Positions 1 through 64,000 of a stretch of 64,000 bases of DNA are shown here, piece after piece. Location of the stretch: the sequence record LC680884.1. One strand, given 5' to 3'. A model generated the notes under the pieces. It did no database searches and was not told the DNA's origin. It saw nothing but the letters and a program-made list of their open reading frames with translations. The translations under genes were made by a program, and so were the position numbers. Each line of letters starts with the position of its first letter. Within the stretch, counting starts at the first letter, position 1.

Positions 1-681
1 AATTTTAATCTCATTAATAACATAGTCATTCTCTTGTTTATTAAGAAGATTTATTGCCATTTCTTTAACTTCATCAATACTTAATTCTTTTTCCGAAGGT
101 ATTTTATAAAGTGGAAGACAAATCATTCCAAATGCATTAGTGACGTTAAATTTAATATTATATTCAAAGAATGGATTAATACTAGATAAACTATCAATAT
201 TAATTGGCTTCAGATCCGTACATTCAATACTTACACACTTATATTTATCTTGATTCATACCTTCAATATTACTATGAAGATGTCCATGGATATTTTTAGT
301 AATACCGTAATCAGAAAGAATCCTAAGATTAACTTCACTGAGTGGTTCATGAGTAAGAATAAGATCTTTATATTGATACATTCTATAAGGCATAAATCCA
401 AAACGTTTAAATTTAGTTTTTGAAACACCATTATCATGATTACCAAGAACAAGAATATTTCTAGTCTTCTTAAGCTTATCTACAATATATTTCATTCTTT
501 CTGTCTTACAGAAAAACATATCTCCAAGCCAAAATACTGTATCACCTTCAGATACAGTATCATTGAAATTTTTGATAATAGCTTCATCCATTTCATCAGT
601 ATCATTAAAATCTCTTATTTTTTCATATTTTAAAATACCTTTATGTCCAAAATGTGGATCACTGATCACCCAATTAGTCAT
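1..681 (-). CDS. Calcineurin-like metallophosphoesterase (3' end runs off the window; not in the ORF track)
   Basis: Manual translation from ATG at 681 (RBS AAGGGGAG): MTNWVISDPHFGHKG...LGDMF...LGNHD...THEP...IHGHLH. All five metallophosphoesterase motifs are present and the frame stays open to base 1. Confidence 0.88.
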   Translation of the reverse strand, partial: MTNWVISDPHFGHKGILKYEKIRDFNDTDEMDEAIIKNFNDTVSEGDTVFWLGDMFFCKTERMKYIVDKLKKTRNILVLGNHDNGVSKTKFKRFGFMPYRMYQYKDLILTHEPLSEVNLRILSDYGITKNIHGHLHSNIEGMNQDKYKCVSIECTDLKPINIDSLSSINPFFEYNIKFNVTNAFGMICLPLYKIPSEKELSIDEVKEMAINLLNKQENDYVINEIKI

Positions 682-728
682 TATAAATTCTCCCCTTATT
701 TCTCTAATTTTCTAGTATTCATAATTAC

Positions 729-1946
729 CTATCTAACTAAAATTAATTTTTCTTTTGCTCTAGTAATTCCTGTGTATAACCAATTTTTATGAAATTTCTT
801 ATTTAATCTTTCCTCAAACAATAGTACATTATCAAATTCAGAACCTTGGCTTTTATGACAACTAATGGCATATCCAAATTTAAATTCACTAATACCATAA
901 GTTTCAATAATTTTCTTTCTAAATACATAAAGAGATTTTTCATCAAATGATTCCCTTACCTTTTCATTCATAAAAGGAATTTTATTCATATATAATTTAG
1001 GGAATTTTTCTTCTTTAAAGAATTCTGGTCTAAAACTTATCTTATATGTAGCAGATCTTTTTTGATTTTCAATAGATTCTATTCTACCTATAAGACCATT
1101 TACTAATGAAACTTCTAAATTATCTTCATAAATAGTGTGTTCCCATTGATTTTTTCCACAAATAATCTTATCTCCCTCTACAGGAAATGGATTTTCTATT
1201 CCCAATATAAATCGTCTATGATAAGCATTAATACTTTGTACAGTCTTATTATAACCAGCAATTATTTGATCTGCACCTAAAAACATGTCTTTATATAACT
1301 CATGCCTTCTAATTACCTGTACCCTATCTCCATGAGTTCCATATGATATAAATTTTCCCTCCCTTGCCAACATTGATAAATAAATAATTGGGTTATCTAA
1401 TGCTTGTCTCATAATCTCATCAAGAAAAACATCTGGATTTTGTAATAGAGTGTTACTACTATTGCCGACTGGGAGCAATTGTCCCGGATCCCCAAGAGCC
1501 ATTGTCCTAATACCAAAAGAGTGTACTTCGTTAAGCATTCCTGTATCTACCATTGATACTTCATCAATTACAACTAATTTAATTTTATCATCCATTTCAT
1601 CTTTTTCTTTTAACCTGAATATAAATTTAAGGATTTCACCTGTTTCTGGATCTTTAACAGGAATAGCATGATAGATAAATTTGTGAATAGTACTAGCACC
1701 TACATTTCCCTTTCGTGTTAGAACGTTTGCCGCCATTCCTGTATATGCAATAAATACTACCTCATCAACATCTAAACCTATCTCTTCAATTATAAATTTA
1801 ACTAATGTTGATTTTCCTGTACCTGCTAATCCTGCAATAGTGAATATTCTGTCTGGATCTTTACCGTTGGTCTCCCTACCAAAATACCAATCAAGACATT
1901 CATTTTTAGCTTTATTTTGTTTATCAGTAAGAGTTATATCAGCCAA
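729..1946 (-). CDS. dda: SF1B ATP-dependent DNA helicase, Dda/RecD-like
   Basis: GLAGTGKS (Walker A), IDEVSMV, GDPGQLLPV, YAISCHKSQGSEF, LYTGITRAK. Confidence 0.88.
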   Translation of the reverse strand: MADITLTDKQNKAKNECLDWYFGRETNGKDPDRIFTIAGLAGTGKSTLVKFIIEEIGLDVDEVVFIAYTGMAANVLTRKGNVGASTIHKFIYHAIPVKDPETGEILKFIFRLKEKDEMDDKIKLVVIDEVSMVDTGMLNEVHSFGIRTMALGDPGQLLPVGNSSNTLLQNPDVFLDEIMRQALDNPIIYLSMLAREGKFISYGTHGDRVQVIRRHELYKDMFLGADQIIAGYNKTVQSINAYHRRFILGIENPFPVEGDKIICGKNQWEHTIYEDNLEVSLVNGLIGRIESIENQKRSATYKISFRPEFFKEEKFPKLYMNKIPFMNEKVRESFDEKSLYVFRKKIIETYGISEFKFGYAISCHKSQGSEFDNVLLFEERLNKKFHKNWLYTGITRAKEKLILVR

Positions 1947-1972
1947 TTTGTCTCTCCTCTTCCCTCTATCTC

Positions 1973-2422
1973 TTAAATAATATTATAATATTTAAGTAAC
2001 ATATCCATTATTATTTTATTTTTATCATTTATATTACATTCAGATACCCTTTCTTTCAATACCTTGTTATCAATATTTTTAAATTTTACTGAAAATTTAT
2101 CATTCATCTCTTCAATTTCGATACAATCAATATTATTATCTGCTAAGGTTAAAAAGTGAATAATATATTCATTATGCTCTTGATTTTTAAAAGCATTAAA
2201 ATAGTCATATTTCTTTTTATTTTTTCTTCTTAATTTTTTAGAAGAATCACTATATACTAAAAGCATCTTATCATAATTGTCTCTCAATGGTATTCCTGAA
2301 AGAAATATTTTATCATCTTTTAGTTCTAATGTTTCATCATTTTCTGATAGAATCTCTTTAAGTAATGAAAATGAAAGATGTGATTCTCGATAAAGAGTAT
2401 GATGTGAATATTCTTCTGTCAT
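1973..2422 (-). CDS. Hypothetical protein
   Basis: 149-aa ORF with RBS, coupled (ATGA overlap) to the upstream HTH gene. Confidence 0.6.
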   Translation of the reverse strand: MTEEYSHHTLYRESHLSFSLLKEILSENDETLELKDDKIFLSGIPLRDNYDKMLLVYSDSSKKLRRKNKKKYDYFNAFKNQEHNEYIIHFLTLADNNIDCIEIEEMNDKFSVKFKNIDNKVLKERVSECNINDKNKIIMDMLLKYYNII

Positions 2423-2583
2423 AGACTACCTCTTCTCTTATTCTTATAATCGATATTAAAACTCTTAATGCATCTCCTAATAGTTGTTTTACTTACATCT
2501 AGTTCGTCTGCTATTTCATTTAATGTCCAAGTAGGATGCTGTTTGATTACTTTTTGTAATTTTCCTTTTGTTAGCCTAATCAT
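2419..2583 (-). CDS. Small helix-turn-helix protein, 54 aa (below the ORF-track cutoff)
   Basis: MIRLTKGKLQKVIKQHPTWTLNEIADELDVSKTTIRRCIKSFNIDYKNKRRGSL. TLNEIADELDVSKTTIRR is a classic HTH; RBS AAAGGAG; TGA overlaps the next ATG. Confidence 0.8.
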   Translation of the reverse strand: MIRLTKGKLQKVIKQHPTWTLNEIADELDVSKTTIRRCIKSFNIDYKNKRRGSL

Positions 2584-2595
2584 AATATTTCTCCT

Positions 2596-3231
2596 TTAAG
2601 ATATAAGTCTTATTGAAAATGAAGTTGGATTGATATTCTTATTGTCAAAACTAGTACTATATGTTGGATTTTCTTTCTTAACACTATAATTCATTGTAAA
2701 AGAAACCCAAGGATCATTTGATATAACTTTTTTCCATATATTTGGGTTCTTAAGCGATTTATACTTTCTTTTAAAGAAGCTTATTCTATTATCTACATTT
2801 TCAATAATATCCTTAAAAATGTTTCTATCAAAGAACTTAATTAATAATATTCTTGCTAAACTATCAGCTTTTAATTCTTCTTCACAATATTCTATATTCA
2901 TTTTATTTGGATTGTAATCTTGGTTAAAGAAAGTATGTTCACCACAAAAATGATGCCCTAATTCATGAAGGAATGTATATATTATATCACCTTCTGTAAG
3001 TAAAAATTTACTATCCAGAATAATTGTGATTCTTTTTTTATGAAATTCATAGTATCCCTGTAAAGTTTCTTTTTCATTATCCATTCTATTTCTTAAAATA
3101 ACAGAATCTACCCTTTTCATATAAAGATAATCTATCATTTTATTTTTTTGTAAAGTTCTCAAACAATGAAAGATTGCATATTTTGCTTTTTTACTCCATT
3201 CACTATCAACCTTGTCAATTACACAAATCAT
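2596..3231 (-). CDS. ImmA/IrrE-like Zn metallopeptidase (HExxH)
   Basis: TFLHELGHHF followed by EEELKADSLA (HExxH...ExxA pattern). Confidence 0.7.
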   Translation of the reverse strand: MICVIDKVDSEWSKKAKYAIFHCLRTLQKNKMIDYLYMKRVDSVILRNRMDNEKETLQGYYEFHKKRITIILDSKFLLTEGDIIYTFLHELGHHFCGEHTFFNQDYNPNKMNIEYCEEELKADSLARILLIKFFDRNIFKDIIENVDNRISFFKRKYKSLKNPNIWKKVISNDPWVSFTMNYSVKKENPTYSTSFDNKNINPTSFSIRLIS

Positions 3232-3271
3232 TGTTCTTCCTCCATTTATTTATTATATTTTTATCTTTATT

Positions 3272-3284
3272 ATAATATAAATTT
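3272..3284 (-). promoter_or_regulatory. Early-type phage promoter, one-mismatch variant
   Basis: AAATTTATATTAT on the minus strand, upstream of 3231. Confidence 0.5.
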
Positions 3285-3304
3285 CATTTTTTAAATAAAC
3301 TTTG

Positions 3305-3316
3305 AACAATTACTTA
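3305..3316 (+). promoter_or_regulatory. Late-type promoter AACA-N6-TA
   Basis: AACAATTACTTA, 20 nt before the ATG at 3336. Confidence 0.65.
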
Positions 3317-3335
3317 GAGAAGGAGGAATTTAATA

Positions 3336-5291
3336 ATGCTAGATGTATTTGAGAATAACTTATTAACAAATGCAAATTTTGAAGGAGTTTTTGATGGAAT
3401 CGTTATGGAAAGTAATGACGATAACTCAATTATTGTATATATACCTAAACTATTTATAAGTATAAATGAAAAAGATAATATATTAATTGCAAATGAGAAT
3501 ATAAAGAATACAAATATAATTGGAAATGATATAACAAAAACATCTGTTAAAACTATTAATGGGATTGTATGTAAGCCATTAATTAAAAATCAGCAACTTA
3601 TAATACCAGAAAAAGGAGAACATGTTGTTGTTGTATTTTTAGATGGTGATCCTCAAAGAGCATACTATCTTAACTATAATATTTATGGGGATATCAGTGA
3701 TAATAAATTCACTAAATCTCTCAGAGAAGAAAGCAATAAATTTAATATTTTAAATATTATTGATGAATTTTCTCTCATATATAATAAGAGCAATAAATGC
3801 TTCTATATTACTAACGATTCATATCAAATTAGAATCTGTCCTGAAGGTATAACTTTTCTTAAGGATGGAGAGGAAATTGATATGAAAGGAAAAGATGGTA
3901 AACAAGGCGAACGAGGTGAAAAAGGAGAACAGGGGGAGAAAGGTGAGAAGGGAGAAACAGGAGAGAAAGGTGAACAAGGCGAACGAGGTGAAAAAGGAGA
4001 GCAAGGAAAAAGGGGTGAAAAAGGTGAGAGAGGTGATCCTGGTCCAAGGGGAGAACCAGGACCAGCAGGAATGGACGGAATTCCCGGAGAGAAAGGTGAA
4101 CAAGGAGAGAAGGGTGAACAAGGCGAACGAGGTGAAAAAGGAGAAAAGGGAGATCCTAGAACTTGGGATGATTTAGAAAATAAGCCTATTGGAAAAGAAG
4201 GTCAATCTTATTTTATTTCATCTAACAACTCTAGTGATGTTACCTTGGATTATACATTACATGAAGGAAATTTTATTGAAAATGATCAAGAATTAATTGA
4301 TGCTAAAGGAAAGGAAGTTACTTTTAAAGAAATATACAATGAATGGCAAAGATTTTCTCATTCTAAGAAATCAGAGGATCAACCAGCGTCTACTGATGAA
4401 ATCACTAAATGGAGTTATAATGACGCTAGTGATAGTATTAAATGTACTGTAAATTCTAGCACATATATAGGTTTTGTTAGTCATGAAAAATATGATAACT
4501 TTGTTCATGAAGCAGTACTCTCATCAACTAATGGAGATGATGATACTATTGGTTTAATTGCTGCATTTACAACTGATTCTAGTGGAAGAGAGTATACAAT
4601 ATCAGCAATAAGAGTAAGAAACAACGACCAAGGACATGTCCAAGTTAATGGAGTAAATTATCAATGGGCATTAGTTTATAATTATGGAAGATCAGATGAA
4701 AAGGTACTTGCCTTTAAGAATATCAATGATACTACTGGAGCATGGAAAGATATACCGAATGGTACTAAAATAAGTATTAGACGTGAAGGAAATAAAATTC
4801 AGGCATTAACATCTTTATTTAATAGTAAAACTCTACTTGAGGAATCTATTTTAGAAATTGAGTTAACATCATTGGATATTCTTAAAAAATTTATAGGCGC
4901 ACAACAATATGGATTCTCATGTTATTCCCAAAATGAAACAACATTTAGTGATTTATATTTTGCAGTTAATAATAATCTTATTTATGATATTAGAAATAAT
5001 GATGTTTGGAAATTTGTGAATTACAAATGGATCATACAAACTAGTAGAAGCACAATAAAAGATTTTGGAGCAGGTAAATTTCTCATTAATTTACAGACAA
5101 GAAAATTATTTTACACAGATGTTAATGGAATTAAATTAATAATTTCAGGAAGAAATAATGATTCATATGATACAAGTAATCGCCCAACAAAAAATCTATT
5201 TATAGGTATGCAGATTTATGATAAGAATTTAAAGAAACCATTATGGTATGATGGAAAAAATTGGAGAGATTCTACAGGAACGATTGCATAA
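3336..5291 (+). CDS. Baseplate hub/spike protein: gp5/VgrG-like OB-fold N-terminus, collagen-like stalk, C-terminal globular domain
   Basis: [23 protein letters not shown] resembles the gp5/VgrG OB-fold signature; 30 consecutive Gly-X-Y triplets. Confidence 0.7.
3888..4157 (+). repeat. Collagen-like Gly-X-Y repeat (30 triplets) within the CDS
   Basis: [15 protein letters not shown] ... GEK GDP; purine-rich 9-nt periodicity. Confidence 0.95.
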
Positions 5292-5306
5292 TAGGAGGAT
5301 ATCTAA

Positions 5307-5879
5307 GTGTATATTATTCGTAACTATAGGAGATTTAGACGTAAGACTGAATATATTATTATAACTCATGCAAGAAATTTAATGGAAAAAGTTTATATTG
5401 ATCCCTCTGTAATCCAAAGTACTAATAAGTATACTTGGGGAATTTGGCAAAAATATTTTATTGAGGACTTAAAGAAACCAGCATTGCCTTGCCATTATTT
5501 TGAAGAATATTTAGATAGAGATTATGCAGTATTTAAAGGAATTGCAGATTTTCAACCTAGTTATTTTATTGAGGATTTAGTATCAGCAGGAGTTATTGAG
5601 TATAAGTATTTAAATAGTATATTGATTGTTATTGGGGATGATTTTTCAGTCAATACTATTGAAAATAGACTAGCTGAACATCTATGTGATAAAGTCATTA
5701 CACCTCTTCTAAGGACTTATGAGTTAGATTTTACTAGAGTAAAATATATAGATGATTGTCTTGAAGAATCATGGGAAGAAAACTTAAAATATTCAACACT
5801 TGAATATAAGTATGTGAAAGCAAAATATTTTGACTTTCAAACAATTAAAAGCAATATTGATAAATACAAAAAGAAATAG
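5307..5879 (+). CDS. Putative degenerate Amidase_2/PGRP-fold protein
   Basis: YIIITH, PCHYF, SILIVIGDDFS follow the amidase-fold strand order; the C-terminal GH...CPG ligands are absent; GTG start. Confidence 0.4.
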   Translation: MYIIRNYRRFRRKTEYIIITHARNLMEKVYIDPSVIQSTNKYTWGIWQKYFIEDLKKPALPCHYFEEYLDRDYAVFKGIADFQPSYFIEDLVSAGVIEYKYLNSILIVIGDDFSVNTIENRLAEHLCDKVITPLLRTYELDFTRVKYIDDCLEESWEENLKYSTLEYKYVKAKYFDFQTIKSNIDKYKKK

Positions 5880-5890
5880 AGGTGTAATTA

Positions 5891-8437
5891 ATGATAGTAG
5901 ATAATGACTTACTAATTCTAATGGATGATAATTCAATAAACAGTAGTTCTGCCGCCGACATGAGAACTTCTATTACGCATTCCAAGGGTAATAAAATTAC
6001 CCTTGATAACATCAGCAGTTATTATGTATTTGATAATAAGATTAAATTTGGAATGAATTTTTTAAGAAAATATGAACATATTTTCAAGCAGTATTATATG
6101 ACATATACTATTGAAGATAAATACTTTTATAGACCGGAATATATAAGCTATTTATTGTATGAAACAACTGATCTATGGTACTTATTGTTATTTATTAACA
6201 ATATGACTCGTCCTGATGAATTTAATAAAAATAATATTATTATATTTGATCCATCTTATTTAAGTGTGTTTAATGATATTATTGAAAAAGAAAAAAATTC
6301 AATAAATAATATGTCTAATCCAACAGTATTGGAACGAGAGACTGTCAGAGATTTAAATCAACCAAGTAAAAGAATTTTATCAAGTCGATATGATAAAAAG
6401 ATTAGCCCATTAAATCCACCTGAAAAACCAAAGAAACTTACTACTATTACAGACTTTGTTAATAATTTTAAAGATATATATTCTCCAATTATGAGAGGTA
6501 AATTATTAAAGAAAATCTATAAGATAACAGATAATACTGGTAAATATGCAATGTTAACCAATACATTTGTGTCTAATAAATTAAGATTGGACGATAATTG
6601 TGATACAGGTTTTCCTATAAGTTTTGGAAAAAATTATCGACAACTCTTTGAAGGTTATATTTTTATTGATAATGAAGATGAATATGAGTTTAAACCCATT
6701 GTAATGGGTAACTGTAAATTAAATATTGATGATAAACAAGTAATCAATACTCTTGGTGAAAATTTTACAATTAATGAGAATATTTTTGAAACACAAACAA
6801 AAAATTCAGATTTCAAAACTGGTAGTACTGATGGTTGGGATGTATTGGATGGAGAGTTAATCAAAGACAATGAAGGTAAAAATATTCTAAAAAAAGTATA
6901 TGAAAAACAAGAAAAGGGTTCTAATATTGCTAAAGTTAATCTTGATGTTTCATTAATTAAGACATATAGAGATCTAGCTATTACAACAACTTATAAATCA
7001 ATTGATAATGGAAACTTATTATTTTCAGGTGCATCAGTAACAGTTGAATATACAGATAATACTAAAATTGTATTTGAAAATAATAAAGAGTATGCCTATT
7101 TTAATAATAATGCTAATTTTACAGACTCTGTTATAATTGTTACATTTATTAAAGGTAAGACACTTAAAAATATCACTATTGATTTCCCAGTTGAGAGAAA
7201 ACCAATGTATAATGAACTATTGAATGGTGAAGTGAATATTTCTCAACTAAAAGTCCAACCTGTTTTATATGATTCAGCAAAGATTAAGTTATCAGGAAAT
7301 AGATGGCATAAATTTAAACTTCAATATGACATGATTGAGCAACCGTCATCTTATCTACAATTATTATTTAAAGGCTCAAATGATACACAATATAAAAATA
7401 TTAATGAATCTTCATTTGCATTTTCTCCTGATGGTAATTTAAGTAAAAATGAACAAAAGAATACCATTTTAAATGTTTTTTATGACATTAATGAAGAGTT
7501 TATTTTTACTCAAGAATATTTAAATGATAATAATTTTTCTTATGATGATATAAATCCAATTAATGGTTTCATCCCACAAGGAATAAATTATACAATTAGA
7601 CAATATTCTAAATTAAAATTAGTTCCAAATACTAAATATATGATTCAGGGAAATAGAGATGATGTTATACAAATTTATATGAACGATGAACTAATTCTTG
7701 AGAAATCATCTGGTATTGATGATATTTATACTAAAGATATTATTGCTACTAAGGAAGAGATTGTAGATCTATTAGTTGTATATAAACATTTTAATGGAAA
7801 TGGAAAAGCATTCTTTAATATAAAATCATTACCAGATAAATATAATAATCCAGACTGGGGGTTAGTAGATAATAAAGGATCTATTTTAATTCCTTCTTCC
7901 ACTGATTGGAAAGGAACAACTAATAGTGTTATTTTAAATGATTACTCTTCAGGTCTAAATAATTATTATTTTACTGGCGATGATAGAGGTTTATCTGATT
8001 ATCGTTTAAAAGTTATGGTAAAAGGAAGTAAATATCATCAAGGAAATCTAGGAGTAATCTTTAGAATGCAAGGTGAGGATGAATATTATCTATATACTAT
8101 AAGAAGAAAAAATATAGACAAAGGAATAGTTTATCCTATGTTATCTGGTTTATATAAAATCTCTCCTAAATATTCTGAGATAGATATTTCGTCAGATGGA
8201 TTGCATAAAGTAAGAGGAAAATTATTATCAACTACTGAACAGACTTATCTAAGTGATGAAAATAATTGTATTTTTATTATGATGTACCATAATAGAATTA
8301 GAGTTTATGACAGAGTTGGTGGATATCCAATTGTAGATTTTACTGATACTGATTCTCCACTATTGGAAGGTAGTTTTGGATTCAGTATCTTTGATCAATC
8401 AGATGTTGAATATACAGATATTGAAATTTCTTATTGA
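5891..8437 (+). CDS. Baseplate wedge protein: T4 gp53/LysM-like N-terminus plus beta-sandwich (carbohydrate-binding-like) domains
   Basis: YRPEYISYLLYETTDLWYLLLFINNM is gp53-like; DDVIQIYMNDELIL is PA14-like; lectin-like C-terminus. Confidence 0.6.
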   Translation: MIVDNDLLILMDDNSINSSSAADMRTSITHSKGNKITLDNISSYYVFDNKIKFGMNFLRKYEHIFKQYYMTYTIEDKYFYRPEYISYLLYETTDLWYLLLFINNMTRPDEFNKNNIIIFDPSYLSVFNDIIEKEKNSINNMSNPTVLERETVRDLNQPSKRILSSRYDKKISPLNPPEKPKKLTTITDFVNNFKDIYSPIMRGKLLKKIYKITDNTGKYAMLTNTFVSNKLRLDDNCDTGFPISFGKNYRQLFEGYIFIDNEDEYEFKPIVMGNCKLNIDDKQVINTLGENFTINENIFETQTKNSDFKTGSTDGWDVLDGELIKDNEGKNILKKVYEKQEKGSNIAKVNLDVSLIKTYRDLAITTTYKSIDNGNLLFSGASVTVEYTDNTKIVFENNKEYAYFNNNANFTDSVIIVTFIKGKTLKNITIDFPVERKPMYNELLNGEVNISQLKVQPVLYDSAKIKLSGNRWHKFKLQYDMIEQPSSYLQLLFKGSNDTQYKNINESSFAFSPDGNLSKNEQKNTILNVFYDINEEFIFTQEYLNDNNFSYDDINPINGFIPQGINYTIRQYSKLKLVPNTKYMIQGNRDDVIQIYMNDELILEKSSGIDDIYTKDIIATKEEIVDLLVVYKHFNGNGKAFFNIKSLPDKYNNPDWGLVDNKGSILIPSSTDWKGTTNSVILNDYSSGLNNYYFTGDDRGLSDYRLKVMVKGSKYHQGNLGVIFRMQGEDEYYLYTIRRKNIDKGIVYPMLSGLYKISPKYSEIDISSDGLHKVRGKLLSTTEQTYLSDENNCIFIMMYHNRIRVYDRVGGYPIVDFTDTDSPLLEGSFGFSIFDQSDVEYTDIEISY

Positions 8438-8443
8438 AAAAAA

Positions 8444-8481
8444 AAAATAACCATAGACATATTTATGTCTATGGTTATTTT
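8444..8481. terminator. Bidirectional intrinsic terminator between convergent genes
   Basis: AAAATAACCATAGACAT / ATGTCTATGGTTATTTT inverted repeat with A/T tracts. Confidence 0.85.
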
Positions 8482-8482
8482 G

Positions 8483-9007
8483 TTAAAATGCAAATCCATT
8501 TTGTGAAATACCATCTAACTTCAATTTATCTTTATAATATATAATAACTTCTTGATCAGAGGCATATTTACCTATAGGCATTTGAATGTCATCTACTTTA
8601 AGTATATATTGTCTACTAGTTGTATTAGCCCATGCTATATATTTCTCTCCTTTTTTAAATGCTATTTCATCATCATAGTCAAAAATATCTTCTAAAACTT
8701 CTACATATATTTTTTCTGGCATAATTGGTTTTTCATATGGATATTTAAAATAATCATTAGTAAATTCTTCAATAAAATCTATAACATTCTCATGCTTTCT
8801 ATGAGGTTTATCTAAATCAATATATTCACTATGAAAACGACTCATCATTTCACTATGAAATTGAGAAAAAGTTTTTAGATCTCTTAGAGTCTCATTTTCT
8901 TCTTGTAAAATTTTTTCATCTGTTACTAGTTCTTTAATATCATCAAGGATTTTATCTCTTTTTCTCTGATTCATTTTTAATTTCCTCCTGTAATCTTCTT
9001 TTAACAT
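8483..9007 (-). CDS. Hypothetical protein
   Basis: 174-aa ORF in the minus-strand operon. Confidence 0.6.
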   Translation of the reverse strand: MLKEDYRRKLKMNQRKRDKILDDIKELVTDEKILQEENETLRDLKTFSQFHSEMMSRFHSEYIDLDKPHRKHENVIDFIEEFTNDYFKYPYEKPIMPEKIYVEVLEDIFDYDDEIAFKKGEKYIAWANTTSRQYILKVDDIQMPIGKYASDQEVIIYYKDKLKLDGISQNGFAF

Positions 9008-9251
9008 ATTCTTCTAATATTAAAATATTTACAGTCATAGATAATATAACGTTAATTATAAATATCCCAATTTGAGTATTAATACTCAAATTGGGAAAAT
9101 ACTTAGTTAACACAGTTTCAGTACTTACTATTGATGAAGTTAAAAGAGGTATAAGAATAGATATTTTAAGAAATATTTTAGGCAGTAGTGACATATTTTC
9201 TCCTTTAGAATGGAATTCCACTATCTTTTTCAATACCATTATTTGCTTCAA
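8952..9251 (-). CDS. Hypothetical membrane protein (real start probably MSLLPK)
   Basis: Two hydrophobic segments. Confidence 0.55.
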   Translation of the reverse strand: MKQIMVLKKIVEFHSKGENMSLLPKIFLKISILIPLLTSSIVSTETVLTKYFPNLSINTQIGIFIINVILSMTVNILILEEYVKRRLQEEIKNESEKKR

Positions 9252-10890
9252 CTTTTAAATCTACTGGAGGAAATTCTGGTTGATTACTATTGTTATTATT
9301 AAAGAATGATCCCTTATTTTCCCTTGCCTTATTAGGATTAAACTCTTTAAATTTATCTCCACCAATTTTATCTTCTGATAATGATTTTGCTAAATGAATA
9401 TCATCCATTAATCGTAATCCATTACCTTTTTCAAATGGATGTGCAAAATAAGTTATTGATGGTTTCTTAGCACGAGATGCTATCAATTTAAATGTAAGGT
9501 ACTCAACGCCTTCAAATTCCTCTTTATTAACAATTACGCCATAATCAGTATTTTCCTGCATTAAAGCAGATTCCCCAATATGTGATGCATTCAGATTCTT
9601 ACCAATATTACTTTTACCTTTTTCTAATGAAGTTTCTAGTATACGATATGCTTCCCTATTCAATTGTCCAGCTGAAATAACAGGAATATTTCTAGTCTTA
9701 GCAATAACGGTAAAATCATCAACCACCGAACCGAGTTCAAGTCTAAGATCAGAAGGATTATAGCTTGATGATCTAATACGCTTAGTATAATCTTGAATAA
9801 GACAAACTACTTCATATCCTTCTAATTCTAAATCATCACACATAGTATCTAAATCAGAAGTACTAATTGATTTATTAGGACGGTATTTAATAAAGAGATC
9901 AATAGGTGCTTCACCATTTTCGTCTACACCGATCACTTCTTCTCTAATAATTCGTAGAGCTTCTTCTTCAGTATAGTTCTCAATATTACTACCAGTGCTA
10001 TGAACAAATATTCTTTGAAGAGTTTCTCGAATACTATTTTCTTGTGTTACATATAAAACACATGGTTTTTTAGTTTTATCTTTTGTAACAATCTCTCTAT
10101 TATATTTACAAATCCATATTGCGATGTTTAATAAAGTCCCGGACTTAAATCCTTTAGGCAGACCAAAGATTAAATAAACTCGACCATTCTCAACTCCACC
10201 ATCAAGCATCTTATTAAAATTTTTAATACCTAATTTCAAATGGTTATTTGGTTTCTTATATTCTTCAATAGTTGCTCTTACTACTGAATCAGCAGTATTT
10301 CCGTTAATATTAAAATCCATTGCGGCATATTGATTAACAGCCTTGGCAGATTTAATATCTTTATTTAATTCCCCAACAATTCTCTCTAATGTATTATTAA
10401 TCGACCGAAGATTACTAGAATCACTAGCTCTTAATTGCTGTAAAGCCATTTCTAAGTCAGGTGAATGTCTTCTTAGATGGATATACGTTAAATTTTCTTC
10501 TACAAATTTATTAATAAACGTAATATCATCATTAGATAGAGGTTCATCAAAATAACCAGACTCAAATAATTCAAGTAAATCCTTTGAGTAATGAGGTAAT
10601 TCTTTTATGCAATATTCTTTAAGAAGTGCATCTCTATAAATATTTTGATCCAATTCCCCTTCTAAAATCTTCTTAAGTAATTCTATTCTTAACATTCTTG
10701 AAAAATCTTCACTATAGGATCTGATATCAATAAAATTAATTAATTTTCTTAAATTGATAAGAGATTTCTTAGTAATTAATGGATTATCAGATAATGTATA
10801 TTGAATAATAGAATCAAACATCTCTATATTAATAGGGAGTTCAACAACTTCTATATCTTTCTTTTTACCACTTTTCTTCTTGAAATACAT
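9205..10890 (-). CDS. dnaB: DnaB-like (SF4) replicative helicase
   Basis: GLPKGFKSGTLL (variant Walker A), IQDY, ISAGQLNRE, DYGVIV, LIASR. Confidence 0.8.
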   Translation of the reverse strand: MYFKKKSGKKKDIEVVELPINIEMFDSIIQYTLSDNPLITKKSLINLRKLINFIDIRSYSEDFSRMLRIELLKKILEGELDQNIYRDALLKEYCIKELPHYSKDLLELFESGYFDEPLSNDDITFINKFVEENLTYIHLRRHSPDLEMALQQLRASDSSNLRSINNTLERIVGELNKDIKSAKAVNQYAAMDFNINGNTADSVVRATIEEYKKPNNHLKLGIKNFNKMLDGGVENGRVYLIFGLPKGFKSGTLLNIAIWICKYNREIVTKDKTKKPCVLYVTQENSIRETLQRIFVHSTGSNIENYTEEEALRIIREEVIGVDENGEAPIDLFIKYRPNKSISTSDLDTMCDDLELEGYEVVCLIQDYTKRIRSSSYNPSDLRLELGSVVDDFTVIAKTRNIPVISAGQLNREAYRILETSLEKGKSNIGKNLNASHIGESALMQENTDYGVIVNKEEFEGVEYLTFKLIASRAKKPSITYFAHPFEKGNGLRLMDDIHLAKSLSEDKIGGDKFKEFNPNKARENKGSFFNNNNSNQPEFPPVDLKVEANNGIEKDSGIPF

Positions 10891-10921
10891 CCTACCATTC
10901 TCCTCTACGCTCGGTGTTATA

Positions 10922-10933
10922 CACTTGTATGTT
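10922..10933 (-). promoter_or_regulatory. Late-type promoter AACA-N6-TG
   Basis: AACATACAAGTG, 32 nt upstream of the helicase start. Confidence 0.55.
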
Positions 10934-10987
10934 CATCTGTTGTTATTTTCTCTTTTTTATTTCTGATAATAAAATTTGATAGGAATA

Positions 10988-11257
10988 TTAACCTAAATTA
11001 TTTAATTGTATTGGTTGACTCATAGTATAATTATTCGGATTATCTTCCCAATTATATTCACTAAGATCAATAAGTGATGTGATCATTCCTGAATTCGTTA
11101 AGAATTCTCTATATATTTCTGCTGTTTCTTTATTAATTAATAGAATATGAGTTACGACATTCTTAGTAACTATCTTCAAAGCATAATTAGGATTATTACC
11201 CTTATAGATATCTAATGTATCTCTAGCTACAAGTTGAAGTATTTCATCTTTACTCAT
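10988..11257 (-). CDS. Hypothetical protein (start reassigned to MSKDEIL)
   Basis: ATG at 11257 reduces the overlap with the DUF2786 gene to 8 nt. Confidence 0.55.
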   Translation of the reverse strand: MSKDEILQLVARDTLDIYKGNNPNYALKIVTKNVVTHILLINKETAEIYREFLTNSGMITSLIDLSEYNWEDNPNNYTMSQPIQLNNLG

Positions 11258-11942
11258 TACTCTCAATTCCTTTTCTTTTTTGTGTATCTGCAAAACTCTT
11301 ACCTTTTTTATTTCCAGCTTCCCATGCTTCGCTATCATTAGCAAACTTAGGTTTAATACCAGAACTTGAATGTTTCCTTAAATTCATCTTCTCAAGTGTT
11401 TGAACTACTAGAGAATCTTTTACTAGAACTAATCCCCAATTATTTTCATTCTTTTGTTCTTCGAATTTTTCATTTAAACCTACTAAGAAACCATTGATAA
11501 ATATATTTCTAACACCTACAGTACTTTTACCTGACCTATATACTTTTCCAACATAACTCTTAGCAAATTTATCAATAACTTTTTCTGCATATTGAAATAC
11601 ACTTTTAGCAATAATAACATCTTCCTCTAAACCTAGAAATGTTATAGATGATTTATTTTTTGCATATTTTGATATCAATGCTTCACACTTAAAATTCTTA
11701 GCTATAATAGCAGATAATTGTTTTTTCCACCAAGAAATTCTACCTGTAGGTTCAATTACTTTATCATCTTGTACTACTTTCTTCTCAGAATTATCTTTTA
11801 ATTCTACATCTTTCATGGAAATATTATGTTTTACCATTAATCTTTGTACTGCAAGCATTGCAGCTTGTGCTTCTTCGTCATTTGGAGCATCATTGGCTAA
11901 TGCAAGCGCTTTTTTAATTTTATCAATAATTTTTGTATCCAT
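11250..11942 (-). CDS. DUF2786-domain protein
   Basis: KIIDKIKKALALANDAPNDEEAQAAMLAVQRLMVKHNI. Confidence 0.8.
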   Translation of the reverse strand: MDTKIIDKIKKALALANDAPNDEEAQAAMLAVQRLMVKHNISMKDVELKDNSEKKVVQDDKVIEPTGRISWWKKQLSAIIAKNFKCEALISKYAKNKSSITFLGLEEDVIIAKSVFQYAEKVIDKFAKSYVGKVYRSGKSTVGVRNIFINGFLVGLNEKFEEQKNENNWGLVLVKDSLVVQTLEKMNLRKHSSSGIKPKFANDSEAWEAGNKKGKSFADTQKRKGIESNE

Positions 11943-12486
11943 TAAAGAAACCTCCTAGTTTATAAGGATCAATTCTAGTAATAATTCTATTCTTTTTAAC
12001 AGCATAATTATATGTAAGTCCAGTTCCAGTCCAAGGTTCGCCATTATATACTGCTATTACATATTTAGAATTATTAACCATCCACTTATCTCTATTCCAC
12101 ATACATTTTTTAGTATATTCCTTTTTAGACACATAGTGAACATAATCACTTCTATCTAATATAGCATGATAAAACATTCGATCATATTCTTTCCATTTTA
12201 TTTCCTGACGAAAACAAGGAATTGCACATACTAGTTTTATATTCGGATATTCACTTTTAAGTTTTAAAACTATCTCTGCCGCCCAAGTATCCCCACCTAG
12301 AGCCATTCCTGTTATAAAGGTATCTATTCCATATTCTTTAATATGTCTAACAATTTCATTATATAAAACTCTGATAATCTTTTGATTACCAGAGGTTTTT
12401 TTATTATACCCATACAATAGATGTGGTCTATGAGCAGTAAAACAAACAGTTGTATCATTATTTATCTTCATTTTACAATTGCTCAC
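11923..12486 (-). CDS. SLOG-superfamily YspA/DUF1273-like protein
   Basis: VCFTAHRP, FITGMALGGDTWAAEIVLKLK, RDKWMVNNS, TGTGLTYNYA. Confidence 0.8.
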   Translation of the reverse strand: MSNCKMKINNDTTVCFTAHRPHLLYGYNKKTSGNQKIIRVLYNEIVRHIKEYGIDTFITGMALGGDTWAAEIVLKLKSEYPNIKLVCAIPCFRQEIKWKEYDRMFYHAILDRSDYVHYVSKKEYTKKCMWNRDKWMVNNSKYVIAVYNGEPWTGTGLTYNYAVKKNRIITRIDPYKLGGFFNGYKNY

Positions 12487-12952
12487 TTATCATATTTTTT
12501 TCTTTATGGAGAATCGTTACAATATTCCTAAGTTCATCAATAATACTCTTTTTCCAATTATCAATTTCACTAAATAGACCTGTTTTAATATAACTAGGAA
12601 TTTTCCACTTCTTAACATTCTTAATAAATTCTTTAGCGTCAATTTCTTCATTATTTAGTAATAATTCAGAAGCATAGTCATGTAATCTTTTTTGCATCTC
12701 ACTGTTTAATTTAAATGCAATGCTTTCAATAGCAATAAATACAATCTCATAATCTAAATTTCCAATGTGTTCTAATGAATGAGGCACATGACCAAGAATA
12801 TAATCGTATTCTGTAAAGTGTTTAGATTTTACCTTTTCCGCATGCTTATTTTTTACTACAATATCATTTGGAATCCCATTATGAAAACCTTTAATCAATA
12901 ATCCTTCTTTTTCAATTTCATTTAACAGTTTATTCATTTTAGATTTTTTCAT
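12473..12952 (-). CDS. Hypothetical protein
   Basis: 159-aa ORF coupled to both neighbours. Confidence 0.6.
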   Translation of the reverse strand: MKKSKMNKLLNEIEKEGLLIKGFHNGIPNDIVVKNKHAEKVKSKHFTEYDYILGHVPHSLEHIGNLDYEIVFIAIESIAFKLNSEMQKRLHDYASELLLNNEEIDAKEFIKNVKKWKIPSYIKTGLFSEIDNWKKSIIDELRNIVTILHKEKNMISEQL

Positions 12953-14064
12953 TATTTTTCCTCCATAATAGCTTTATTGATAGTATCAAGAGTGAGATTA
13001 ATACCATATTTTAACTGAATATATTTTTGAGTGGTAGTTGTTAGATCATATTCTCTATTAATAATAAACATATATTCTTCGTCAACTTTATCTTCAATAT
13101 CTTTTCTCTTAATATCAAGCTTAACATCACTATCCTGACTTACTAAACTTTTCATGGCTGATACATCTTCATCATTAATGTCTTTTGCTATGATTCTAAC
13201 ATGGTCATACTCTTTCTTTAGTTCCCCAATAATTTTTAATTTATCTTCTAAATTATCTCCCTTAATGTCGTCCATATTAAATGTGACGTATGTAGGAGCA
13301 TCTTCATTCTCAATAAATTTGGTTCTACACTCTAATGTTTCTTGATTATAAAATACCTCTACAAATCCTTTTGGTTTTTCTTCTCCAAAGCAGAATCTAC
13401 TAAATGAACTAGTATATTCAATTTTATTTTTGTAAATATTACGAGTATGAATATGACCACCAATTGCTTTCCCATATACTAAATCTGCAATTCTGTCTGA
13501 ATCATAAACAGGTGCATTTTTAACATGTCTTTCAGATTCAATGTCTGGGATAAATCCTACAAAGTCAAATGTACCATGAAAGAAAATCATATCATATTTA
13601 GCATCTTCTTCTAGATTAAAATATTTATCATAGTATTCTTCTTGGTTCTCTACGTATTCTTCAGGCATATACAAGAAGAATGTATCTGGAAAAATTTCTT
13701 CCTCTTCAACTGTTTCTATAATTCTGAATCTTGGATAATGTTTAGCTTCAATGTATTTAAAGTTACTTAATTGGTTGAAATCATGTGTCTTAGTTCCTTT
13801 TAGTAATCTTAATTTAAAATTATATTTTAATGATAAATCAACTAATTCTAAAATAAATTTGATACATAAAGTACTTCCTATTTCATTCATTCTAAGAATC
13901 CTATCAAATAAATCCCCAGATATAATGATGTAATCAATATCTTCTTTTTCGTTATCTATTTTACTTATGAAATATTTCTTTAATTCCTCATATAATTTAA
14001 CATCATCTTTTTTCCCAAAGTGAATATCTGCTATTACTAAACCATATAATTCATTATTCTTCAA
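12952..14064 (-). CDS. sbcD: SbcD/Mre11-like nuclease subunit
   Basis: IADIHFG, SGDLFD, GTKTHD, FHGTF, GGHIH, YTSSFSRFCFGEE. Confidence 0.85.
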   Translation of the reverse strand: MKNNELYGLVIADIHFGKKDDVKLYEELKKYFISKIDNEKEDIDYIIISGDLFDRILRMNEIGSTLCIKFILELVDLSLKYNFKLRLLKGTKTHDFNQLSNFKYIEAKHYPRFRIIETVEEEEIFPDTFFLYMPEEYVENQEEYYDKYFNLEEDAKYDMIFFHGTFDFVGFIPDIESERHVKNAPVYDSDRIADLVYGKAIGGHIHTRNIYKNKIEYTSSFSRFCFGEEKPKGFVEVFYNQETLECRTKFIENEDAPTYVTFNMDDIKGDNLEDKLKIIGELKKEYDHVRIIAKDINDEDVSAMKSLVSQDSDVKLDIKRKDIEDKVDEEYMFIINREYDLTTTTQKYIQLKYGINLTLDTINKAIMEEK

Positions 14065-14170
14065 GAGATTTTCCCCTCTCCATAATTCCTTTTAATAAAA
14101 GTATCTCTCCTTTTACCCTTAATTATTTATTAGTTGATTTCTTTTATTTTAATGAGAATTAATATTTATA

Positions 14171-14374
14171 TTATAGCATAAACTTTCTTCTAAATTTTAA
14201 TTTATTAATAATTTTCCTTTCAGCTCTCATTCTGTTAAATGTGGGAAAAATAAGACTATTAAAAATCTCACTTTCTCTTTTTCCATCACTTGTTACACCC
14301 ACTAGTAATGTTTTTGTTGAATCTTCTTCACTAAATTCAGTAAAAGTAATAGTTACTGGCTGTTTTTCTGACAT
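14171..14374 (-). CDS. Hypothetical protein (start MSEKQPV)
   Basis: RBS AGGAGG upstream of the ATG at 14374. Confidence 0.55.
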   Translation of the reverse strand: MSEKQPVTITFTEFSEEDSTKTLLVGVTSDGKRESEIFNSLIFPTFNRMRAERKIINKLKFRRKFML

Positions 14375-14413
14375 TATAATTATCCTCCTATTTAGAAATT
14401 TACTTACATCTTT

Positions 14414-14426
14414 ATAATATATAATT
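14414..14426 (-). promoter_or_regulatory. Early-type promoter, one-mismatch variant
   Basis: AATTATATATTAT on the minus strand, divergent from the site at 14473. Confidence 0.5.
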
Positions 14427-14472
14427 GAAAAATGAATTAATAATATTATTAACCGTATCAAAAAATATAATC

Positions 14473-14485
14473 AAATATATATTAT
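14473..14485 (+). promoter_or_regulatory. Early-type phage promoter AAATATATATTAT
   Basis: Exact 13-mer upstream of the 14571-19394 small-gene cluster. Confidence 0.7.
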
Positions 14486-14570
14486 AATTGTGATAATAAT
14501 GAATATTTAATTCTATATTATCTAAAATAGGATATTTCTATGATCCGTTAAAGAGAGGAGGAAACAAAAA

Positions 14571-15278
14571 ATGATAGAATTTTTAGTAATTGGATTAGCA
14601 GTTCATATTTTGCCCAATATTATGATGAAGATAATTAAAAATACAAAACTTGGTCATAAACTACTTACATACACATTTGAGTTAGGTATGCAACATGGGA
14701 AGAAAGGAATTATCTTACATTATAATTTTAGAAGTATAATTGAGTATGGAATTGGACCAGAAATAGCAACTGAATATTATATTGGTTTAGAGATTGGTAA
14801 ATTAGAAGCAAAAGAAAGAAAAAGTTTTAAAAATGAATTTATTCAAGGTTTCTTTGAAACTGTAGAAGAAAATTTAGATACAATGACTAATGAAGAAATG
14901 AAAGAAATTAATAAAACACCAATTATATCAACAGTTAGCAATTATGTTAGAAGAGATAAACAAAAGGGAATCAATGATTTAAAATATTTAACAGTTAAAG
15001 AAGGAAGAGTAACAAAATTGAATATTTTTATTAATATTCTTTTACTAGTTTTATTATCTTTAATTAACTTTCATCTTTTAATTCAACCAATTATTTGCTT
15101 TATTAGAAAACAAACAGCAAAAAGTAAATTTGGTAAGAAAGTTTTAAAAGGGAATTTTCAAAAAGGTTATAATGTTTATAATATTTCATTTACAAAAAAT
15201 ATAGCAATTGATTTATTAATTTCTCCCGCTGTATTAGATCCAATGAGAATTGGAAGAACAATAAGAAACTTCAAATAA
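14571..15278 (+). CDS. Hypothetical membrane protein
   Basis: Strong RBS; hydrophobic N-terminus and internal TM segment; weak internal duplication (KLGHKLL/KFGKKVL). Confidence 0.6.
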   Translation: MIEFLVIGLAVHILPNIMMKIIKNTKLGHKLLTYTFELGMQHGKKGIILHYNFRSIIEYGIGPEIATEYYIGLEIGKLEAKERKSFKNEFIQGFFETVEENLDTMTNEEMKEINKTPIISTVSNYVRRDKQKGINDLKYLTVKEGRVTKLNIFINILLLVLLSLINFHLLIQPIICFIRKQTAKSKFGKKVLKGNFQKGYNVYNISFTKNIAIDLLISPAVLDPMRIGRTIRNFK

Positions 15279-15294
15279 AAAGTGGAGGAACATT

Positions 15295-15489
15295 ATGGAA
15301 AATTTTAATGGAGAAAAAGTTACTTTTGCTCGTAAGCTTGGTAGAACAGCAGGTAATCTTTTCAATAAACGTATAAATAAAGTTGTAGGGAGAAATGAAA
15401 CTTCTAGTAAAATGATTAAAAAGAATCACAATAATATTGAGGTTAGTGTAGTTAAGAAAAATAAAAAAGACATTTGGGGGAATAAATAA
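15295..15489 (+). CDS. Hypothetical protein
   Basis: RBS GGAGG; coupled to the next ORF. Confidence 0.55.
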   Translation: MENFNGEKVTFARKLGRTAGNLFNKRINKVVGRNETSSKMIKKNHNNIEVSVVKKNKKDIWGNK

Positions 15490-16049
15490 TGAATATTTTT
15501 ATGGATATTTTAGCATATGCTAATGACGAACTAGAAGAAAATCATGCTGTAAGTGTATTTTCATCTAAGATTGGTAGTCATCTTGATAATTTGTTACAAG
15601 ATGATAAAAATACTAATATGATCATAAAACTAGGAAATATTGATTCTTTAGAAGAGATTACACATGAGGAATTAGAATTTATTAATAAATATTTATCTGA
15701 CTTTATGAAGATTTATAGAGAAAGTGAGGTTTTTAATTCCTTTATGGAAATCTTATCCAATTATGACTATGGAATACCAAAAGAAAAAATTAATCAATTA
15801 ATAAAGTCACTTAATGTTTTGGTTAAAGAGAAAGTACCAAATCTAAATGTACTTGATGATATTAAAAAGAAAGAAATTGAAAATGCCATTCAGCTTCTTA
15901 TTAAGTATACAAATGATTACAGTGAAGATGTAGTTGTTAAATCGTATGGTTTTGATGATCAAGGAAGACCATATATTGAATGGGTAAACACTAAAGTATC
16001 GTCTACAATATATTTTGATGATATGGATGTAAAATTAAAGGCAATATAA
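15489..16049 (+). CDS. Hypothetical protein
   Basis: 186-aa ORF in the operon. Confidence 0.6.
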   Translation: MNIFMDILAYANDELEENHAVSVFSSKIGSHLDNLLQDDKNTNMIIKLGNIDSLEEITHEELEFINKYLSDFMKIYRESEVFNSFMEILSNYDYGIPKEKINQLIKSLNVLVKEKVPNLNVLDDIKKKEIENAIQLLIKYTNDYSEDVVVKSYGFDDQGRPYIEWVNTKVSSTIYFDDMDVKLKAI

Positions 16050-16061
16050 AGGTGATAAATA

Positions 16062-16394
16062 ATGACTAATAAAATTATAGCATTATTTATCACAATTAAT
16101 TTACTCTTTTTACTTTCAGCTTGTGGGAAACCAAATGAGGAAGAAGCACATAAGCAGGTAGAATCATTTATTACAGAATATTATGGAGATGACCTTTTAG
16201 AATTTAATAAAGAAAATGTTGAAGTCAAAGAACTTAAAGAAAATATGTTTAGAGTATTAGGGATGTTCAAAGTAAGAGAACCTAGAAAAATAGCAACAAT
16301 AATGTATAGTATTGATGCTAGATATGATCCAGACAAAGATGAATGGTATTTTGAGAATGTTGAAACACATGATATTGATGAATATTTAAAGTAA
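16062..16394 (+). CDS. Predicted lipoprotein
   Basis: Signal peptide with lipobox LSA-C. Confidence 0.7.
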   Translation: MTNKIIALFITINLLFLLSACGKPNEEEAHKQVESFITEYYGDDLLEFNKENVEVKELKENMFRVLGMFKVREPRKIATIMYSIDARYDPDKDEWYFENVETHDIDEYLK

Positions 16395-16412
16395 AATAAA
16401 AAAAAAGAAAAT

Positions 16413-17177
16413 TTGGAGGAGAATAAAATGAGATTAATCGTAGAAAACGCAGTTAAAGAAGGAACTAAAAAGGCTATTACTTATGGAGCAGCTATTGTTG
16501 GTGGAGGAATTGCAAGTGCTATTATTGGTAAGAAACTTTCTGAAAAATTACCTGAAAGTGTAAAAACCAAATTATCACCGAGTAATTATGTGAAAATGGG
16601 TAATATTAAGAAGGTAAATCCAGTAGGATTTGTTAAGGATAAATTTAGTAAAAGTAATAATGATGAATATATTGAATCTGAAATGAAAGTACATTTACCA
16701 GAAAAAGAAAGATTTGAAAAAGATAATGGTGCATATTCATCTCAAAATGTTGGTATGAGAGAAGCTATTGATCCAAATAGAGAGACATTGGTTCGTGATA
16801 CTGTTAAGATAAATGAAGATGAGGAAATTAACTTTCAGTCTAATATTATAATTGAAGATGATGAAGATATTGAAGTTAGCGAAGAGGAAATGAATAGTTT
16901 CTTTGATGAAGAAGTTGGAGAAACGGAAGAATTACTTGAAAAAGCTGAGGAAACTTTAGAAGCATTAAAAGAAGATAAAAAATCTGACAAGAAATCTAAT
17001 GCTGATAAGGCAAAGGAAATTGCTTCTAGTAAAGAAAATAAAAAACCATTTTATGAAGAAATTGCAAGTAAAGATAAAGAAGCTACAAAAGAACCAGTAA
17101 AGAAACCAAAAGCAACAAAGAAAGAAAAGACCGACAGTAAGACTAAGAAAAAAGAAAAGGAAAAAGCTGAAAAGTAA
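16413..17177 (+). CDS. Hypothetical protein with N-terminal hydrophobic segment and low-complexity E/K-rich tail
   Basis: AAIVGGGIASAIIG; acidic then basic C-terminus. Confidence 0.6.
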   Translation: MEENKMRLIVENAVKEGTKKAITYGAAIVGGGIASAIIGKKLSEKLPESVKTKLSPSNYVKMGNIKKVNPVGFVKDKFSKSNNDEYIESEMKVHLPEKERFEKDNGAYSSQNVGMREAIDPNRETLVRDTVKINEDEEINFQSNIIIEDDEDIEVSEEEMNSFFDEEVGETEELLEKAEETLEALKEDKKSDKKSNADKAKEIASSKENKKPFYEEIASKDKEATKEPVKKPKATKKEKTDSKTKKKEKEKAEK

Positions 17178-17198
17178 TATTTAATATAAATAGGGAGG

Positions 17199-17873
17199 AT
17201 GAAGGAGATATTCTTTATCTCCTTCATTTTGAAAACTGAAAGGATTGTTGAAAAGGTGAAGGTAATTAGCGTTAATGAAAATGTTTTTGATCAAAAATAT
17301 CGTGAAAAGAGTCTTGCATTCTTTGATCTAATTAGTAAAGAAAAATTTAGAGATGCATATTATGTAATTAATAATAAAGGAGAAGAAAATACATTTTCTA
17401 TTACAACGTTAAAAAATGGTAAACCAATGTCTCTCCCCGAAAGTAAGTTTTACCAAGCTCTAGGATTAAATCAAAAGAGTGTTAGTAATAAAGATCTAGA
17501 GGACATATTTGGTAAAACCCTCATCGTTATTTCCAAATCTGACTTCTTCAAAAGAGTAAGAAAAGAAATTATCAAAATTGAACGTAGACGATTCTGGAAG
17601 AAATTTAAAAAGATTCATGATGTAACCTCTATTATCGAATCCCTTCAAAAAGGAGAAGAAATTATAGTAGAAGTTGTTCACAGAGGAGATGAGTTAATTC
17701 CTAAATCTAGTCTTAGAATTGAAGAAAATTCTTTCTGTTTAAATACAGGTGGAGTTATAAAAGAAATTACTGCAACAGAAGCCTTAGATTATATTGTATC
17801 TTATATCAAAAGGCAGACACATAAAAAGGACGACAGTTTAAGAGAATTTATTGTAAATACATTTATGTCATGA
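17199..17873 (+). CDS. Hypothetical protein
   Basis: 224-aa ORF with RBS. Confidence 0.6.
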   Translation: MKEIFFISFILKTERIVEKVKVISVNENVFDQKYREKSLAFFDLISKEKFRDAYYVINNKGEENTFSITTLKNGKPMSLPESKFYQALGLNQKSVSNKDLEDIFGKTLIVISKSDFFKRVRKEIIKIERRRFWKKFKKIHDVTSIIESLQKGEEIIVEVVHRGDELIPKSSLRIEENSFCLNTGGVIKEITATEALDYIVSYIKRQTHKKDDSLREFIVNTFMS

Positions 17874-17885
17874 GGAGAAATAATA

Positions 17886-18281
17886 ATGCTAAAGAGAAAA
17901 TTAACTTATACTAATGGGGATATCCAAAGTGCTGTAACGGTAGAAATTAGTAAAGAACTAATGGAAGATGTTTTTCAAACTATTCCCGGAGGTCATTTTA
18001 CTGCTGGTAGAATTAGTTCTATTATGATTAGTCATTCTACGGAGGGAAGAGGTTTAATATTTATACCTATTCGAATAACTAGTCCTAACAGTCAAAATAT
18101 AAATTATTATGATAGAATGGTTAGTGCTCCAATTGCGAAAAATCCTATTGAATGGACTCAAATGGTTGAAGGAGAGAGTATTATATTTAATACTAACTCT
18201 CTTACTGAATCATTTGCAAAAAATAGAATTGAATCATTTGCAAATACCATAGTAAAAAAGTATTTTCAACATTTAGAATAA
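17886..18281 (+). CDS. Hypothetical protein (paralog family A, copy 1)
   Basis: ISSIMISHSTEGRGLIFIPI motif shared with the next two ORFs. Confidence 0.6.
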   Translation: MLKRKLTYTNGDIQSAVTVEISKELMEDVFQTIPGGHFTAGRISSIMISHSTEGRGLIFIPIRITSPNSQNINYYDRMVSAPIAKNPIEWTQMVEGESIIFNTNSLTESFAKNRIESFANTIVKKYFQHLE

Positions 18282-18309
18282 AAATCTAAAGAAAGGAAGG
18301 AAATTTAAG

Positions 18310-18711
18310 ATGAATATACTTGTTCAACTGTTCAATGACCAGTTTATTCTTGGATTAAGAAATAACTGGAAAGACCTAAAAGATGTATTGATTTTAAATC
18401 TTCCTTCTTACAGGCTTGTAAAGACTTCCAGTAATTTAATGATTAGATATTCAGTTAATAATATTAGTTTATATATGCCAATAAAAGTCTGTAATGCGGA
18501 TTATTTAGATCTTGCATGTTATACCACAATAATTGAAAAGCCTCTTGATTATAGAGAGGCTTTAACTATTGATTTAAATCATGAAAATACTATAATTGAC
18601 AGTAAATTACTATTACCAAAAGGAAGAAATCTATTCTATACAACTATAAAGGATGTAGTGGAGGATTTACTTACCAATGATGAAAAAGGTATCCTTCAGT
18701 CACAGGCTTAA
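18310..18711 (+). CDS. Hypothetical protein (paralog family A, copy 2)
   Basis: SSNLMIRYSVNNISLYMPI. Confidence 0.6.
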   Translation: MNILVQLFNDQFILGLRNNWKDLKDVLILNLPSYRLVKTSSNLMIRYSVNNISLYMPIKVCNADYLDLACYTTIIEKPLDYREALTIDLNHENTIIDSKLLLPKGRNLFYTTIKDVVEDLLTNDEKGILQSQA

Positions 18712-19117
18712 TTCTATGTTGAGTCATATTCCATATATGTTGACTGAAAGAAATGGAATAAGAAAAGTGATACTTGTTACTGATGATACCATACAAAAGA
18801 ATATTAGTAAACTTAGACGTAATACCATTATTTCAATGTGTATAAATTCATCAGATAACGTATTAATTGAGTATGAAAACAATAAAGAAAATAGAAAGAT
18901 TTATATACCAGTAGAAGGTAAGAGTCTTATGAAAAGTTTTAACCTAGGTATATATTCTAAAATACAGGATTACAATGAACTTATAGGTATAGCTGATGCC
19001 AGAAAGCTATATAAAATAATTTCATCAAAACTATTACCAAATAGATATATAAATGATTTAATTGCCATTGAAAAATCTGTATTTAAGACGAGGGATATAA
19101 TAGATGAAATAAGTTAA
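18677..19117 (+). CDS. Hypothetical protein (paralog family A, copy 3)
   Basis: SDNVLIEYENNKENRKIYIPV. Confidence 0.6.
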   Translation: MMKKVSFSHRLNSMLSHIPYMLTERNGIRKVILVTDDTIQKNISKLRRNTIISMCINSSDNVLIEYENNKENRKIYIPVEGKSLMKSFNLGIYSKIQDYNELIGIADARKLYKIISSKLLPNRYINDLIAIEKSVFKTRDIIDEIS

Positions 19118-19208
19118 TCTTTAGGAGGACATTACTAAATGATTAAGGTATTTAAAATTTCAATCGAATACGAATAGTAAAAAATAAAAATTAGGATGGT
19201 GCTGAATT

Positions 19209-19394
19209 ATGAATAATTATAAAATTGGACAGTGGGTGGTAATCCATGTAATTAAAGGATTTCATCAAGAATATGTTGACGCAGAAATTATGGATATTTA
19301 TGGAAATCTTATTGCTTTATGTGATAAGAAAGGAAGAAAATTCATAGTTAAACCAGATGCAATTACTGGTTTAACTATGAATAAAGGGGCTTAA
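19209..19394 (+). CDS. Small hypothetical protein
   Basis: 61 aa, last gene before a terminator. Confidence 0.55.
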   Translation: MNNYKIGQWVVIHVIKGFHQEYVDAEIMDIYGNLIALCDKKGRKFIVKPDAITGLTMNKGA

Positions 19395-19414
19395 TAGCCC
19401 TTATTTTTTTTTTC
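19383..19414 (+). terminator. Intrinsic terminator
   Basis: GGGCT-TAAT-AGCCC followed by a long T tract. Confidence 0.8.
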
Positions 19415-19426
19415 TATTTTTTCCAA

Positions 19427-19438
19427 AACAAATAGCTA
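19427..19438 (+). promoter_or_regulatory. Late-type promoter AACA-N6-TA
   Basis: AACAAATAGCTA, 29 nt before 19467. Confidence 0.6.
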
Positions 19439-19466
19439 TAGATATAGAATAGGACGGTGGTTTATT

Positions 19467-19844
19467 ATGTCTACAAAGCAAATTAGACGATTTCCAATAT
19501 ATCTTCAAAGTGAACAAATAGTATTGATGCCAAAAAACTGTGATATAGTATCTGTAAAGAGTCAACAGGATAATATAGCCTTATTTGCATTAGTTAATCC
19601 CAATGAGGATAAATTAGAGGAAATAGAAGTAAAATTATATAGTGATGAGGAAAATATTGATATTGATGTTTCTAAATATCGTTATTTGGATTCAGTATTA
19701 TTACGATCTGGATGCATTACATACCATGTTTTCATAAGATATGTAAGTAATAACAGTGGTGTAAGCAATAGTAGTGAAAAAATAAATACAAATATTTATA
19801 ATACTGAAACTAAAAAAGGGTTACTTTCATCATTATTATCATAA
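19467..19844 (+). CDS. Hypothetical phage protein
   Basis: 125-aa ORF with its own late-type promoter. Confidence 0.6.
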   Translation: MSTKQIRRFPIYLQSEQIVLMPKNCDIVSVKSQQDNIALFALVNPNEDKLEEIEVKLYSDEENIDIDVSKYRYLDSVLLRSGCITYHVFIRYVSNNSGVSNSSEKINTNIYNTETKKGLLSSLLS

Positions 19845-19868
19845 CATGAATATATTATGGTAATCCTG

Positions 19869-19880
19869 AACAAATAAATA
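19869..19880 (+). promoter_or_regulatory. Late-type promoter AACA-N6-TA
   Basis: AACAAATAAATA, 26 nt before 19906. Confidence 0.6.
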
Positions 19881-19905
19881 AGATACTTAACTTAGGGGGA
19901 TTAAT

Positions 19906-20838
19906 ATGAAAAAAATTACTGATAGTGCGCTGTTTAGACAAGTAGTTGCCAATGAAAGTGTTGTAAAAAGTATTAAAAATATTCATGTGTCTAGAGATAG
20001 AGTGGATATAACTAAATTAGATGAATCATTAAACATTATTAGTCGAAGAATTACTTTTCCAACTAAAGGAAAGACTATGCAATATGTAAATAAAGGAGAT
20101 ATCATTCTTATCAATAATCCAACTATTAAATTACCAAAATATCTAAGTACCTTTGGTAAAGTTGAAGGTGGAAAAATTGTTGCTTTAGTTGACATTGGTT
20201 ATTATTCAACTGTGAATAAAACAACAGGAATGTATGATATCTACCCAAAAACACTTTTTAACCTTATGCAGAATGGAACAATATTGTTAGAATTAGTCAA
20301 TAACTGGAATCGTTTTACTAACAATATGACAATCCTTAAAAATGGAGCAATTGTCTACTCAAAACTAGTTGGTAAAGTAATGGATAAACTATTTGCTATT
20401 AATATTGATGATTATAAATTAGATCTCATTAACTTCTTTTTAGCTAAATTCTTCCTTATTAATTTATGTGGAAAAACTAATAATGATACTGTAGATAATA
20501 TTGCTTATCATGCTTGTTTTAATAAGTCATCTCTTAAACTTATTAAAGAGGAAGAAATGCGTTTTGATAATAATGCGTATGAAGATATTTTTAAATTATT
20601 TGATAATTTAAGAGATATCAAAGGAATGAAAGATTTAAATGTTAGAAGTTTTGTAGAGAACTGGGCAAGAATGTATGGTGAGACTACATTATTAGGCTTG
20701 GACTATCTTCCTTCTTTCCTTTCAACTATTTTTGGAGCTGTAGTAAATGGTAATATCTCCAAAGATTATATTATTGAAAGTGTTGCTGGAAAATTTATTA
20801 ATAGTATTTATACAGAATTTAGTAAACTACTAAAATAA
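19906..20838 (+). CDS. Hypothetical protein, first gene of the late tail operon
   Basis: 310 aa; RBS GGGGGA; context only. Confidence 0.55.
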   Translation: MKKITDSALFRQVVANESVVKSIKNIHVSRDRVDITKLDESLNIISRRITFPTKGKTMQYVNKGDIILINNPTIKLPKYLSTFGKVEGGKIVALVDIGYYSTVNKTTGMYDIYPKTLFNLMQNGTILLELVNNWNRFTNNMTILKNGAIVYSKLVGKVMDKLFAINIDDYKLDLINFFLAKFFLINLCGKTNNDTVDNIAYHACFNKSSLKLIKEEEMRFDNNAYEDIFKLFDNLRDIKGMKDLNVRSFVENWARMYGETTLLGLDYLPSFLSTIFGAVVNGNISKDYIIESVAGKFINSIYTEFSKLLK

Positions 20839-20854
20839 AGAGAGGTGATTTGGA

Positions 20855-23407
20855 ATGTTGAATGCTACTCTAAAGAGTATTTCATTAAATAAGAGTTCTT
20901 TAGATTCAATTAGTGTTCAAATTATTGCTGAAATTATCAATGATTCTGGCTATCCTGTTAAATTTAAGATTTTAGATGAAAAAGGAAATGTGCTAGATGG
21001 AATAGATAACTTTGTAGCTACTCCAATCAATATCTCTAAATTTTTTTATATTAGTAAGGATTATTTTCAAGGAACTGAAACTGAATTTATTTTATATATG
21101 GAAGATGAGAGTGGTGCAACATCCTCTGTATCTAAAAAAATTGATACATTTAATATAGAAAATCTTTCAAGATCAGCTGTAGAGGAATTCCAATGGAGTG
21201 TAAGGAATTTCTCTACGGTTCCTATTTATTCAATTATTCAAGTATTGAATAATGAAGGTGAAATAATTTATAATAGTAATGAGTATAAAAAAATTTATGG
21301 TATTGATTATACACTATACAAGTATGTATGCAATGATCTTTTAAATACATCCGAAGGTGAATATTACTATAGAGTAAAATATTATAGTAAAGAAGAAAAT
21401 TGGAATAGGTTTTATCCTAGTGAATCTGGTCTTAAATTAACATTGAGAGATAATACTAATCCTCGGTTGAGGATAAAGGATACCAAGATAAGAAGAGAAA
21501 CTGATCATTTTGCTTTATCATCAAGAATATTGATTAGTGATGATGAAGAAGACGATATAATCTATACGATAACTGATAATATTGGGAGTTCTATTGTTAA
21601 TCTAAGAAGCTATACTTATAGTCCAAAATTAGAGCATCTCTATTATGAATATCCATTTAGTTATTTTAATGTAAGTAAACTCACTCTAACAGTTGATGTA
21701 AATGATAAATTATACGGTAAAAGTCAACAACAAGATACTATTAAGCTTTATGATCTATATGATTTTTATCGTGAAAGAAATATGTTTAAATGGAAATTTC
21801 GAAATTACTCAAACAAGAGTATAGCAATGCAAGTAGAAGTAACTGATTTTGATGGTAAAATTATTAAATCCGGTCAGGTTATTAGATATAGAAATAGTAA
21901 CAATTATATTGACTTAGAAGATGAAACTAAATTCATTCTTGATAGGGATTACTATAAATACCACTTAAAAGTATGGTGTGATGAAGAGGATTGGGAAGAA
22001 TACTATCCATTTGATAAAAGATTAGAAGATGGCATTCAATTTACAGTAAGAAAACATAAAGACCCTGTAGTTACTATTAATGAATGTCGTATATACCGAG
22101 ATTTAGATAATATAAAATATTTATTACTAAAAGCAAATATTAAAGATGATCCAGAGAATGACCAATTCTTATTCACCATATCTGATGAAGATGGTAATAT
22201 AATACGAAAAGCAAGAGATTTTATTGATACGCCATATGATTTAGATATAAAAGCCGTATATGATATAATAGATAGAACACATGTCAATATCACTCTAGCC
22301 ATACAAGATGATAACAATGGAGAAAATATTCAAACTGTTTTAGCACCTGCATTTCAAATTAACGGATTAAAACAAGATAAAGGTCATATATTCTCATGGT
22401 ATGTAGATAATTATTCAATTCAAAATTTAAAATTTTCCATTGAAATATTAAAAGAAAATGAAGAAACAACTGAAGAAGATTATATCGTCTATAGAGAGAG
22501 TGACTATCAAACTATCGGAAGTACTGTGAGACCAAGATTTGTTGAACAACGACTATATCCAAAACTTCCTGAAGGCTCTTATCGTTATCGTTTAAAGATT
22601 TATTCTGAACATGAGGACTGGACTACGTATTATCCAAATGAAAAGGGATATGCATTTTCAGCATTAAAGAATAATAAACCAGAAATTGAAGTACATTCGA
22701 TAGAGCTAAAAAAAGAGGAAGATAATAAATTTGGTCTTTCAATTAATGGATCTGTTACAGATATTGACGAAGATCTCGTTAAATTAACTGCAAAAGATCA
22801 ATATGGTAATAAATTACTTGATAATGATTTTCAAAAAACACCTTTAGATTTTTCTATAAATTATGGTTACAATGTGTCACAATTATTATCACCTAGATTA
22901 ATAGTTTATATGGATGCATTAGATGAAGGAGATGCATTAAATACTAGAACTGAAATTATCAATCTTTTTGATATTCAAAATTTATATAGAGATTATGATA
23001 ATTTTTATTGGTTATTTAGAAATTTCACAAATATTCCAATTATAATGCAGGTTGAAATACTTGACAATGAAGGTAATTTAGAGGGTGCAGGAAAAGAAAT
23101 AAGTGTTGGAAATCAAAGAGAATATAGAGAATACTTAGAGAGTATCAAATTTGATGATTATGATGAAGGTAATTATTTCTTTAGGATTAGACTTTCTACG
23201 CCCTCAGAAACGTGGACATCCTTCTATCCTAATATAAATGGTTTACCATTTGAAATGATTAAGAATAATGCCCCTATAATAAATGTAGATTCAACCAATG
23301 TTAAAAGAATTGGAAGTAGCCACTATGATGTATCAATAAAAGCTACTATAACTGATAAAGATGGAAATAAGGTTTATTATACAATAAGGGACGATATCAA
23401 GGAGTGA
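20855..23407 (+). CDS. Putative tail/baseplate structural protein with tandem beta-sandwich repeats (N-terminal half of a split gene)
   Basis: Repeats of W.FRN(Y/F)S...MQVEI.D..G...YRL...E.W..YYP. Confidence 0.6.
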   Translation: MLNATLKSISLNKSSLDSISVQIIAEIINDSGYPVKFKILDEKGNVLDGIDNFVATPINISKFFYISKDYFQGTETEFILYMEDESGATSSVSKKIDTFNIENLSRSAVEEFQWSVRNFSTVPIYSIIQVLNNEGEIIYNSNEYKKIYGIDYTLYKYVCNDLLNTSEGEYYYRVKYYSKEENWNRFYPSESGLKLTLRDNTNPRLRIKDTKIRRETDHFALSSRILISDDEEDDIIYTITDNIGSSIVNLRSYTYSPKLEHLYYEYPFSYFNVSKLTLTVDVNDKLYGKSQQQDTIKLYDLYDFYRERNMFKWKFRNYSNKSIAMQVEVTDFDGKIIKSGQVIRYRNSNNYIDLEDETKFILDRDYYKYHLKVWCDEEDWEEYYPFDKRLEDGIQFTVRKHKDPVVTINECRIYRDLDNIKYLLLKANIKDDPENDQFLFTISDEDGNIIRKARDFIDTPYDLDIKAVYDIIDRTHVNITLAIQDDNNGENIQTVLAPAFQINGLKQDKGHIFSWYVDNYSIQNLKFSIEILKENEETTEEDYIVYRESDYQTIGSTVRPRFVEQRLYPKLPEGSYRYRLKIYSEHEDWTTYYPNEKGYAFSALKNNKPEIEVHSIELKKEEDNKFGLSINGSVTDIDEDLVKLTAKDQYGNKLLDNDFQKTPLDFSINYGYNVSQLLSPRLIVYMDALDEGDALNTRTEIINLFDIQNLYRDYDNFYWLFRNFTNIPIIMQVEILDNEGNLEGAGKEISVGNQREYREYLESIKFDDYDEGNYFFRIRLSTPSETWTSFYPNINGLPFEMIKNNAPIINVDSTNVKRIGSSHYDVSIKATITDKDGNKVYYTIRDDIKE

Positions 23408-23414
23408 TAAATTT

Positions 23415-25748
23415 ATGTCAATTAGATTTCAATCCGAATTCTTAAATTCACCTATTGACATTGATGAACTTCTCAGTTATAACACAGATGGGTTCGATAG
23501 TACCCATCTGACCCTTTCTATAACTGCGAGAGATGATAATGGTGCAACAACTGAGAAAGATGAGGAAATCCCTCTTTTCTATATTGGAGAATTAGATAAA
23601 CAAAAAAATCAATTCTCTTGGAATTTTAAAAACTATTCTAAACTAGAGATCTACATGCAAATAGAAATTATAGATAATAACGGCGATGTAATCACTAGAG
23701 GAGAAAAATTTAAAAAATCTCTCAGTATTACAGATACACTATTTACAGATAATTTACCTTCTGTCACTTATAAGAATGATGAATATTTTTATCGTTTAAG
23801 AGTATGGTGTGTTGATGAAGCTTGGGACAGTTATTTTCCAAATAGAGATGGGATATTATTTAAAATTGATAAAGATTATAAAGAACTAAGAGAAATAACT
23901 ATCAATGGCGATATTCGTTATATGAATAAATTTTTAATGGATAAATTAACAAATAAAAATTATATTGATCCTAGTTATATTAAAAAATTAATAAATCTTA
24001 TTTGTAATCCAGTAAATAATAGAGTATTTAAATTAACTACTGGTACTAAAGGAAAATATCTATTAACTAATAAGTTTGATGCTTATGGCGAAGAGGCTAA
24101 TTTTGGGGTAAATGGTGAAAAGTATCAATTTACTATGAAAGATATAAATCATTTTATATCTGATAGACATAAATTAAATGCGTATGTTGATGGTAAAAAG
24201 ATATTTCACCGAGACAATAATTCTCAAAATAAGTTAGATGGAATAAGTCGTTCGTATTTAAAAGAGGGTGATATAAAAGATGATTCAACTATAGAATTGG
24301 AAACTTTTAGAAACCCATTAATTGATTACGAAGAAATTAAATGTACTTATATTATTCAAACAAAAGAAGACGTTGAGAATCTATATACAAAGGGAATTAC
24401 TGTTAAAACAGATGGAATTGGAAAATATTTCTCTCATAGAGATTTTTCAGTTTATGTTAGATTCAAGAATAGTAACTCATGGAAACGTGTTAATCCTAAA
24501 AGAACTAAAATTATTGTTAATTACTTTACAGAAGATCGTTTTTCTCTAGAGGTAATTATAAAAGATAATTACATTCCGAAAATTGGGAATGAGATTATGG
24601 TAGTTTCCAATAATATCACTGAATCAATGTTCTTTAAGACTGATGCTTTTAACTTAATGGCAAATTACTATCAAGTTCCATGTTATTTTGTTCCTGTTTC
24701 TCATGTGACAAGTAATGGTGAAGTAGTTACAGAATTTATGGAAGATATAGAAAATGTAGAGGTATTTGTTAATGGATATCGGTTAACTCCCAATGATGAT
24801 TTTGCATTAATTAATATGCAACTTCATAATCAAATTCCAAGTATGATTCTTTTTAAAGATATGACTCATTTTGGTTCTAAAATTGAATTAACTTTTAGAG
24901 ATTATATGAAAAACTCATACTTTTTCTTTAGTGAAGTTCCAAAGAGAGAGGATAACAGGGCAATAATAACTCTACAAGATGATTCTTATCCTTTAATAGA
25001 TGGAACTTTTACTATTTATGCCAACAATAAGAAGCTAAATAGTACACAATACGATATCATAAACTCTAAATCACTTATTTTAAAAAATATTGGAACCAGA
25101 AAAAATATAATGATTACTTTTCATTATCAAGAAGATGATCTTCTTAAAAGACTAATTGAACTCTATAAAAAATATCCCTCAAAAGATGATATCAAGTCAA
25201 AGAGAATTGGTCAAGATAAATTCATTGAAGAATGGTTAAAAACTCATTCAAGTGAAGCTATAGAAGAAACTGATCAAGATAAATATATTGGACTTAAATA
25301 TATTTATCAATTGAAAGATAAATATCAATATTTTGAGCAACTATTTAATATGATTAAAAATAATATTGCTCCCGAATTAGATTCAAATAACAACAATCTT
25401 TTTACTGGTTTAAAAGAAAGTCCAGTAGTTATGGATTATATGAAAAAATTACCTACCTATTTCAATCATGATATAAGTGTTAACTGTAACAGATCCTATA
25501 ATGAACGGAGATTTGAGGATAATATTTCCTTATTTAATCCCGGCAGGTCTTATCTTATTAATACAAAAGTAGATAGACAATTTATACAGGATAAAGATTG
25601 TGATTTTGACTGCAATGAAATTGGTAGTATTGAGTTTTTAACTTATTTGAACGAAAATTTATCACTAGTGTTGCCTTACTTAAATAACAATATATTAATC
25701 GATTGTAATGAACCGTATGATAAGGTAAATTACAAAGGATTAAAATAA
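23415..25748 (+). CDS. Putative tail/baseplate structural protein (continues the repeat of the previous gene)
   Basis: N-terminus completes the repeat (FSWNFKNYS...MQIEIIDNNG...YRLRVW...WDSYFP); SD AAGGAGTGA. Confidence 0.6.
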   Translation: MSIRFQSEFLNSPIDIDELLSYNTDGFDSTHLTLSITARDDNGATTEKDEEIPLFYIGELDKQKNQFSWNFKNYSKLEIYMQIEIIDNNGDVITRGEKFKKSLSITDTLFTDNLPSVTYKNDEYFYRLRVWCVDEAWDSYFPNRDGILFKIDKDYKELREITINGDIRYMNKFLMDKLTNKNYIDPSYIKKLINLICNPVNNRVFKLTTGTKGKYLLTNKFDAYGEEANFGVNGEKYQFTMKDINHFISDRHKLNAYVDGKKIFHRDNNSQNKLDGISRSYLKEGDIKDDSTIELETFRNPLIDYEEIKCTYIIQTKEDVENLYTKGITVKTDGIGKYFSHRDFSVYVRFKNSNSWKRVNPKRTKIIVNYFTEDRFSLEVIIKDNYIPKIGNEIMVVSNNITESMFFKTDAFNLMANYYQVPCYFVPVSHVTSNGEVVTEFMEDIENVEVFVNGYRLTPNDDFALINMQLHNQIPSMILFKDMTHFGSKIELTFRDYMKNSYFFFSEVPKREDNRAIITLQDDSYPLIDGTFTIYANNKKLNSTQYDIINSKSLILKNIGTRKNIMITFHYQEDDLLKRLIELYKKYPSKDDIKSKRIGQDKFIEEWLKTHSSEAIEETDQDKYIGLKYIYQLKDKYQYFEQLFNMIKNNIAPELDSNNNNLFTGLKESPVVMDYMKKLPTYFNHDISVNCNRSYNERRFEDNISLFNPGRSYLINTKVDRQFIQDKDCDFDCNEIGSIEFLTYLNENLSLVLPYLNNNILIDCNEPYDKVNYKGLK

Positions 25749-25771
25749 CAGAAAAGGATGTGTAGACTCTA

Positions 25772-28603
25772 ATGGCTTATGATTTGAGTTCTTTCTATAC
25801 AAACACATTAAGCTCAAATAGCTTGAGTAAGACAATTATTGACCAATTAATGGCTGATAATCGCTTTAGTTCTGTCTCCAAAATTACCTTGAATGGTACT
25901 AACTATTCTTCTGGTAATGCTAATACTGACCCTATTGGCTACACAGAAACAGGACGTCCAATTTATGAATCCAGTGTTGGAGTCACTATGAATGACGAAC
26001 TTAAAGATGCTATTGAGAAAAAGCATGCTAGAAACACTGACTCTATGCTTAAAAATATTGGTAGTACTGTATTGGAAAATACAAGCACTGGTAATATTGC
26101 TGCTTTTGTTTCTCAAGGTGTTATTAAGGCTCTTATTACTGAAGATGGACACTTTACTGGTAAAATTAAATTGGAAAACATTGAAGATCTTAATAAATTA
26201 ACACTAGATACTTCTCGTTTTTATATTAAATCAGAAGTAGATAGTCTATTATCTGCAAAAATTGCAAAGTCTGATCTTTTCAATGCAGATAAAAAAATTT
26301 ATTCTGAATTCATTGATAAAGATATTGTTCGTCATACTGAGTTTGATCCTCACTTCAATGATTCAGTTCGACACATTACTGGAACTGAACGTGGAGCATG
26401 GAATAATAAGTATGATAAACCTGCTACTGGTATTCCAATGAAAGATCTAGATCCAGTTGTTTCTGATCGTATTAAAGCATCTGCTTTAAATTCCGATCTT
26501 TCTAATCATACTAATAATCTTGATATTCATACATCATCTACTGAGCGTGCTAAATGGAATGCTAAGTATGATAAACCTGCTACTGGTATTCCAATGACTG
26601 ATTTCTCTGAAATTGTTCAAAATAGTATCAATAGTGCGGCTAAAGCAGTTGATCTTCAAGATCATGAAGACGATGTTATTAAACATATCACAGGCGAAGA
26701 ACGTGATAAATGGAATGCTAAGTATGATAAACCTGCTAACGGCGTTCCAATGAAAGATTTAGAATTACCTGTCCAAGATAAAATTAATGGTGCGGCTACA
26801 GCTACAGCTCTAACCGATCACAAAAATGATTCAGTTGCTCACATTACTAATGCTGAACGTCTTTCTTGGAATGGAAAATATGTAAAACCATCAACTGGTG
26901 TTCCAATGGCTGATTTGGATTCTAGTGTACAGAGTAAAATTGGTAGTGCGGCTACTAAGAAAGAACTTACTGATCACGCTTCAAATACTACTGTCCATAT
27001 TAGTGAAAAAGAACGTGAAAATTGGAATAACCACAAGGCTGATGGTACAATCCATATTACAGAAACAGAACGTTCTAAATGGAACGTTAAATATGACAAA
27101 CCATCAACTGGTATCCCTGAAACTGATCTTGCTTCTGGCTTACAGACAAAGATTAATGGAATGGTTACTAATGCAGATTTCTTAGAACACGAAACTGATA
27201 GTGTGCGTCACTTAGCTCAATCAGAACGTGATAAATGGAATGCTAAGTATGATAAACCATTAACAGGAATTCCTGAAGAAGATCTTGAAAAAGATCTCAA
27301 AACTAAAATTAATAGTGCGGCTACTTCTGCTGATCTTGCGGCTCATGCCAATGATACTGTTAAACATATTACAACTGTTGAGCGTAGTAACTGGAATGCC
27401 AAATATGTCAAACCAACTGATGGTATCCCTGAAACTGATCTTACCCTTGCTTTCCGTGATAAAGTAGCTGGAATGGCAACACAGGCAAATCTAAATGCAC
27501 ATGCTACTGATGCTGTTAAACACATCACTGCTGATGAAAGAATTGCTTGGAATGGCAAGTATGCTAAACCAGAAGAAGGTATTCCGGCGGCAGATTTGGA
27601 AGCAGGACTTGAGGCTAAAATCAATGGTTCAGCTTCTGCGGCAGATCTAACTACCCATGTAGATAATACTACTGTTCACATTACTGCTGAAGAGCGTACT
27701 ATCTGGAATGGCAAGTATGCTAAACCATCAACTGGTATTCCTGAGTCTGATATGGCACAGTCATTTATTTCTAAAGTAAATGGCATGGTATCAAACACAG
27801 ACTTTAATGCTCATGCTACTGATACAGTTAAACACGTAACTGCTTCAGAAAGAGCTAGCTGGAACGCTAAGTATGCTAAACCTAATACTGGTATTCCAGA
27901 AAATGATCTGTCCGATGCCCTTAAAGGTAAGATTGATGGTGCGGCTTCTGTTGCTGATCTTTCTAATCATACTGGTGATACTACTGTTCACATTACAGAT
28001 GCTGAACGCTCTAAATGGAATGCTAAATATGACAAACCAGCTGAAGGTATTCCAGCGACTGACCTCGAAAGTGGTTTTGTTACAACTGTAGATGGCTTTG
28101 CTGACCATGTTGTTGATGGTACTATCCATGTAACAGCGGCACAAAAAACTGAGTGGTCTGCTAAGTATGCTAAACCAGCTGAAGGTATTCCTGTTGCCGA
28201 TCTTGAAGCATCTGTATCTACAGCTCTTACTAATAGTGCAAGTCATATCGCTGATGAAACTGTTCATGTAACTGATGAACAAAAAACTGAGTGGTCTGCT
28301 AAGTATGCTAAACCAGCTGAAGGTATTCCAGCGACTGATCTAGTAGTAGAATTGCAAAACAAACTTAATAGTGTTTCTATGCCTTACACTAAAACGGTAA
28401 CTGAAGAAGCTACTACTGTTTCAATTCTTGCTACTGAGCATGGAATCACTAAAGAGCCATTTGAATATTCTGTTGTGGCTTATACACAAAATGCAGAATT
28501 TTGGGAAACTGTTCAACCATCTCTTGTTCGTATCAATGATACAACAAAAGATATTGAAGTACAATTTCCTACTGCCTTTATTGGTAAAGTAGTGATCCGC
28601 TAA
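25772..28603 (+). CDS. Long tail-fibre/whisker-like protein with 13 His-pair repeats
   Basis: Consensus H-x6-H(I/V)T..ER..WN.KY.KP..GIP..DL; higher GC than its neighbours. Confidence 0.7.
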   Translation: MAYDLSSFYTNTLSSNSLSKTIIDQLMADNRFSSVSKITLNGTNYSSGNANTDPIGYTETGRPIYESSVGVTMNDELKDAIEKKHARNTDSMLKNIGSTVLENTSTGNIAAFVSQGVIKALITEDGHFTGKIKLENIEDLNKLTLDTSRFYIKSEVDSLLSAKIAKSDLFNADKKIYSEFIDKDIVRHTEFDPHFNDSVRHITGTERGAWNNKYDKPATGIPMKDLDPVVSDRIKASALNSDLSNHTNNLDIHTSSTERAKWNAKYDKPATGIPMTDFSEIVQNSINSAAKAVDLQDHEDDVIKHITGEERDKWNAKYDKPANGVPMKDLELPVQDKINGAATATALTDHKNDSVAHITNAERLSWNGKYVKPSTGVPMADLDSSVQSKIGSAATKKELTDHASNTTVHISEKERENWNNHKADGTIHITETERSKWNVKYDKPSTGIPETDLASGLQTKINGMVTNADFLEHETDSVRHLAQSERDKWNAKYDKPLTGIPEEDLEKDLKTKINSAATSADLAAHANDTVKHITTVERSNWNAKYVKPTDGIPETDLTLAFRDKVAGMATQANLNAHATDAVKHITADERIAWNGKYAKPEEGIPAADLEAGLEAKINGSASAADLTTHVDNTTVHITAEERTIWNGKYAKPSTGIPESDMAQSFISKVNGMVSNTDFNAHATDTVKHVTASERASWNAKYAKPNTGIPENDLSDALKGKIDGAASVADLSNHTGDTTVHITDAERSKWNAKYDKPAEGIPATDLESGFVTTVDGFADHVVDGTIHVTAAQKTEWSAKYAKPAEGIPVADLEASVSTALTNSASHIADETVHVTDEQKTEWSAKYAKPAEGIPATDLVVELQNKLNSVSMPYTKTVTEEATTVSILATEHGITKEPFEYSVVAYTQNAEFWETVQPSLVRINDTTKDIEVQFPTAFIGKVVIR
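26351..28380 (+). repeat. Tandem ~156-bp (52-aa) coding repeats; the last units are 46 aa
   Basis: 13 full units plus one truncated unit (HASNTTVHISEKERENWNN). Confidence 0.9.
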
Positions 28604-28610
28604 TAAAATA

Positions 28611-28653
28611 AATGTAAATGAAGATAGGCTATTTGTCTATCTTCATTTACATT
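28611..28653 (+). terminator. Intrinsic terminator (17-bp stem)
   Basis: AATGTAAATGAAGATAG / CTATCTTCATTTACATT. Confidence 0.8.
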
Positions 28654-28680
28654 ATTATTTCTAGTTCTTAAGATGAAAAG

Positions 28681-28692
28681 AACATATAGATA
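28681..28692 (+). promoter_or_regulatory. Late-type promoter AACA-N6-TA
   Basis: AACATATAGATA upstream of 28714. Confidence 0.6.
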
Positions 28693-28713
28693 AGTAGAAA
28701 ATTATTAAAGAAG

Positions 28714-29313
28714 GTGAGAGTTATTATGCCTAACGAGATGCGGATAGAATCAAATGATGTACAGAATGGTTACATTTATAAAGAATTAAATAATAGATTG
28801 TCATATATGGAAAAGAATATAGAACAGTTATTTAACCTCCTTTCTGTCATAAATTCTTCAGGAATAGAGTTGTCTCAATTAACTAATTTAATAAAAGATA
28901 TTCAGAGTAAGGCAAACATTGAATATGTAAAAAATCATGTAGAAGATAGTAAACGTCACTTAAACGATATTAAAGTATTAGATTGGGATTCTAAATATTC
29001 TAAACCTATTAATGGGATTCCCGAAAGTGATTTAGATGGGGATGTTCGTAGAAAGCTAAATGATATAAGAGAAAGTGAAGATGGTAGCTTAATTGGAGTC
29101 TTAAAATATTCAGAACTAATTGGTAATAGTAGTAACCATAGCTTTGTTATAAGACATAATTTGGGAACTGATGACATTAATGTAAGTGTATGGGATGAAG
29201 AAACAAAAGATTTAGTTATGACTAATGTTTCTATTGAAGATGCAAACACAATAAGAATAAATTTCTTATCTGCACCATCACCAAATCAATACAAAGTAAT
29301 AGTTATAGGTTAG
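28714..29313 (+). CDS. Short fibre-like protein with one His-pair repeat and a C-terminal beta domain
   Basis: HVEDSKRHL...WDSKYSKPINGIPESDL; C-terminal FVIRHNLGTDDINVSVWD. Confidence 0.6.
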   Translation: MRVIMPNEMRIESNDVQNGYIYKELNNRLSYMEKNIEQLFNLLSVINSSGIELSQLTNLIKDIQSKANIEYVKNHVEDSKRHLNDIKVLDWDSKYSKPINGIPESDLDGDVRRKLNDIRESEDGSLIGVLKYSELIGNSSNHSFVIRHNLGTDDINVSVWDEETKDLVMTNVSIEDANTIRINFLSAPSPNQYKVIVIG

Positions 29314-29324
29314 GAGGTAAATAA

Positions 29325-31124
29325 ATGGCTACAACTAGTTATAAAGTTGGAGATAGAATTAAGGGTTCTAAATCCGGTTTCTATTTAATTGTAAAACAAG
29401 TTCTTTCCAATGGAGATATAAAGGTTCAATGTGTAGTTCCAAAGGGAAATGAAAAATACTATACACTTGCAGGAGGAAAAAGAACCTCTATTGGAAGTAG
29501 TTATGTTACAATTAAGAAAAATATGAAAGTGACTCTAACTACAGTAAAATATGACTACAAAGAGCAATGGATTAATCCGGCATGGTATTGGTATGGGAAT
29601 AAGTATGATGGTGTCATGAACTATGGTACAAGACCTTATACCAAAATATCAAAAGGATCTAAAGCGGCTCCTAAATCTCAAACCAATGCACAATTATTTG
29701 ATGCTACTGACTTATCTAAAAAATGGACACCAAAGAAATGGGTTTCTATTCCTGGAACATATCAGTGGGCTAATAGTACTAGTAATGGAGATTGGAGTGG
29801 CTGGTATAAAGGTTCTTGGTATCTAGCTGTTCATAATACTTATAGAAGACCAATTAAATTTAAAGTAAAATTAAAAACACCAGATAAAATCTCTAGATCT
29901 GCAACAGTAAATATTACAGGTATTAGATCTATTGCAGATAAAACAAAACCTAATATTGATCTGTATGACAAGAGATCTAATAAGAATATCTTAATTCCGA
30001 ATACACCAGAAACTTATACAGTTTACAAACCTATTACTGTTTTTTGGAAAGAAGATACATCTAAATTTAAATATGATATAACTGCTCAAAGATACACTGA
30101 TATTGATGGTAATACTAGTAACTTTACTTTTACTAATTATTATAAAATTAATAAGTATGGCACTTATGAAGTTGCAGTAAGATGTACTAATAAAGATACA
30201 CCATCATTAATGGATTTTGCAACTTCAAGAATTATATATGAAGATCCAACACCTGCTCCTGATTTTAAGATCTTTGACAAAGCTGTTACATCAAGGATAT
30301 ATGATGAATACAACAAAGTATATTTAGCGGCGTGTTATCCAACTATTAATGTTCCTAGTGGTTGTACGTTATATGAAGCAAAGATTAATGGTAAAGCATA
30401 TACTTTAGGTACTCCATTAGTAGAAAATGGTACTTATACAATTGTTGTTACAATTAGAAAAAATACTAACCATAAAACACTTACTAAAAAAGGTGTATTT
30501 ACCATTGACAATGATCCACCTGATCCACCAATTATTAGAATTGACAAAGATTATCAAGGTAAAGATTACGGACTCATAGGTAGATTCCCTAACCCTGTTT
30601 CACCAAGAATAATTGTACAATCTGGTTGTGTACCTGTAACAAAAGTTTATTATAAAAAAGATTTAAATGATACTCAATGGGTGCAAATACCAGAGGAACA
30701 AACATACTCTAAAAAGGGCATATATCGTATTGAATCTAAAGCACATAAACTTTCAAATGGTCTATATTCAGAATATACGACTGTAGAATTCTATAAGAAA
30801 ATAAAATATAGATATACGATCACTTTGGATCCAAATGAATTATGCTATAGAACTATAGCCACTGTTAATTTCCCGAAAGATCCTACAATGAAATTTCAAT
30901 ATCGGATTGATGATGGTGATTGGCGTTGGTACAGAGATCCAGTTAAAATCTATAAAAATTGTATAATCTATGTACGAAGTCTAGATGGTGATGATGACTA
31001 TGAAAGCTATATTACATCCAAAATAGTTGATATTATTGATACTACACCACCTGACACTCCAGTTATTGGAGGAGTATCTGAAGGAGATGCTAAATCAACA
31101 GTTATCCCAACTATTGAAGGTTAA
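29325..31124 (+). CDS. Putative tail fibre/receptor-binding protein with Ig-like modules
   Basis: D..PP.PP.I.G repeats shared with the 1438-aa protein. Confidence 0.55.
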   Translation: MATTSYKVGDRIKGSKSGFYLIVKQVLSNGDIKVQCVVPKGNEKYYTLAGGKRTSIGSSYVTIKKNMKVTLTTVKYDYKEQWINPAWYWYGNKYDGVMNYGTRPYTKISKGSKAAPKSQTNAQLFDATDLSKKWTPKKWVSIPGTYQWANSTSNGDWSGWYKGSWYLAVHNTYRRPIKFKVKLKTPDKISRSATVNITGIRSIADKTKPNIDLYDKRSNKNILIPNTPETYTVYKPITVFWKEDTSKFKYDITAQRYTDIDGNTSNFTFTNYYKINKYGTYEVAVRCTNKDTPSLMDFATSRIIYEDPTPAPDFKIFDKAVTSRIYDEYNKVYLAACYPTINVPSGCTLYEAKINGKAYTLGTPLVENGTYTIVVTIRKNTNHKTLTKKGVFTIDNDPPDPPIIRIDKDYQGKDYGLIGRFPNPVSPRIIVQSGCVPVTKVYYKKDLNDTQWVQIPEEQTYSKKGIYRIESKAHKLSNGLYSEYTTVEFYKKIKYRYTITLDPNELCYRTIATVNFPKDPTMKFQYRIDDGDWRWYRDPVKIYKNCIIYVRSLDGDDDYESYITSKIVDIIDTTPPDTPVIGGVSEGDAKSTVIPTIEG

Positions 31125-31142
31125 TAATAAGGGAGTGAAATT

Positions 31143-34100
31143 ATGATAATTAAAGACTTACCGTTAGGATCCTTAGTAAAGGATCCTAATACTAAATATA
31201 ATGGAAAACCAATTGTTTGGAAATTGGTTGGTAAAGATTTAGCAGGTTATCCAGCAAATAGTGCTACTTTGATGACTAATAATATCATCTCTATTAAGAC
31301 ATTTGATGCTAAGGAACCTAGTAATAGTAATACAAATAGGCAAACATCAGGAAACAACAGATGGCTTTATTCCAATATGCGTCAATGGTTGAATTCAACA
31401 AAACCATCACCTTGGTTCACAGCAACTAATTCTTCTGATACACCTCCTTCTTCTGGTTCTAATGGAAATAGCTATGATACAGAAGATGGATTCTTAACTA
31501 ATTTTAGTAGTGATTTTGCAAATAGAATTTTAAAGACTGATTTGAAAACAATTGTTCCATCAGTTGACGGTGGTGGAGTAGAGACTGTTCAAGATAATGT
31601 ATTCCTATTTAGTATGACAGAAATGGGATTAGCAGGCTCAAGTGGAAAAGAAGGAACAACAATTCCATATTTAAATTCTTCATCTAATCGTATTCTTAAA
31701 CCAACTGATGAAGCCGTTACACAAAGTAAATATCAGCATTCATCATTAAATTCTAGTTCAAACTATTATTACTGGTTACGTTCTGCTTATCCTGATTTTG
31801 GTCATATTGTGTATCGTATTAACATAAATGGCGCATTTGCTCAGTCTGTTGCGGATAACGATACAATTGGTGTTGCACCAGCACTTAACTTGGACTCCAA
31901 CTCTACTATCTCCCACCAAGATACAGATGGAGTTTATGTTCTTGCTTTTGAAGGTTCATCTCCTAAAGATTTAAGTGGTATAAAATTTACACTTATTGAT
32001 AAAAATACTAATATTAATATTACAACTGAAAATAGATTTTCAAATTCAGTTAAGTTAGATTGGAATGCAGATGATAGTTCTATTGCTTATACTATTAAAT
32101 TAAAAAAAGATGGAATTGAAATACCTTACAGTAGGCTTCAATCTTTATCTGAAAATGGTAAATATTCAGCTATTATTACAGCAAAAGATAAAGCTTATCC
32201 GACTAATACTAGAGATTCGAATGAATTTACATTCTATGTACTTCCTCCTAAAAAAGATTTAGATAATATTAGCTTTACTCTGAAGGATTTATTAACATCC
32301 TCTCAAATAGTTGAAGGCTCTAAATTTGTTGGTAAATTTCAACCTTATTGGGAAGAAATAGATGGTACAAATATTACTGTTAACTACAATGTTAATAGTA
32401 CTCCCAAGGGATCTTTAGTTAAATCTAATACCTATAGTCAAGCCGGTCTTTATCAAGTTAGCTATCTTATTACTGATAAGAATTATCCAGACAACCAAGC
32501 TACAGGTATTATAAACTTTGAAGTTATTGCCGCTCCTGAAGATTGGAATGATCTTGTCTTAGATCTCAGAGATGCAATTACTACTAAACCTATTAGTGAA
32601 GGATCTCAATTTGAGGCTAAAGTTCAACCAACTTGGAAAGAAGATTCTAATATAACATATGGAATAACTGTTACGTATAATAATAGTTTAATTTCATATA
32701 AAAAGGGTGATACATTAACTAATATCGGTCAATATACAATTAAATTTAATCTGACTGATAAGAATTACCCAGATAATAAAAAGGAAATTAGTGTAAATTT
32801 CGAGATTATAGAAAAGATAACTGATCTTGATACTTATGAAATGGAATTTATTGATGTAAATCTTCCTCAAGCACCAAACACTATCATTTCTGAAGGAAAA
32901 ATATTTAAAGATCAAGAAGTTAAACCATATTGGCAACCAATTCCAGCGGATTGTACTATAATAAGTTATACATTAGAGCGAGATGAATCTACAGTTCCTT
33001 TTACACCAAATAATGATGTTTATACAGATTATGGTAATTATTCTATTACTGTTGTCTTAGAAAATGGTGCTGGAGAGAATAAGACTTTTATTCGTAATTT
33101 TATTATAGCTCCAATTAACACTAATCTTGATATTGAAATTTATAATGATTTTGATGAGACTGAAATCAATGAAGGACGAATCTTCGAAGATGAATTAGTA
33201 TTACCAACTTGGGATGAGCCAGAAGATTGTGATGTAGATTATACATTGCGATATGATGGAGAAGATTTTGATTTTATGAAAGATCTCACAGTGTTATCAA
33301 ATAAGGGTGACTATGAGTTAGAATTGATTATCACAGAGATAGATAATCCTACCAACACTACAACTGTAGTGAGACACTTCTCAATTGTTGATAAAAAAGT
33401 TGATATGAATGAAATTGCTCTTGTAATTGTTAACGCTATTACAGATATACCTATTCAAAATAACGATGTCTATAAAGGGATTCAAGTTAAACCATTTTGG
33501 TATACAGGACAGCTTCCATCTAATCTAGATTATGAGTCATGGATTACTTATAATGGTACTAGACGGTCATATGATCCAACAGATGATGAAGATATTCTAA
33601 CTGAATACGGAGATTATGTAGTAGAAGTTAAAATTTCAGATCATAACTTTCCGACAAATTATAAAATGGTAGTTAGAAACTTTAAGTTAATGCCGGGATC
33701 TATTGATATAACTGGAAAAGAGCTTATTATCAAGAATAAATTAACAGGCTCTATTATTGAAGAAGGACAAGTCTTTAGAGGAAAAGATGTGGCAGTTCAA
33801 CCTACTTGGGATATTTTTGCAGGGTTAAAGTATGAGCATAAATTATATTTAAATGGAACCCTTCTAAGTTCTTTTAAACGTGAAGATACAATTAGAGACA
33901 AGGGCGCATATAGATTAGTTGTAACAGCTACCGATCCAAACTATCCTGAAAATAAAATTGAAATATCTCTTACATTTTCGTTAACAAATGATCTCGATGT
34001 TGATGGTAATGAAAATGAGGATGCATATTTAAATGGTCTTCCATATGTTATGGGAACACCTATTATAGATTCAGGAGATTATAATTTACTTGTTGTTCGG

Positions 34101-35459
34101 AGAAAGAAATCTAATTTTATGGTTTCAATGTCTGATGTTAATTTTATCGTATTTAATCCTGATGAAGAACAAAAACCATTAATATTAGCAGACCCAGAGT
34201 ATATACCGAGTATTAAGGATACTATTACAATTAGGTATCCAAATTATGGCTCAGAATTTGAATATAAAATTGATAGTGCTGAAGAATGGCAATCATATAG
34301 TGAGCCGTTTGATGTAACTGATAACTGTATTATTCATGCTAGATACAAAGATCCTAATGGTTATTTTGTTGAAGACACTAAAGCAATAACAAATATTGAT
34401 AAATTACCACCAGAACCACCTGTTGTTATGGGCTTTAAAGAAGGTGTATCAACATATTTAACAGTTTCACCAACTGTCCAGTATGTTTATGGTGTCGATT
34501 TTACTGCAACCTTAAATGGAGAACCATATGAAATTGGGAGCCCAATATATAATGAAGTAGCTGAGATAAGAGATTATACTTTAGTTGTTACTGCTAAAAA
34601 ACGTCTTAATGGTTTAACTGCTACAACTATAGTTAAATTTACATTAGATTCAGTTCCTCCTGAACCTCCAAAAATTGTCGGTGTATTACCTGAAGTTATT
34701 CAAGAATCAGCAAGACCAGATATTGATTCTTATGAGGATAATCCATCTTATAAAGAAGATAATGAATTTGAAGCTAAACTTAACGGTAGATCATTTAAAT
34801 TAGGTACTCTGTTAAATGATCCTAATAGTTATCAATTATCAGTAACAGCAATTAAGAAGATTAATGGTCTAAGAGCCACTTCATATGTAGTATTTACAAT
34901 TATTGATAAGATACCAGAACCAATTGGACCGCTAAGAATCAGCTTAGAACCATTAACTGAACAAAACAAAGTAAAGGCAATTGATGGTGAGATGGTAGTT
35001 GATCGTGATACAGGACATATTTCAATTTATGATGATGGATATCTAATTAGTAAAACTAAGGAATTAGAGGAATTACTAGCATTGTCAGAAAAAAGAGCAG
35101 TTGCAATTGATATCTCTCTGCAAAATAATGAACAGAGAATCAATGACCTTAAAATTATGAAAGATGTATTAAGGGAAAAAGTAACTGATCTACAAAAAAG
35201 AAATTATGAAATTGAAAATGATGTAAATACAATTAAATCCATCTTATCTTATTTAGACTTTACTGATTTAAGCGTTATCGATCAATTTAAAAATTCATTA
35301 GAAGAAATCGGTACTGTTACTAGTGGTATACGAGTTAGAATTGAAGAACTTAGAAATACTACCACTGGAAAGACAGAATTAGCTCTTCAAATAATGGATG
35401 GTCTTCAGAACAACTCAAGCCTTATTGGTGAGACAATTTGGTATAAAAATAACACTTGA
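31143..35459 (+). CDS. Large tail protein: DUF6273-like N-terminus, Ig-like repeats, C-terminal assembly module and coiled coil
   Basis: LPLGSLVKD...PIVWKLVGKD...GNNRWLYSNMRQWLNS...YWLRS; repeated QP.W...Y units. Confidence 0.65.
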   Translation: MIIKDLPLGSLVKDPNTKYNGKPIVWKLVGKDLAGYPANSATLMTNNIISIKTFDAKEPSNSNTNRQTSGNNRWLYSNMRQWLNSTKPSPWFTATNSSDTPPSSGSNGNSYDTEDGFLTNFSSDFANRILKTDLKTIVPSVDGGGVETVQDNVFLFSMTEMGLAGSSGKEGTTIPYLNSSSNRILKPTDEAVTQSKYQHSSLNSSSNYYYWLRSAYPDFGHIVYRININGAFAQSVADNDTIGVAPALNLDSNSTISHQDTDGVYVLAFEGSSPKDLSGIKFTLIDKNTNINITTENRFSNSVKLDWNADDSSIAYTIKLKKDGIEIPYSRLQSLSENGKYSAIITAKDKAYPTNTRDSNEFTFYVLPPKKDLDNISFTLKDLLTSSQIVEGSKFVGKFQPYWEEIDGTNITVNYNVNSTPKGSLVKSNTYSQAGLYQVSYLITDKNYPDNQATGIINFEVIAAPEDWNDLVLDLRDAITTKPISEGSQFEAKVQPTWKEDSNITYGITVTYNNSLISYKKGDTLTNIGQYTIKFNLTDKNYPDNKKEISVNFEIIEKITDLDTYEMEFIDVNLPQAPNTIISEGKIFKDQEVKPYWQPIPADCTIISYTLERDESTVPFTPNNDVYTDYGNYSITVVLENGAGENKTFIRNFIIAPINTNLDIEIYNDFDETEINEGRIFEDELVLPTWDEPEDCDVDYTLRYDGEDFDFMKDLTVLSNKGDYELELIITEIDNPTNTTTVVRHFSIVDKKVDMNEIALVIVNAITDIPIQNNDVYKGIQVKPFWYTGQLPSNLDYESWITYNGTRRSYDPTDDEDILTEYGDYVVEVKISDHNFPTNYKMVVRNFKLMPGSIDITGKELIIKNKLTGSIIEEGQVFRGKDVAVQPTWDIFAGLKYEHKLYLNGTLLSSFKREDTIRDKGAYRLVVTATDPNYPENKIEISLTFSLTNDLDVDGNENEDAYLNGLPYVMGTPIIDSGDYNLLVVRRKKSNFMVSMSDVNFIVFNPDEEQKPLILADPEYIPSIKDTITIRYPNYGSEFEYKIDSAEEWQSYSEPFDVTDNCIIHARYKDPNGYFVEDTKAITNIDKLPPEPPVVMGFKEGVSTYLTVSPTVQYVYGVDFTATLNGEPYEIGSPIYNEVAEIRDYTLVVTAKKRLNGLTATTIVKFTLDSVPPEPPKIVGVLPEVIQESARPDIDSYEDNPSYKEDNEFEAKLNGRSFKLGTLLNDPNSYQLSVTAIKKINGLRATSYVVFTIIDKIPEPIGPLRISLEPLTEQNKVKAIDGEMVVDRDTGHISIYDDGYLISKTKELEELLALSEKRAVAIDISLQNNEQRINDLKIMKDVLREKVTDLQKRNYEIENDVNTIKSILSYLDFTDLSVIDQFKNSLEEIGTVTSGIRVRIEELRNTTTGKTELALQIMDGLQNNSSLIGETIWYKNNT

Positions 35460-35473
35460 TTGGGTGATAATCA

Positions 35474-36010
35474 ATGGATTGGAGAATTGTAATAAGACCA
35501 TTGCTTGAGAAAAATATGTTTAATGCTAAAGAAGGAGAAATCATTCTTGATAAGAAGACTGGGCATGTAACAATTAAGCATAATGGTAAGTATAAAAGTA
35601 AAACAAAAGAACTTGAGGCTAGGGCAAATGCCCTCCTCAGTTATAAAAATAAGCTTGTTAAAAAGTTTATTGAATTAGCTGAAGAAATTGAAAGATTACT
35701 AAACTCTATAGATGTATTAAAAGATGATACTAAAAAGGTTAGAGATAGGGCAGAAGAATTATATGTCAGTTTAACAGAATTAGATGCAGATGTTGAGAGT
35801 TTAATGACACTAATAGATAATTTTTGTAAAGAATTGAAGGATTTTCAATATAAAGAAATTCGTCCTTTTCTTGATCCTATAGTTGATAATCTGAAAGATA
35901 TTCTTAAACTAAAAGCAACTATAGATGAAATGAAATTCTTGGCTAATGATATAACTAATCAAAAAATAAGTAACAAATCTGGTTTAGATCAAATTGGAGG
36001 TGGATATTGA
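35474..36010 (+). CDS. Coiled-coil protein sharing the PL..GE..D..TGH..SKTKELE module
   Basis: IRPLLEKNMFNAKEGEIILDKKTGHVTIKHNGKYKSKTKELE. Confidence 0.65.
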   Translation: MDWRIVIRPLLEKNMFNAKEGEIILDKKTGHVTIKHNGKYKSKTKELEARANALLSYKNKLVKKFIELAEEIERLLNSIDVLKDDTKKVRDRAEELYVSLTELDADVESLMTLIDNFCKELKDFQYKEIRPFLDPIVDNLKDILKLKATIDEMKFLANDITNQKISNKSGLDQIGGGY

Positions 36011-36549
36011 TGGCTTATAATGGAAGATTCGCATATCAACCTCTTTCTGAAGAATTTGCAAAAGACTCTCAGCCCGGACAGTTGATAATGAATCGATTTG
36101 ATGGTCATATATCTGCCAATAAGAATGGTATAATTGTTAGTAAAACTAAAGAAATAGAAGACAAACTTGAAGATATTAATGAATTAAAACATGACGTTGA
36201 TGAACAAACAGATGTTATTCTTAACTTATTAGAAGATATTGAAACATTCTTAAAAGGGGATTTTGAGGATGCAGTTGAGGCTCAAAATAAAACCTATGAG
36301 TTTGGTAAAAAGATACTTTTAAAAATAAAATATCTTGACCAACTAGATAAAGGTACTGCAAAGAAAATTGAAAGAATTAAGAAAATAATTCTTAATTTAG
36401 AAAAAGCCAATGACCTTCAAGTTGGTTGGATGGATGATTATGAAGTTGATGCTAAAAAAGCAATAGATGATATAGGTGATTTAGCTTATGTTGATAATGA
36501 ATTTAATATTATAACATCTCTTTATAATACCTACAAAAAGGAAGGTTAG
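36007..36549 (+). CDS. Coiled-coil protein sharing the same module
   Basis: YQPLSEEFAKDSQPGQLIMNRFDGHISANKNGIIVSKTKEIE. Confidence 0.65.
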   Translation: MMAYNGRFAYQPLSEEFAKDSQPGQLIMNRFDGHISANKNGIIVSKTKEIEDKLEDINELKHDVDEQTDVILNLLEDIETFLKGDFEDAVEAQNKTYEFGKKILLKIKYLDQLDKGTAKKIERIKKIILNLEKANDLQVGWMDDYEVDAKKAIDDIGDLAYVDNEFNIITSLYNTYKKEG

Positions 36550-36555
36550 GATAAT

Positions 36556-37770
36556 ATGTCATTAAATATCATAGAGACATATCTAACTCCTAATGGAGAG
36601 CCAAGAAAGGGGAACAGACCACTGTTCCTCATTCTTTTTAGTTCTGAAAGATCGGGTTGTTCCATTTATGATTTAGATAGAGAAGATAAATATGAGAATG
36701 GAAAGACTATGTTTAGAGGTCATTTTTTTATCTCAAAAGAAGGTGTTATTTTTAGAGGAAGATCTTTAGATACAATTGGCGAATTTGCTCATGATGATCA
36801 AACAGGAATGGACTTCAATAGAAATAGTATTGGAATTTGCGTAGAAGGTGATTATACATCCGAATTAATGCCAACTATACAAAAGAATTCAATTGTTTTA
36901 CTCATACAATACTTAAGAAATAATAATTCTACTCTAAAAACTATATACGCTTTAGATGAGATTCTTACTGATAAAAGCAATCCAGGAATATTCTTTCCAT
37001 TGAATGAGATTATAGCCAATGTACTTAATGTGTCAATTGAGCCTGTAAGAAAAGCACCTAATGGGTTATTGAGATATGCATTTGGTAACAGAACACTATA
37101 CTTTGATTCAAAAAAACCTGTCACTGGTAATGATGTAACAGAATTACAAACAATGTTAAATCTATTTGGATTCAACTGTGATACTAATGGATATTTTGAC
37201 AATACTACCATGTTAGCAGTACTTAATTTCCAAAAAAGCTATAACTTAATTCCAGATGGAATAGTTAATGACGAGACTTTTAGTCTTATAAAGAAATTAT
37301 CATTAAAATTTTTTGAAAATAGAATGACCTTTTCTAGAATATTATACTTTGATAACAATAATCAGTTATATGGAAATGATATTAAGCGATTACAGAATAG
37401 ATTACAGCTTTTAGGTTATGAATGTAACTCTAATGGTTTTTATGATAGTAGTACTGAATCTGCGGTTAAAAATTTTCAGGAATCACATTCATTAACTGTA
37501 GATGGAAAAGTTGGACCAATTACATGGAGTCAAATTACTGACACAAGTTTTACTTTTATAAAAAGGACACTTATGTATACTACTCCTATGTTATTTGGTG
37601 ATGATGTTCGTTTAGTACAGCAACGTTTAAATGACTTAGGCTATATATTAGAACCTACCGGATGGTTTGATGAGACTACTATGCAAGCAGTTATTAAATT
37701 TCAATCATCTAAGGGAATGAAAGCTGATGGGATTATAAATGATTCTACAGCGAAGCAATTATTTAAATAA
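36556..37770 (+). CDS. Amidase_2/PGRP-fold domain (Zn ligands substituted) plus three PG_binding_1 domains
   Basis: GHFFISKEGVIFRGR...IG..AH...NSIGICVEGDY; three G.DV..LQ..L...G......G.FD..T..AV..FQ....L..DG repeats. Confidence 0.8.
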   Translation: MSLNIIETYLTPNGEPRKGNRPLFLILFSSERSGCSIYDLDREDKYENGKTMFRGHFFISKEGVIFRGRSLDTIGEFAHDDQTGMDFNRNSIGICVEGDYTSELMPTIQKNSIVLLIQYLRNNNSTLKTIYALDEILTDKSNPGIFFPLNEIIANVLNVSIEPVRKAPNGLLRYAFGNRTLYFDSKKPVTGNDVTELQTMLNLFGFNCDTNGYFDNTTMLAVLNFQKSYNLIPDGIVNDETFSLIKKLSLKFFENRMTFSRILYFDNNNQLYGNDIKRLQNRLQLLGYECNSNGFYDSSTESAVKNFQESHSLTVDGKVGPITWSQITDTSFTFIKRTLMYTTPMLFGDDVRLVQQRLNDLGYILEPTGWFDETTMQAVIKFQSSKGMKADGIINDSTAKQLFK

Positions 37771-37800
37771 GCAAAGACTATAAGAAAGTCTTTGCTTATT
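37766..37800 (+). terminator. Intrinsic terminator (14-bp stem)
   Basis: AATAAGCAAAGACT / AGTCTTTGCTTATT. Confidence 0.8.
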
Positions 37801-37814
37801 CTATTATAAAAATT

Positions 37815-37827
37815 AAATATATATTAT
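37815..37827 (+). promoter_or_regulatory. Early-type promoter AAATATATATTAT
   Basis: Exact 13-mer upstream of the intron-containing RNAP gene. Confidence 0.7.
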
Positions 37828-37995
37828 TTTTATGATTATAGTTTTAGAAAGGGGAGAAGATTGTTGGCAAAATTTAAAAAATTTTACTTGCGCAGAGAAT
37901 AGAAAACAGTTATAATAGAGATAGTGTATTTTAGATTTAAAAAAAAAGAAAATTTTCAAGTGTATTAGAAAGATAAAATAGGGGGAAAACAGAAT

Positions 37996-39114
37996 ATGGG
38001 GAAGAAACTATCCTTAATCGATTTTAATGAGATTTACAATGAGGAGAATTTAATTACAAGAGCTAATCCAATTGAAAATCATGAATTCTCTGATGATGGT
38101 ATTTACTCAGAAAGGATATTTGGTAGTTATAATGAAGACGATGATGATAAGGATATAGATACTATTGGATGGATTAATATTGAACCTTATTATATTATCA
38201 ACCCAATCTTATTTACTATCATCAAAAAATGTATTCCAAGTATTAATAAAATTATTAACTACCAACAGTCTATTGATCAAAACGGTGAGAATATTGATCT
38301 AACAGAAGAAATTGGGGAAGATGATTATATCGGGTTAGTAAAGTTTAAGGATAATTTTGATGATCTCCTTGAAAAATACACTGATAAAAAGAAATATCAA
38401 AAAGAATATGATTTCTTAATTGAAAATCATGATAAGATTTTTATTAATAAACTACCAGTATTTTCACACAAGCTTAGACCAGCTACATTATTAACTGGGA
38501 GTAAAGGAAAAGTATTGGCATTTGATGAGATTAATAATTACTACAACTTTGTTATTGAGTACATAAACCAGATTAATGAGGGTGTAGTATCTGATGACAG
38601 CATTGATTTACTATTATTACCATTACTTTATAATATGCAATTCTATGCCAATAATATCCTAACAAGAATTATTAGTGAATACCTTCGAGGTAAAAAAGGA
38701 TTTCTAAGAAAGAATATTATGGGTTCTAGAATCAATTTTAGTGCCAGAAATGTTATTACACCATTAATTGGTCATCCTATTGATGAAGTTGCTATGCCTT
38801 ATAAAACGTTCGCAGAACTTTATAAGTTTCAGCTTATCAATCTTATCAGTAAAGTAAAAGGTATAAATTATAATGAAGCACTAAAATTTTGGGAAAAAGG
38901 CATACTAGGATTTAATCAAGAGTTATATAACTATATGGAAGAACTAATTACAAAAACTAAAGGTGGTTGTACATTTTTACTTAACCGTAACCCTACTATT
39001 AGTATTGGTAGTATTTTATACCTAAAGATTGGTCTTATTAAAAAAGATTATAAAGACTTAACACTGGGAATTAGTAATAACTTATTGTCTGCATTATCAG
39101 GCGACTATGACGGT
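37996..39114 (+). CDS. rpoC: Phage multisubunit RNAP beta' N-terminal subunit, exon 1 (373 codons)
   Basis: DGIYSERIFG, LPVFSHKLRP, GKKGFLRKNIMGSRINFSARNVI, LLNRNPTI, ending in SGDYDG (NADFDGD equivalent). Confidence 0.9.
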
Positions 39115-40011
39115 AAGGCGATTGCCGTCTTTAAACCTCTTTAATTGTCTGGGAAGCTAAGTCATTTAAGATATGCCAACCAGCAGCCAAGACTATACAT
39201 TGCTCTGAAAGAAGCTAATTAGAATGGAACTAATATGGAAAGAAATAATAGGATTTGAAGGTCTATATGAAATAAGTAATACAGGTTTAGTGAAATCACT
39301 TAAACGAGAAGTTAGTGGAAAACTAAACAGTATTCGAATAATAGACGAAAAAATTCTTTCCTCCACAAATAATGGAAAAGGTTATCTTGTAGTCACATTA
39401 TATAGGGATAAAAAACGTTATTACAAAAAAATACACAGATTAGTAGCAGAAGCATTTATTGAGAATTCAGAAAATAAACCAGAAGTAAATCATAAAGATG
39501 GTATAAAAACTAATAATTGTGTATCTAATCTAGAATGGTCTACTACAAAAGAAAACTGTAATCACAGACAAAAAACTGGTTTAGGAAATATCAATAATGC
39601 TACTAAAGCAAAATATAAACCTATAGCTAAGTTAGATCTAACTACAGGGGAAATAATTAGTACCTATAAAAGTGTAAAAGAGGTTGCTAAAGAATTTGAC
39701 TGTAAAATAGATGCAATAGCAAGAGTAGCTAGAGGTCAAAGAAATTCCTATAAAGGCTATGGTTTTAAATACATTTAAGTGGAGCAATGTATAGTAAGGT
39801 TCAACGACTATCGAAAACACGGATATTCGAGAAATACGGTATCTGGAAGTGAGTAGAGTACAGCCTAAGCTAATGAGGTAGCGAAAGCTTTAAATGGAAA
39901 AGGGAGGAACTATTAATTTGGTAATAGAATTAATAGTTAAGATATAGTCTGATTCTAACAGAAATGTTAGCCCAATGGTATGAGAGGTTGCGCTCTTATA
40001 TAAACTAAATG
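39115..40011 (+). mobile_element. Group I self-splicing intron (897 nt, probably subgroup IA) with HNH ORF in P6a
   Basis: Exon GACGGU pairs with IGS GCCGUC (39124-29) giving a U.G splice site; P/Q elements AATTGTCTGGGAA and CCAGCAG; R GTTCAACGACTA; S AAGATATAGTC; P7 GACTAT/ATAGTC; 14-bp stem 39192-39205/39782-39795 encloses the ORF; P9 CTAACA-GAAA-TGTTAG; terminal G at 40011. Confidence 0.92.
39224..39778 (+). CDS. Intron-encoded HNH homing endonuclease (NUMOD4-HNH-NUMOD1, I-HmuI-like)
   Basis: WKEIIGFEGLYEISNTG, IHRLVAEAF, VNHKDGIKTNNCVSNLEW...EN..H. Confidence 0.9.
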   Translation: MELIWKEIIGFEGLYEISNTGLVKSLKREVSGKLNSIRIIDEKILSSTNNGKGYLVVTLYRDKKRYYKKIHRLVAEAFIENSENKPEVNHKDGIKTNNCVSNLEWSTTKENCNHRQKTGLGNINNATKAKYKPIAKLDLTTGEIISTYKSVKEVAKEFDCKIDAIARVARGQRNSYKGYGFKYI

Positions 40012-40173
40012 GACGTATTGAATATCATTCCAGTATTTGATAATAAGATGAAAGAACATTTCTCATTATTATCACCACAGAATTTCTTAGTAGACAGAAA
40101 TAACGGGCGGTTTAATGGAGATTTTGATCTACAGAAAGATCAAATTTTGGGAATCTTTATTCTAAATAATTAA
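40012..40173 (+). CDS. rpoC: RNAP beta' N-terminal subunit, exon 2 (53 aa; spliced product 426 aa)
   Basis: DVLNIIPVFD...LLSPQNFLVDRNNGRFNGDFDLQKDQILGIFILNN*; joining gives GDYDGDVLN. Confidence 0.88.
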   Translation, partial: DVLNIIPVFDNKMKEHFSLLSPQNFLVDRNNGRFNGDFDLQKDQILGIFILNN

Positions 40174-40183
40174 ATAGAAGAAA

Positions 40184-40224
40184 AATAAATATAAAGGATA
40201 ATATTATTATCCTTTATATTTATT
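40184..40224 (+). terminator. Hairpin/terminator (19-bp perfect stem)
   Basis: AATAAATATAAAGGATAAT / ATTATCCTTTATATTTATT. Confidence 0.7.
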
Positions 40225-40238
40225 AAAGGGGATTAAAA

Positions 40239-40580
40239 ATGGATATTAAAATAGTTGAATCAAGACTAAGAAAATATGGTGTTATAGTAACAAAAACATC
40301 AAGATATTCTCCTCCATTTAATGAACTTCAGCATAAATGGTTAGTCAATTTATATACTGCAAATAAAAGAAGATGGTGGTTTGGATACACTCTCAGGCAT
40401 ATTAAAGAAGTTAAAACAGACTGGTTCTCACCAAGTTTAGAATCAGATAATATGCTTGTTAGATTTATAAAGGATGAAATTGAATATATTGAATCAACAA
40501 TATTGAAAGAAGATAAAAGTAAAGCTAAGATTAATAGAATAAAAGAAAATTACAATAAGTGGGATGGTAAAATTGATTAA
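40239..40580 (+). CDS. Hypothetical protein (paralog pair B, copy 1)
   Basis: HKWLVNLY...DNMLVRFI...YNKWDGKI. Confidence 0.6.
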   Translation: MDIKIVESRLRKYGVIVTKTSRYSPPFNELQHKWLVNLYTANKRRWWFGYTLRHIKEVKTDWFSPSLESDNMLVRFIKDEIEYIESTILKEDKSKAKINRIKENYNKWDGKID

Positions 40581-40887
40581 TAAAAAGGATTTAAAGGAAA
40601 TTAAAACAGATAAAGGTACTTATTATGCTAATGTAATTAGGAAGATATCAGGAGAACAATTTAAATGGAAAATCACTATATACGAAAAAGTAAAAGGTAA
40701 AATATTTAGAAAATATAAAGCATTAACAAGTACAGAAACCATTTGGTACTATAACACAAATGACTATTATTTAAAAGATGATAATTATTTAATTCATAAA
40801 GTAATAGAATTAATACGTAGTTACGAGAGAAATAAAGTTGAAATTATAGAGGATAATTATTTGAATTGGAATCCAAATAAAATTTAA
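40564..40887 (+). CDS. Hypothetical protein (paralog pair B, copy 2)
   Basis: FKWKITIY...DNYLIHKV...YLNWNPNKI. Confidence 0.6.
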   Translation: MVKLINKKDLKEIKTDKGTYYANVIRKISGEQFKWKITIYEKVKGKIFRKYKALTSTETIWYYNTNDYYLKDDNYLIHKVIELIRSYERNKVEIIEDNYLNWNPNKI

Positions 40888-40899
40888 GAGGTGAAATAA

Positions 40900-41082
40900 A
40901 TGGCGTGGGGGATATCACCTAATGCAACAAAAAAAGAAAAACTAAAAGCTGAAATGGCTGATTTTCTAAATGGTTTAAACTCAACAGGGGAAATAAGCTA
41001 TAGTATATATAGTGAAATGTTTGATTATTCTATGAACTTACTTGATGAGATGTATGAATTAAGTAAGTCAGAAAATAAATAA
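40900..41082 (+). CDS. Small hypothetical protein
   Basis: RBS GAGGTG; 60 aa. Confidence 0.6.
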   Translation: MAWGISPNATKKEKLKAEMADFLNGLNSTGEISYSIYSEMFDYSMNLLDEMYELSKSENK

Positions 41083-41112
41083 GAGATACTTGATGATTGT
41101 GAGGTAATTCTT

Positions 41113-41448
41113 TTGAAAAAATTAGTTATTGTGGGATTATTATCAGCCTTATTAGTAGGATGCAATCAAGTAAACACCAATACTACGATAGATAATAAAA
41201 AACCATCAACTAACACATATAAAGAATATTCAACTATAGATAATTCAACAATAATTGATAAGGTAAAAATAGAAAGAAAAGGAAAAAATTCAAGAGATAC
41301 ATTTAAGATTATTTTATCTGATTCAGGAGATAATAGAGAATTATATGCAGGAAGTGAAGAGGTTTTTAAATCACTCAAGAAGGGCGACAAAATTAATGTA
41401 TCTTATGATGAGGAAGATTATATTAGAGAAATAAAATTCTTAAATTAA
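41113..41448 (+). CDS. Predicted lipoprotein
   Basis: MKKLVIVGLLSALLVG-C lipobox; TTG start. Confidence 0.7.
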   Translation: MKKLVIVGLLSALLVGCNQVNTNTTIDNKKPSTNTYKEYSTIDNSTIIDKVKIERKGKNSRDTFKIILSDSGDNRELYAGSEEVFKSLKKGDKINVSYDEEDYIREIKFLN

Positions 41449-41460
41449 TTAGGAGAAATT

Positions 41461-41715
41461 ATGACAACTAAGACATTAGACATATTAAAATTGTTGCGTT
41501 CAAAGTCTATTATTGATATGGATTTCATGATTGCTGAATTGTTGATTAAGGATAATTCAGAAAAGACTAAAAAGAAAATACAATTCATTGCTAGAATAAG
41601 AGCGAGATTTAAGGGTTGGGAAAAGAATTACAAAATACCTAATATTAATGGGTTAGGAAGACCACTTACAAAATATGAAATGTTAGAGATTGTTAATGAG
41701 GGAATGTATGACTAA
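41461..41715 (+). CDS. Hypothetical protein
   Basis: 84 aa with RBS. Confidence 0.55.
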   Translation: MTTKTLDILKLLRSKSIIDMDFMIAELLIKDNSEKTKKKIQFIARIRARFKGWEKNYKIPNINGLGRPLTKYEMLEIVNEGMYD

Positions 41716-41759
41716 AAAAAAAATAAAGGTTGAAATTAATCAACCTTTATTTTTTTTTT
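41714..41759. terminator. Bidirectional terminator
   Basis: A-tract-TAAAGGTTGA / TCAACCTTTA-T-tract between convergent genes. Confidence 0.85.
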
Positions 41760-43437
41760 CATACTTAAATACCATATTACCACAATCCCATATTCTATAG
41801 AAATTTGTGTTATCCATTATTTCAAACTCTGTTAAACCATTATCATATAGCTCAGGAAATTTATTTTTGAGTTCCTGTTTTCTAAAATTAAATCTATGAA
41901 TTCGTTTAGTACCATCATTTCTATCCACATACCAGTAATTTGGTCGGCTATTATGAGTATATTCAAAATCATTCTTAATATATACATTTCCTTCAGACCA
42001 TCTAATATCAGCATATGTTATAATGCTATCATATTCATAATTCTTAATAAAATATTTAAATAACTTTCCAAATGCACCTATAGCACGATAGTCCCTATCA
42101 GTTGCAAATCTACTAAGTTCATAATCAAATTCTCCTTTATGTTTTGAACCTAGTGCTAATCTTCTTTTAACAAATGTCATAATAGCAATTAATTCATCAC
42201 CATCTTCTTTTGGAAGCCATAATCCTAATTTAATACTAGCATTATCTTTTCCTTGGATATGATTCCGTTCTAAGAATTCATTTTTAAGAGAACTATCAAT
42301 TTCCTCAATATAACATTTTCTTGCATATATTTTTTCTTGATTATTTATTCCAAGAATATGAAGAAGTTTGAATTTAACTAACTCATTTTTGTTAACCCAT
42401 TCATCTTCAAATACATGAATAAGTCTTACTCCATGTTCCTTGCATTTTCTAGTCTTATCGATATGATAATTCTTTCCTTTATGTTTTTCATTGTGCCAAT
42501 ATAAACCGTCATATTCAATGGCTATTTTCAATTCTGGTAAATAAATATCTAACTCTTTACCATTTAATATTGTTCTATTTCTAAGAATTATTTCACCTTT
42601 ATAATTTTCTGAAATAAAATCTATAATTTCTTTTTCTCCTTTGGATTGTGTGAATATATTAGAGCATTTTGGACATCCTTCACCGTTAAGTCTATTGTTA
42701 GGATCTGCCTTCCATTTATTATTACAAATTAAACATTTATGCATAATTGGAACACGTCTACCTTTATATTCTTCTAATGCTATAAGATTTCCGTTAAATA
42801 TTTCATTTAATCTTTCTTGATAATTTTTATTACTTCTTTTCTTATTATTACAGGAAGGACAATATACCTTATTCTTAGTTACTAATATATTACCTGCAAT
42901 TGCAGTAAAAATATAATTGCATTTTTTACATTTTAATTTACATTTACCAGATAATTTAGTAAATTCTAAAATTTCATATGGTAAGAAACCATATTTTTCT
43001 TTTATTTTTTCTTCAAAGTGTTCAATATCTTTAGTGTTAGCTATATTTGATCTCTTTTGACCACATGTTCTACACATATGATATCTGAGTCCATCTTCTT
43101 TTATAGCGCCGTTTTTCATATTTGAACGTTTAATATCAAAGGTATCTTTACAAAAATTACAGGTAACATTGTATTTACCATCCTTAAAAGAATTAATTAT
43201 GTAAGGATAGTAACCACATATTTTAAATAATTGATCATTTATTTCTTTTACAGTTTCTTCAAATGATTTCTTTTTAAAATTATTAATTAAAAAATTTTTT
43301 ACTTCTTCATTATAATACTTTTTAACACCCTTAGAAAATGATGACTCTATATTATTTTTTGTCATAAATCTTTCTAGTGTTTTAATTGCCTTTCCTGTTA
43401 ATTCTGCTAATTCTTTTTTAGAATAAAAGTTTTCCAT
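41740..43437 (-). CDS. Free-standing endonuclease-like protein: HTH, Zn-ribbon repeats, Vsr/DUF559-like PD-(D/E)XK domain, C-terminal Hef-like/GNAT (Mom-like) domain
   Basis: YSKKELAELTG; six CxxC; ELDIYLPELKIAIEYDGLYWH; YELSRFAT...ITYADIRWSEGNVY...RIWDCG. Confidence 0.7.
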   Translation of the reverse strand: MENFYSKKELAELTGKAIKTLERFMTKNNIESSFSKGVKKYYNEEVKNFLINNFKKKSFEETVKEINDQLFKICGYYPYIINSFKDGKYNVTCNFCKDTFDIKRSNMKNGAIKEDGLRYHMCRTCGQKRSNIANTKDIEHFEEKIKEKYGFLPYEILEFTKLSGKCKLKCKKCNYIFTAIAGNILVTKNKVYCPSCNNKKRSNKNYQERLNEIFNGNLIALEEYKGRRVPIMHKCLICNNKWKADPNNRLNGEGCPKCSNIFTQSKGEKEIIDFISENYKGEIILRNRTILNGKELDIYLPELKIAIEYDGLYWHNEKHKGKNYHIDKTRKCKEHGVRLIHVFEDEWVNKNELVKFKLLHILGINNQEKIYARKCYIEEIDSSLKNEFLERNHIQGKDNASIKLGLWLPKEDGDELIAIMTFVKRRLALGSKHKGEFDYELSRFATDRDYRAIGAFGKLFKYFIKNYEYDSIITYADIRWSEGNVYIKNDFEYTHNSRPNYWYVDRNDGTKRIHRFNFRKQELKNKFPELYDNGLTEFEIMDNTNFYRIWDCGNMVFKYEKKNKG

Positions 43438-43471
43438 TTAATAATATTCCCCCATTTTATATTATACAATT

Positions 43472-43484
43472 ATAATATATATTT
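43472..43484 (-). promoter_or_regulatory. Early-type promoter AAATATATATTAT
   Basis: Exact 13-mer upstream of 43437. Confidence 0.7.
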
Positions 43485-43537
43485 GTTTAATGGTACTTAA
43501 TTATTAAATGGAAAACTAAAATAAAATTATCTAAATT

Positions 43538-44743
43538 TTACTCAATATATTTATCTATATCAAGATTTACAACTTTTAGTGTCATATCGTGAAATGCTTT
43601 TAAAGATGCGTTGAGCAAAGAAGTCCCAATACGGTTGGAAATTATTCCAACATTCCTAATACCTAAACGATAGTAGAGTTCTCCCGCACATTTACTACAA
43701 TATTGTTTATTTAAACAATATAAAGGACTTCTAATCTTGATTATCTTACCAATATAGTTGTTAATATTATCAGAAGTCAATAATACTAGTTTATTATTTT
43801 CTACAATATACCTATACATGAACATGTTTGCATTACCTTTATTAAGTTCAATGGTTATCGTCTTTTTCGTATGACAATCAGATCCTTCATCATCCAAAAC
43901 GATATTTTGGAAGGCAGCACTAAGTTTCTTAGATTCATAACCACCTTCTCTAGTACCAACAGCACGACTGTATGATGCTTGAGTAATAATATCAGAATAA
44001 TATTGAATCTCTTCAGGAGGTATTCCTTCCATTAAAGAAGCGTCTGAGATATGAACCTGATCTGGATTTGCCAAGTTTTTAATTGCGCCCCTTAAAAGAG
44101 TGGTATTCTTATAGTTGTTACCAAAACTTCCACGAGCACCACTAGCATAAATTTGATAGTCAGGAATATCAGATACTCTTCCTTTTGCATCAGCTACTAA
44201 CTGTTTTTCAATTTTATTAATAGCAATTAAATCGCCAGATTCCAATGCTTTTTTATGCTCTTGAATTAATTTCTTTTTAAGAGCATCTGTTTCTTTAGGA
44301 ATCTCTAGTAGATCATAAGTTAGTGATGCATTTAAGAATTTTGCAGTAATAAATCCAAGCCATTGTAATTTGTCAATATAATCTGCAAATTCTTGCACTG
44401 TAATTTTATCTTCAATCAAATATTCAGAGAGAGTATTTTCCAATCCACCAATATTACCATCATCAAATGAAATATTTTGGTATCCTACTAATTGAATAAT
44501 CTTAGGGGATAACATAAATAAATTAAAAATATATCTTCCAACAGTTGTTGTCATACTTTTATCATTATATAATCTACCCTTTGGTAATACAAATATATCA
44601 TTTGGCTTGAACATAGCTTTTGTATTCTTTTTATTAGCGAAAAGTTTTTCTAGCATTTCTAATGTAATATCTTCCTCAGAAAGAGAAAATAAAAAGTCTT
44701 TATCCTTTTCCGAAATAGATATTGGTTTTTGTACTTTTTCCAA
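43538..44743 (-). CDS. rpoC: Phage multisubunit RNAP beta' fragment (bridge helix/trigger loop region)
   Basis: TTVGRYIFN, SGARGS, AVGTREGGYESKKL (bridge helix), SDCHT, IRSPLYC...CSKCAG, IGTSLLNASLKAFH (trigger loop); TTG start. Confidence 0.85.
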   Translation of the reverse strand: MEKVQKPISISEKDKDFLFSLSEEDITLEMLEKLFANKKNTKAMFKPNDIFVLPKGRLYNDKSMTTTVGRYIFNLFMLSPKIIQLVGYQNISFDDGNIGGLENTLSEYLIEDKITVQEFADYIDKLQWLGFITAKFLNASLTYDLLEIPKETDALKKKLIQEHKKALESGDLIAINKIEKQLVADAKGRVSDIPDYQIYASGARGSFGNNYKNTTLLRGAIKNLANPDQVHISDASLMEGIPPEEIQYYSDIITQASYSRAVGTREGGYESKKLSAAFQNIVLDDEGSDCHTKKTITIELNKGNANMFMYRYIVENNKLVLLTSDNINNYIGKIIKIRSPLYCLNKQYCSKCAGELYYRLGIRNVGIISNRIGTSLLNASLKAFHDMTLKVVNLDIDKYIE

Positions 44744-44774
44744 TTATTTCAACCTCCATATCTCTATATGTCTC

Positions 44775-44786
44775 TATTCTATTGTT
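44775..44786 (-). promoter_or_regulatory. Late-type promoter AACA-N6-TA
   Basis: AACAATAGAATA, 32 nt upstream of the RNAP TTG. Confidence 0.65.
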
Positions 44787-44805
44787 CATAGTAAATGTAA
44801 ATTTT

Positions 44806-44818
44806 AAATATATATTAT
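44806..44818 (+). promoter_or_regulatory. Early-type promoter AAATATATATTAT
   Basis: Exact 13-mer; the only downstream ORF before the terminator is the 13-aa mini-gene. Confidence 0.7.
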
Positions 44819-44857
44819 ATTAATGATAAAAGTTTTATTAATATGGAGGTTTTTCAC

Positions 44858-44899
44858 TTGGGAAAAGATATTACATTAGAAGCATTAGTTAATAAATAG
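44858..44899 (+). CDS. 13-aa mini-gene MGKDITLEALVNK
   Basis: GGAGGT RBS 7 nt before TTG; own promoter and terminator; shares 17 nt with the RNAP gene. Confidence 0.55.
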   Translation: MGKDITLEALVNK

Positions 44900-44937
44900 T
44901 GAAGATAACGATAGATTAAGTTCTATCGTTATCTTCA
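44900..44937. terminator. Terminator hairpin (15-bp stem) between the mini-gene and the convergent gene
   Basis: TGAAGATAACGATAG / CTATCGTTATCTTCA. Confidence 0.75.
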
Positions 44938-45608
44938 ATTTTATCATATATTTTTTTGAGAATATTAGTTTCACTATATGGCGCATTACTCTCACTTAGT
45001 TCTATTAATTTATTAAATTTTTCAATCATATCATCAGTCATAGCAAATGAATATTTTTTATTAAATTCATTTATATCACCATAAACTTGATTTAAATTAA
45101 CAAATATTTCACCAGCATGAACCAGTTCATGAACTGTTAATGATAATGGTACTAGACCTATTATATTATTATAATGATCATCTAATACTTCCTTTATAAT
45201 AGTAAAAGAATTAAATTTTTTTCCTAAAAGGATATTTCTACTAATTGAAAGATTAATTATGTCATGTATAGTAAAAGGATAATGGTGAAATTCTAATGAC
45301 GCATCTTCTGCTGATACATTTCCTAAAACAGCACAATGAGATAAACCTAATTCATTCTTGAGGAAACCAATATAATGGGAATACTCATCACTTGATCTAA
45401 TTTGACTTTTAATAGATCCAACTAATTTTTTCATTTTAGTATCATCATAGATATCAGTAAAATAAAATTTTTCTTGGAAGTAACCATCCATATTTTTTAA
45501 TAAAATATTATCATTATTCTGTACACTCTGAATATTTACAATATTATTGACTTTAGCAGGACTATTAATTTTTTTTATCATTTTCACATTTCCTCCATTT
45601 CTGAACAT
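44916..45608 (-). CDS. HNH-like fold protein (paralog of 56866-57570)
   Basis: EY..YIGFLKNEL.L..C...LEFHHYPFT...GLVPL..TVHELVH.G.IFVNL. Confidence 0.55.
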   Translation of the reverse strand: MFRNGGNVKMIKKINSPAKVNNIVNIQSVQNNDNILLKNMDGYFQEKFYFTDIYDDTKMKKLVGSIKSQIRSSDEYSHYIGFLKNELGLSHCAVLGNVSAEDASLEFHHYPFTIHDIINLSISRNILLGKKFNSFTIIKEVLDDHYNNIIGLVPLSLTVHELVHAGEIFVNLNQVYGDINEFNKKYSFAMTDDMIEKFNKLIELSESNAPYSETNILKKIYDKIEDNDRT

Positions 45609-45615
45609 AAAGATA
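45604..45615 (+). promoter_or_regulatory. Late-type promoter AACA-N6-TA
   Basis: AACATAAAGATA, 24 nt before 45639. Confidence 0.6.
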
Positions 45616-45638
45616 AATAATAAGCGAGGTGAACACGA

Positions 45639-47855
45639 TTGGGAAGCAATTATAGTGTCCTCTCACAAGGGGATATAAATGAGATTGAAAGCGTCCTTGA
45701 GTTCGCCAATGGTCTCATTCTAAAAGATACTGAATTAGCTGATTCCTTGGAAACTACAAATTCTTATCGTTTGTCTAATGAATTCATAAATATACGTTTA
45801 GGTTTATATGATGTAGATGAAGAAACTAAGAAAAAAATAATTGATGGTTATACTGAGTTAAATAGTTACTATAAAGAATTGTATGATAACTGGGGTATAG
45901 ACTATTTAACTTCTAGAACTGCCAAAGATCTTCATATTTTATTAGCCACAAGACCTACTTTATCAAGAGAAGAAATGAATCTATTTTATGAGTGCTACTA
46001 TGAAGTACTAAATTATCATAATAAAGTTACCTCTACTAAGGCATTTAAAAACCAAGATATGTATAGAGGATTTATTAAATTGTTCTTAATATTCTCTACC
46101 GTCCAGAGATATCTAACTAGAAAGATGGAAAATTTCTTTAATATAGATGTTTATGATATGAGGACTCTTAAAAATGCATTTATTTCAGTTGGTCTTGATT
46201 ATTTTGAGGATATGCCAATTAACTATCAAAGAAGATTATTAAAAATGATTAATACATTATTATCTCATAAAGGAACTAATCAGGCTATTCTTGAAATTAT
46301 CAATTTATTTGGTTTTGATAATATAGAGATATATAGATATGTATTGGCAAAGGGTTATAGTACAGATCCAAAAACTGGGAAATTAAACTATAATGATCCT
46401 TATCTAATGTTTTTTAAAACACCTGCTGATAAAGAAGTTGATTTTAAAAAAGATATTATTCTAGATTATAATTCAATTGTTTCAAATGATCCTTATTGGC
46501 AAGCATCAGAAGATGAAGTAAAGAGCATTCCTTTTAATTTTATTAATTCAAAATATATGAGTGTTGATACTACAATAGATGCTATGAATGAAACAATTGG
46601 GTTAGCTTATTTCATGTCAATATTAAATAAGTTTCAATTAGATTATAGTCAAAAAGAAGGCATTGACTTTGGATTTATTAACGGAAGTATTTCTGAAAAT
46701 ATAGTCAAGATATATGATGCTATAGTAGCTCTGCAATCTTTAGTTATTAGAAGTCATGGTTATAGGGATACTATAAGTAAGAATCCAGATGTTATTAATT
46801 ATATCTATGGCTATCGGGACATAGAAAATAGTATAGATATTAGTAGTATAATGAGTGAAATTAAAGAGATAGCTATTAAAAATGCTTCTAGAATCAATAA
46901 TTATAAAGAAATTATTGAATTTACTGAGAATTTTAAAATGACAGGTTTTGAGAAAGAAAAATATTCTATCGAAGATTTCTTAGAGGTTTTTAATACAAAT
47001 GAGAAAATGCGAAAATATCTAGAAGATATGATTATAGAAACTGATAACTATCATATCTATAGAAAACTTCAAGAGATATGGGATATTGAAATGAGGACTA
47101 AAATCAGCAATTCTATTTATGGTGATAGTGAAACATTTAGTGATTACATTAAAACAAGAAATTATGATCTATATAAATATATTCAAGTACCAGATACTAT
47201 TAAAGATAGTGAGAAATTATTAGCTAATTTTTATAAAGATAGAGTATTTGAATTAACTGAATCAATTGGAAACTATATTAGTGATCCGAAAGTAAGAAGA
47301 TATTTTACAAATAATAATTTTATTGGACTAAGTTCATATATAGAAAAATATCTTTATACAATTATTAGTATTTTTAAATCATACACTATTGATCTTTTAT
47401 CAGCTAATATTGTATTTTCATTTGATGATAAAACATTTAATACTCTTAAATTATTTGATGATTTTAGTGCAACAACAGATCATAGTTTTGCAAGCACTAT
47501 CGATCTATTAGATATTTCTAATATCTTAGATACTAATCTTAATATCAAAGTACCATTAAATATAAGAGATGTAATGTGGTGGCAATCTCAATTGTATAAA
47601 GATGATTCTAATATGGTTCTCAATGATGATCGAATAGTTCATACAATTCACTCACCAATAGAAGGTATAGGTTATCATGATCAATATAAAATTTCAGATA
47701 TTCAAATAAATCAACATGATATCTATAAATTATCTGATCGCTTTAATTATGAGTCTAGTTTAAACAATAATGATACTATGTTATTGAAAGAATCAGTAAA
47801 AATAACTGTATCTGAAGAGAATCAAGAAGATAAGGTTATTTATGAGGAAGTTTAA
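45639..47855 (+). CDS. Putative baseplate wedge protein (P2 gpI-like motif)
   Basis: LLKMINTLLSHKGTNQAILEIINLFG. Confidence 0.55.
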   Translation: MGSNYSVLSQGDINEIESVLEFANGLILKDTELADSLETTNSYRLSNEFINIRLGLYDVDEETKKKIIDGYTELNSYYKELYDNWGIDYLTSRTAKDLHILLATRPTLSREEMNLFYECYYEVLNYHNKVTSTKAFKNQDMYRGFIKLFLIFSTVQRYLTRKMENFFNIDVYDMRTLKNAFISVGLDYFEDMPINYQRRLLKMINTLLSHKGTNQAILEIINLFGFDNIEIYRYVLAKGYSTDPKTGKLNYNDPYLMFFKTPADKEVDFKKDIILDYNSIVSNDPYWQASEDEVKSIPFNFINSKYMSVDTTIDAMNETIGLAYFMSILNKFQLDYSQKEGIDFGFINGSISENIVKIYDAIVALQSLVIRSHGYRDTISKNPDVINYIYGYRDIENSIDISSIMSEIKEIAIKNASRINNYKEIIEFTENFKMTGFEKEKYSIEDFLEVFNTNEKMRKYLEDMIIETDNYHIYRKLQEIWDIEMRTKISNSIYGDSETFSDYIKTRNYDLYKYIQVPDTIKDSEKLLANFYKDRVFELTESIGNYISDPKVRRYFTNNNFIGLSSYIEKYLYTIISIFKSYTIDLLSANIVFSFDDKTFNTLKLFDDFSATTDHSFASTIDLLDISNILDTNLNIKVPLNIRDVMWWQSQLYKDDSNMVLNDDRIVHTIHSPIEGIGYHDQYKISDIQINQHDIYKLSDRFNYESSLNNNDTMLLKESVKITVSEENQEDKVIYEEV

Positions 47856-47864
47856 AGAATAGTA

Positions 47865-47876
47865 AACATTTATTTG
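47865..47876 (+). promoter_or_regulatory. Late-type promoter AACA-N6-TG
   Basis: AACATTTATTTG upstream of 47890. Confidence 0.55.
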
Positions 47877-47889
47877 TAAATATAATAAA

Positions 47890-48639
47890 TTGGAGGTTTC
47901 AATAATGACTGAAAAATTGAAATTCAATGATGGGATTAATATTGGAGATAAAACTTCTCAGCCAAGTTCTGGCATGGGATTAAAAGGTAAAGTAAAAGTA
48001 ATGGATGAATTTGGAAATACAATTTTAGAAAAAGATAATCTAATTGTACTACGTGGAAGAACATATGCTTTGGAGCGTTTATTTGGTAAACCGATTGATG
48101 CAGAAGCTTCAGGTTATAAAGTTAACTTAAATAGAAGTATTTGCTTATTTAAAGTAGGTTCAGGTGGCGCTGATATTGAATCTGCACCTTTCCAACCTTT
48201 TGCACCATTGTATAGTGACGAAGATCTAGCAAAGCCAGTTCCATTTGTTGTTCAGGATCCAGCAAAGCATGAAACTCCTGAAAAAGAAAATAATCCTTCT
48301 ATTATTGAGGAACTTTCAGAAGAACAAAGAAAACGTTATTATCTACCTGAAGTAAGATCTGATGGAACTACTGAATATTATGGTAAAGTTTTTGAAGTAG
48401 AACCTCAATGGGTATTCAGTAAAGAAAATAATGAAGTTTATCAAAAGATTATGCTTAAAATTAATGCAGATGAAACTAGAGGATATCTCATTAATGAACT
48501 AGGCTTAGTATTTGCTGAGTATGATGAAGCTAATAATACCTATAAAGATACTGAGCTATTTTCAAGAGTAACTTTTGATTCAGAGTCACTCACATCTCTT
48601 ACTAAAACAGTATTAATTGAATATCTTATTTATGCATAA
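47890..48639 (+). CDS. Putative baseplate/tail-fibre attachment protein
   Basis: FKVGSGG...GYLINELGLVFA...LFSRVTF resembles tail-collar/fibre proximal domains. Confidence 0.5.
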   Translation: MEVSIMTEKLKFNDGINIGDKTSQPSSGMGLKGKVKVMDEFGNTILEKDNLIVLRGRTYALERLFGKPIDAEASGYKVNLNRSICLFKVGSGGADIESAPFQPFAPLYSDEDLAKPVPFVVQDPAKHETPEKENNPSIIEELSEEQRKRYYLPEVRSDGTTEYYGKVFEVEPQWVFSKENNEVYQKIMLKINADETRGYLINELGLVFAEYDEANNTYKDTELFSRVTFDSESLTSLTKTVLIEYLIYA

Positions 48640-48644
48640 AAAAA

Positions 48645-48676
48645 AATAATCCTATATCATGTGATATAGGATTATT
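48645..48676. terminator. Bidirectional terminator
   Basis: AATAATCCTATATCA / TGATATAGGATTATT. Confidence 0.75.
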
Positions 48677-48680
48677 CTTT

Positions 48681-48842
48681 CTATTTATTTTTACAATATT
48701 CTTCCCATTTAAAATCATCTACATAATGATCTCTTTTTAGACATTCTTCTTCCTCATTAGAATACATAAATTTTTTAATTATGAAGAATATAATAATAAA
48801 CCCAACTAAACATAGAGCAATAGTTTTTAAATCTTTGATCAT
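48681..48842 (-). CDS. Small membrane protein, 53 aa (not in the ORF track)
   Basis: MIKDLKTIALCLVGFIIIFFIIKKFMYSNEEEECLKRDHYVDDFKWEEYCKNK; RBS GAGGT. Confidence 0.6.
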   Translation of the reverse strand: MIKDLKTIALCLVGFIIIFFIIKKFMYSNEEEECLKRDHYVDDFKWEEYCKNK

Positions 48843-48858
48843 CTATTTTACCTCTTAT

Positions 48859-49101
48859 TTACTGCTTATTTTTATTTTGAATCGTAACTTCTAAATCTAG
48901 ACCATCTAAAATTTTCAATAATGTATTGATATTATAATTATTATCAGCATTAGTTATTCTTACTATTTGAGGATGTTTTAATCCTATATTTTCTTCTAAC
49001 TGACGTATAGATATTTTTCTTTTTTGTAACTCTTTTTTTATTTTAAAAGAGATATTTAGTTTAGCCGTCATCATACGCTCATCTATACTATTATCTAGCA
49101 T
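48859..49101 (-). CDS. XRE/Cro-C1 HTH protein
   Basis: ISIRQLEENIGLKHPQIVRI...NINTLLKILDGL. Confidence 0.75.
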   Translation of the reverse strand: MLDNSIDERMMTAKLNISFKIKKELQKRKISIRQLEENIGLKHPQIVRITNADNNYNINTLLKILDGLDLEVTIQNKNKQ

Positions 49102-49104
49102 CTA

Positions 49105-49605
49105 TTAATTCTCCTTAATATTAATTCGAGCTTCATTTAAAACACGAGTAAATTGTTCTCTAACATCTGGATTTTTAAAAAATTTATAAAAGATACTATT
49201 AATCATTGGATCAATTTGCTTTGAACCATTTAATAAATCTCTAAAATTTTTACATCTAAATGCATATAGGAAGGTAGTATTGGAAATCCAGAATTTAAAT
49301 GCATCCCATCCACCAATACCAACTTCTAACATTCTCTGATGATCTCTAGATCCATTAAATACTGTTACACCATTGCTGGATTGCATAGGATTTCCCATTT
49401 TATCAGGTACAATAAGGTGATTAGATGCATGCATTAATAATAAGTCACCTAGATAGATTCTTGTTATTCTATCTTCAACTCCCATTATCTTAGTTTCCAT
49501 AGTATATAAAGTAAAACTATTATTATCAAATTCATCTCTTAATCTTTCAACTGCTTTTATTTTATCATTTGCTGATCCTTCACTTAAATTAAGGATTTGT
49601 ACCAT
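49105..49605 (-). CDS. Hypothetical protein
   Basis: 166-aa ORF. Confidence 0.6.
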   Translation of the reverse strand: MVQILNLSEGSANDKIKAVERLRDEFDNNSFTLYTMETKIMGVEDRITRIYLGDLLLMHASNHLIVPDKMGNPMQSSNGVTVFNGSRDHQRMLEVGIGGWDAFKFWISNTTFLYAFRCKNFRDLLNGSKQIDPMINSIFYKFFKNPDVREQFTRVLNEARINIKEN

Positions 49606-49617
49606 TTATAGTAACTC

Positions 49618-49944
49618 CTATTCTATTCTTATTGATTTAATTTCTGGATCTACAATATTGTTATAATCGATTATATAGATGATATTATGATCTTTATCAT
49701 GGTCTATAACATTTATTGAAACAACATTCCCAATTTGTCTCTCAATATATTCAATTTCCATTGCAACAACATGATCTTCTAGTTTACCCGATTCTCTAAT
49801 AGCATAGATAGTAACTGTTTCATTATTCTTTAGATCTTCTACTCCTAGCGCACTTAAATAATAATTTAATACTTCTTCAGTCGATTTCCTAAGAGACTCA
49901 TCTTTAATCATTGCAGTATCATTTTTTGTTTCTATTTTTATCAT
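49618..49944 (-). CDS. Hypothetical protein
   Basis: 108 aa; RBS GGAGG. Confidence 0.6.
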   Translation of the reverse strand: MIKIETKNDTAMIKDESLRKSTEEVLNYYLSALGVEDLKNNETVTIYAIRESGKLEDHVVAMEIEYIERQIGNVVSINVIDHDKDHNIIYIIDYNNIVDPEIKSIRIE

Positions 49945-49968
49945 TACTATACCTCCAAATAGAATAGG

Positions 49969-50002
49969 ATGGATAAGTAAGGAATATTCCTTACTTATCC
50001 AT
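49969..50002 (-). terminator. Terminator hairpin (16-bp stem)
   Basis: ATGGATAAGTAAGGAA / TTCCTTACTTATCCAT. Confidence 0.7.
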
Positions 50003-50004
50003 TA

Positions 50005-50460
50005 TTATTTCACACTAATTAATTTTGATTCTTCATTTCTTTTTCTTTCAAATAGAATATCAATTGATTCAGGCTCAACATCCAAGGGTTCTTCTTTAAA
50101 ATAACCTTTAGGATCATTTAGTTTATAAATTGATGCTGTATCAACTACACTTCCAATTGAATAATAACTCAATATCACTACATATTCTTTTAATAGAAAT
50201 ACATTAAGTAAATCAAAAGGATCATTTCTATCTTTTAGATGAGCAAACATTGGAACATCTAATTTAATATTGAACTCTTTTAATGCTTCTAAAAATGATT
50301 TTTCAACAGGATTATTTCTATTCTCTTCTCTTATTAGACTTTCAATACTAATTCCTTTATCAAAGAATTCATAATACGGCTCATCAGTATAATCATCAAT
50401 TACATTAGATATCATTTTATCGATTTTCTTTGAATAGAATTCTTTATCTGATCTGTACAT
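50005..50460 (-). CDS. Hypothetical protein
   Basis: 151 aa; RBS GGGGGA. Confidence 0.6.
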   Translation of the reverse strand: MYRSDKEFYSKKIDKMISNVIDDYTDEPYYEFFDKGISIESLIREENRNNPVEKSFLEALKEFNIKLDVPMFAHLKDRNDPFDLLNVFLLKEYVVILSYYSIGSVVDTASIYKLNDPKGYFKEEPLDVEPESIDILFERKRNEESKLISVK

Positions 50461-50486
50461 TATTATATTCCCCCAATATTATCTCT

Positions 50487-50723
50487 TTAGATTACTTCCT
50501 TGTCTTCATTCTTAAATATAGAAATTTCAGCAATAATTATACTTCCATCTTGTGATACACTAAAATTACAATCAAACTTAGTTCCCAAAATAACATCTCT
50601 AAAAATCTCAATAGCATTAACAACATCTGTTATTCTATACTCTCTACCACAAACACTTAATTTAAAATTCTCATTATCTTCTTTATACTTTTTTAATAAA
50701 TCTTTAAATAGTTGTGATCTCAT
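50487..50723 (-). CDS. Hypothetical protein
   Basis: 78 aa; RBS AAGGAG. Confidence 0.55.
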   Translation of the reverse strand: MRSQLFKDLLKKYKEDNENFKLSVCGREYRITDVVNAIEIFRDVILGTKFDCNFSVSQDGSIIIAEISIFKNEDKEVI

Positions 50724-50848
50724 TTTATTCTCTCCTTATGCACTTCTTTTCCATATTTTATGTTTTAATATTATGTAATTTTAAATATAATTTATTCATT
50801 AATACTGTTTCTCCTTTCTCTTATCTAATCCCTATTATTAACATTAAT

Positions 50849-50861
50849 ATAATATATATTT
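50849..50861 (-). promoter_or_regulatory. Early-type promoter AAATATATATTAT
   Basis: Exact 13-mer upstream of the small-gene cluster. Confidence 0.7.
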
Positions 50862-50885
50862 GAAATATTACTATAATACGGTATG

Positions 50886-50922
50886 AAGATAAAATATCTC
50901 CAGATAGGAGATATTTTATCTT
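50886..50922 (-). terminator. Terminator hairpin
   Basis: AAGATAAAATATCTCC / GGAGATATTTTATCTT. Confidence 0.75.
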
Positions 50923-50923
50923 T

Positions 50924-51208
50924 TTAATAATAGAAACATTCTTGTTTCTTTTTGACTAGTTTTTCTCTAATTGAAAAACCAATCTTATTGTTACTTTCAA
51001 ACTTTTGAATAATTTCAAAGTTTGTTCCCTCAATGATATTCTCGGCGGTAATTTTTGCACCTAGAAAGGAAAGCCATCTGTCTTCAGCTTCTTCAGCACT
51101 TTTTACACCTTCAGTACTGTAAATCCAATTAATTTTATTATCTTCAATATAAAATTTACCTGAAAGATACTCATTTTTAAGTGTCTGATAAAGCTCTTCT
51201 AATTTCAT
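50924..51208 (-). CDS. Hypothetical protein
   Basis: 94 aa. Confidence 0.55.
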   Translation of the reverse strand: MKLEELYQTLKNEYLSGKFYIEDNKINWIYSTEGVKSAEEAEDRWLSFLGAKITAENIIEGTNFEIIQKFESNNKIGFSIREKLVKKKQECFYY

Positions 51209-51230
51209 GTGAATCCCATCTTTCTAATTT

Positions 51231-52481
51231 TTATAGTTCTATTTCAGATATCTTCTCCTTTGTGCCCTCCGCAATATACTTACTTATGAGGTTTAAAATT
51301 TTTAAATCACCATAAATCATTAGCGTATAAGTCATGTTATACATAGGTTCTTTCGTTATTAAGTTGAGAGTCTTCCAATCCACATTAAAGAGTTCCTCAT
51401 ATATCTCTTTGTTATCTACTAATACTCTGGCTTTCAAGAGTTTTGACATATCTAATTTTTGCTTTAGTGCTTCCTCTATAACTCCTCTTAACTCGGAGTT
51501 AATGAGTGGACTAAAATCTAGTATGTCAACTTCTGTATTAATATCTGGAAGGAATTGTTTATGCACAATTAGATGCATACTATCATATTGTTCTTTTATA
51601 AAATGGGTAGGAAGAAAAAAGTCATATTTCATAGTTCTTCCTTCAATACTTGGCTCATTACTAATTGTGTCTATTATTGGATCGTCTTTAGTTTCCATTA
51701 TATAATTTGAATGAGACCATAGTTCAAAGGAAAAAGGAAAGTTTACTGTTGTACTATCAGTAATTAAACCATTTTCATTTTTTTCATAAGTAGGTAAATC
51801 AGGAATATTTACAAGAATATTAGTTTTATAAGTATATGCATACTGGCTATTACCTGAAGATTGATTGATTTTTTCTGTGATCGCATTATAGGAATTAGCC
51901 AAGTAGTATTCCTCTAACTTCTCCCTATCATCTGGTTTAGTTGGATCTAGATTTAATTTTTTCTCTATAATTTTAGTATACATCTTTGGTAATTCTGTCT
52001 GTAAACTTACATCATTTAAATAGAAATATCCACCAGTTTCAAATGTTTGTTTTACATAATGTAGTACATCATAAGCATACAATTCAGATGGTAACTTTAT
52101 TTTAATATTGAAGTTTACCTTAATTCTATCAGGTATTGAGTATATATAAATATCATTTTTATTATCGTATAGTACACCATTATATTTCTTCCTTGGATTC
52201 TTAAAGGTAAAATATTGTGTTGTGTGCCAATTTGGTAACAATTCCATAAATCCGGTTTCACCGTTATATTCAGGTGTCATAATTAGAGTAGGTTTTCTTA
52301 ATTTTGTAATATCTACATTTTCCATTCTTATTTCATTTAAAGCACCACTAATATGAGTATCTTTAAAAAAATCAGGAGGAAACTTTGTAGATAAAAAATA
52401 TCTAGCATAACCAGTAATATTTCCAATTAAAGAAGAAATAGATGTTGATATTTTACACGCCACTATTCTAGATTCTCTCAT
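51231..52481 (-). CDS. Hypothetical protein, possibly a virion structural protein
   Basis: 416 aa; late-type promoter; recalled resemblance to jumbo-phage virion proteins (not verified). Confidence 0.45.
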   Translation of the reverse strand: MRESRIVACKISTSISSLIGNITGYARYFLSTKFPPDFFKDTHISGALNEIRMENVDITKLRKPTLIMTPEYNGETGFMELLPNWHTTQYFTFKNPRKKYNGVLYDNKNDIYIYSIPDRIKVNFNIKIKLPSELYAYDVLHYVKQTFETGGYFYLNDVSLQTELPKMYTKIIEKKLNLDPTKPDDREKLEEYYLANSYNAITEKINQSSGNSQYAYTYKTNILVNIPDLPTYEKNENGLITDSTTVNFPFSFELWSHSNYIMETKDDPIIDTISNEPSIEGRTMKYDFFLPTHFIKEQYDSMHLIVHKQFLPDINTEVDILDFSPLINSELRGVIEEALKQKLDMSKLLKARVLVDNKEIYEELFNVDWKTLNLITKEPMYNMTYTLMIYGDLKILNLISKYIAEGTKEKISEIEL

Positions 52482-52526
52482 TTATAATTCTCCCCATTTA
52501 AATAATTTTTAAACATATAATAAAAA

Positions 52527-52565
52527 AAAATAAGAACAACCTCTATATAAGATTGTTCTTATTTT
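52527..52565 (-). terminator. Terminator hairpin containing a late-type promoter (52546-52557, AACAATCTTATA on minus)
   Basis: AAAATAAGAACAA / TTGTTCTTATTTT. Confidence 0.7.
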
Positions 52566-52587
52566 AAATTCCCCATGAATTATCTAC

Positions 52588-53076
52588 TTAGTCATTATCA
52601 GTTGAATATCCTACTGGTTCATAATTGGTAATTTCGTGAAATTCATCATTATCATTACTAAATTTCATTGGTTTTCTAAAATTATATGTTTTTTCTGTAC
52701 CACATTCATTACACATATCTGGGTATAAGTCATCTTCGCTATTAAGAACTTCATTACATTCAGTACAGTAGGTAAAGTCTTTTCCCCCATTATATAAATT
52801 ATCATCTTCTCTTTCGTCTTTCCATTCAAATTTATATGATCTAATAGGAAAATTATATAAACCATTGAATCTAAAGATATATAAATCAGTATTGGTCATT
52901 CTATAAACACCAGTAACCTCTGTTCCTTTTTCAAATACAACAAGACTATTATCATTTCTAGAAACAGAAGTAAAGAATGCAACATCTTCAGTTAGGATTG
53001 CCTTTCTACCTTGAATGTCTCTAGAACGTAAATTTCTCATTTTCATTAATTCCTCTGTTTGCGCTGTCATTGCCAT
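52588..53076 (-). CDS. Hypothetical protein with C-terminal Zn ribbon
   Basis: CTEC...CNECG. Confidence 0.6.
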   Translation of the reverse strand: MAMTAQTEELMKMRNLRSRDIQGRKAILTEDVAFFTSVSRNDNSLVVFEKGTEVTGVYRMTNTDLYIFRFNGLYNFPIRSYKFEWKDEREDDNLYNGGKDFTYCTECNEVLNSEDDLYPDMCNECGTEKTYNFRKPMKFSNDNDEFHEITNYEPVGYSTDND

Positions 53077-53104
53077 TTGTTTTCTCTCCCAATTAATTAG
53101 TTAT

Positions 53105-53473
53105 TTAAACTAATTCTCTTATTTTTTTATCTTGTTCTTTAGTTTGTAAAGCTCCTGTTTCAATTCTTTGAATAGTTCTTTTAGAGCAACCAAGTATTTC
53201 TGCAAATTCTTCTTGAGATAAGTTTTTCTTTTCTCTAATATTTTTTATCTCTTCTGAATGAAGAAGGTTATTTTCATTCCTATACTTAGTATAAGCTTTA
53301 ATAAAATTTTCATCAATTCTCTTTGGATCAGTAATCTCTTCCCCACATATTGTACATTCTAGAAAACGACTAGTAATTTCAATTTCTTGTCCATAGAAAT
53401 TAAATGTATCACTTTTAAAAACTTCATTAAAATCTCTCATCTCATAACACTCTGGACAAAATGAATGTTCCAT
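53105..53473 (-). CDS. MqsA-like antitoxin/regulator (Zn finger plus XRE HTH), no adjacent toxin
   Basis: FCPEC...CTICGEE...LLHSEEIKNIREKKNLSQEEFAEILGCSKRTIQRIETG. Confidence 0.8.
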   Translation of the reverse strand: MEHSFCPECYEMRDFNEVFKSDTFNFYGQEIEITSRFLECTICGEEITDPKRIDENFIKAYTKYRNENNLLHSEEIKNIREKKNLSQEEFAEILGCSKRTIQRIETGALQTKEQDKKIRELV

Positions 53474-53492
53474 TATTAATCACTCCTTTATT

Positions 53493-53672
53493 TTATCTTG
53501 TTGTTTCCAATACTAACATAGTAATATTAAAAATAAAGAATCCAATAAATAACAATGCAAATATTGAGAATATAGCTTTCTCTAATTTAGTTTTAACAGT
53601 AACTAGTCCATAAGTAAATATGAATATGAATAATACACCCATAATCATTCCTAAAGTATCATTAACAGCCAT
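53493..53672 (-). CDS. Small two-TM membrane protein, 59 aa (not in the ORF track)
   Basis: MAVNDTLGMIMGVLFIFIFTYGLV...IFSIFALLFIGFFIFNITML; RBS AAGGAG. Confidence 0.6.
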   Translation of the reverse strand: MAVNDTLGMIMGVLFIFIFTYGLVTVKTKLEKAIFSIFALLFIGFFIFNITMLVLETTR

Positions 53673-53684
53673 TAACTTTACTCC

Positions 53685-53831
53685 TTAATAAACTTTGATA
53701 GATAGTATTTGCTTTCCTTCCATAACTGCATTATTGATCATTTTTGAAATAGCATCATTATAATCTTTTGCAGGTATTTGAGTGTAGAATGTTCCATAAT
53801 CTTTATACGCAATATGTACTGAATAATTCAT
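53685..53831 (-). CDS. Small hypothetical protein, 48 aa (not in the ORF track)
   Basis: MNYSVHIAYKDYGTFYTQIPAKDYNDAISKMINNAVMEGKQILSIKVY; RBS GGGGGA. Confidence 0.6.
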   Translation of the reverse strand: MNYSVHIAYKDYGTFYTQIPAKDYNDAISKMINNAVMEGKQILSIKVY

Positions 53832-53870
53832 ATTATTCCCCCTTAATTTTTATTATCTAATTACAAAGAA

Positions 53871-53883
53871 ATAATATATATTT
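53871..53883 (-). promoter_or_regulatory. Early-type promoter AAATATATATTAT
   Basis: Exact 13-mer upstream of 53831. Confidence 0.7.
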
Positions 53884-53888
53884 AAAAA

Positions 53889-53916
53889 CTCCTATAATCT
53901 TTTAGGATTATAGGAG
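53889..53916 (-). terminator. Terminator after the holin
   Basis: CTCCTATAATC / GATTATAGGAG then TTTTT on minus. Confidence 0.8.
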
Positions 53917-53923
53917 CAATTTA

Positions 53924-54343
53924 TTATTTTTTGTTGAAATGAAATACTACATTCTCAATGAGAGTTTCAACAGCCTTCTCATCAAGTTCAGATGGCTTAA
54001 GACCAACACCTTCAGCAATAGCATGGAAGTTTTCTTTAGCCAACTTTAATTTTTCTTCAGATTGCAACTCTGTACCTTGACTCACTTGCTCTACACCTTT
54101 AGCGGCAACTTCAGCCACTTTTTGTAAAACATCAAAAGCATGAGCCGCAGGATGTTGTGAAACACCCTTAGTCACAATAGCCTTTAGTACTCCTAATACA
54201 GTTGGGAGAGCATTAGTTACTTCTTGAAGGACTGGAGCTAGTTCTTTATGTCTTTTTAGGAAGACACTAACTCCAAAACCTCCAGCTAATACAACTACTG
54301 CTAGAATAACACAATAAATTAAATTCATAAGTTCAGGTGTCAT
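53924..54343 (-). CDS. Putative holin (LL-H-like)
   Basis: N-terminal TM segment, then VAEVAAKGVEQ...EEKLKLA...LIENVV pattern; own late promoter. Confidence 0.55.
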   Translation of the reverse strand: MTPELMNLIYCVILAVVVLAGGFGVSVFLKRHKELAPVLQEVTNALPTVLGVLKAIVTKGVSQHPAAHAFDVLQKVAEVAAKGVEQVSQGTELQSEEKLKLAKENFHAIAEGVGLKPSELDEKAVETLIENVVFHFNKK

Positions 54344-54365
54344 TAATAACCCTCCTTTATTTATT

Positions 54366-54377
54366 TAATTTATTGTT
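54366..54377 (-). promoter_or_regulatory. Late-type promoter AACA-N6-TA
   Basis: AACAATAAATTA, 23 nt upstream of the holin start. Confidence 0.6.
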
Positions 54378-54382
54378 ATAAA

Positions 54383-55153
54383 CTAATTAGAGGATAATGA
54401 CTCACTTAATCTATTATTTTTACTTTGAATAAAAAATTCAATTCCAAAATAACTATCTAAGTAGTTCTTCATTTTTTCCATACTAGATTCTATCTCTTTC
54501 TCTAGTTTTTGGATATAAATATTTAACTGTGGCTCTTTAATAAAGTTATTCGCCTTTGTGATATAAATTTCATTGGCAATAATTTGCTCATTTATCTTAT
54601 TCTTAGATTCTTGATTGATTTCTCTTGATTTTTTTGTGATCTTAATACTCTTATCCAGACGTTTTAAATTATGATTTAGTCTAATATTTAATACTTCTTT
54701 TGATTCTATCTTCTGTCTAATAATACTAGATATGAATTCCAAAGTTGATTTCATTGAAACATTCTCAATAATTCTAGAATCAAAATCAATCTCAATTCTC
54801 TGTGAAGATAAAATTTCCAATATATTAATATCAAAAAATTCTTCATCAACATCTTTTGTTATTTTATCAAATAAATTCAGACTTGCATTAACTACATTAG
54901 TTTCAGTATTTTCATGGAAACCTGTTAAAGTTTTATTATCAAAAATACTTTCTAAAATCTTCTTAATCTCATTATTATACTTTGTAGCCAATAATTGTTC
55001 AACATCTTGTAAAAATGATTTAGAAGAATTTATTTCCTTGTAGATTTCTTTAATTTCATTAATATTGTCTGAGAGACTTACTATATTACTTCTTGCATTA
55101 TTGATATTATCATGTAGATTTCCGATTCTCTGTTTAACCGTTAACATTGTCAT
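54383..55153 (-). CDS. Hypothetical coiled-coil protein
   Basis: 256 aa, heptad-rich. Confidence 0.6.
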   Translation of the reverse strand: MTMLTVKQRIGNLHDNINNARSNIVSLSDNINEIKEIYKEINSSKSFLQDVEQLLATKYNNEIKKILESIFDNKTLTGFHENTETNVVNASLNLFDKITKDVDEEFFDINILEILSSQRIEIDFDSRIIENVSMKSTLEFISSIIRQKIESKEVLNIRLNHNLKRLDKSIKITKKSREINQESKNKINEQIIANEIYITKANNFIKEPQLNIYIQKLEKEIESSMEKMKNYLDSYFGIEFFIQSKNNRLSESLSSN

Positions 55154-55176
55154 TTATACTCCTCACTCCATAATTT

Positions 55177-55216
55177 AATAAGTAAACTAGATTATCTAAT
55201 ATCTAGTTTACTTATT
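55177..55216 (-). terminator. Terminator hairpin (16-bp stem)
   Basis: AATAAGTAAACTAGAT / ATCTAGTTTACTTATT. Confidence 0.7.
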
Positions 55217-55235
55217 TTAGTTTTTAATTTGAAAA

Positions 55236-55571
55236 TTAATATTGTTTTTGAATATTTTCTATTAAATCAAACATTAATTTTTCAGCTTTTTTAAAACTAC
55301 CTTTCCATATAGTAATAGATTCACTACATGACATACCATGATTAATTTTAAAAGTTAATGATCTCTTATTTTCTTTTATAGATCTTTGAATCAGTTTTAA
55401 CATTCTATAAGTACATTCAAGAGTTAGAGGTGCATGATACTGATAACTATTAGAAAATGGTTTCTTACTTATAAAATTAAAACCATCAATCCTTTTAACT
55501 CCATCTTCCCAAATATTACGACAATGTAACTCTACATCTGATTTAATAAAATATCTAATCTTTTTTAACAT
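55236..55571 (-). CDS. Hypothetical protein
   Basis: 111 aa. Confidence 0.55.
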   Translation of the reverse strand: MLKKIRYFIKSDVELHCRNIWEDGVKRIDGFNFISKKPFSNSYQYHAPLTLECTYRMLKLIQRSIKENKRSLTFKINHGMSCSESITIWKGSFKKAEKLMFDLIENIQKQY

Positions 55572-55735
55572 CTATATTTTTCTCCCTATTTTTTAGCAGG
55601 ATCATTTTTCCCATTGAATTAAATATAAATAGAAACGGTAACATACATAATATTATAAATATATCAAATAAGATTATTAAGAAGTTAAACATTATAGACC
55701 TCCTAAATAGGCAGTAAAAACCCTTCTAGACTTTA

Positions 55736-55809
55736 CTGGGATAGTAGGATTCGAACCTACGAAATAGACATGTTAACAGCATGTTGCCTTACCACTTGGC
55801 TATATCCCA
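55736..55809 (-). tRNA. tRNA-Asn(GUU); CCA not encoded
   Basis: TGGGATA/TATCCCA acceptor, G73; D arm GCC-AAGTGGTAA-GGC; ACATG-CTGTTAA-CATGT; GTAGG-TTCGAAT-CCTAC. Confidence 0.92.
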
Positions 55810-55899
55810 ATAAAATCTAGAAGAGTAAAATTTTTAAACTTATTAAATACTGCCATACTTAACAAGTTCATAGACAAATTTTAAAATATGTCGTCCTTA

Positions 55900-55911
55900 T
55901 ATTTATATGTT
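55900..55911 (-). promoter_or_regulatory. Late-type promoter for the tRNA
   Basis: AACATATAAATA, about 90 nt upstream of the tRNA. Confidence 0.55.
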
Positions 55912-55945
55912 AAGTGTAGGATTATTTTTATAAAAATTAATGAAA

Positions 55946-56305
55946 TTAAAATTTTAATATTTCATCAATTAAAGAACGAATAATAGTCTTGTCTCTATTT
56001 AATTTTGGATGAGAAAGATGTTTATCTAACTCTTCTATATCTGCTTTAAGAATATTAAATTGACCAAGATTCATAGATCTTTTTAAATGTGTAAGATATT
56101 CAATATTCTTAATCCACTTGCTTTTAAACGGAGAAGAGAATTCTTCTTGTAGTTCATAATTTTTATTATAATCTAAGAGTTCTTCAATAGCTAAATTTTT
56201 ATAAATATTAATAGCTCTTTCTATTTCAGCTTTTAAATGTGTATGTAATGCATCAATTTCTTTTTCAAACTTTTTTAGAAGCAAAGCTTCAAGTACTATA
56301 TTCAC
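55946..56305 (-). CDS. Hypothetical protein
   Basis: 119 aa; GTG start with RBS AAGGA. Confidence 0.55.
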   Translation of the reverse strand: MNIVLEALLLKKFEKEIDALHTHLKAEIERAINIYKNLAIEELLDYNKNYELQEEFSSPFKSKWIKNIEYLTHLKRSMNLGQFNILKADIEELDKHLSHPKLNRDKTIIRSLIDEILKF

Positions 56306-56534
56306 TTAAATCATTCCTTTCAATAATTTACCCCTTCTAAATCTTATTAGTTAAATCAATGGCGAACAGAATTGATTAGACCAATAAAAATTAGAAGGAG
56401 TATCGGATTGGATGTAATAGAAAGATCGTTATCATCTAACTATTAATAGGGAATAGAAACGTTTGATGGTTATATTTTCTTAAATATAAAAAAGTGTTTT
56501 CCGCCAATGAAAAGCTAATTTTATATTTTAGATT

Positions 56535-56795
56535 TGGTGACTGCTGTTGGAATTGCACCAACATTAACAACTAGAACAGTCACATTGTCACCAAGAGGAT
56601 CGGTAAACCTCTCAGTGACTAATGCGGAGGTGAAACAAAAACCAATGACAAAGATCATCCCATAAAGAGTTTACCTATAGAGGTATGCACAGAGTACTAA
56701 ATGGAGAAATCACATTGCGAACAGTTGAGTAAGAAGGAGACCTCTCACTATCTCCTTCCGTGTGAACATCGTGAAAGGATGCTACTCTCACACGT
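56535..56795 (-). ncRNA. Unclassified 261-nt structured RNA ending in an armless tRNA-like domain plus CCA
   Basis: Late-promoter +1 lies next to the first hairpin; several helices whose G.U pairs all indicate the minus strand; 3' end GACTGTT-12 nt-GTTGG TGCAATT CCAAC-AGCAGTC-A-CCA. Confidence 0.7.
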
Positions 56796-56806
56796 ATTAA
56801 ATTGTT
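56795..56806 (-). promoter_or_regulatory. Late-type promoter for the ncRNA
   Basis: AACAATTTAATA; predicted +1 at 56795. Confidence 0.6.
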
Positions 56807-56865
56807 TGAAATGCAGGGTAATTTTTAAAATAAAAAAGAGAAATAAATTTTTTAAAACTTAATAT

Positions 56866-57570
56866 TTATGCAAGAAGTTCATCTTCTACTTCAATCTTAT
56901 TAGGATTTTCAATATCTTTAATATTAAGTTTTAATAGACTCTTGTCTAGGATATCACCATTAATACTTCCTTCTCTATCTTCTTTCTGACTAAGTTGTTC
57001 TAAATTACCTAATAATACTTGGAAATTTTCAGTATTGGCTGACTCATACTTATTAATAAACTTAGTATAGTTACCAAATACATAGTTAAGGTTTACAAAA
57101 ATCTTTCCAGAGTGTACTAGCTCATGGACAGTTTTTGTAAGTGGAACTAACCCTATATAATTCTGATAATGTAATTCCATGACTTCTTCAGCAATATCAA
57201 ATGGATTAATTCTTTTTTCTCCATTAACAAGAATATGTTCATCTAGTACTATGCTTACAATATCAAAAAGAGTAAAAGGGTAGTGATGGAATTCTAAACC
57301 AACTTTTTTAATTTCCTTTGTATCTACCATTGGAAGGAAAGTACATTTTGTCAAATCTAGTTCATTTTTTAAAAAGCCAATATAAGTTTTATATTCAAAT
57401 GAACGTCTAATTATCTTTTCAATTCGTTTGATAAATTTTAGTCTTTCCTTCTCATTAGAAGTAATTTCAAAATTAAAAAAGTCTGCACGATCATCAATAG
57501 AATCAATTACAACTTCATAAGACTCATCTTCATTTATAAGACTTGGATTATTCATCTTTGGTACTAACAT
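56866..57570 (-). CDS. HNH-like fold protein (paralog of 44916-45608)
   Basis: EYKTYIGFLKNELDLTKC...LEFHHYPFT...GLVPLTKTVHELVHSGKIFVNL. Confidence 0.55.
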   Translation of the reverse strand: MLVPKMNNPSLINEDESYEVVIDSIDDRADFFNFEITSNEKERLKFIKRIEKIIRRSFEYKTYIGFLKNELDLTKCTFLPMVDTKEIKKVGLEFHHYPFTLFDIVSIVLDEHILVNGEKRINPFDIAEEVMELHYQNYIGLVPLTKTVHELVHSGKIFVNLNYVFGNYTKFINKYESANTENFQVLLGNLEQLSQKEDREGSINGDILDKSLLKLNIKDIENPNKIEVEDELLA

Positions 57571-57601
57571 TTTTTCTCACCATCCTTATAGTATTATGAA
57601 A

Positions 57602-57613
57602 TATTATATTGTT
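57602..57613 (-). promoter_or_regulatory. Late-type promoter AACA-N6-TA
   Basis: AACAATATAATA, 32 nt upstream of 57570. Confidence 0.6.
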
Positions 57614-57648
57614 TATTTTAATTATTATTAATAACATATACATGTTTC

Positions 57649-57661
57649 AAATATATATTAT
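57649..57661 (+). promoter_or_regulatory. Early-type promoter AAATATATATTAT
   Basis: Exact 13-mer upstream of RNase H. Confidence 0.7.
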
Positions 57662-57696
57662 TATAATGAATACATATTTTTTAGGAGGAAATTCAT

Positions 57697-58230
57697 ATGA
57701 AAAAGATTTATATTTTCTCAGATGCCGCTTCATTTCATAATGGTAAACCAGATGCTCTTGGTACATGTGCAACATTATTTGTAAATGAAGAATTTCAATT
57801 AATAGGTAAACGATTAAAAGCTTTTGATAAATCAACAAATAATTATAATGAATTAATGGGTGTAATTTTAGGGTTAAAAGAAATGAAAGATTTTGTTGAA
57901 AAGAATCCTAATGAAATAGGAGTCATTGAAATTATATCAGATTCAGAATATACTATACTAGGGGCAAGAGATAGATTAAATAAATGGATTAAAAATGGAT
58001 GGAGAAATTCTTCTGGGGAAATAAAAAATCTAGATTTATGGAAATTATTAAATGAATATAAAATTTATTTTGCTAGGAAACGTATCATATTACAGTTTAA
58101 TTGGTTAAGAGGTCACAAAGGAAAGAACATTACATTAAAAGATGATCCATATACTTACTACCAAGAAATGGCAGATAGTCTTGCCGTTGAATATAAAGAA
58201 CGTGCTTTAAAAATAAGAAATGGAGAATAA
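57697..58230 (+). CDS. rnhA: Ribonuclease HI
   Basis: IFSDAAS, TNNYNELMGVILGL, IISDSEY, KNLDLW, WLRGH, MADSLA. Confidence 0.9.
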   Translation: MKKIYIFSDAASFHNGKPDALGTCATLFVNEEFQLIGKRLKAFDKSTNNYNELMGVILGLKEMKDFVEKNPNEIGVIEIISDSEYTILGARDRLNKWIKNGWRNSSGEIKNLDLWKLLNEYKIYFARKRIILQFNWLRGHKGKNITLKDDPYTYYQEMADSLAVEYKERALKIRNGE

Positions 58231-58238
58231 GAAGGACA

Positions 58239-58727
58239 TTGAGTCCTTCTTTTTTTATAGGAGGAATATCAATGGAACTATTAATTGCTTTAATTGTACT
58301 GTTAAACCTTTTTGTTATTCTTTTTTTCGCTAAGTTTATGATTAAGATTGTAGGTACTTTAGATAAAAGTAAGGGATTAAATTCTATTAATGGGAACATA
58401 GAAAAAAAATTAGCTAATAAAGATTTTGAGTCAGATACTAAATATCTAATGTTTTTAGTAGATTATTTTTGTAACAAATCTAGAGATTTGAAATTAATCC
58501 CATATCAAAGAAGATCTACTAGTCTATCTTTATTAAATGATGATATTCTTATAAAAATAACTGCTGAGACTACTCATAGTGTAATGCAACAACTATCAGA
58601 ACCTTATAAAGAAAGTTTAAGTGTCTATATTCGGGATTTAACTGATTTTGTTACTGTTTTGGTATATAATCGAATTGCTGAGATTACAGTGGAACTTAAT
58701 AGAACAACTATAAAAAAAGTAAAATAA
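58239..58727 (+). CDS. Hypothetical membrane-anchored protein (likely start MELLIAL)
   Basis: N-terminal TM segment; RBS AGGAGG. Confidence 0.6.
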   Translation: MSPSFFIGGISMELLIALIVLLNLFVILFFAKFMIKIVGTLDKSKGLNSINGNIEKKLANKDFESDTKYLMFLVDYFCNKSRDLKLIPYQRRSTSLSLLNDDILIKITAETTHSVMQQLSEPYKESLSVYIRDLTDFVTVLVYNRIAEITVELNRTTIKKVK

Positions 58728-58734
58728 TATAACG

Positions 58735-58769
58735 ATTAAAACAGTAGAGTCCCAGTCTACTGTTTTAAT
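58735..58769. terminator. Bidirectional terminator
   Basis: ATTAAAACAGTAGA / TCTACTGTTTTAAT. Confidence 0.75.
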
Positions 58770-59536
58770 CATTTTAATAGAATATTTATCACTCTAAGTA
58801 AGAAATTAAGGTTGTTATTGATTAGAACATATTTTTTTAAATCTTCTGTTATTTCGTCCAAGTAATACATATGATTTAAAATACCATATAAATATTTACC
58901 ATAAATTAAATCTAGATAGTACTGATAAGGTAATTCTCTGGTTACGAAATTATATTTAAGTTGTATTAATTTCTCAAATAGTGCATTTTCTTCATTATGT
59001 GTATCTAGGAAAAGAAGTTCTTCTAAATCTTTAAATAAGTAATCCTTATGGAATTCCTTTATTTCCTTACTATAACCCTTAATATCTAGAGTTCTATCTG
59101 ATTTATAATAAAACTCTTTATTATCAATATTAATATAACTAATATACCTATTCTTTTCTTGGAATTTATAATATTCGTTTAATTCTAAATTGGTTAACTT
59201 TTTATTAATGATAAAAACTGCATCTTTTTTAATTGATAAGATATCATCATCATCAATATTATTCTTCTCAAATAACTCTTTCCTAATTAAAACAAACTCA
59301 TTGATCAATGCTTCACTAATATCAGGATTCTTTTTTAAGAACAAGCCAACTGTTTTATTCTTTTTTAATTTTTCCATTGAATTTAAATGTCGATATTCTT
59401 CTTCCGTAATAACATTATTTTTCCGTAGAATATTGACGCCAGCATTGGTCATATCATATTCTCTTATAATATTATTCTTGAGATAACTAATTCTTTTATT
59501 TAGATAATTATGTTTTTGGTATAAATTGTTTGTCAT
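58769..59536 (-). CDS. Hypothetical protein with PolB-palm-like motifs
   Basis: IREYDMTNAGVNIL and ILSIKKDAVFI resemble degenerate motifs A and C. Confidence 0.35.
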   Translation of the reverse strand: MTNNLYQKHNYLNKRISYLKNNIIREYDMTNAGVNILRKNNVITEEEYRHLNSMEKLKKNKTVGLFLKKNPDISEALINEFVLIRKELFEKNNIDDDDILSIKKDAVFIINKKLTNLELNEYYKFQEKNRYISYINIDNKEFYYKSDRTLDIKGYSKEIKEFHKDYLFKDLEELLFLDTHNEENALFEKLIQLKYNFVTRELPYQYYLDLIYGKYLYGILNHMYYLDEITEDLKKYVLINNNLNFLLRVINILLK

Positions 59537-59562
59537 AATTCAACCCCCCCTATGACAAACTA

Positions 59563-59597
59563 AATCGATTATAGGAATAAACCTATAATCGATTGTT
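59563..59597 (-). terminator. Terminator hairpin overlapping a late-type promoter (59586-59597)
   Basis: AATCGATTATAGG / CCTATAATCGATT; AACAATCGATTA on minus. Confidence 0.65.
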
Positions 59598-59602
59598 TAT
59601 GT

Positions 59603-60124
59603 TTAAATAAACTTTTTATTCTCTAAGTATTGATAAACATCTTCCGCAGTAATATAATTATAGGGTGGAATATTGACTAACCAATCATTAATAATTGGTT
59701 TTAATTCTTTTCTTTCATTTGCGACATATTCTTTAGTTCTTTCATCTCTCTCTTTTGGTTGCTCCGAATCAATTCCCAAATAAAATACCTCTACATTATC
59801 AGTGTTATTAGAAAGGTATTCTCTCAAACTCTCAATTCCTTTTTTATTAGCAATAATAATACCGATTTTATTTTCTTCAAAGCTTGGAACTGTCCCGTAA
59901 TGGTATCCATTAATTTCAGTTTTAGCAATTAATGCATGTTCAATTACATCATAATGAGACTTACTAATAAAGTGATAAGTATTCTCATCTGGTGTTCTCT
60001 TCTCCCTAGTAGTATATTGTGGAAGCTGTTGAAATAATTCTGGATAAGTACCAATTAATAAATCAGTGATATAATTCTTTCCACAGCCTGATGGTCCAGC
60101 AATAACTAATAATCTCTTTTTCAT
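59603..60124 (-). CDS. gmk: Guanylate kinase-like protein (start MKKRLLV)
   Basis: GPSGCGKN P-loop, YTTREKRT, YHFIS, YHYGT; RBS GGAGG; late-type site at 60149-60160. Confidence 0.8.
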   Translation of the reverse strand: MKKRLLVIAGPSGCGKNYITDLLIGTYPELFQQLPQYTTREKRTPDENTYHFISKSHYDVIEHALIAKTEINGYHYGTVPSFEENKIGIIIANKKGIESLREYLSNNTDNVEVFYLGIDSEQPKERDERTKEYVANERKELKPIINDWLVNIPPYNYITAEDVYQYLENKKFI

Positions 60125-60219
60125 TATGTTAACCTCCTGAGTATAAGTCAATCTTTTGTTACTAATTTACTAAAAATTTTAGATAATTAGTGACAGATGT
60201 ATTGGAAATTAACAAAGAT

Positions 60220-60248
60220 AAAATAAGTATATCCGCTATACTTATTTT
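60220..60248. terminator. Terminator hairpin
   Basis: AAAATAAGTATA / TATACTTATTTT. Confidence 0.6.
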
Positions 60249-60304
60249 AATGGAGGTTTAAGTAATATCAAGTATGAACTGTTGTCCATACTTGATATTT
60301 TATG

Positions 60305-60688
60305 TTATTCAGCAAATAATTTTTTAATTTGTTTTTTCTCAATATCAGGAATTTCTTTTTCAGAGAAACCTTCCAAGATTTTATCAATAGCCATTGATAA
60401 AGTTTCTTTCTCAAATTCTTTAAAAATTTTCAAATTATCATATTTCTTTTCATTTCCACTTAAGATGCTAATAATTGTATTAAGTTTAATAGTTGCGATA
60501 GCTTGCATATATTCTCTTAGGTCTAATCCAGTTTCAACTGTTGATCTAACATTATACGTTTGATTAGAATTAATTCCAACTGTAAATTGTACAATATCAC
60601 CTTCTAATTGAGGTTGTTCACTTTCTCCAACTTCCTCTTTTTCTACTACTTCTTCTTCTTGATTTTCTAAAACTTTTTCTTCACTCAT
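60305..60688 (-). CDS. Hypothetical acidic protein
   Basis: 127 aa; RBS GGAGG. Confidence 0.6.
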   Translation of the reverse strand: MSEEKVLENQEEEVVEKEEVGESEQPQLEGDIVQFTVGINSNQTYNVRSTVETGLDLREYMQAIATIKLNTIISILSGNEKKYDNLKIFKEFEKETLSMAIDKILEGFSEKEIPDIEKKQIKKLFAE

Positions 60689-60711
60689 TTTCTTAAACCT
60701 CCATCAATTAT

Positions 60712-60724
60712 ATAATATATATTT
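60712..60724 (-). promoter_or_regulatory. Early-type promoter AAATATATATTAT
   Basis: Exact 13-mer upstream of 60688. Confidence 0.7.
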
Positions 60725-60763
60725 GTTATAATATTTTAATTTTACTTAAAAAATATAAAAAAA

Positions 60764-60789
60764 AAATAACTCCCTAAAGGGAGCTATTT
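60764..60789 (-). terminator. Intrinsic terminator
   Basis: CTCCC-TTTA-GGGAG then a long T tract on minus. Confidence 0.75.
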
Positions 60790-61502
60790 ATTTGTTTTTT
60801 TAAATTGATAAGTAGTTTAAAGTCTATTATATTATTGATTACTTTATTAATTCTTTCGCTATCTATTATTAAAATTTTATTAGAAAATTCTTTTTTAATA
60901 ATATTAATAGTTTCTTTATCGATAGATGGGAAAATAAAGTTTCCAAAACTACTTTTCATGTTAATATATTCATCTTTTCCAGTCGTAGACTTTAAGCTAC
61001 CAAATATTAATTCATAACGACTCTCTTCATTAGAGAAATTGCATATACGATTAAATTCTTCCTGTTTAATTCCGTCTAAGATGACTTTTAACTCTTCATT
61101 ACTTATATAATTATTTCTATTAGAAAAAATCTGTTTAGTGACTTTTTCAATGAGTTTTATTCCATTCTTTTTAACCCTTGAACTGTCGATCATTGTATAG
61201 CTAGGTATTTCTATATCTAATTTTTTGTCATTCAATGGAATATTAAATAGCTCATATTTAGATAGATCAAATATATTATTCTGTTCTTTTATAACTGATG
61301 GAATATAAATAAAACCATCTTTTACTTCATGACGAATTAAAACATTAGTAGCTCTTTCAACAATTACAGTCATAGGTAGTATACGAGCAAAATCAAAAAT
61401 TGACTCATTTTCTTTGAAATGATATTCAATTTTTTCTTCATAACCTGTATGTTTTACATGTAAAATATCAGTTAAAAATACATTTCCTCTAAACATTTTT
61501 AT
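60774..61502 (-). CDS. Hypothetical protein (possible family C, copy 3; start about MFRGNV)
   Basis: IFDFARILP...FIYIPSVI; RBS GGAGG. Confidence 0.55.
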   Translation of the reverse strand: MKMFRGNVFLTDILHVKHTGYEEKIEYHFKENESIFDFARILPMTVIVERATNVLIRHEVKDGFIYIPSVIKEQNNIFDLSKYELFNIPLNDKKLDIEIPSYTMIDSSRVKKNGIKLIEKVTKQIFSNRNNYISNEELKVILDGIKQEEFNRICNFSNEESRYELIFGSLKSTTGKDEYINMKSSFGNFIFPSIDKETINIIKKEFSNKILIIDSERINKVINNIIDFKLLINLKKQINSSL

Positions 61503-61512
61503 TCCTCCAATA

Positions 61513-62238
61513 TTATTTTGAAATAGGCAATATACTATTAAACTGTGTAGAAGTAGCACCTTTTACTTCAAGAAATATAGTATCAATAATATCCCTAAAC
61601 TCAAGACGATTATTATTTTTAGAAATGGTAGTTAGAAATGAACCTAGCATAATTTCTAGGCTCATTTCTGTTAATCTATAATTCAATTTTCTTTCTGTAA
61701 ATAAAATTAACCGTTTAATATCATTAAATAACTCCCTATTTTCTTTTCTTAGATCTCTCATTTCAATATGAACGACTATCTCACTTACTTTCTCATTAAA
61801 AGAATATAATTCACATGATAATACTCCTTGAATTGCTGTTTGTTTAGGATTTTTATTAACTTGAAATCTATTTATAGTATAACTACTTGGATCTTTTATA
61901 TTCTTATTTGTAGATAACAGCTTATACATTACAACTTCCAATTCATTAATAAAAGGCAAAGTAATATAAGAATAGTCTCCTTTATTAATGACTTTAAAAT
62001 AGTTATTATTGATTATCTCTTGAATAAACACTAATCCATTATCGTTATCTAATTTAGATATATTTTCAATACCTAAATAATCTATTAAATCAATAAATTT
62101 TTTAAAATAATTCATACTTATATCATTAATATTTGATAAGCTAACTTCCATAACTATGTATTGATTCTTGATGATCTTTAGTACATTATAAATCTTATTA
62201 TTTTCTTTAGATTTTATTTGGAATAAAGAATGATGCAT
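61513..62238 (-). CDS. Hypothetical protein (family C, copy 2)
   Basis: FKKFIDLIDYLG...YITLPFI...RKENRELFNDIKRLI. Confidence 0.6.
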   Translation of the reverse strand: MHHSLFQIKSKENNKIYNVLKIIKNQYIVMEVSLSNINDISMNYFKKFIDLIDYLGIENISKLDNDNGLVFIQEIINNNYFKVINKGDYSYITLPFINELEVVMYKLLSTNKNIKDPSSYTINRFQVNKNPKQTAIQGVLSCELYSFNEKVSEIVVHIEMRDLRKENRELFNDIKRLILFTERKLNYRLTEMSLEIMLGSFLTTISKNNNRLEFRDIIDTIFLEVKGATSTQFNSILPISK

Positions 62239-62243
62239 TGTTA

Positions 62244-63026
62244 TTATTCTCCTTTTATATTATACAGAGGTAGTATATATTTATTTTCATATTTATCATT
62301 TTGCACTTTCATATAAAGACATTCAAGCATTTCAGCATTTCGATCACTAATTTTCATATTGCGTATAATGTTATCATTAGAAATTTGAAATCTCACAAAG
62401 TTCACTGGGAAATCAACATTATTTCTTGCATAATCAATAACTCTATTAATATAATTAAATAATTTTCTATTTTTATCTCTAATATAATTAAAATCTAATG
62501 TAAAATCTTCTAGGAGGTCGATAATTTTCCTTTGTCCATCAATATAAATGTAAATATATACACTCATCTCAAGTATTCTTGTTTTTGGTTTAATAAGAAT
62601 TTCATTAATAGCTAATTTAAGTCTACTTGGATCTTCTTCTATGGTTTTCCCAATATGTACTTGTCCTTCCCAATAATGATACATAGGTAATTTTACTAGC
62701 TTATCCATAATAAGCATTTTTGATACATCAATAATGTCTCGTATCTCAGGAAAAGTACAATAATTCTCTTCATCATAATTAAATTCCTCAATAATACCAT
62801 CTCTAATTAATTCAATCTGTATAATTTCCCAAATATCACTAGTATCTTTAAAATGTGTATGTGCCTGTAATACATCAAATCCAACAATTTCAGCTACATC
62901 TATAAATTTCTTATAAACCTCAAATACTTGTTGATCATTTGATACATCTTGATAGAAATACTTTCCTTCAGTAGATGAAATAGTAGTACCCCTATCTTTG
63001 TTATAATTCCCCAGTATAATTCTCAT
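62244..63026 (-). CDS. Hypothetical protein (family C, copy 1)
   Basis: YKKFIDVAEIVG...YCTFPEI...RDKNRKLFNYINRVI. Confidence 0.6.
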   Translation of the reverse strand: MRIILGNYNKDRGTTISSTEGKYFYQDVSNDQQVFEVYKKFIDVAEIVGFDVLQAHTHFKDTSDIWEIIQIELIRDGIIEEFNYDEENYCTFPEIRDIIDVSKMLIMDKLVKLPMYHYWEGQVHIGKTIEEDPSRLKLAINEILIKPKTRILEMSVYIYIYIDGQRKIIDLLEDFTLDFNYIRDKNRKLFNYINRVIDYARNNVDFPVNFVRFQISNDNIIRNMKISDRNAEMLECLYMKVQNDKYENKYILPLYNIKGE

Positions 63027-63065
63027 AATAATTGAACCTCCTAGTTCTCCTATTTATTCAATTAT

Positions 63066-63078
63066 ATAATATATATTT
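63066..63078 (-). promoter_or_regulatory. Early-type promoter AAATATATATTAT
   Basis: Exact 13-mer upstream of 63026. Confidence 0.7.
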
Positions 63079-63191
63079 CTTTTAATATTTTAATACGGTT
63101 ATTAAAAATAATAAATTTAATAAAGATAACTAATTCTATTAAGAAAAAGTTATCTTTATTTTTTAACTTACCCTATTAATTTATTATTTCT

Positions 63192-63908
63192 TTATTCTTT
63201 AAATTTTAAAAGATAATCAAAAAATTCATCATATTCTTTATCATGAATTTTAATATAATTAAAATTACTTTTTAATACTGCTTTATCCTTTGCTTTTTCT
63301 TGTTCTATATCTCTAGCTCTATAATGTTTATTATCAAAAGCTTTTATCTCTATGATGGTATTAATTGATGTAATATAAAAATCTGGCATATAAAAGTGTT
63401 TTTTACCATTAAATTCATAGTAAAAAACTTGTGGGGCAGGACTAATAACATCACTTGGTTCAAAATGTAAAAATACATCTAAAAATTCTAAAAAATCTTT
63501 TTCATAAGTACCAGTATATTTAGTCTTACCTTTTTTATTTGTCCAAGTATATTCACCAGATATCTTTCTAGAATCAAGCATCTTCTTTTGCATTTCTGGT
63601 TCATCAAGTAAAGTAGTCTTACCATACTTACCCATCATACGTTTTTTAAACATTTCTCTATATTTCTCTCTACAATTAGTCTCTTTACGATCACAAATTC
63701 TCTCATATCTATTGGTACTTTCATTCCATTTAGTAGACTTTCTACATATAATACATTTTCCACCAGTTTTATTATATTTAAAATTAAAATATACCTGTGC
63801 TGGAGAAAGACCATTTAACTGTTCTTTATGTTTATTTTCTAAATGATTACAAAGAAAAGATTTGTCTTTATACTTATTAGAACAAAATGGACATTTTTCT
63901 ATTTTCAT
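63192..63908 (-). CDS. C2H2 Zn-finger plus TnsA-like PD-(D/E)XK endonuclease
   Basis: CPFC...LCNHLENKH; CIIC; TYEKDF; HFYMPDFYI...IIEIKAF. Confidence 0.7.
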   Translation of the reverse strand: MKIEKCPFCSNKYKDKSFLCNHLENKHKEQLNGLSPAQVYFNFKYNKTGGKCIICRKSTKWNESTNRYERICDRKETNCREKYREMFKKRMMGKYGKTTLLDEPEMQKKMLDSRKISGEYTWTNKKGKTKYTGTYEKDFLEFLDVFLHFEPSDVISPAPQVFYYEFNGKKHFYMPDFYITSINTIIEIKAFDNKHYRARDIEQEKAKDKAVLKSNFNYIKIHDKEYDEFFDYLLKFKE

Positions 63909-63942
63909 TATTTTTCACCGTCTTTTCCATTATTATGTCTTA

Positions 63943-63954
63943 TAAAATATTGTT
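63943..63954 (-). promoter_or_regulatory. Late-type promoter AACA-N6-TA
   Basis: AACAATATTTTA, 35 nt upstream of 63908. Confidence 0.55.
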
Positions 63955-64000
63955 TATTATTTTTTATAATTTGGAGAATTGTTAACATTTCAATATTACC

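Follow-up and report, generated by a model that had tools for sequence, protein, structure and literature searches.

The short early transcription unit between two late genes of the Bacillus jumbo phage PBS1 is very probably the scar of a deleted early operon, g263-g262, and not an evolved stand-alone gene. The sequence analysed, referred to here as the window, is a stretch of 64,000 nucleotides of record LC680884.1, which was identified as PBS1. At this locus the genome of phage AR9 is longer than that of PBS1 by 804 bp, the breakpoints of the missing segment coincide with a 6-nt microhomology, the loss is restricted to PBS1, and the promoter and terminator that survive on either side are identical to elements that are active in AR9. 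An earlier note, made from the letters of the window, had described the unit as a stand-alone gene and a shrunken inverted copy of the 5' end of the divergent RNAP gene. Its coding part was found instead to be the first 10 codons of g263, cut short by the PBS1-specific 804-bp deletion. The same note had also considered that the unit might be a relic. This came close to the truth in that the unit is a gene remnant, but what it records is the deletion of g263-g262. A literature search returned no paper describing the difference between PBS1 and AR9 at this locus.

Alignment of the region gave identities of 99.6% to AR9, 95.9% to Goe21, 93.1% to Internexus and roughly 72% to BpSp. In AR9, Goe21 and Internexus a common promoter and SD lead into full-length g263, followed by g262 and a common hairpin; the AR9 genes encode proteins of 179 aa (g263) and 90 aa (g262), and Internexus has an additional HTH gene in the g263-g262 interval. 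PBS1 tracks these relatives up to codon 10 of g263, where its sequence switches to the final codons of g262. The switch falls on the hexamer CATTAG, one copy of which spans codons 9–11 of g263 in the Internexus-type allele present in PBS1, the other lying at the end of g262. PBS1 is thereby left with a g263 that lacks codons 11–179, and nearly all of g262 is gone. Synteny, and sequence identity over the promoter, the leader and the first codons, mark the remnant as an ortholog of g263; of a complete reading frame of about 179 aa, PBS1 has only the 10 codons. No copy of either gene was recovered elsewhere in the whole PBS1 record by a search that was positive for AR9 and Internexus. The g263 protein is itself an orphan that gave no match in Pfam or PHROGs and fell into just two protein clusters among 5.8 billion sequences.

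On grounds of parsimony, the event would be a deletion in PBS1 rather than an insertion in the other phages, because g263-g262 is present in three relatives and in four read sets and because the PBS1 ORF enters the stop region of g262 out of frame. In the PBS1 ancestor, g263 and g262 would have formed an early operon behind a virion-RNAP promoter and a strong SD, with a bidirectional terminator at its end. A deletion between the two CATTAG microhomologies would then have taken out 804 bp, and a longer stretch if the ancestor resembled Internexus. What stayed were the promoter, the leader with its SD, the first 10 codons of g263, a tail of three codons in a shifted frame and the terminator (Table 1).

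Table 1. Features of the remnant early unit and its flanks, in window coordinates.
Feature	Position	Strand	Basis or remark
Late gene, virion-RNAP beta-prime-like middle fragment (AR9 g264 homolog, 401 aa)	43538-44743	-	PHROG 2962, E = 3e-112; AR9 record
17-mer arm in RNAP gene	44657-44673	-	Codons 24-29 (EDITLE)
SD region of RNAP gene	44751-44761	-	Second arm of 11/11 inverted match
Late (non-virion RNAP) promoter of RNAP gene, AACA-(6N)-TA	44775-44786	-	Consensus from PMC5312081; TSS A44775
Early (virion-RNAP) promoter element AAATATATATTAT	44806-44818	+	Exact match to AR9 early consensus; annotated 'early promoter' in AR9 record
SD region of truncated g263, ATATGGAGGTT	44841-44851	+	One arm of 11/11 inverted match
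13-codon remnant ORF, product MGKDITLEALVNK	44858-44899 (TTG 44858, TAG 44897-44899)	+	Alignments with AR9, Goe21 and Internexus
17-mer arm in remnant	44865-44881	+	g263 codons 3-8
Deletion junction, 6-nt microhomology CATTAG	44883-44888		Alignments with AR9, Goe21 and Internexus; contig ends
Bidirectional intrinsic terminator hairpin	44900-44937	both	Perfect 16-bp stem, 6-nt loop
Late gene, AR9 g261 homolog	44916-45581	-	Convergent with remnant unit

Four public sequencing runs, consisting of two RNA-seq runs of AR9-like infection and two metagenomes, were utilized as contigs rather than reads to follow the junction outside the genome records. Contigs reaching the junction were found in all four runs and every one of them departed from the window at 44883–44888. 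Past the junction they led into g263, in both AR9-type and Internexus-type alleles, or came from the 3' end of g262. One metagenome contig was identical to PBS1 over 44843–44888 and thereafter continued as full-length g263, which means that the gene-start allele of PBS1 exists in nature on an intact g263. A query centred on the junction recovered at most one of the four sampled words in any run, a weak measure at only four words. The 13-codon ORF as such was absent from every relative compared and from the four read sets, and the conservation check proposed in the earlier note thus ended with no relative that keeps the mini-ORF.

The individual parts of the unit, as distinct from its interpretation, had been read correctly in the earlier note. 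The early promoter placed at 44806 agrees with the early consensus derived from dRNA-seq of AR9, AAATATATATTAT-(6N)-G(+1), where the late consensus is AACA-(6N)-T(A/G) (PMC5312081); in PBS1 the G is found at 44825 after a spacer of 6 nt. It also agrees with the transcription start mapped in AR9, since the early TSS of g263 at 220691 (Table S2, PMC5312081) corresponds to G44825 of the window. The late TSS of g264 at 220741 (Table S3, PMC5312081) corresponds to A44775, and the leaders measure 33 nt for g263 and 32 nt for g264. Nine exact copies of the promoter element occur in the window, and 12 matches were counted when up to one mismatch was allowed, against 4.5 expected by chance. The ribosome binding site that had been noted at 44841–44851, with the same 11 nt at the RNAP gene, was recovered as an 11/11 match, with the GGAGG core at 44845–44849, 8 nt 5' of the TTG. 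The g263 SD has the same sequence in AR9 and Goe21 and agrees at 10/11 positions in Internexus. The TTG-initiated ORF of 13 codons is present as described; codons 1–10 are the start of the g263 homolog, and codons 11–13 (V, N, K) with the stop come from the end of g262 (its final codon, its stop codon and its 3' UTR) read out of frame. Within the SD, at 44843, there is also an ATG in frame with the ORF, from which 18 codons would be read, and the Internexus annotation uses this start.

The terminator was also found to be real. The hairpin was called on both strands, where shuffled sequences give an expectation of 0.0, and on each strand a GC-containing stem-loop with a T-rich tract was found. 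It is invariant in all four relatives, and PBS1 does not differ from AR9 between the late promoter and the SD, both included, nor over the hairpin. The ORF at 44916–45581 and the RNAP gene share the minus strand. The mini-ORF therefore sits antisense between two late genes that point the same way, and the hairpin is a terminator for both directions: on the plus strand it closes the early g263-g262 operon and on the minus strand it follows the g261 homolog. The stop codon of the latter lies inside the hairpin loop.

Published expression values from AR9 place the lost operon among the early genes. At 5, 20 and 40 min the values were 964, 1860 and 1626 for g263 and 835, 2934 and 1826 for g262, and both transcripts were abundant as early as 5 min; the corresponding values for g264 were 1.7, 52 and 596 (PMC5312081). 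Strong termination at operon ends was reported in the same study (PMC5312081). We infer from contig depths which of the two RNA runs is early and which is late. In the early-looking run an RNA contig with a depth of about 350 ended at 44943, past the T tract of the hairpin, and was followed by library poly(A), this 3' end being that of AR9-like infection data. The RNA contig of the RNAP gene stopped exactly at 44775, and in the late-looking run no contig covered 44786–44862. The divergent RNAs are same-sense, as had been stated in the earlier note, and they do not overlap. Because the sequence from promoter to SD and the hairpin are identical to those of AR9, PBS1 probably still makes an abundant orphan early RNA of about 119 nt, running from 44825 to about 44943, in which folding predicts the terminator hairpin to be the dominant structure. 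Translation of the 13 codons may occur but would be incidental, yielding a peptide without selected function from a scar known in a single lineage.

The gene on the other side of the divergent promoters encodes part of the virion RNAP. A profile search with the RNAP-subunit family matched bacterial beta-prime at about residues 565–915, with the bridge-helix region included; Pfam, NCBIfam and a single-sequence PDB search gave no match for the subunit. Assignment of the product to beta was rejected since the profile search places it on the middle of beta-prime, and the naming of g264 in the AR9 transcriptome paper agrees with the beta-prime assignment (PMC5312081).

The start of g263 resembles the start of this RNAP gene in inverted orientation. 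In PBS1 the two SD regions match at 11/11 positions, ATATGGAGGTT at 44841–44851 being the reverse complement of 44751–44761, and a further 17/17 match joins 44865–44881 to 44657–44673 with the reading frame equal in both genes, so that the exact 17-nt match reported in the earlier note stands for PBS1. It is not conserved as a perfect match. In AR9 and Goe21 the SD match is 11/11 and the 17-mer is reduced to 15/17 (I to M, E to V), in Internexus the values are 10/11 and 17/17, and in BpSp neither match is found. The BpSp locus keeps the early promoter and has an unrelated gene downstream of it, with no detectable relationship between g263 and the BpSp gene at the equivalent position. At 17 distant loci neither the SD match nor the 17-mer was present and the longest inverted match did not exceed 11 nt. 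On the RNAP side BpSp retains the motif [ED]D[IV]T..L..LF, as do homologs with as little as about 35% identity; the motif lies within the first ~45 residues, outside the part that can be aligned to solved beta-prime structures. At the protein level the similarity of the g263 start to the RNAP subunit amounts to 8/10 residues with E = 0.21.

How far the 17-mer departs from chance depends on the comparison. Under a second-order Markov model 0.03 perfect inverted repeats of at least 17 nt are expected per window at loops of up to 500 nt, and only two long-loop perfect inverted repeats of such length were found in the 64 kb. Against real gene starts the signal was weaker: among 2,346 pairs of gene 5' regions the 17-mer was the longest shared word, but unrelated pairs reached 16 and 15. 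Chaining of blocks of at least 10 nt between gene starts gave a score of 27 versus 23 for the next-best pair; chaining of matches of at least 8 nt was discarded as non-discriminating at 27% GC, many unrelated pairs scoring higher. Given the residues DITLE, identity of the codons at all five positions has p = 0.035 under the codon usage of this phage. The chance check called for in the earlier note thus leaves the match an outlier to the Markov model and a less striking one among gene starts.

The similarity belongs to full-length g263 and predates the deletion. A template-switch 'correction' of a quasi-palindrome as the origin of the perfect 17-mer in PBS1 was set aside as Internexus and metagenome contigs share the allele in full-length g263. 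By the same distribution of alleles the perfect 17-mer is an allele shared by recombination and not a PBS1-specific event. Overall the similarity stands out only modestly in the statistics and may be either an old inverted copy or a coincidence. An old local inverted copy, or a gene-conversion patch, from the RNAP gene has a little better than an even chance of being correct, and we favour it over coincidence because the statistics combine with the adjacency of the two genes. Coincidence, aided by shared translation-initiation and codon preferences, is a serious contender whose chances fall somewhat short of even. If copying did take place, it would have run from the RNAP gene to g263, the RNAP motif being ancestral, since this motif is conserved in distant homologs and g263 is an orphan; no outgroup with g263 was present among the genomes compared.

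A functional version of the copying scenario was considered, in which the 5' end of g263 (SD, start and DITLE.LE.L helix) was captured by local inverted duplication as a docking signal, such that the g263 protein, and accidentally the scar peptide, competes for or pre-occupies a partner of the RNAP subunit. The partner would be another subunit or a packaging factor. This was kept as a candidate because the motif is conserved in the family, the pair is the top outlier among gene starts and the codon identity goes beyond codon bias, and we consider it very improbable all the same.

Similarly small is the chance that the nested inverted repeats form a selected RNA element that blocks translation of the RNAP gene on minus-strand read-through RNA. 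On such an RNA the RNAP SD and codons 24–29 would be paired with the complements of the g263 SD and 17-mer, and transcripts from the late promoter inside the loop would escape. The minus strand from 44900 to 44640 does fold into a nested helix in which the SD is occluded (MFE −51.4 kcal/mol, z = −4.1), the late TSS at 44775 is within the loop, and the neighbouring homing-endonuclease gene has a similar geometry. The late-looking run, however, lacks an RNA contig spanning 44786–44862. The upstream arms are located in AR9 within antisense g263, some 1 kb past the g261 terminator, and the upstream gene is also late, which leaves a read-through block without obvious purpose. The repeats are missing from BpSp and from the 17 distant loci. 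Furthermore, all three positions that vary among the relatives lie on the g263 side and weaken the pairing, with no compensating change on the RNAP side among the relatives compared; such one-sided, uncompensated changes give no sign of the covariation that selection on RNA or DNA pairing would leave.

Slimmer still is the prospect that the 13-aa peptide is an early micropeptide which mimics the EDITLE.L segment of the RNAP and acts as an assembly decoy or inhibitor, as the earlier note had proposed. A strong SD with good spacing and a perfect early promoter speak for its expression, DITLEAL is retained in the peptide and the motif is conserved across the RNAP subunit family, and the nucleotide identity is above the level set by codon bias. 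Against this, the ORF exists only in PBS1 and only through the deletion, its three C-terminal residues are the read-out of a frameshift, and the relatives have a 179-aa protein in its place. The two motif residues altered in AR9 and Goe21 and the E value of 0.21 for just 8/10 residues likewise argue against mimicry, as does the timing, with the virion RNAP late and the peptide early. The proposal was consequently left unsupported.

It is hardly credible that the 17-nt repeats flank an invertible segment, 44674–44864, whose inversion would swap the N-termini in frame as a phase-variable switch. The segment contains both promoters and both gene starts, and the perfect 17-nt arms, 191 nt apart and in equal frame in both genes, have a geometry like that of known invertons. 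The arms are nevertheless imperfect (15/17) in AR9 and Goe21, no recombinase was found near the locus, and inversion would merely trade a functional start for a remnant; a strand-change joint was seen in 0/4 runs, weak evidence as it comes from contigs only. That the deletion is an artefact of assembly or of the phage stock, true PBS1 having g263-g262, is just as hard to credit: the PBS1 junction was read from deposited genome records alone, but MF360957 and LC680884 are independent deposits with 100% identity over the region, junction included, and the junction has a clean 6-nt microhomology.

Reading the unit as a deletion scar has several consequences. A neat cassette of promoter, SD, ORF and terminator can be the residue of a deletion, a caution that near-identical relatives bring to light. 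PBS1 is a natural knockout: this phage grows on laboratory B. subtilis and can dispense with g263 and g262, two genes whose transcripts belong to the more abundant ones early in AR9 infection. In addition, the scar represents a natural minimal transcription unit of the virion RNAP, with a consensus promoter, a predicted transcript of about 119 nt and a terminator, and it could be used as a compact template for in vitro and in vivo assays of this poorly understood enzyme.

T7 Gp2 and T4 AsiA are small, conserved and folded phage proteins that target host RNAP. Their function is of the kind that the earlier note had in mind. The predicted PBS1 peptide would share early expression and small size with them, but unlike them it is a lineage-specific truncation product of 13 aa. 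Translational control by sequestration of the SD or the start codon, with a promoter inside the hairpin, is known for T4 e, I-TevI and mobE. The PBS1 locus resembles this type of control in that inverted arms bracket a promoter and only transcripts started upstream carry both arms; it differs in that neither a spanning transcript nor covariation was found and the arms are not conserved. An 18-bp repeat at the start of the homing-endonuclease gene (43428–43517) was observed separately and is a better fit to sequestration of the T4 type.

The closest counterpart of the PBS1 unit is the early operon g263-g262 of AR9, transcribed from P263 (Lavysh et al. 2016, 2017, PMC5312081). Position, orientation, promoter, leader, SD and terminator are equal and the first 10 codons are homologous, PBS1 having the Internexus allele; in PBS1 the operon has shrunk to an ORF of 13 codons with a predicted transcript of about 119 nt. 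The unit is in this respect ordinary biology, the scar of a known early operon. Like other microhomology-mediated deletions and pseudogene remnants in phages, it shows a clean loss between short direct repeats, and it is not unusual that the surviving signals frame a meaningless short ORF. What sets the PBS1 scar apart from other such remnants is that the genes lost were highly expressed early orphans.

The slot downstream of the early promoter at 44806-44818, which is itself conserved, is a hotspot of gene turnover among PBS1 and its relatives. Two genes occupy it in AR9 and Goe21, three in Internexus, one of which encodes a double-HTH DNA-binding protein, other, unrelated small genes in BpSp and none in PBS1 (positions concerned in the compared stretches L004 and L005: 3369-3674 and 4343-5979, respectively). 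Evidence on alleles comes from window positions 44843-44888 and 44234-44327 and from the compared stretches L001, L003 and L004. Despite an overall identity of 99.6% between PBS1 and AR9, the g263 start in PBS1 (44843-44888) was found to be of the Internexus type, set apart from the AR9 and Goe21 allele by four linked differences, and the AR9/PBS1 differences within the RNAP gene were found to cluster in a 94-nt patch (44234-44327). AR9/Goe21-type and Internexus-type g263 alleles were furthermore found together in each of two metagenomes. Taken together, these observations indicate that co-circulating relatives exchange DNA by patchy recombination.

In Internexus the g263 homolog is annotated from an ATG internal to the Shine-Dalgarno (SD) region, adding five residues (MEVFH), and the corresponding reading in PBS1 would span 18 codons. 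As this ATG has no SD of its own, the TTG at 44858, used in the AR9 annotation, is the likelier start.

Features around the RNAP gene and the g263 remnant
Feature	Coordinates	Strand	Remark
Exact early-promoter element, two copies	43472-43484 and 44806-44818	opposite orientations	bracketing the late RNAP gene
ATG within the SD region	44843-44845	+	in frame with the TTG start
Perfect 18-nt inverted repeat, 54-nt loop	43428-43517	-	between RNAP gene stop (43538) and homing-endonuclease gene start (43437)

Public names for the RNAP gene (43538-44743) disagree. PHROGs and the GenBank entry for AR9 call the product "beta subunit, C-terminus", the AR9 transcriptome tables list it as "beta-prime, middle", and Staphylococcus jumbo-phage records have it as "beta-prime"; a profile search of the PDB favours the middle region of beta-prime. 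Of the promoter copies flanking this gene, one serves the homing endonuclease downstream and the other the divergent g263 remnant. The two also surface as an inverted repeat (14-nt arms, 1321-nt loop), which was dropped as a separate repeat since the promoter consensus accounts for the match. To the right of the remnant, the g261 homolog (44916-45581) is one of the proteins exclusive to uracil-DNA phages in a 2023 survey, with g278/g282 of phiR1-37 as homologs (PMC10303552, Table 3). It is expressed late in AR9, from a mapped TSS roughly 490 nt upstream that lies antisense to the start of a neighbouring virion-protein gene.

The start codon (ATG) of the Hef-like/HNH homing endonuclease gene falls within the downstream arm of the 18-nt repeat. 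An early TSS and an additional late TSS mapped in AR9 correspond to window positions 43465 and 43476, and the loop contains both. A transcript reading through from the late RNAP gene would include both arms and hide the endonuclease start codon (fold z = -5.0); promoter-initiated RNA would not. Among the relatives compared, AR9 has an identical repeat and Internexus none; the homing endonuclease gene itself is missing from Goe21. In phage T4, I-TevI, mobE and e have read-through RNA that hides the start, with a promoter inside the loop. The architecture at the PBS1 homing-endonuclease start is the same.
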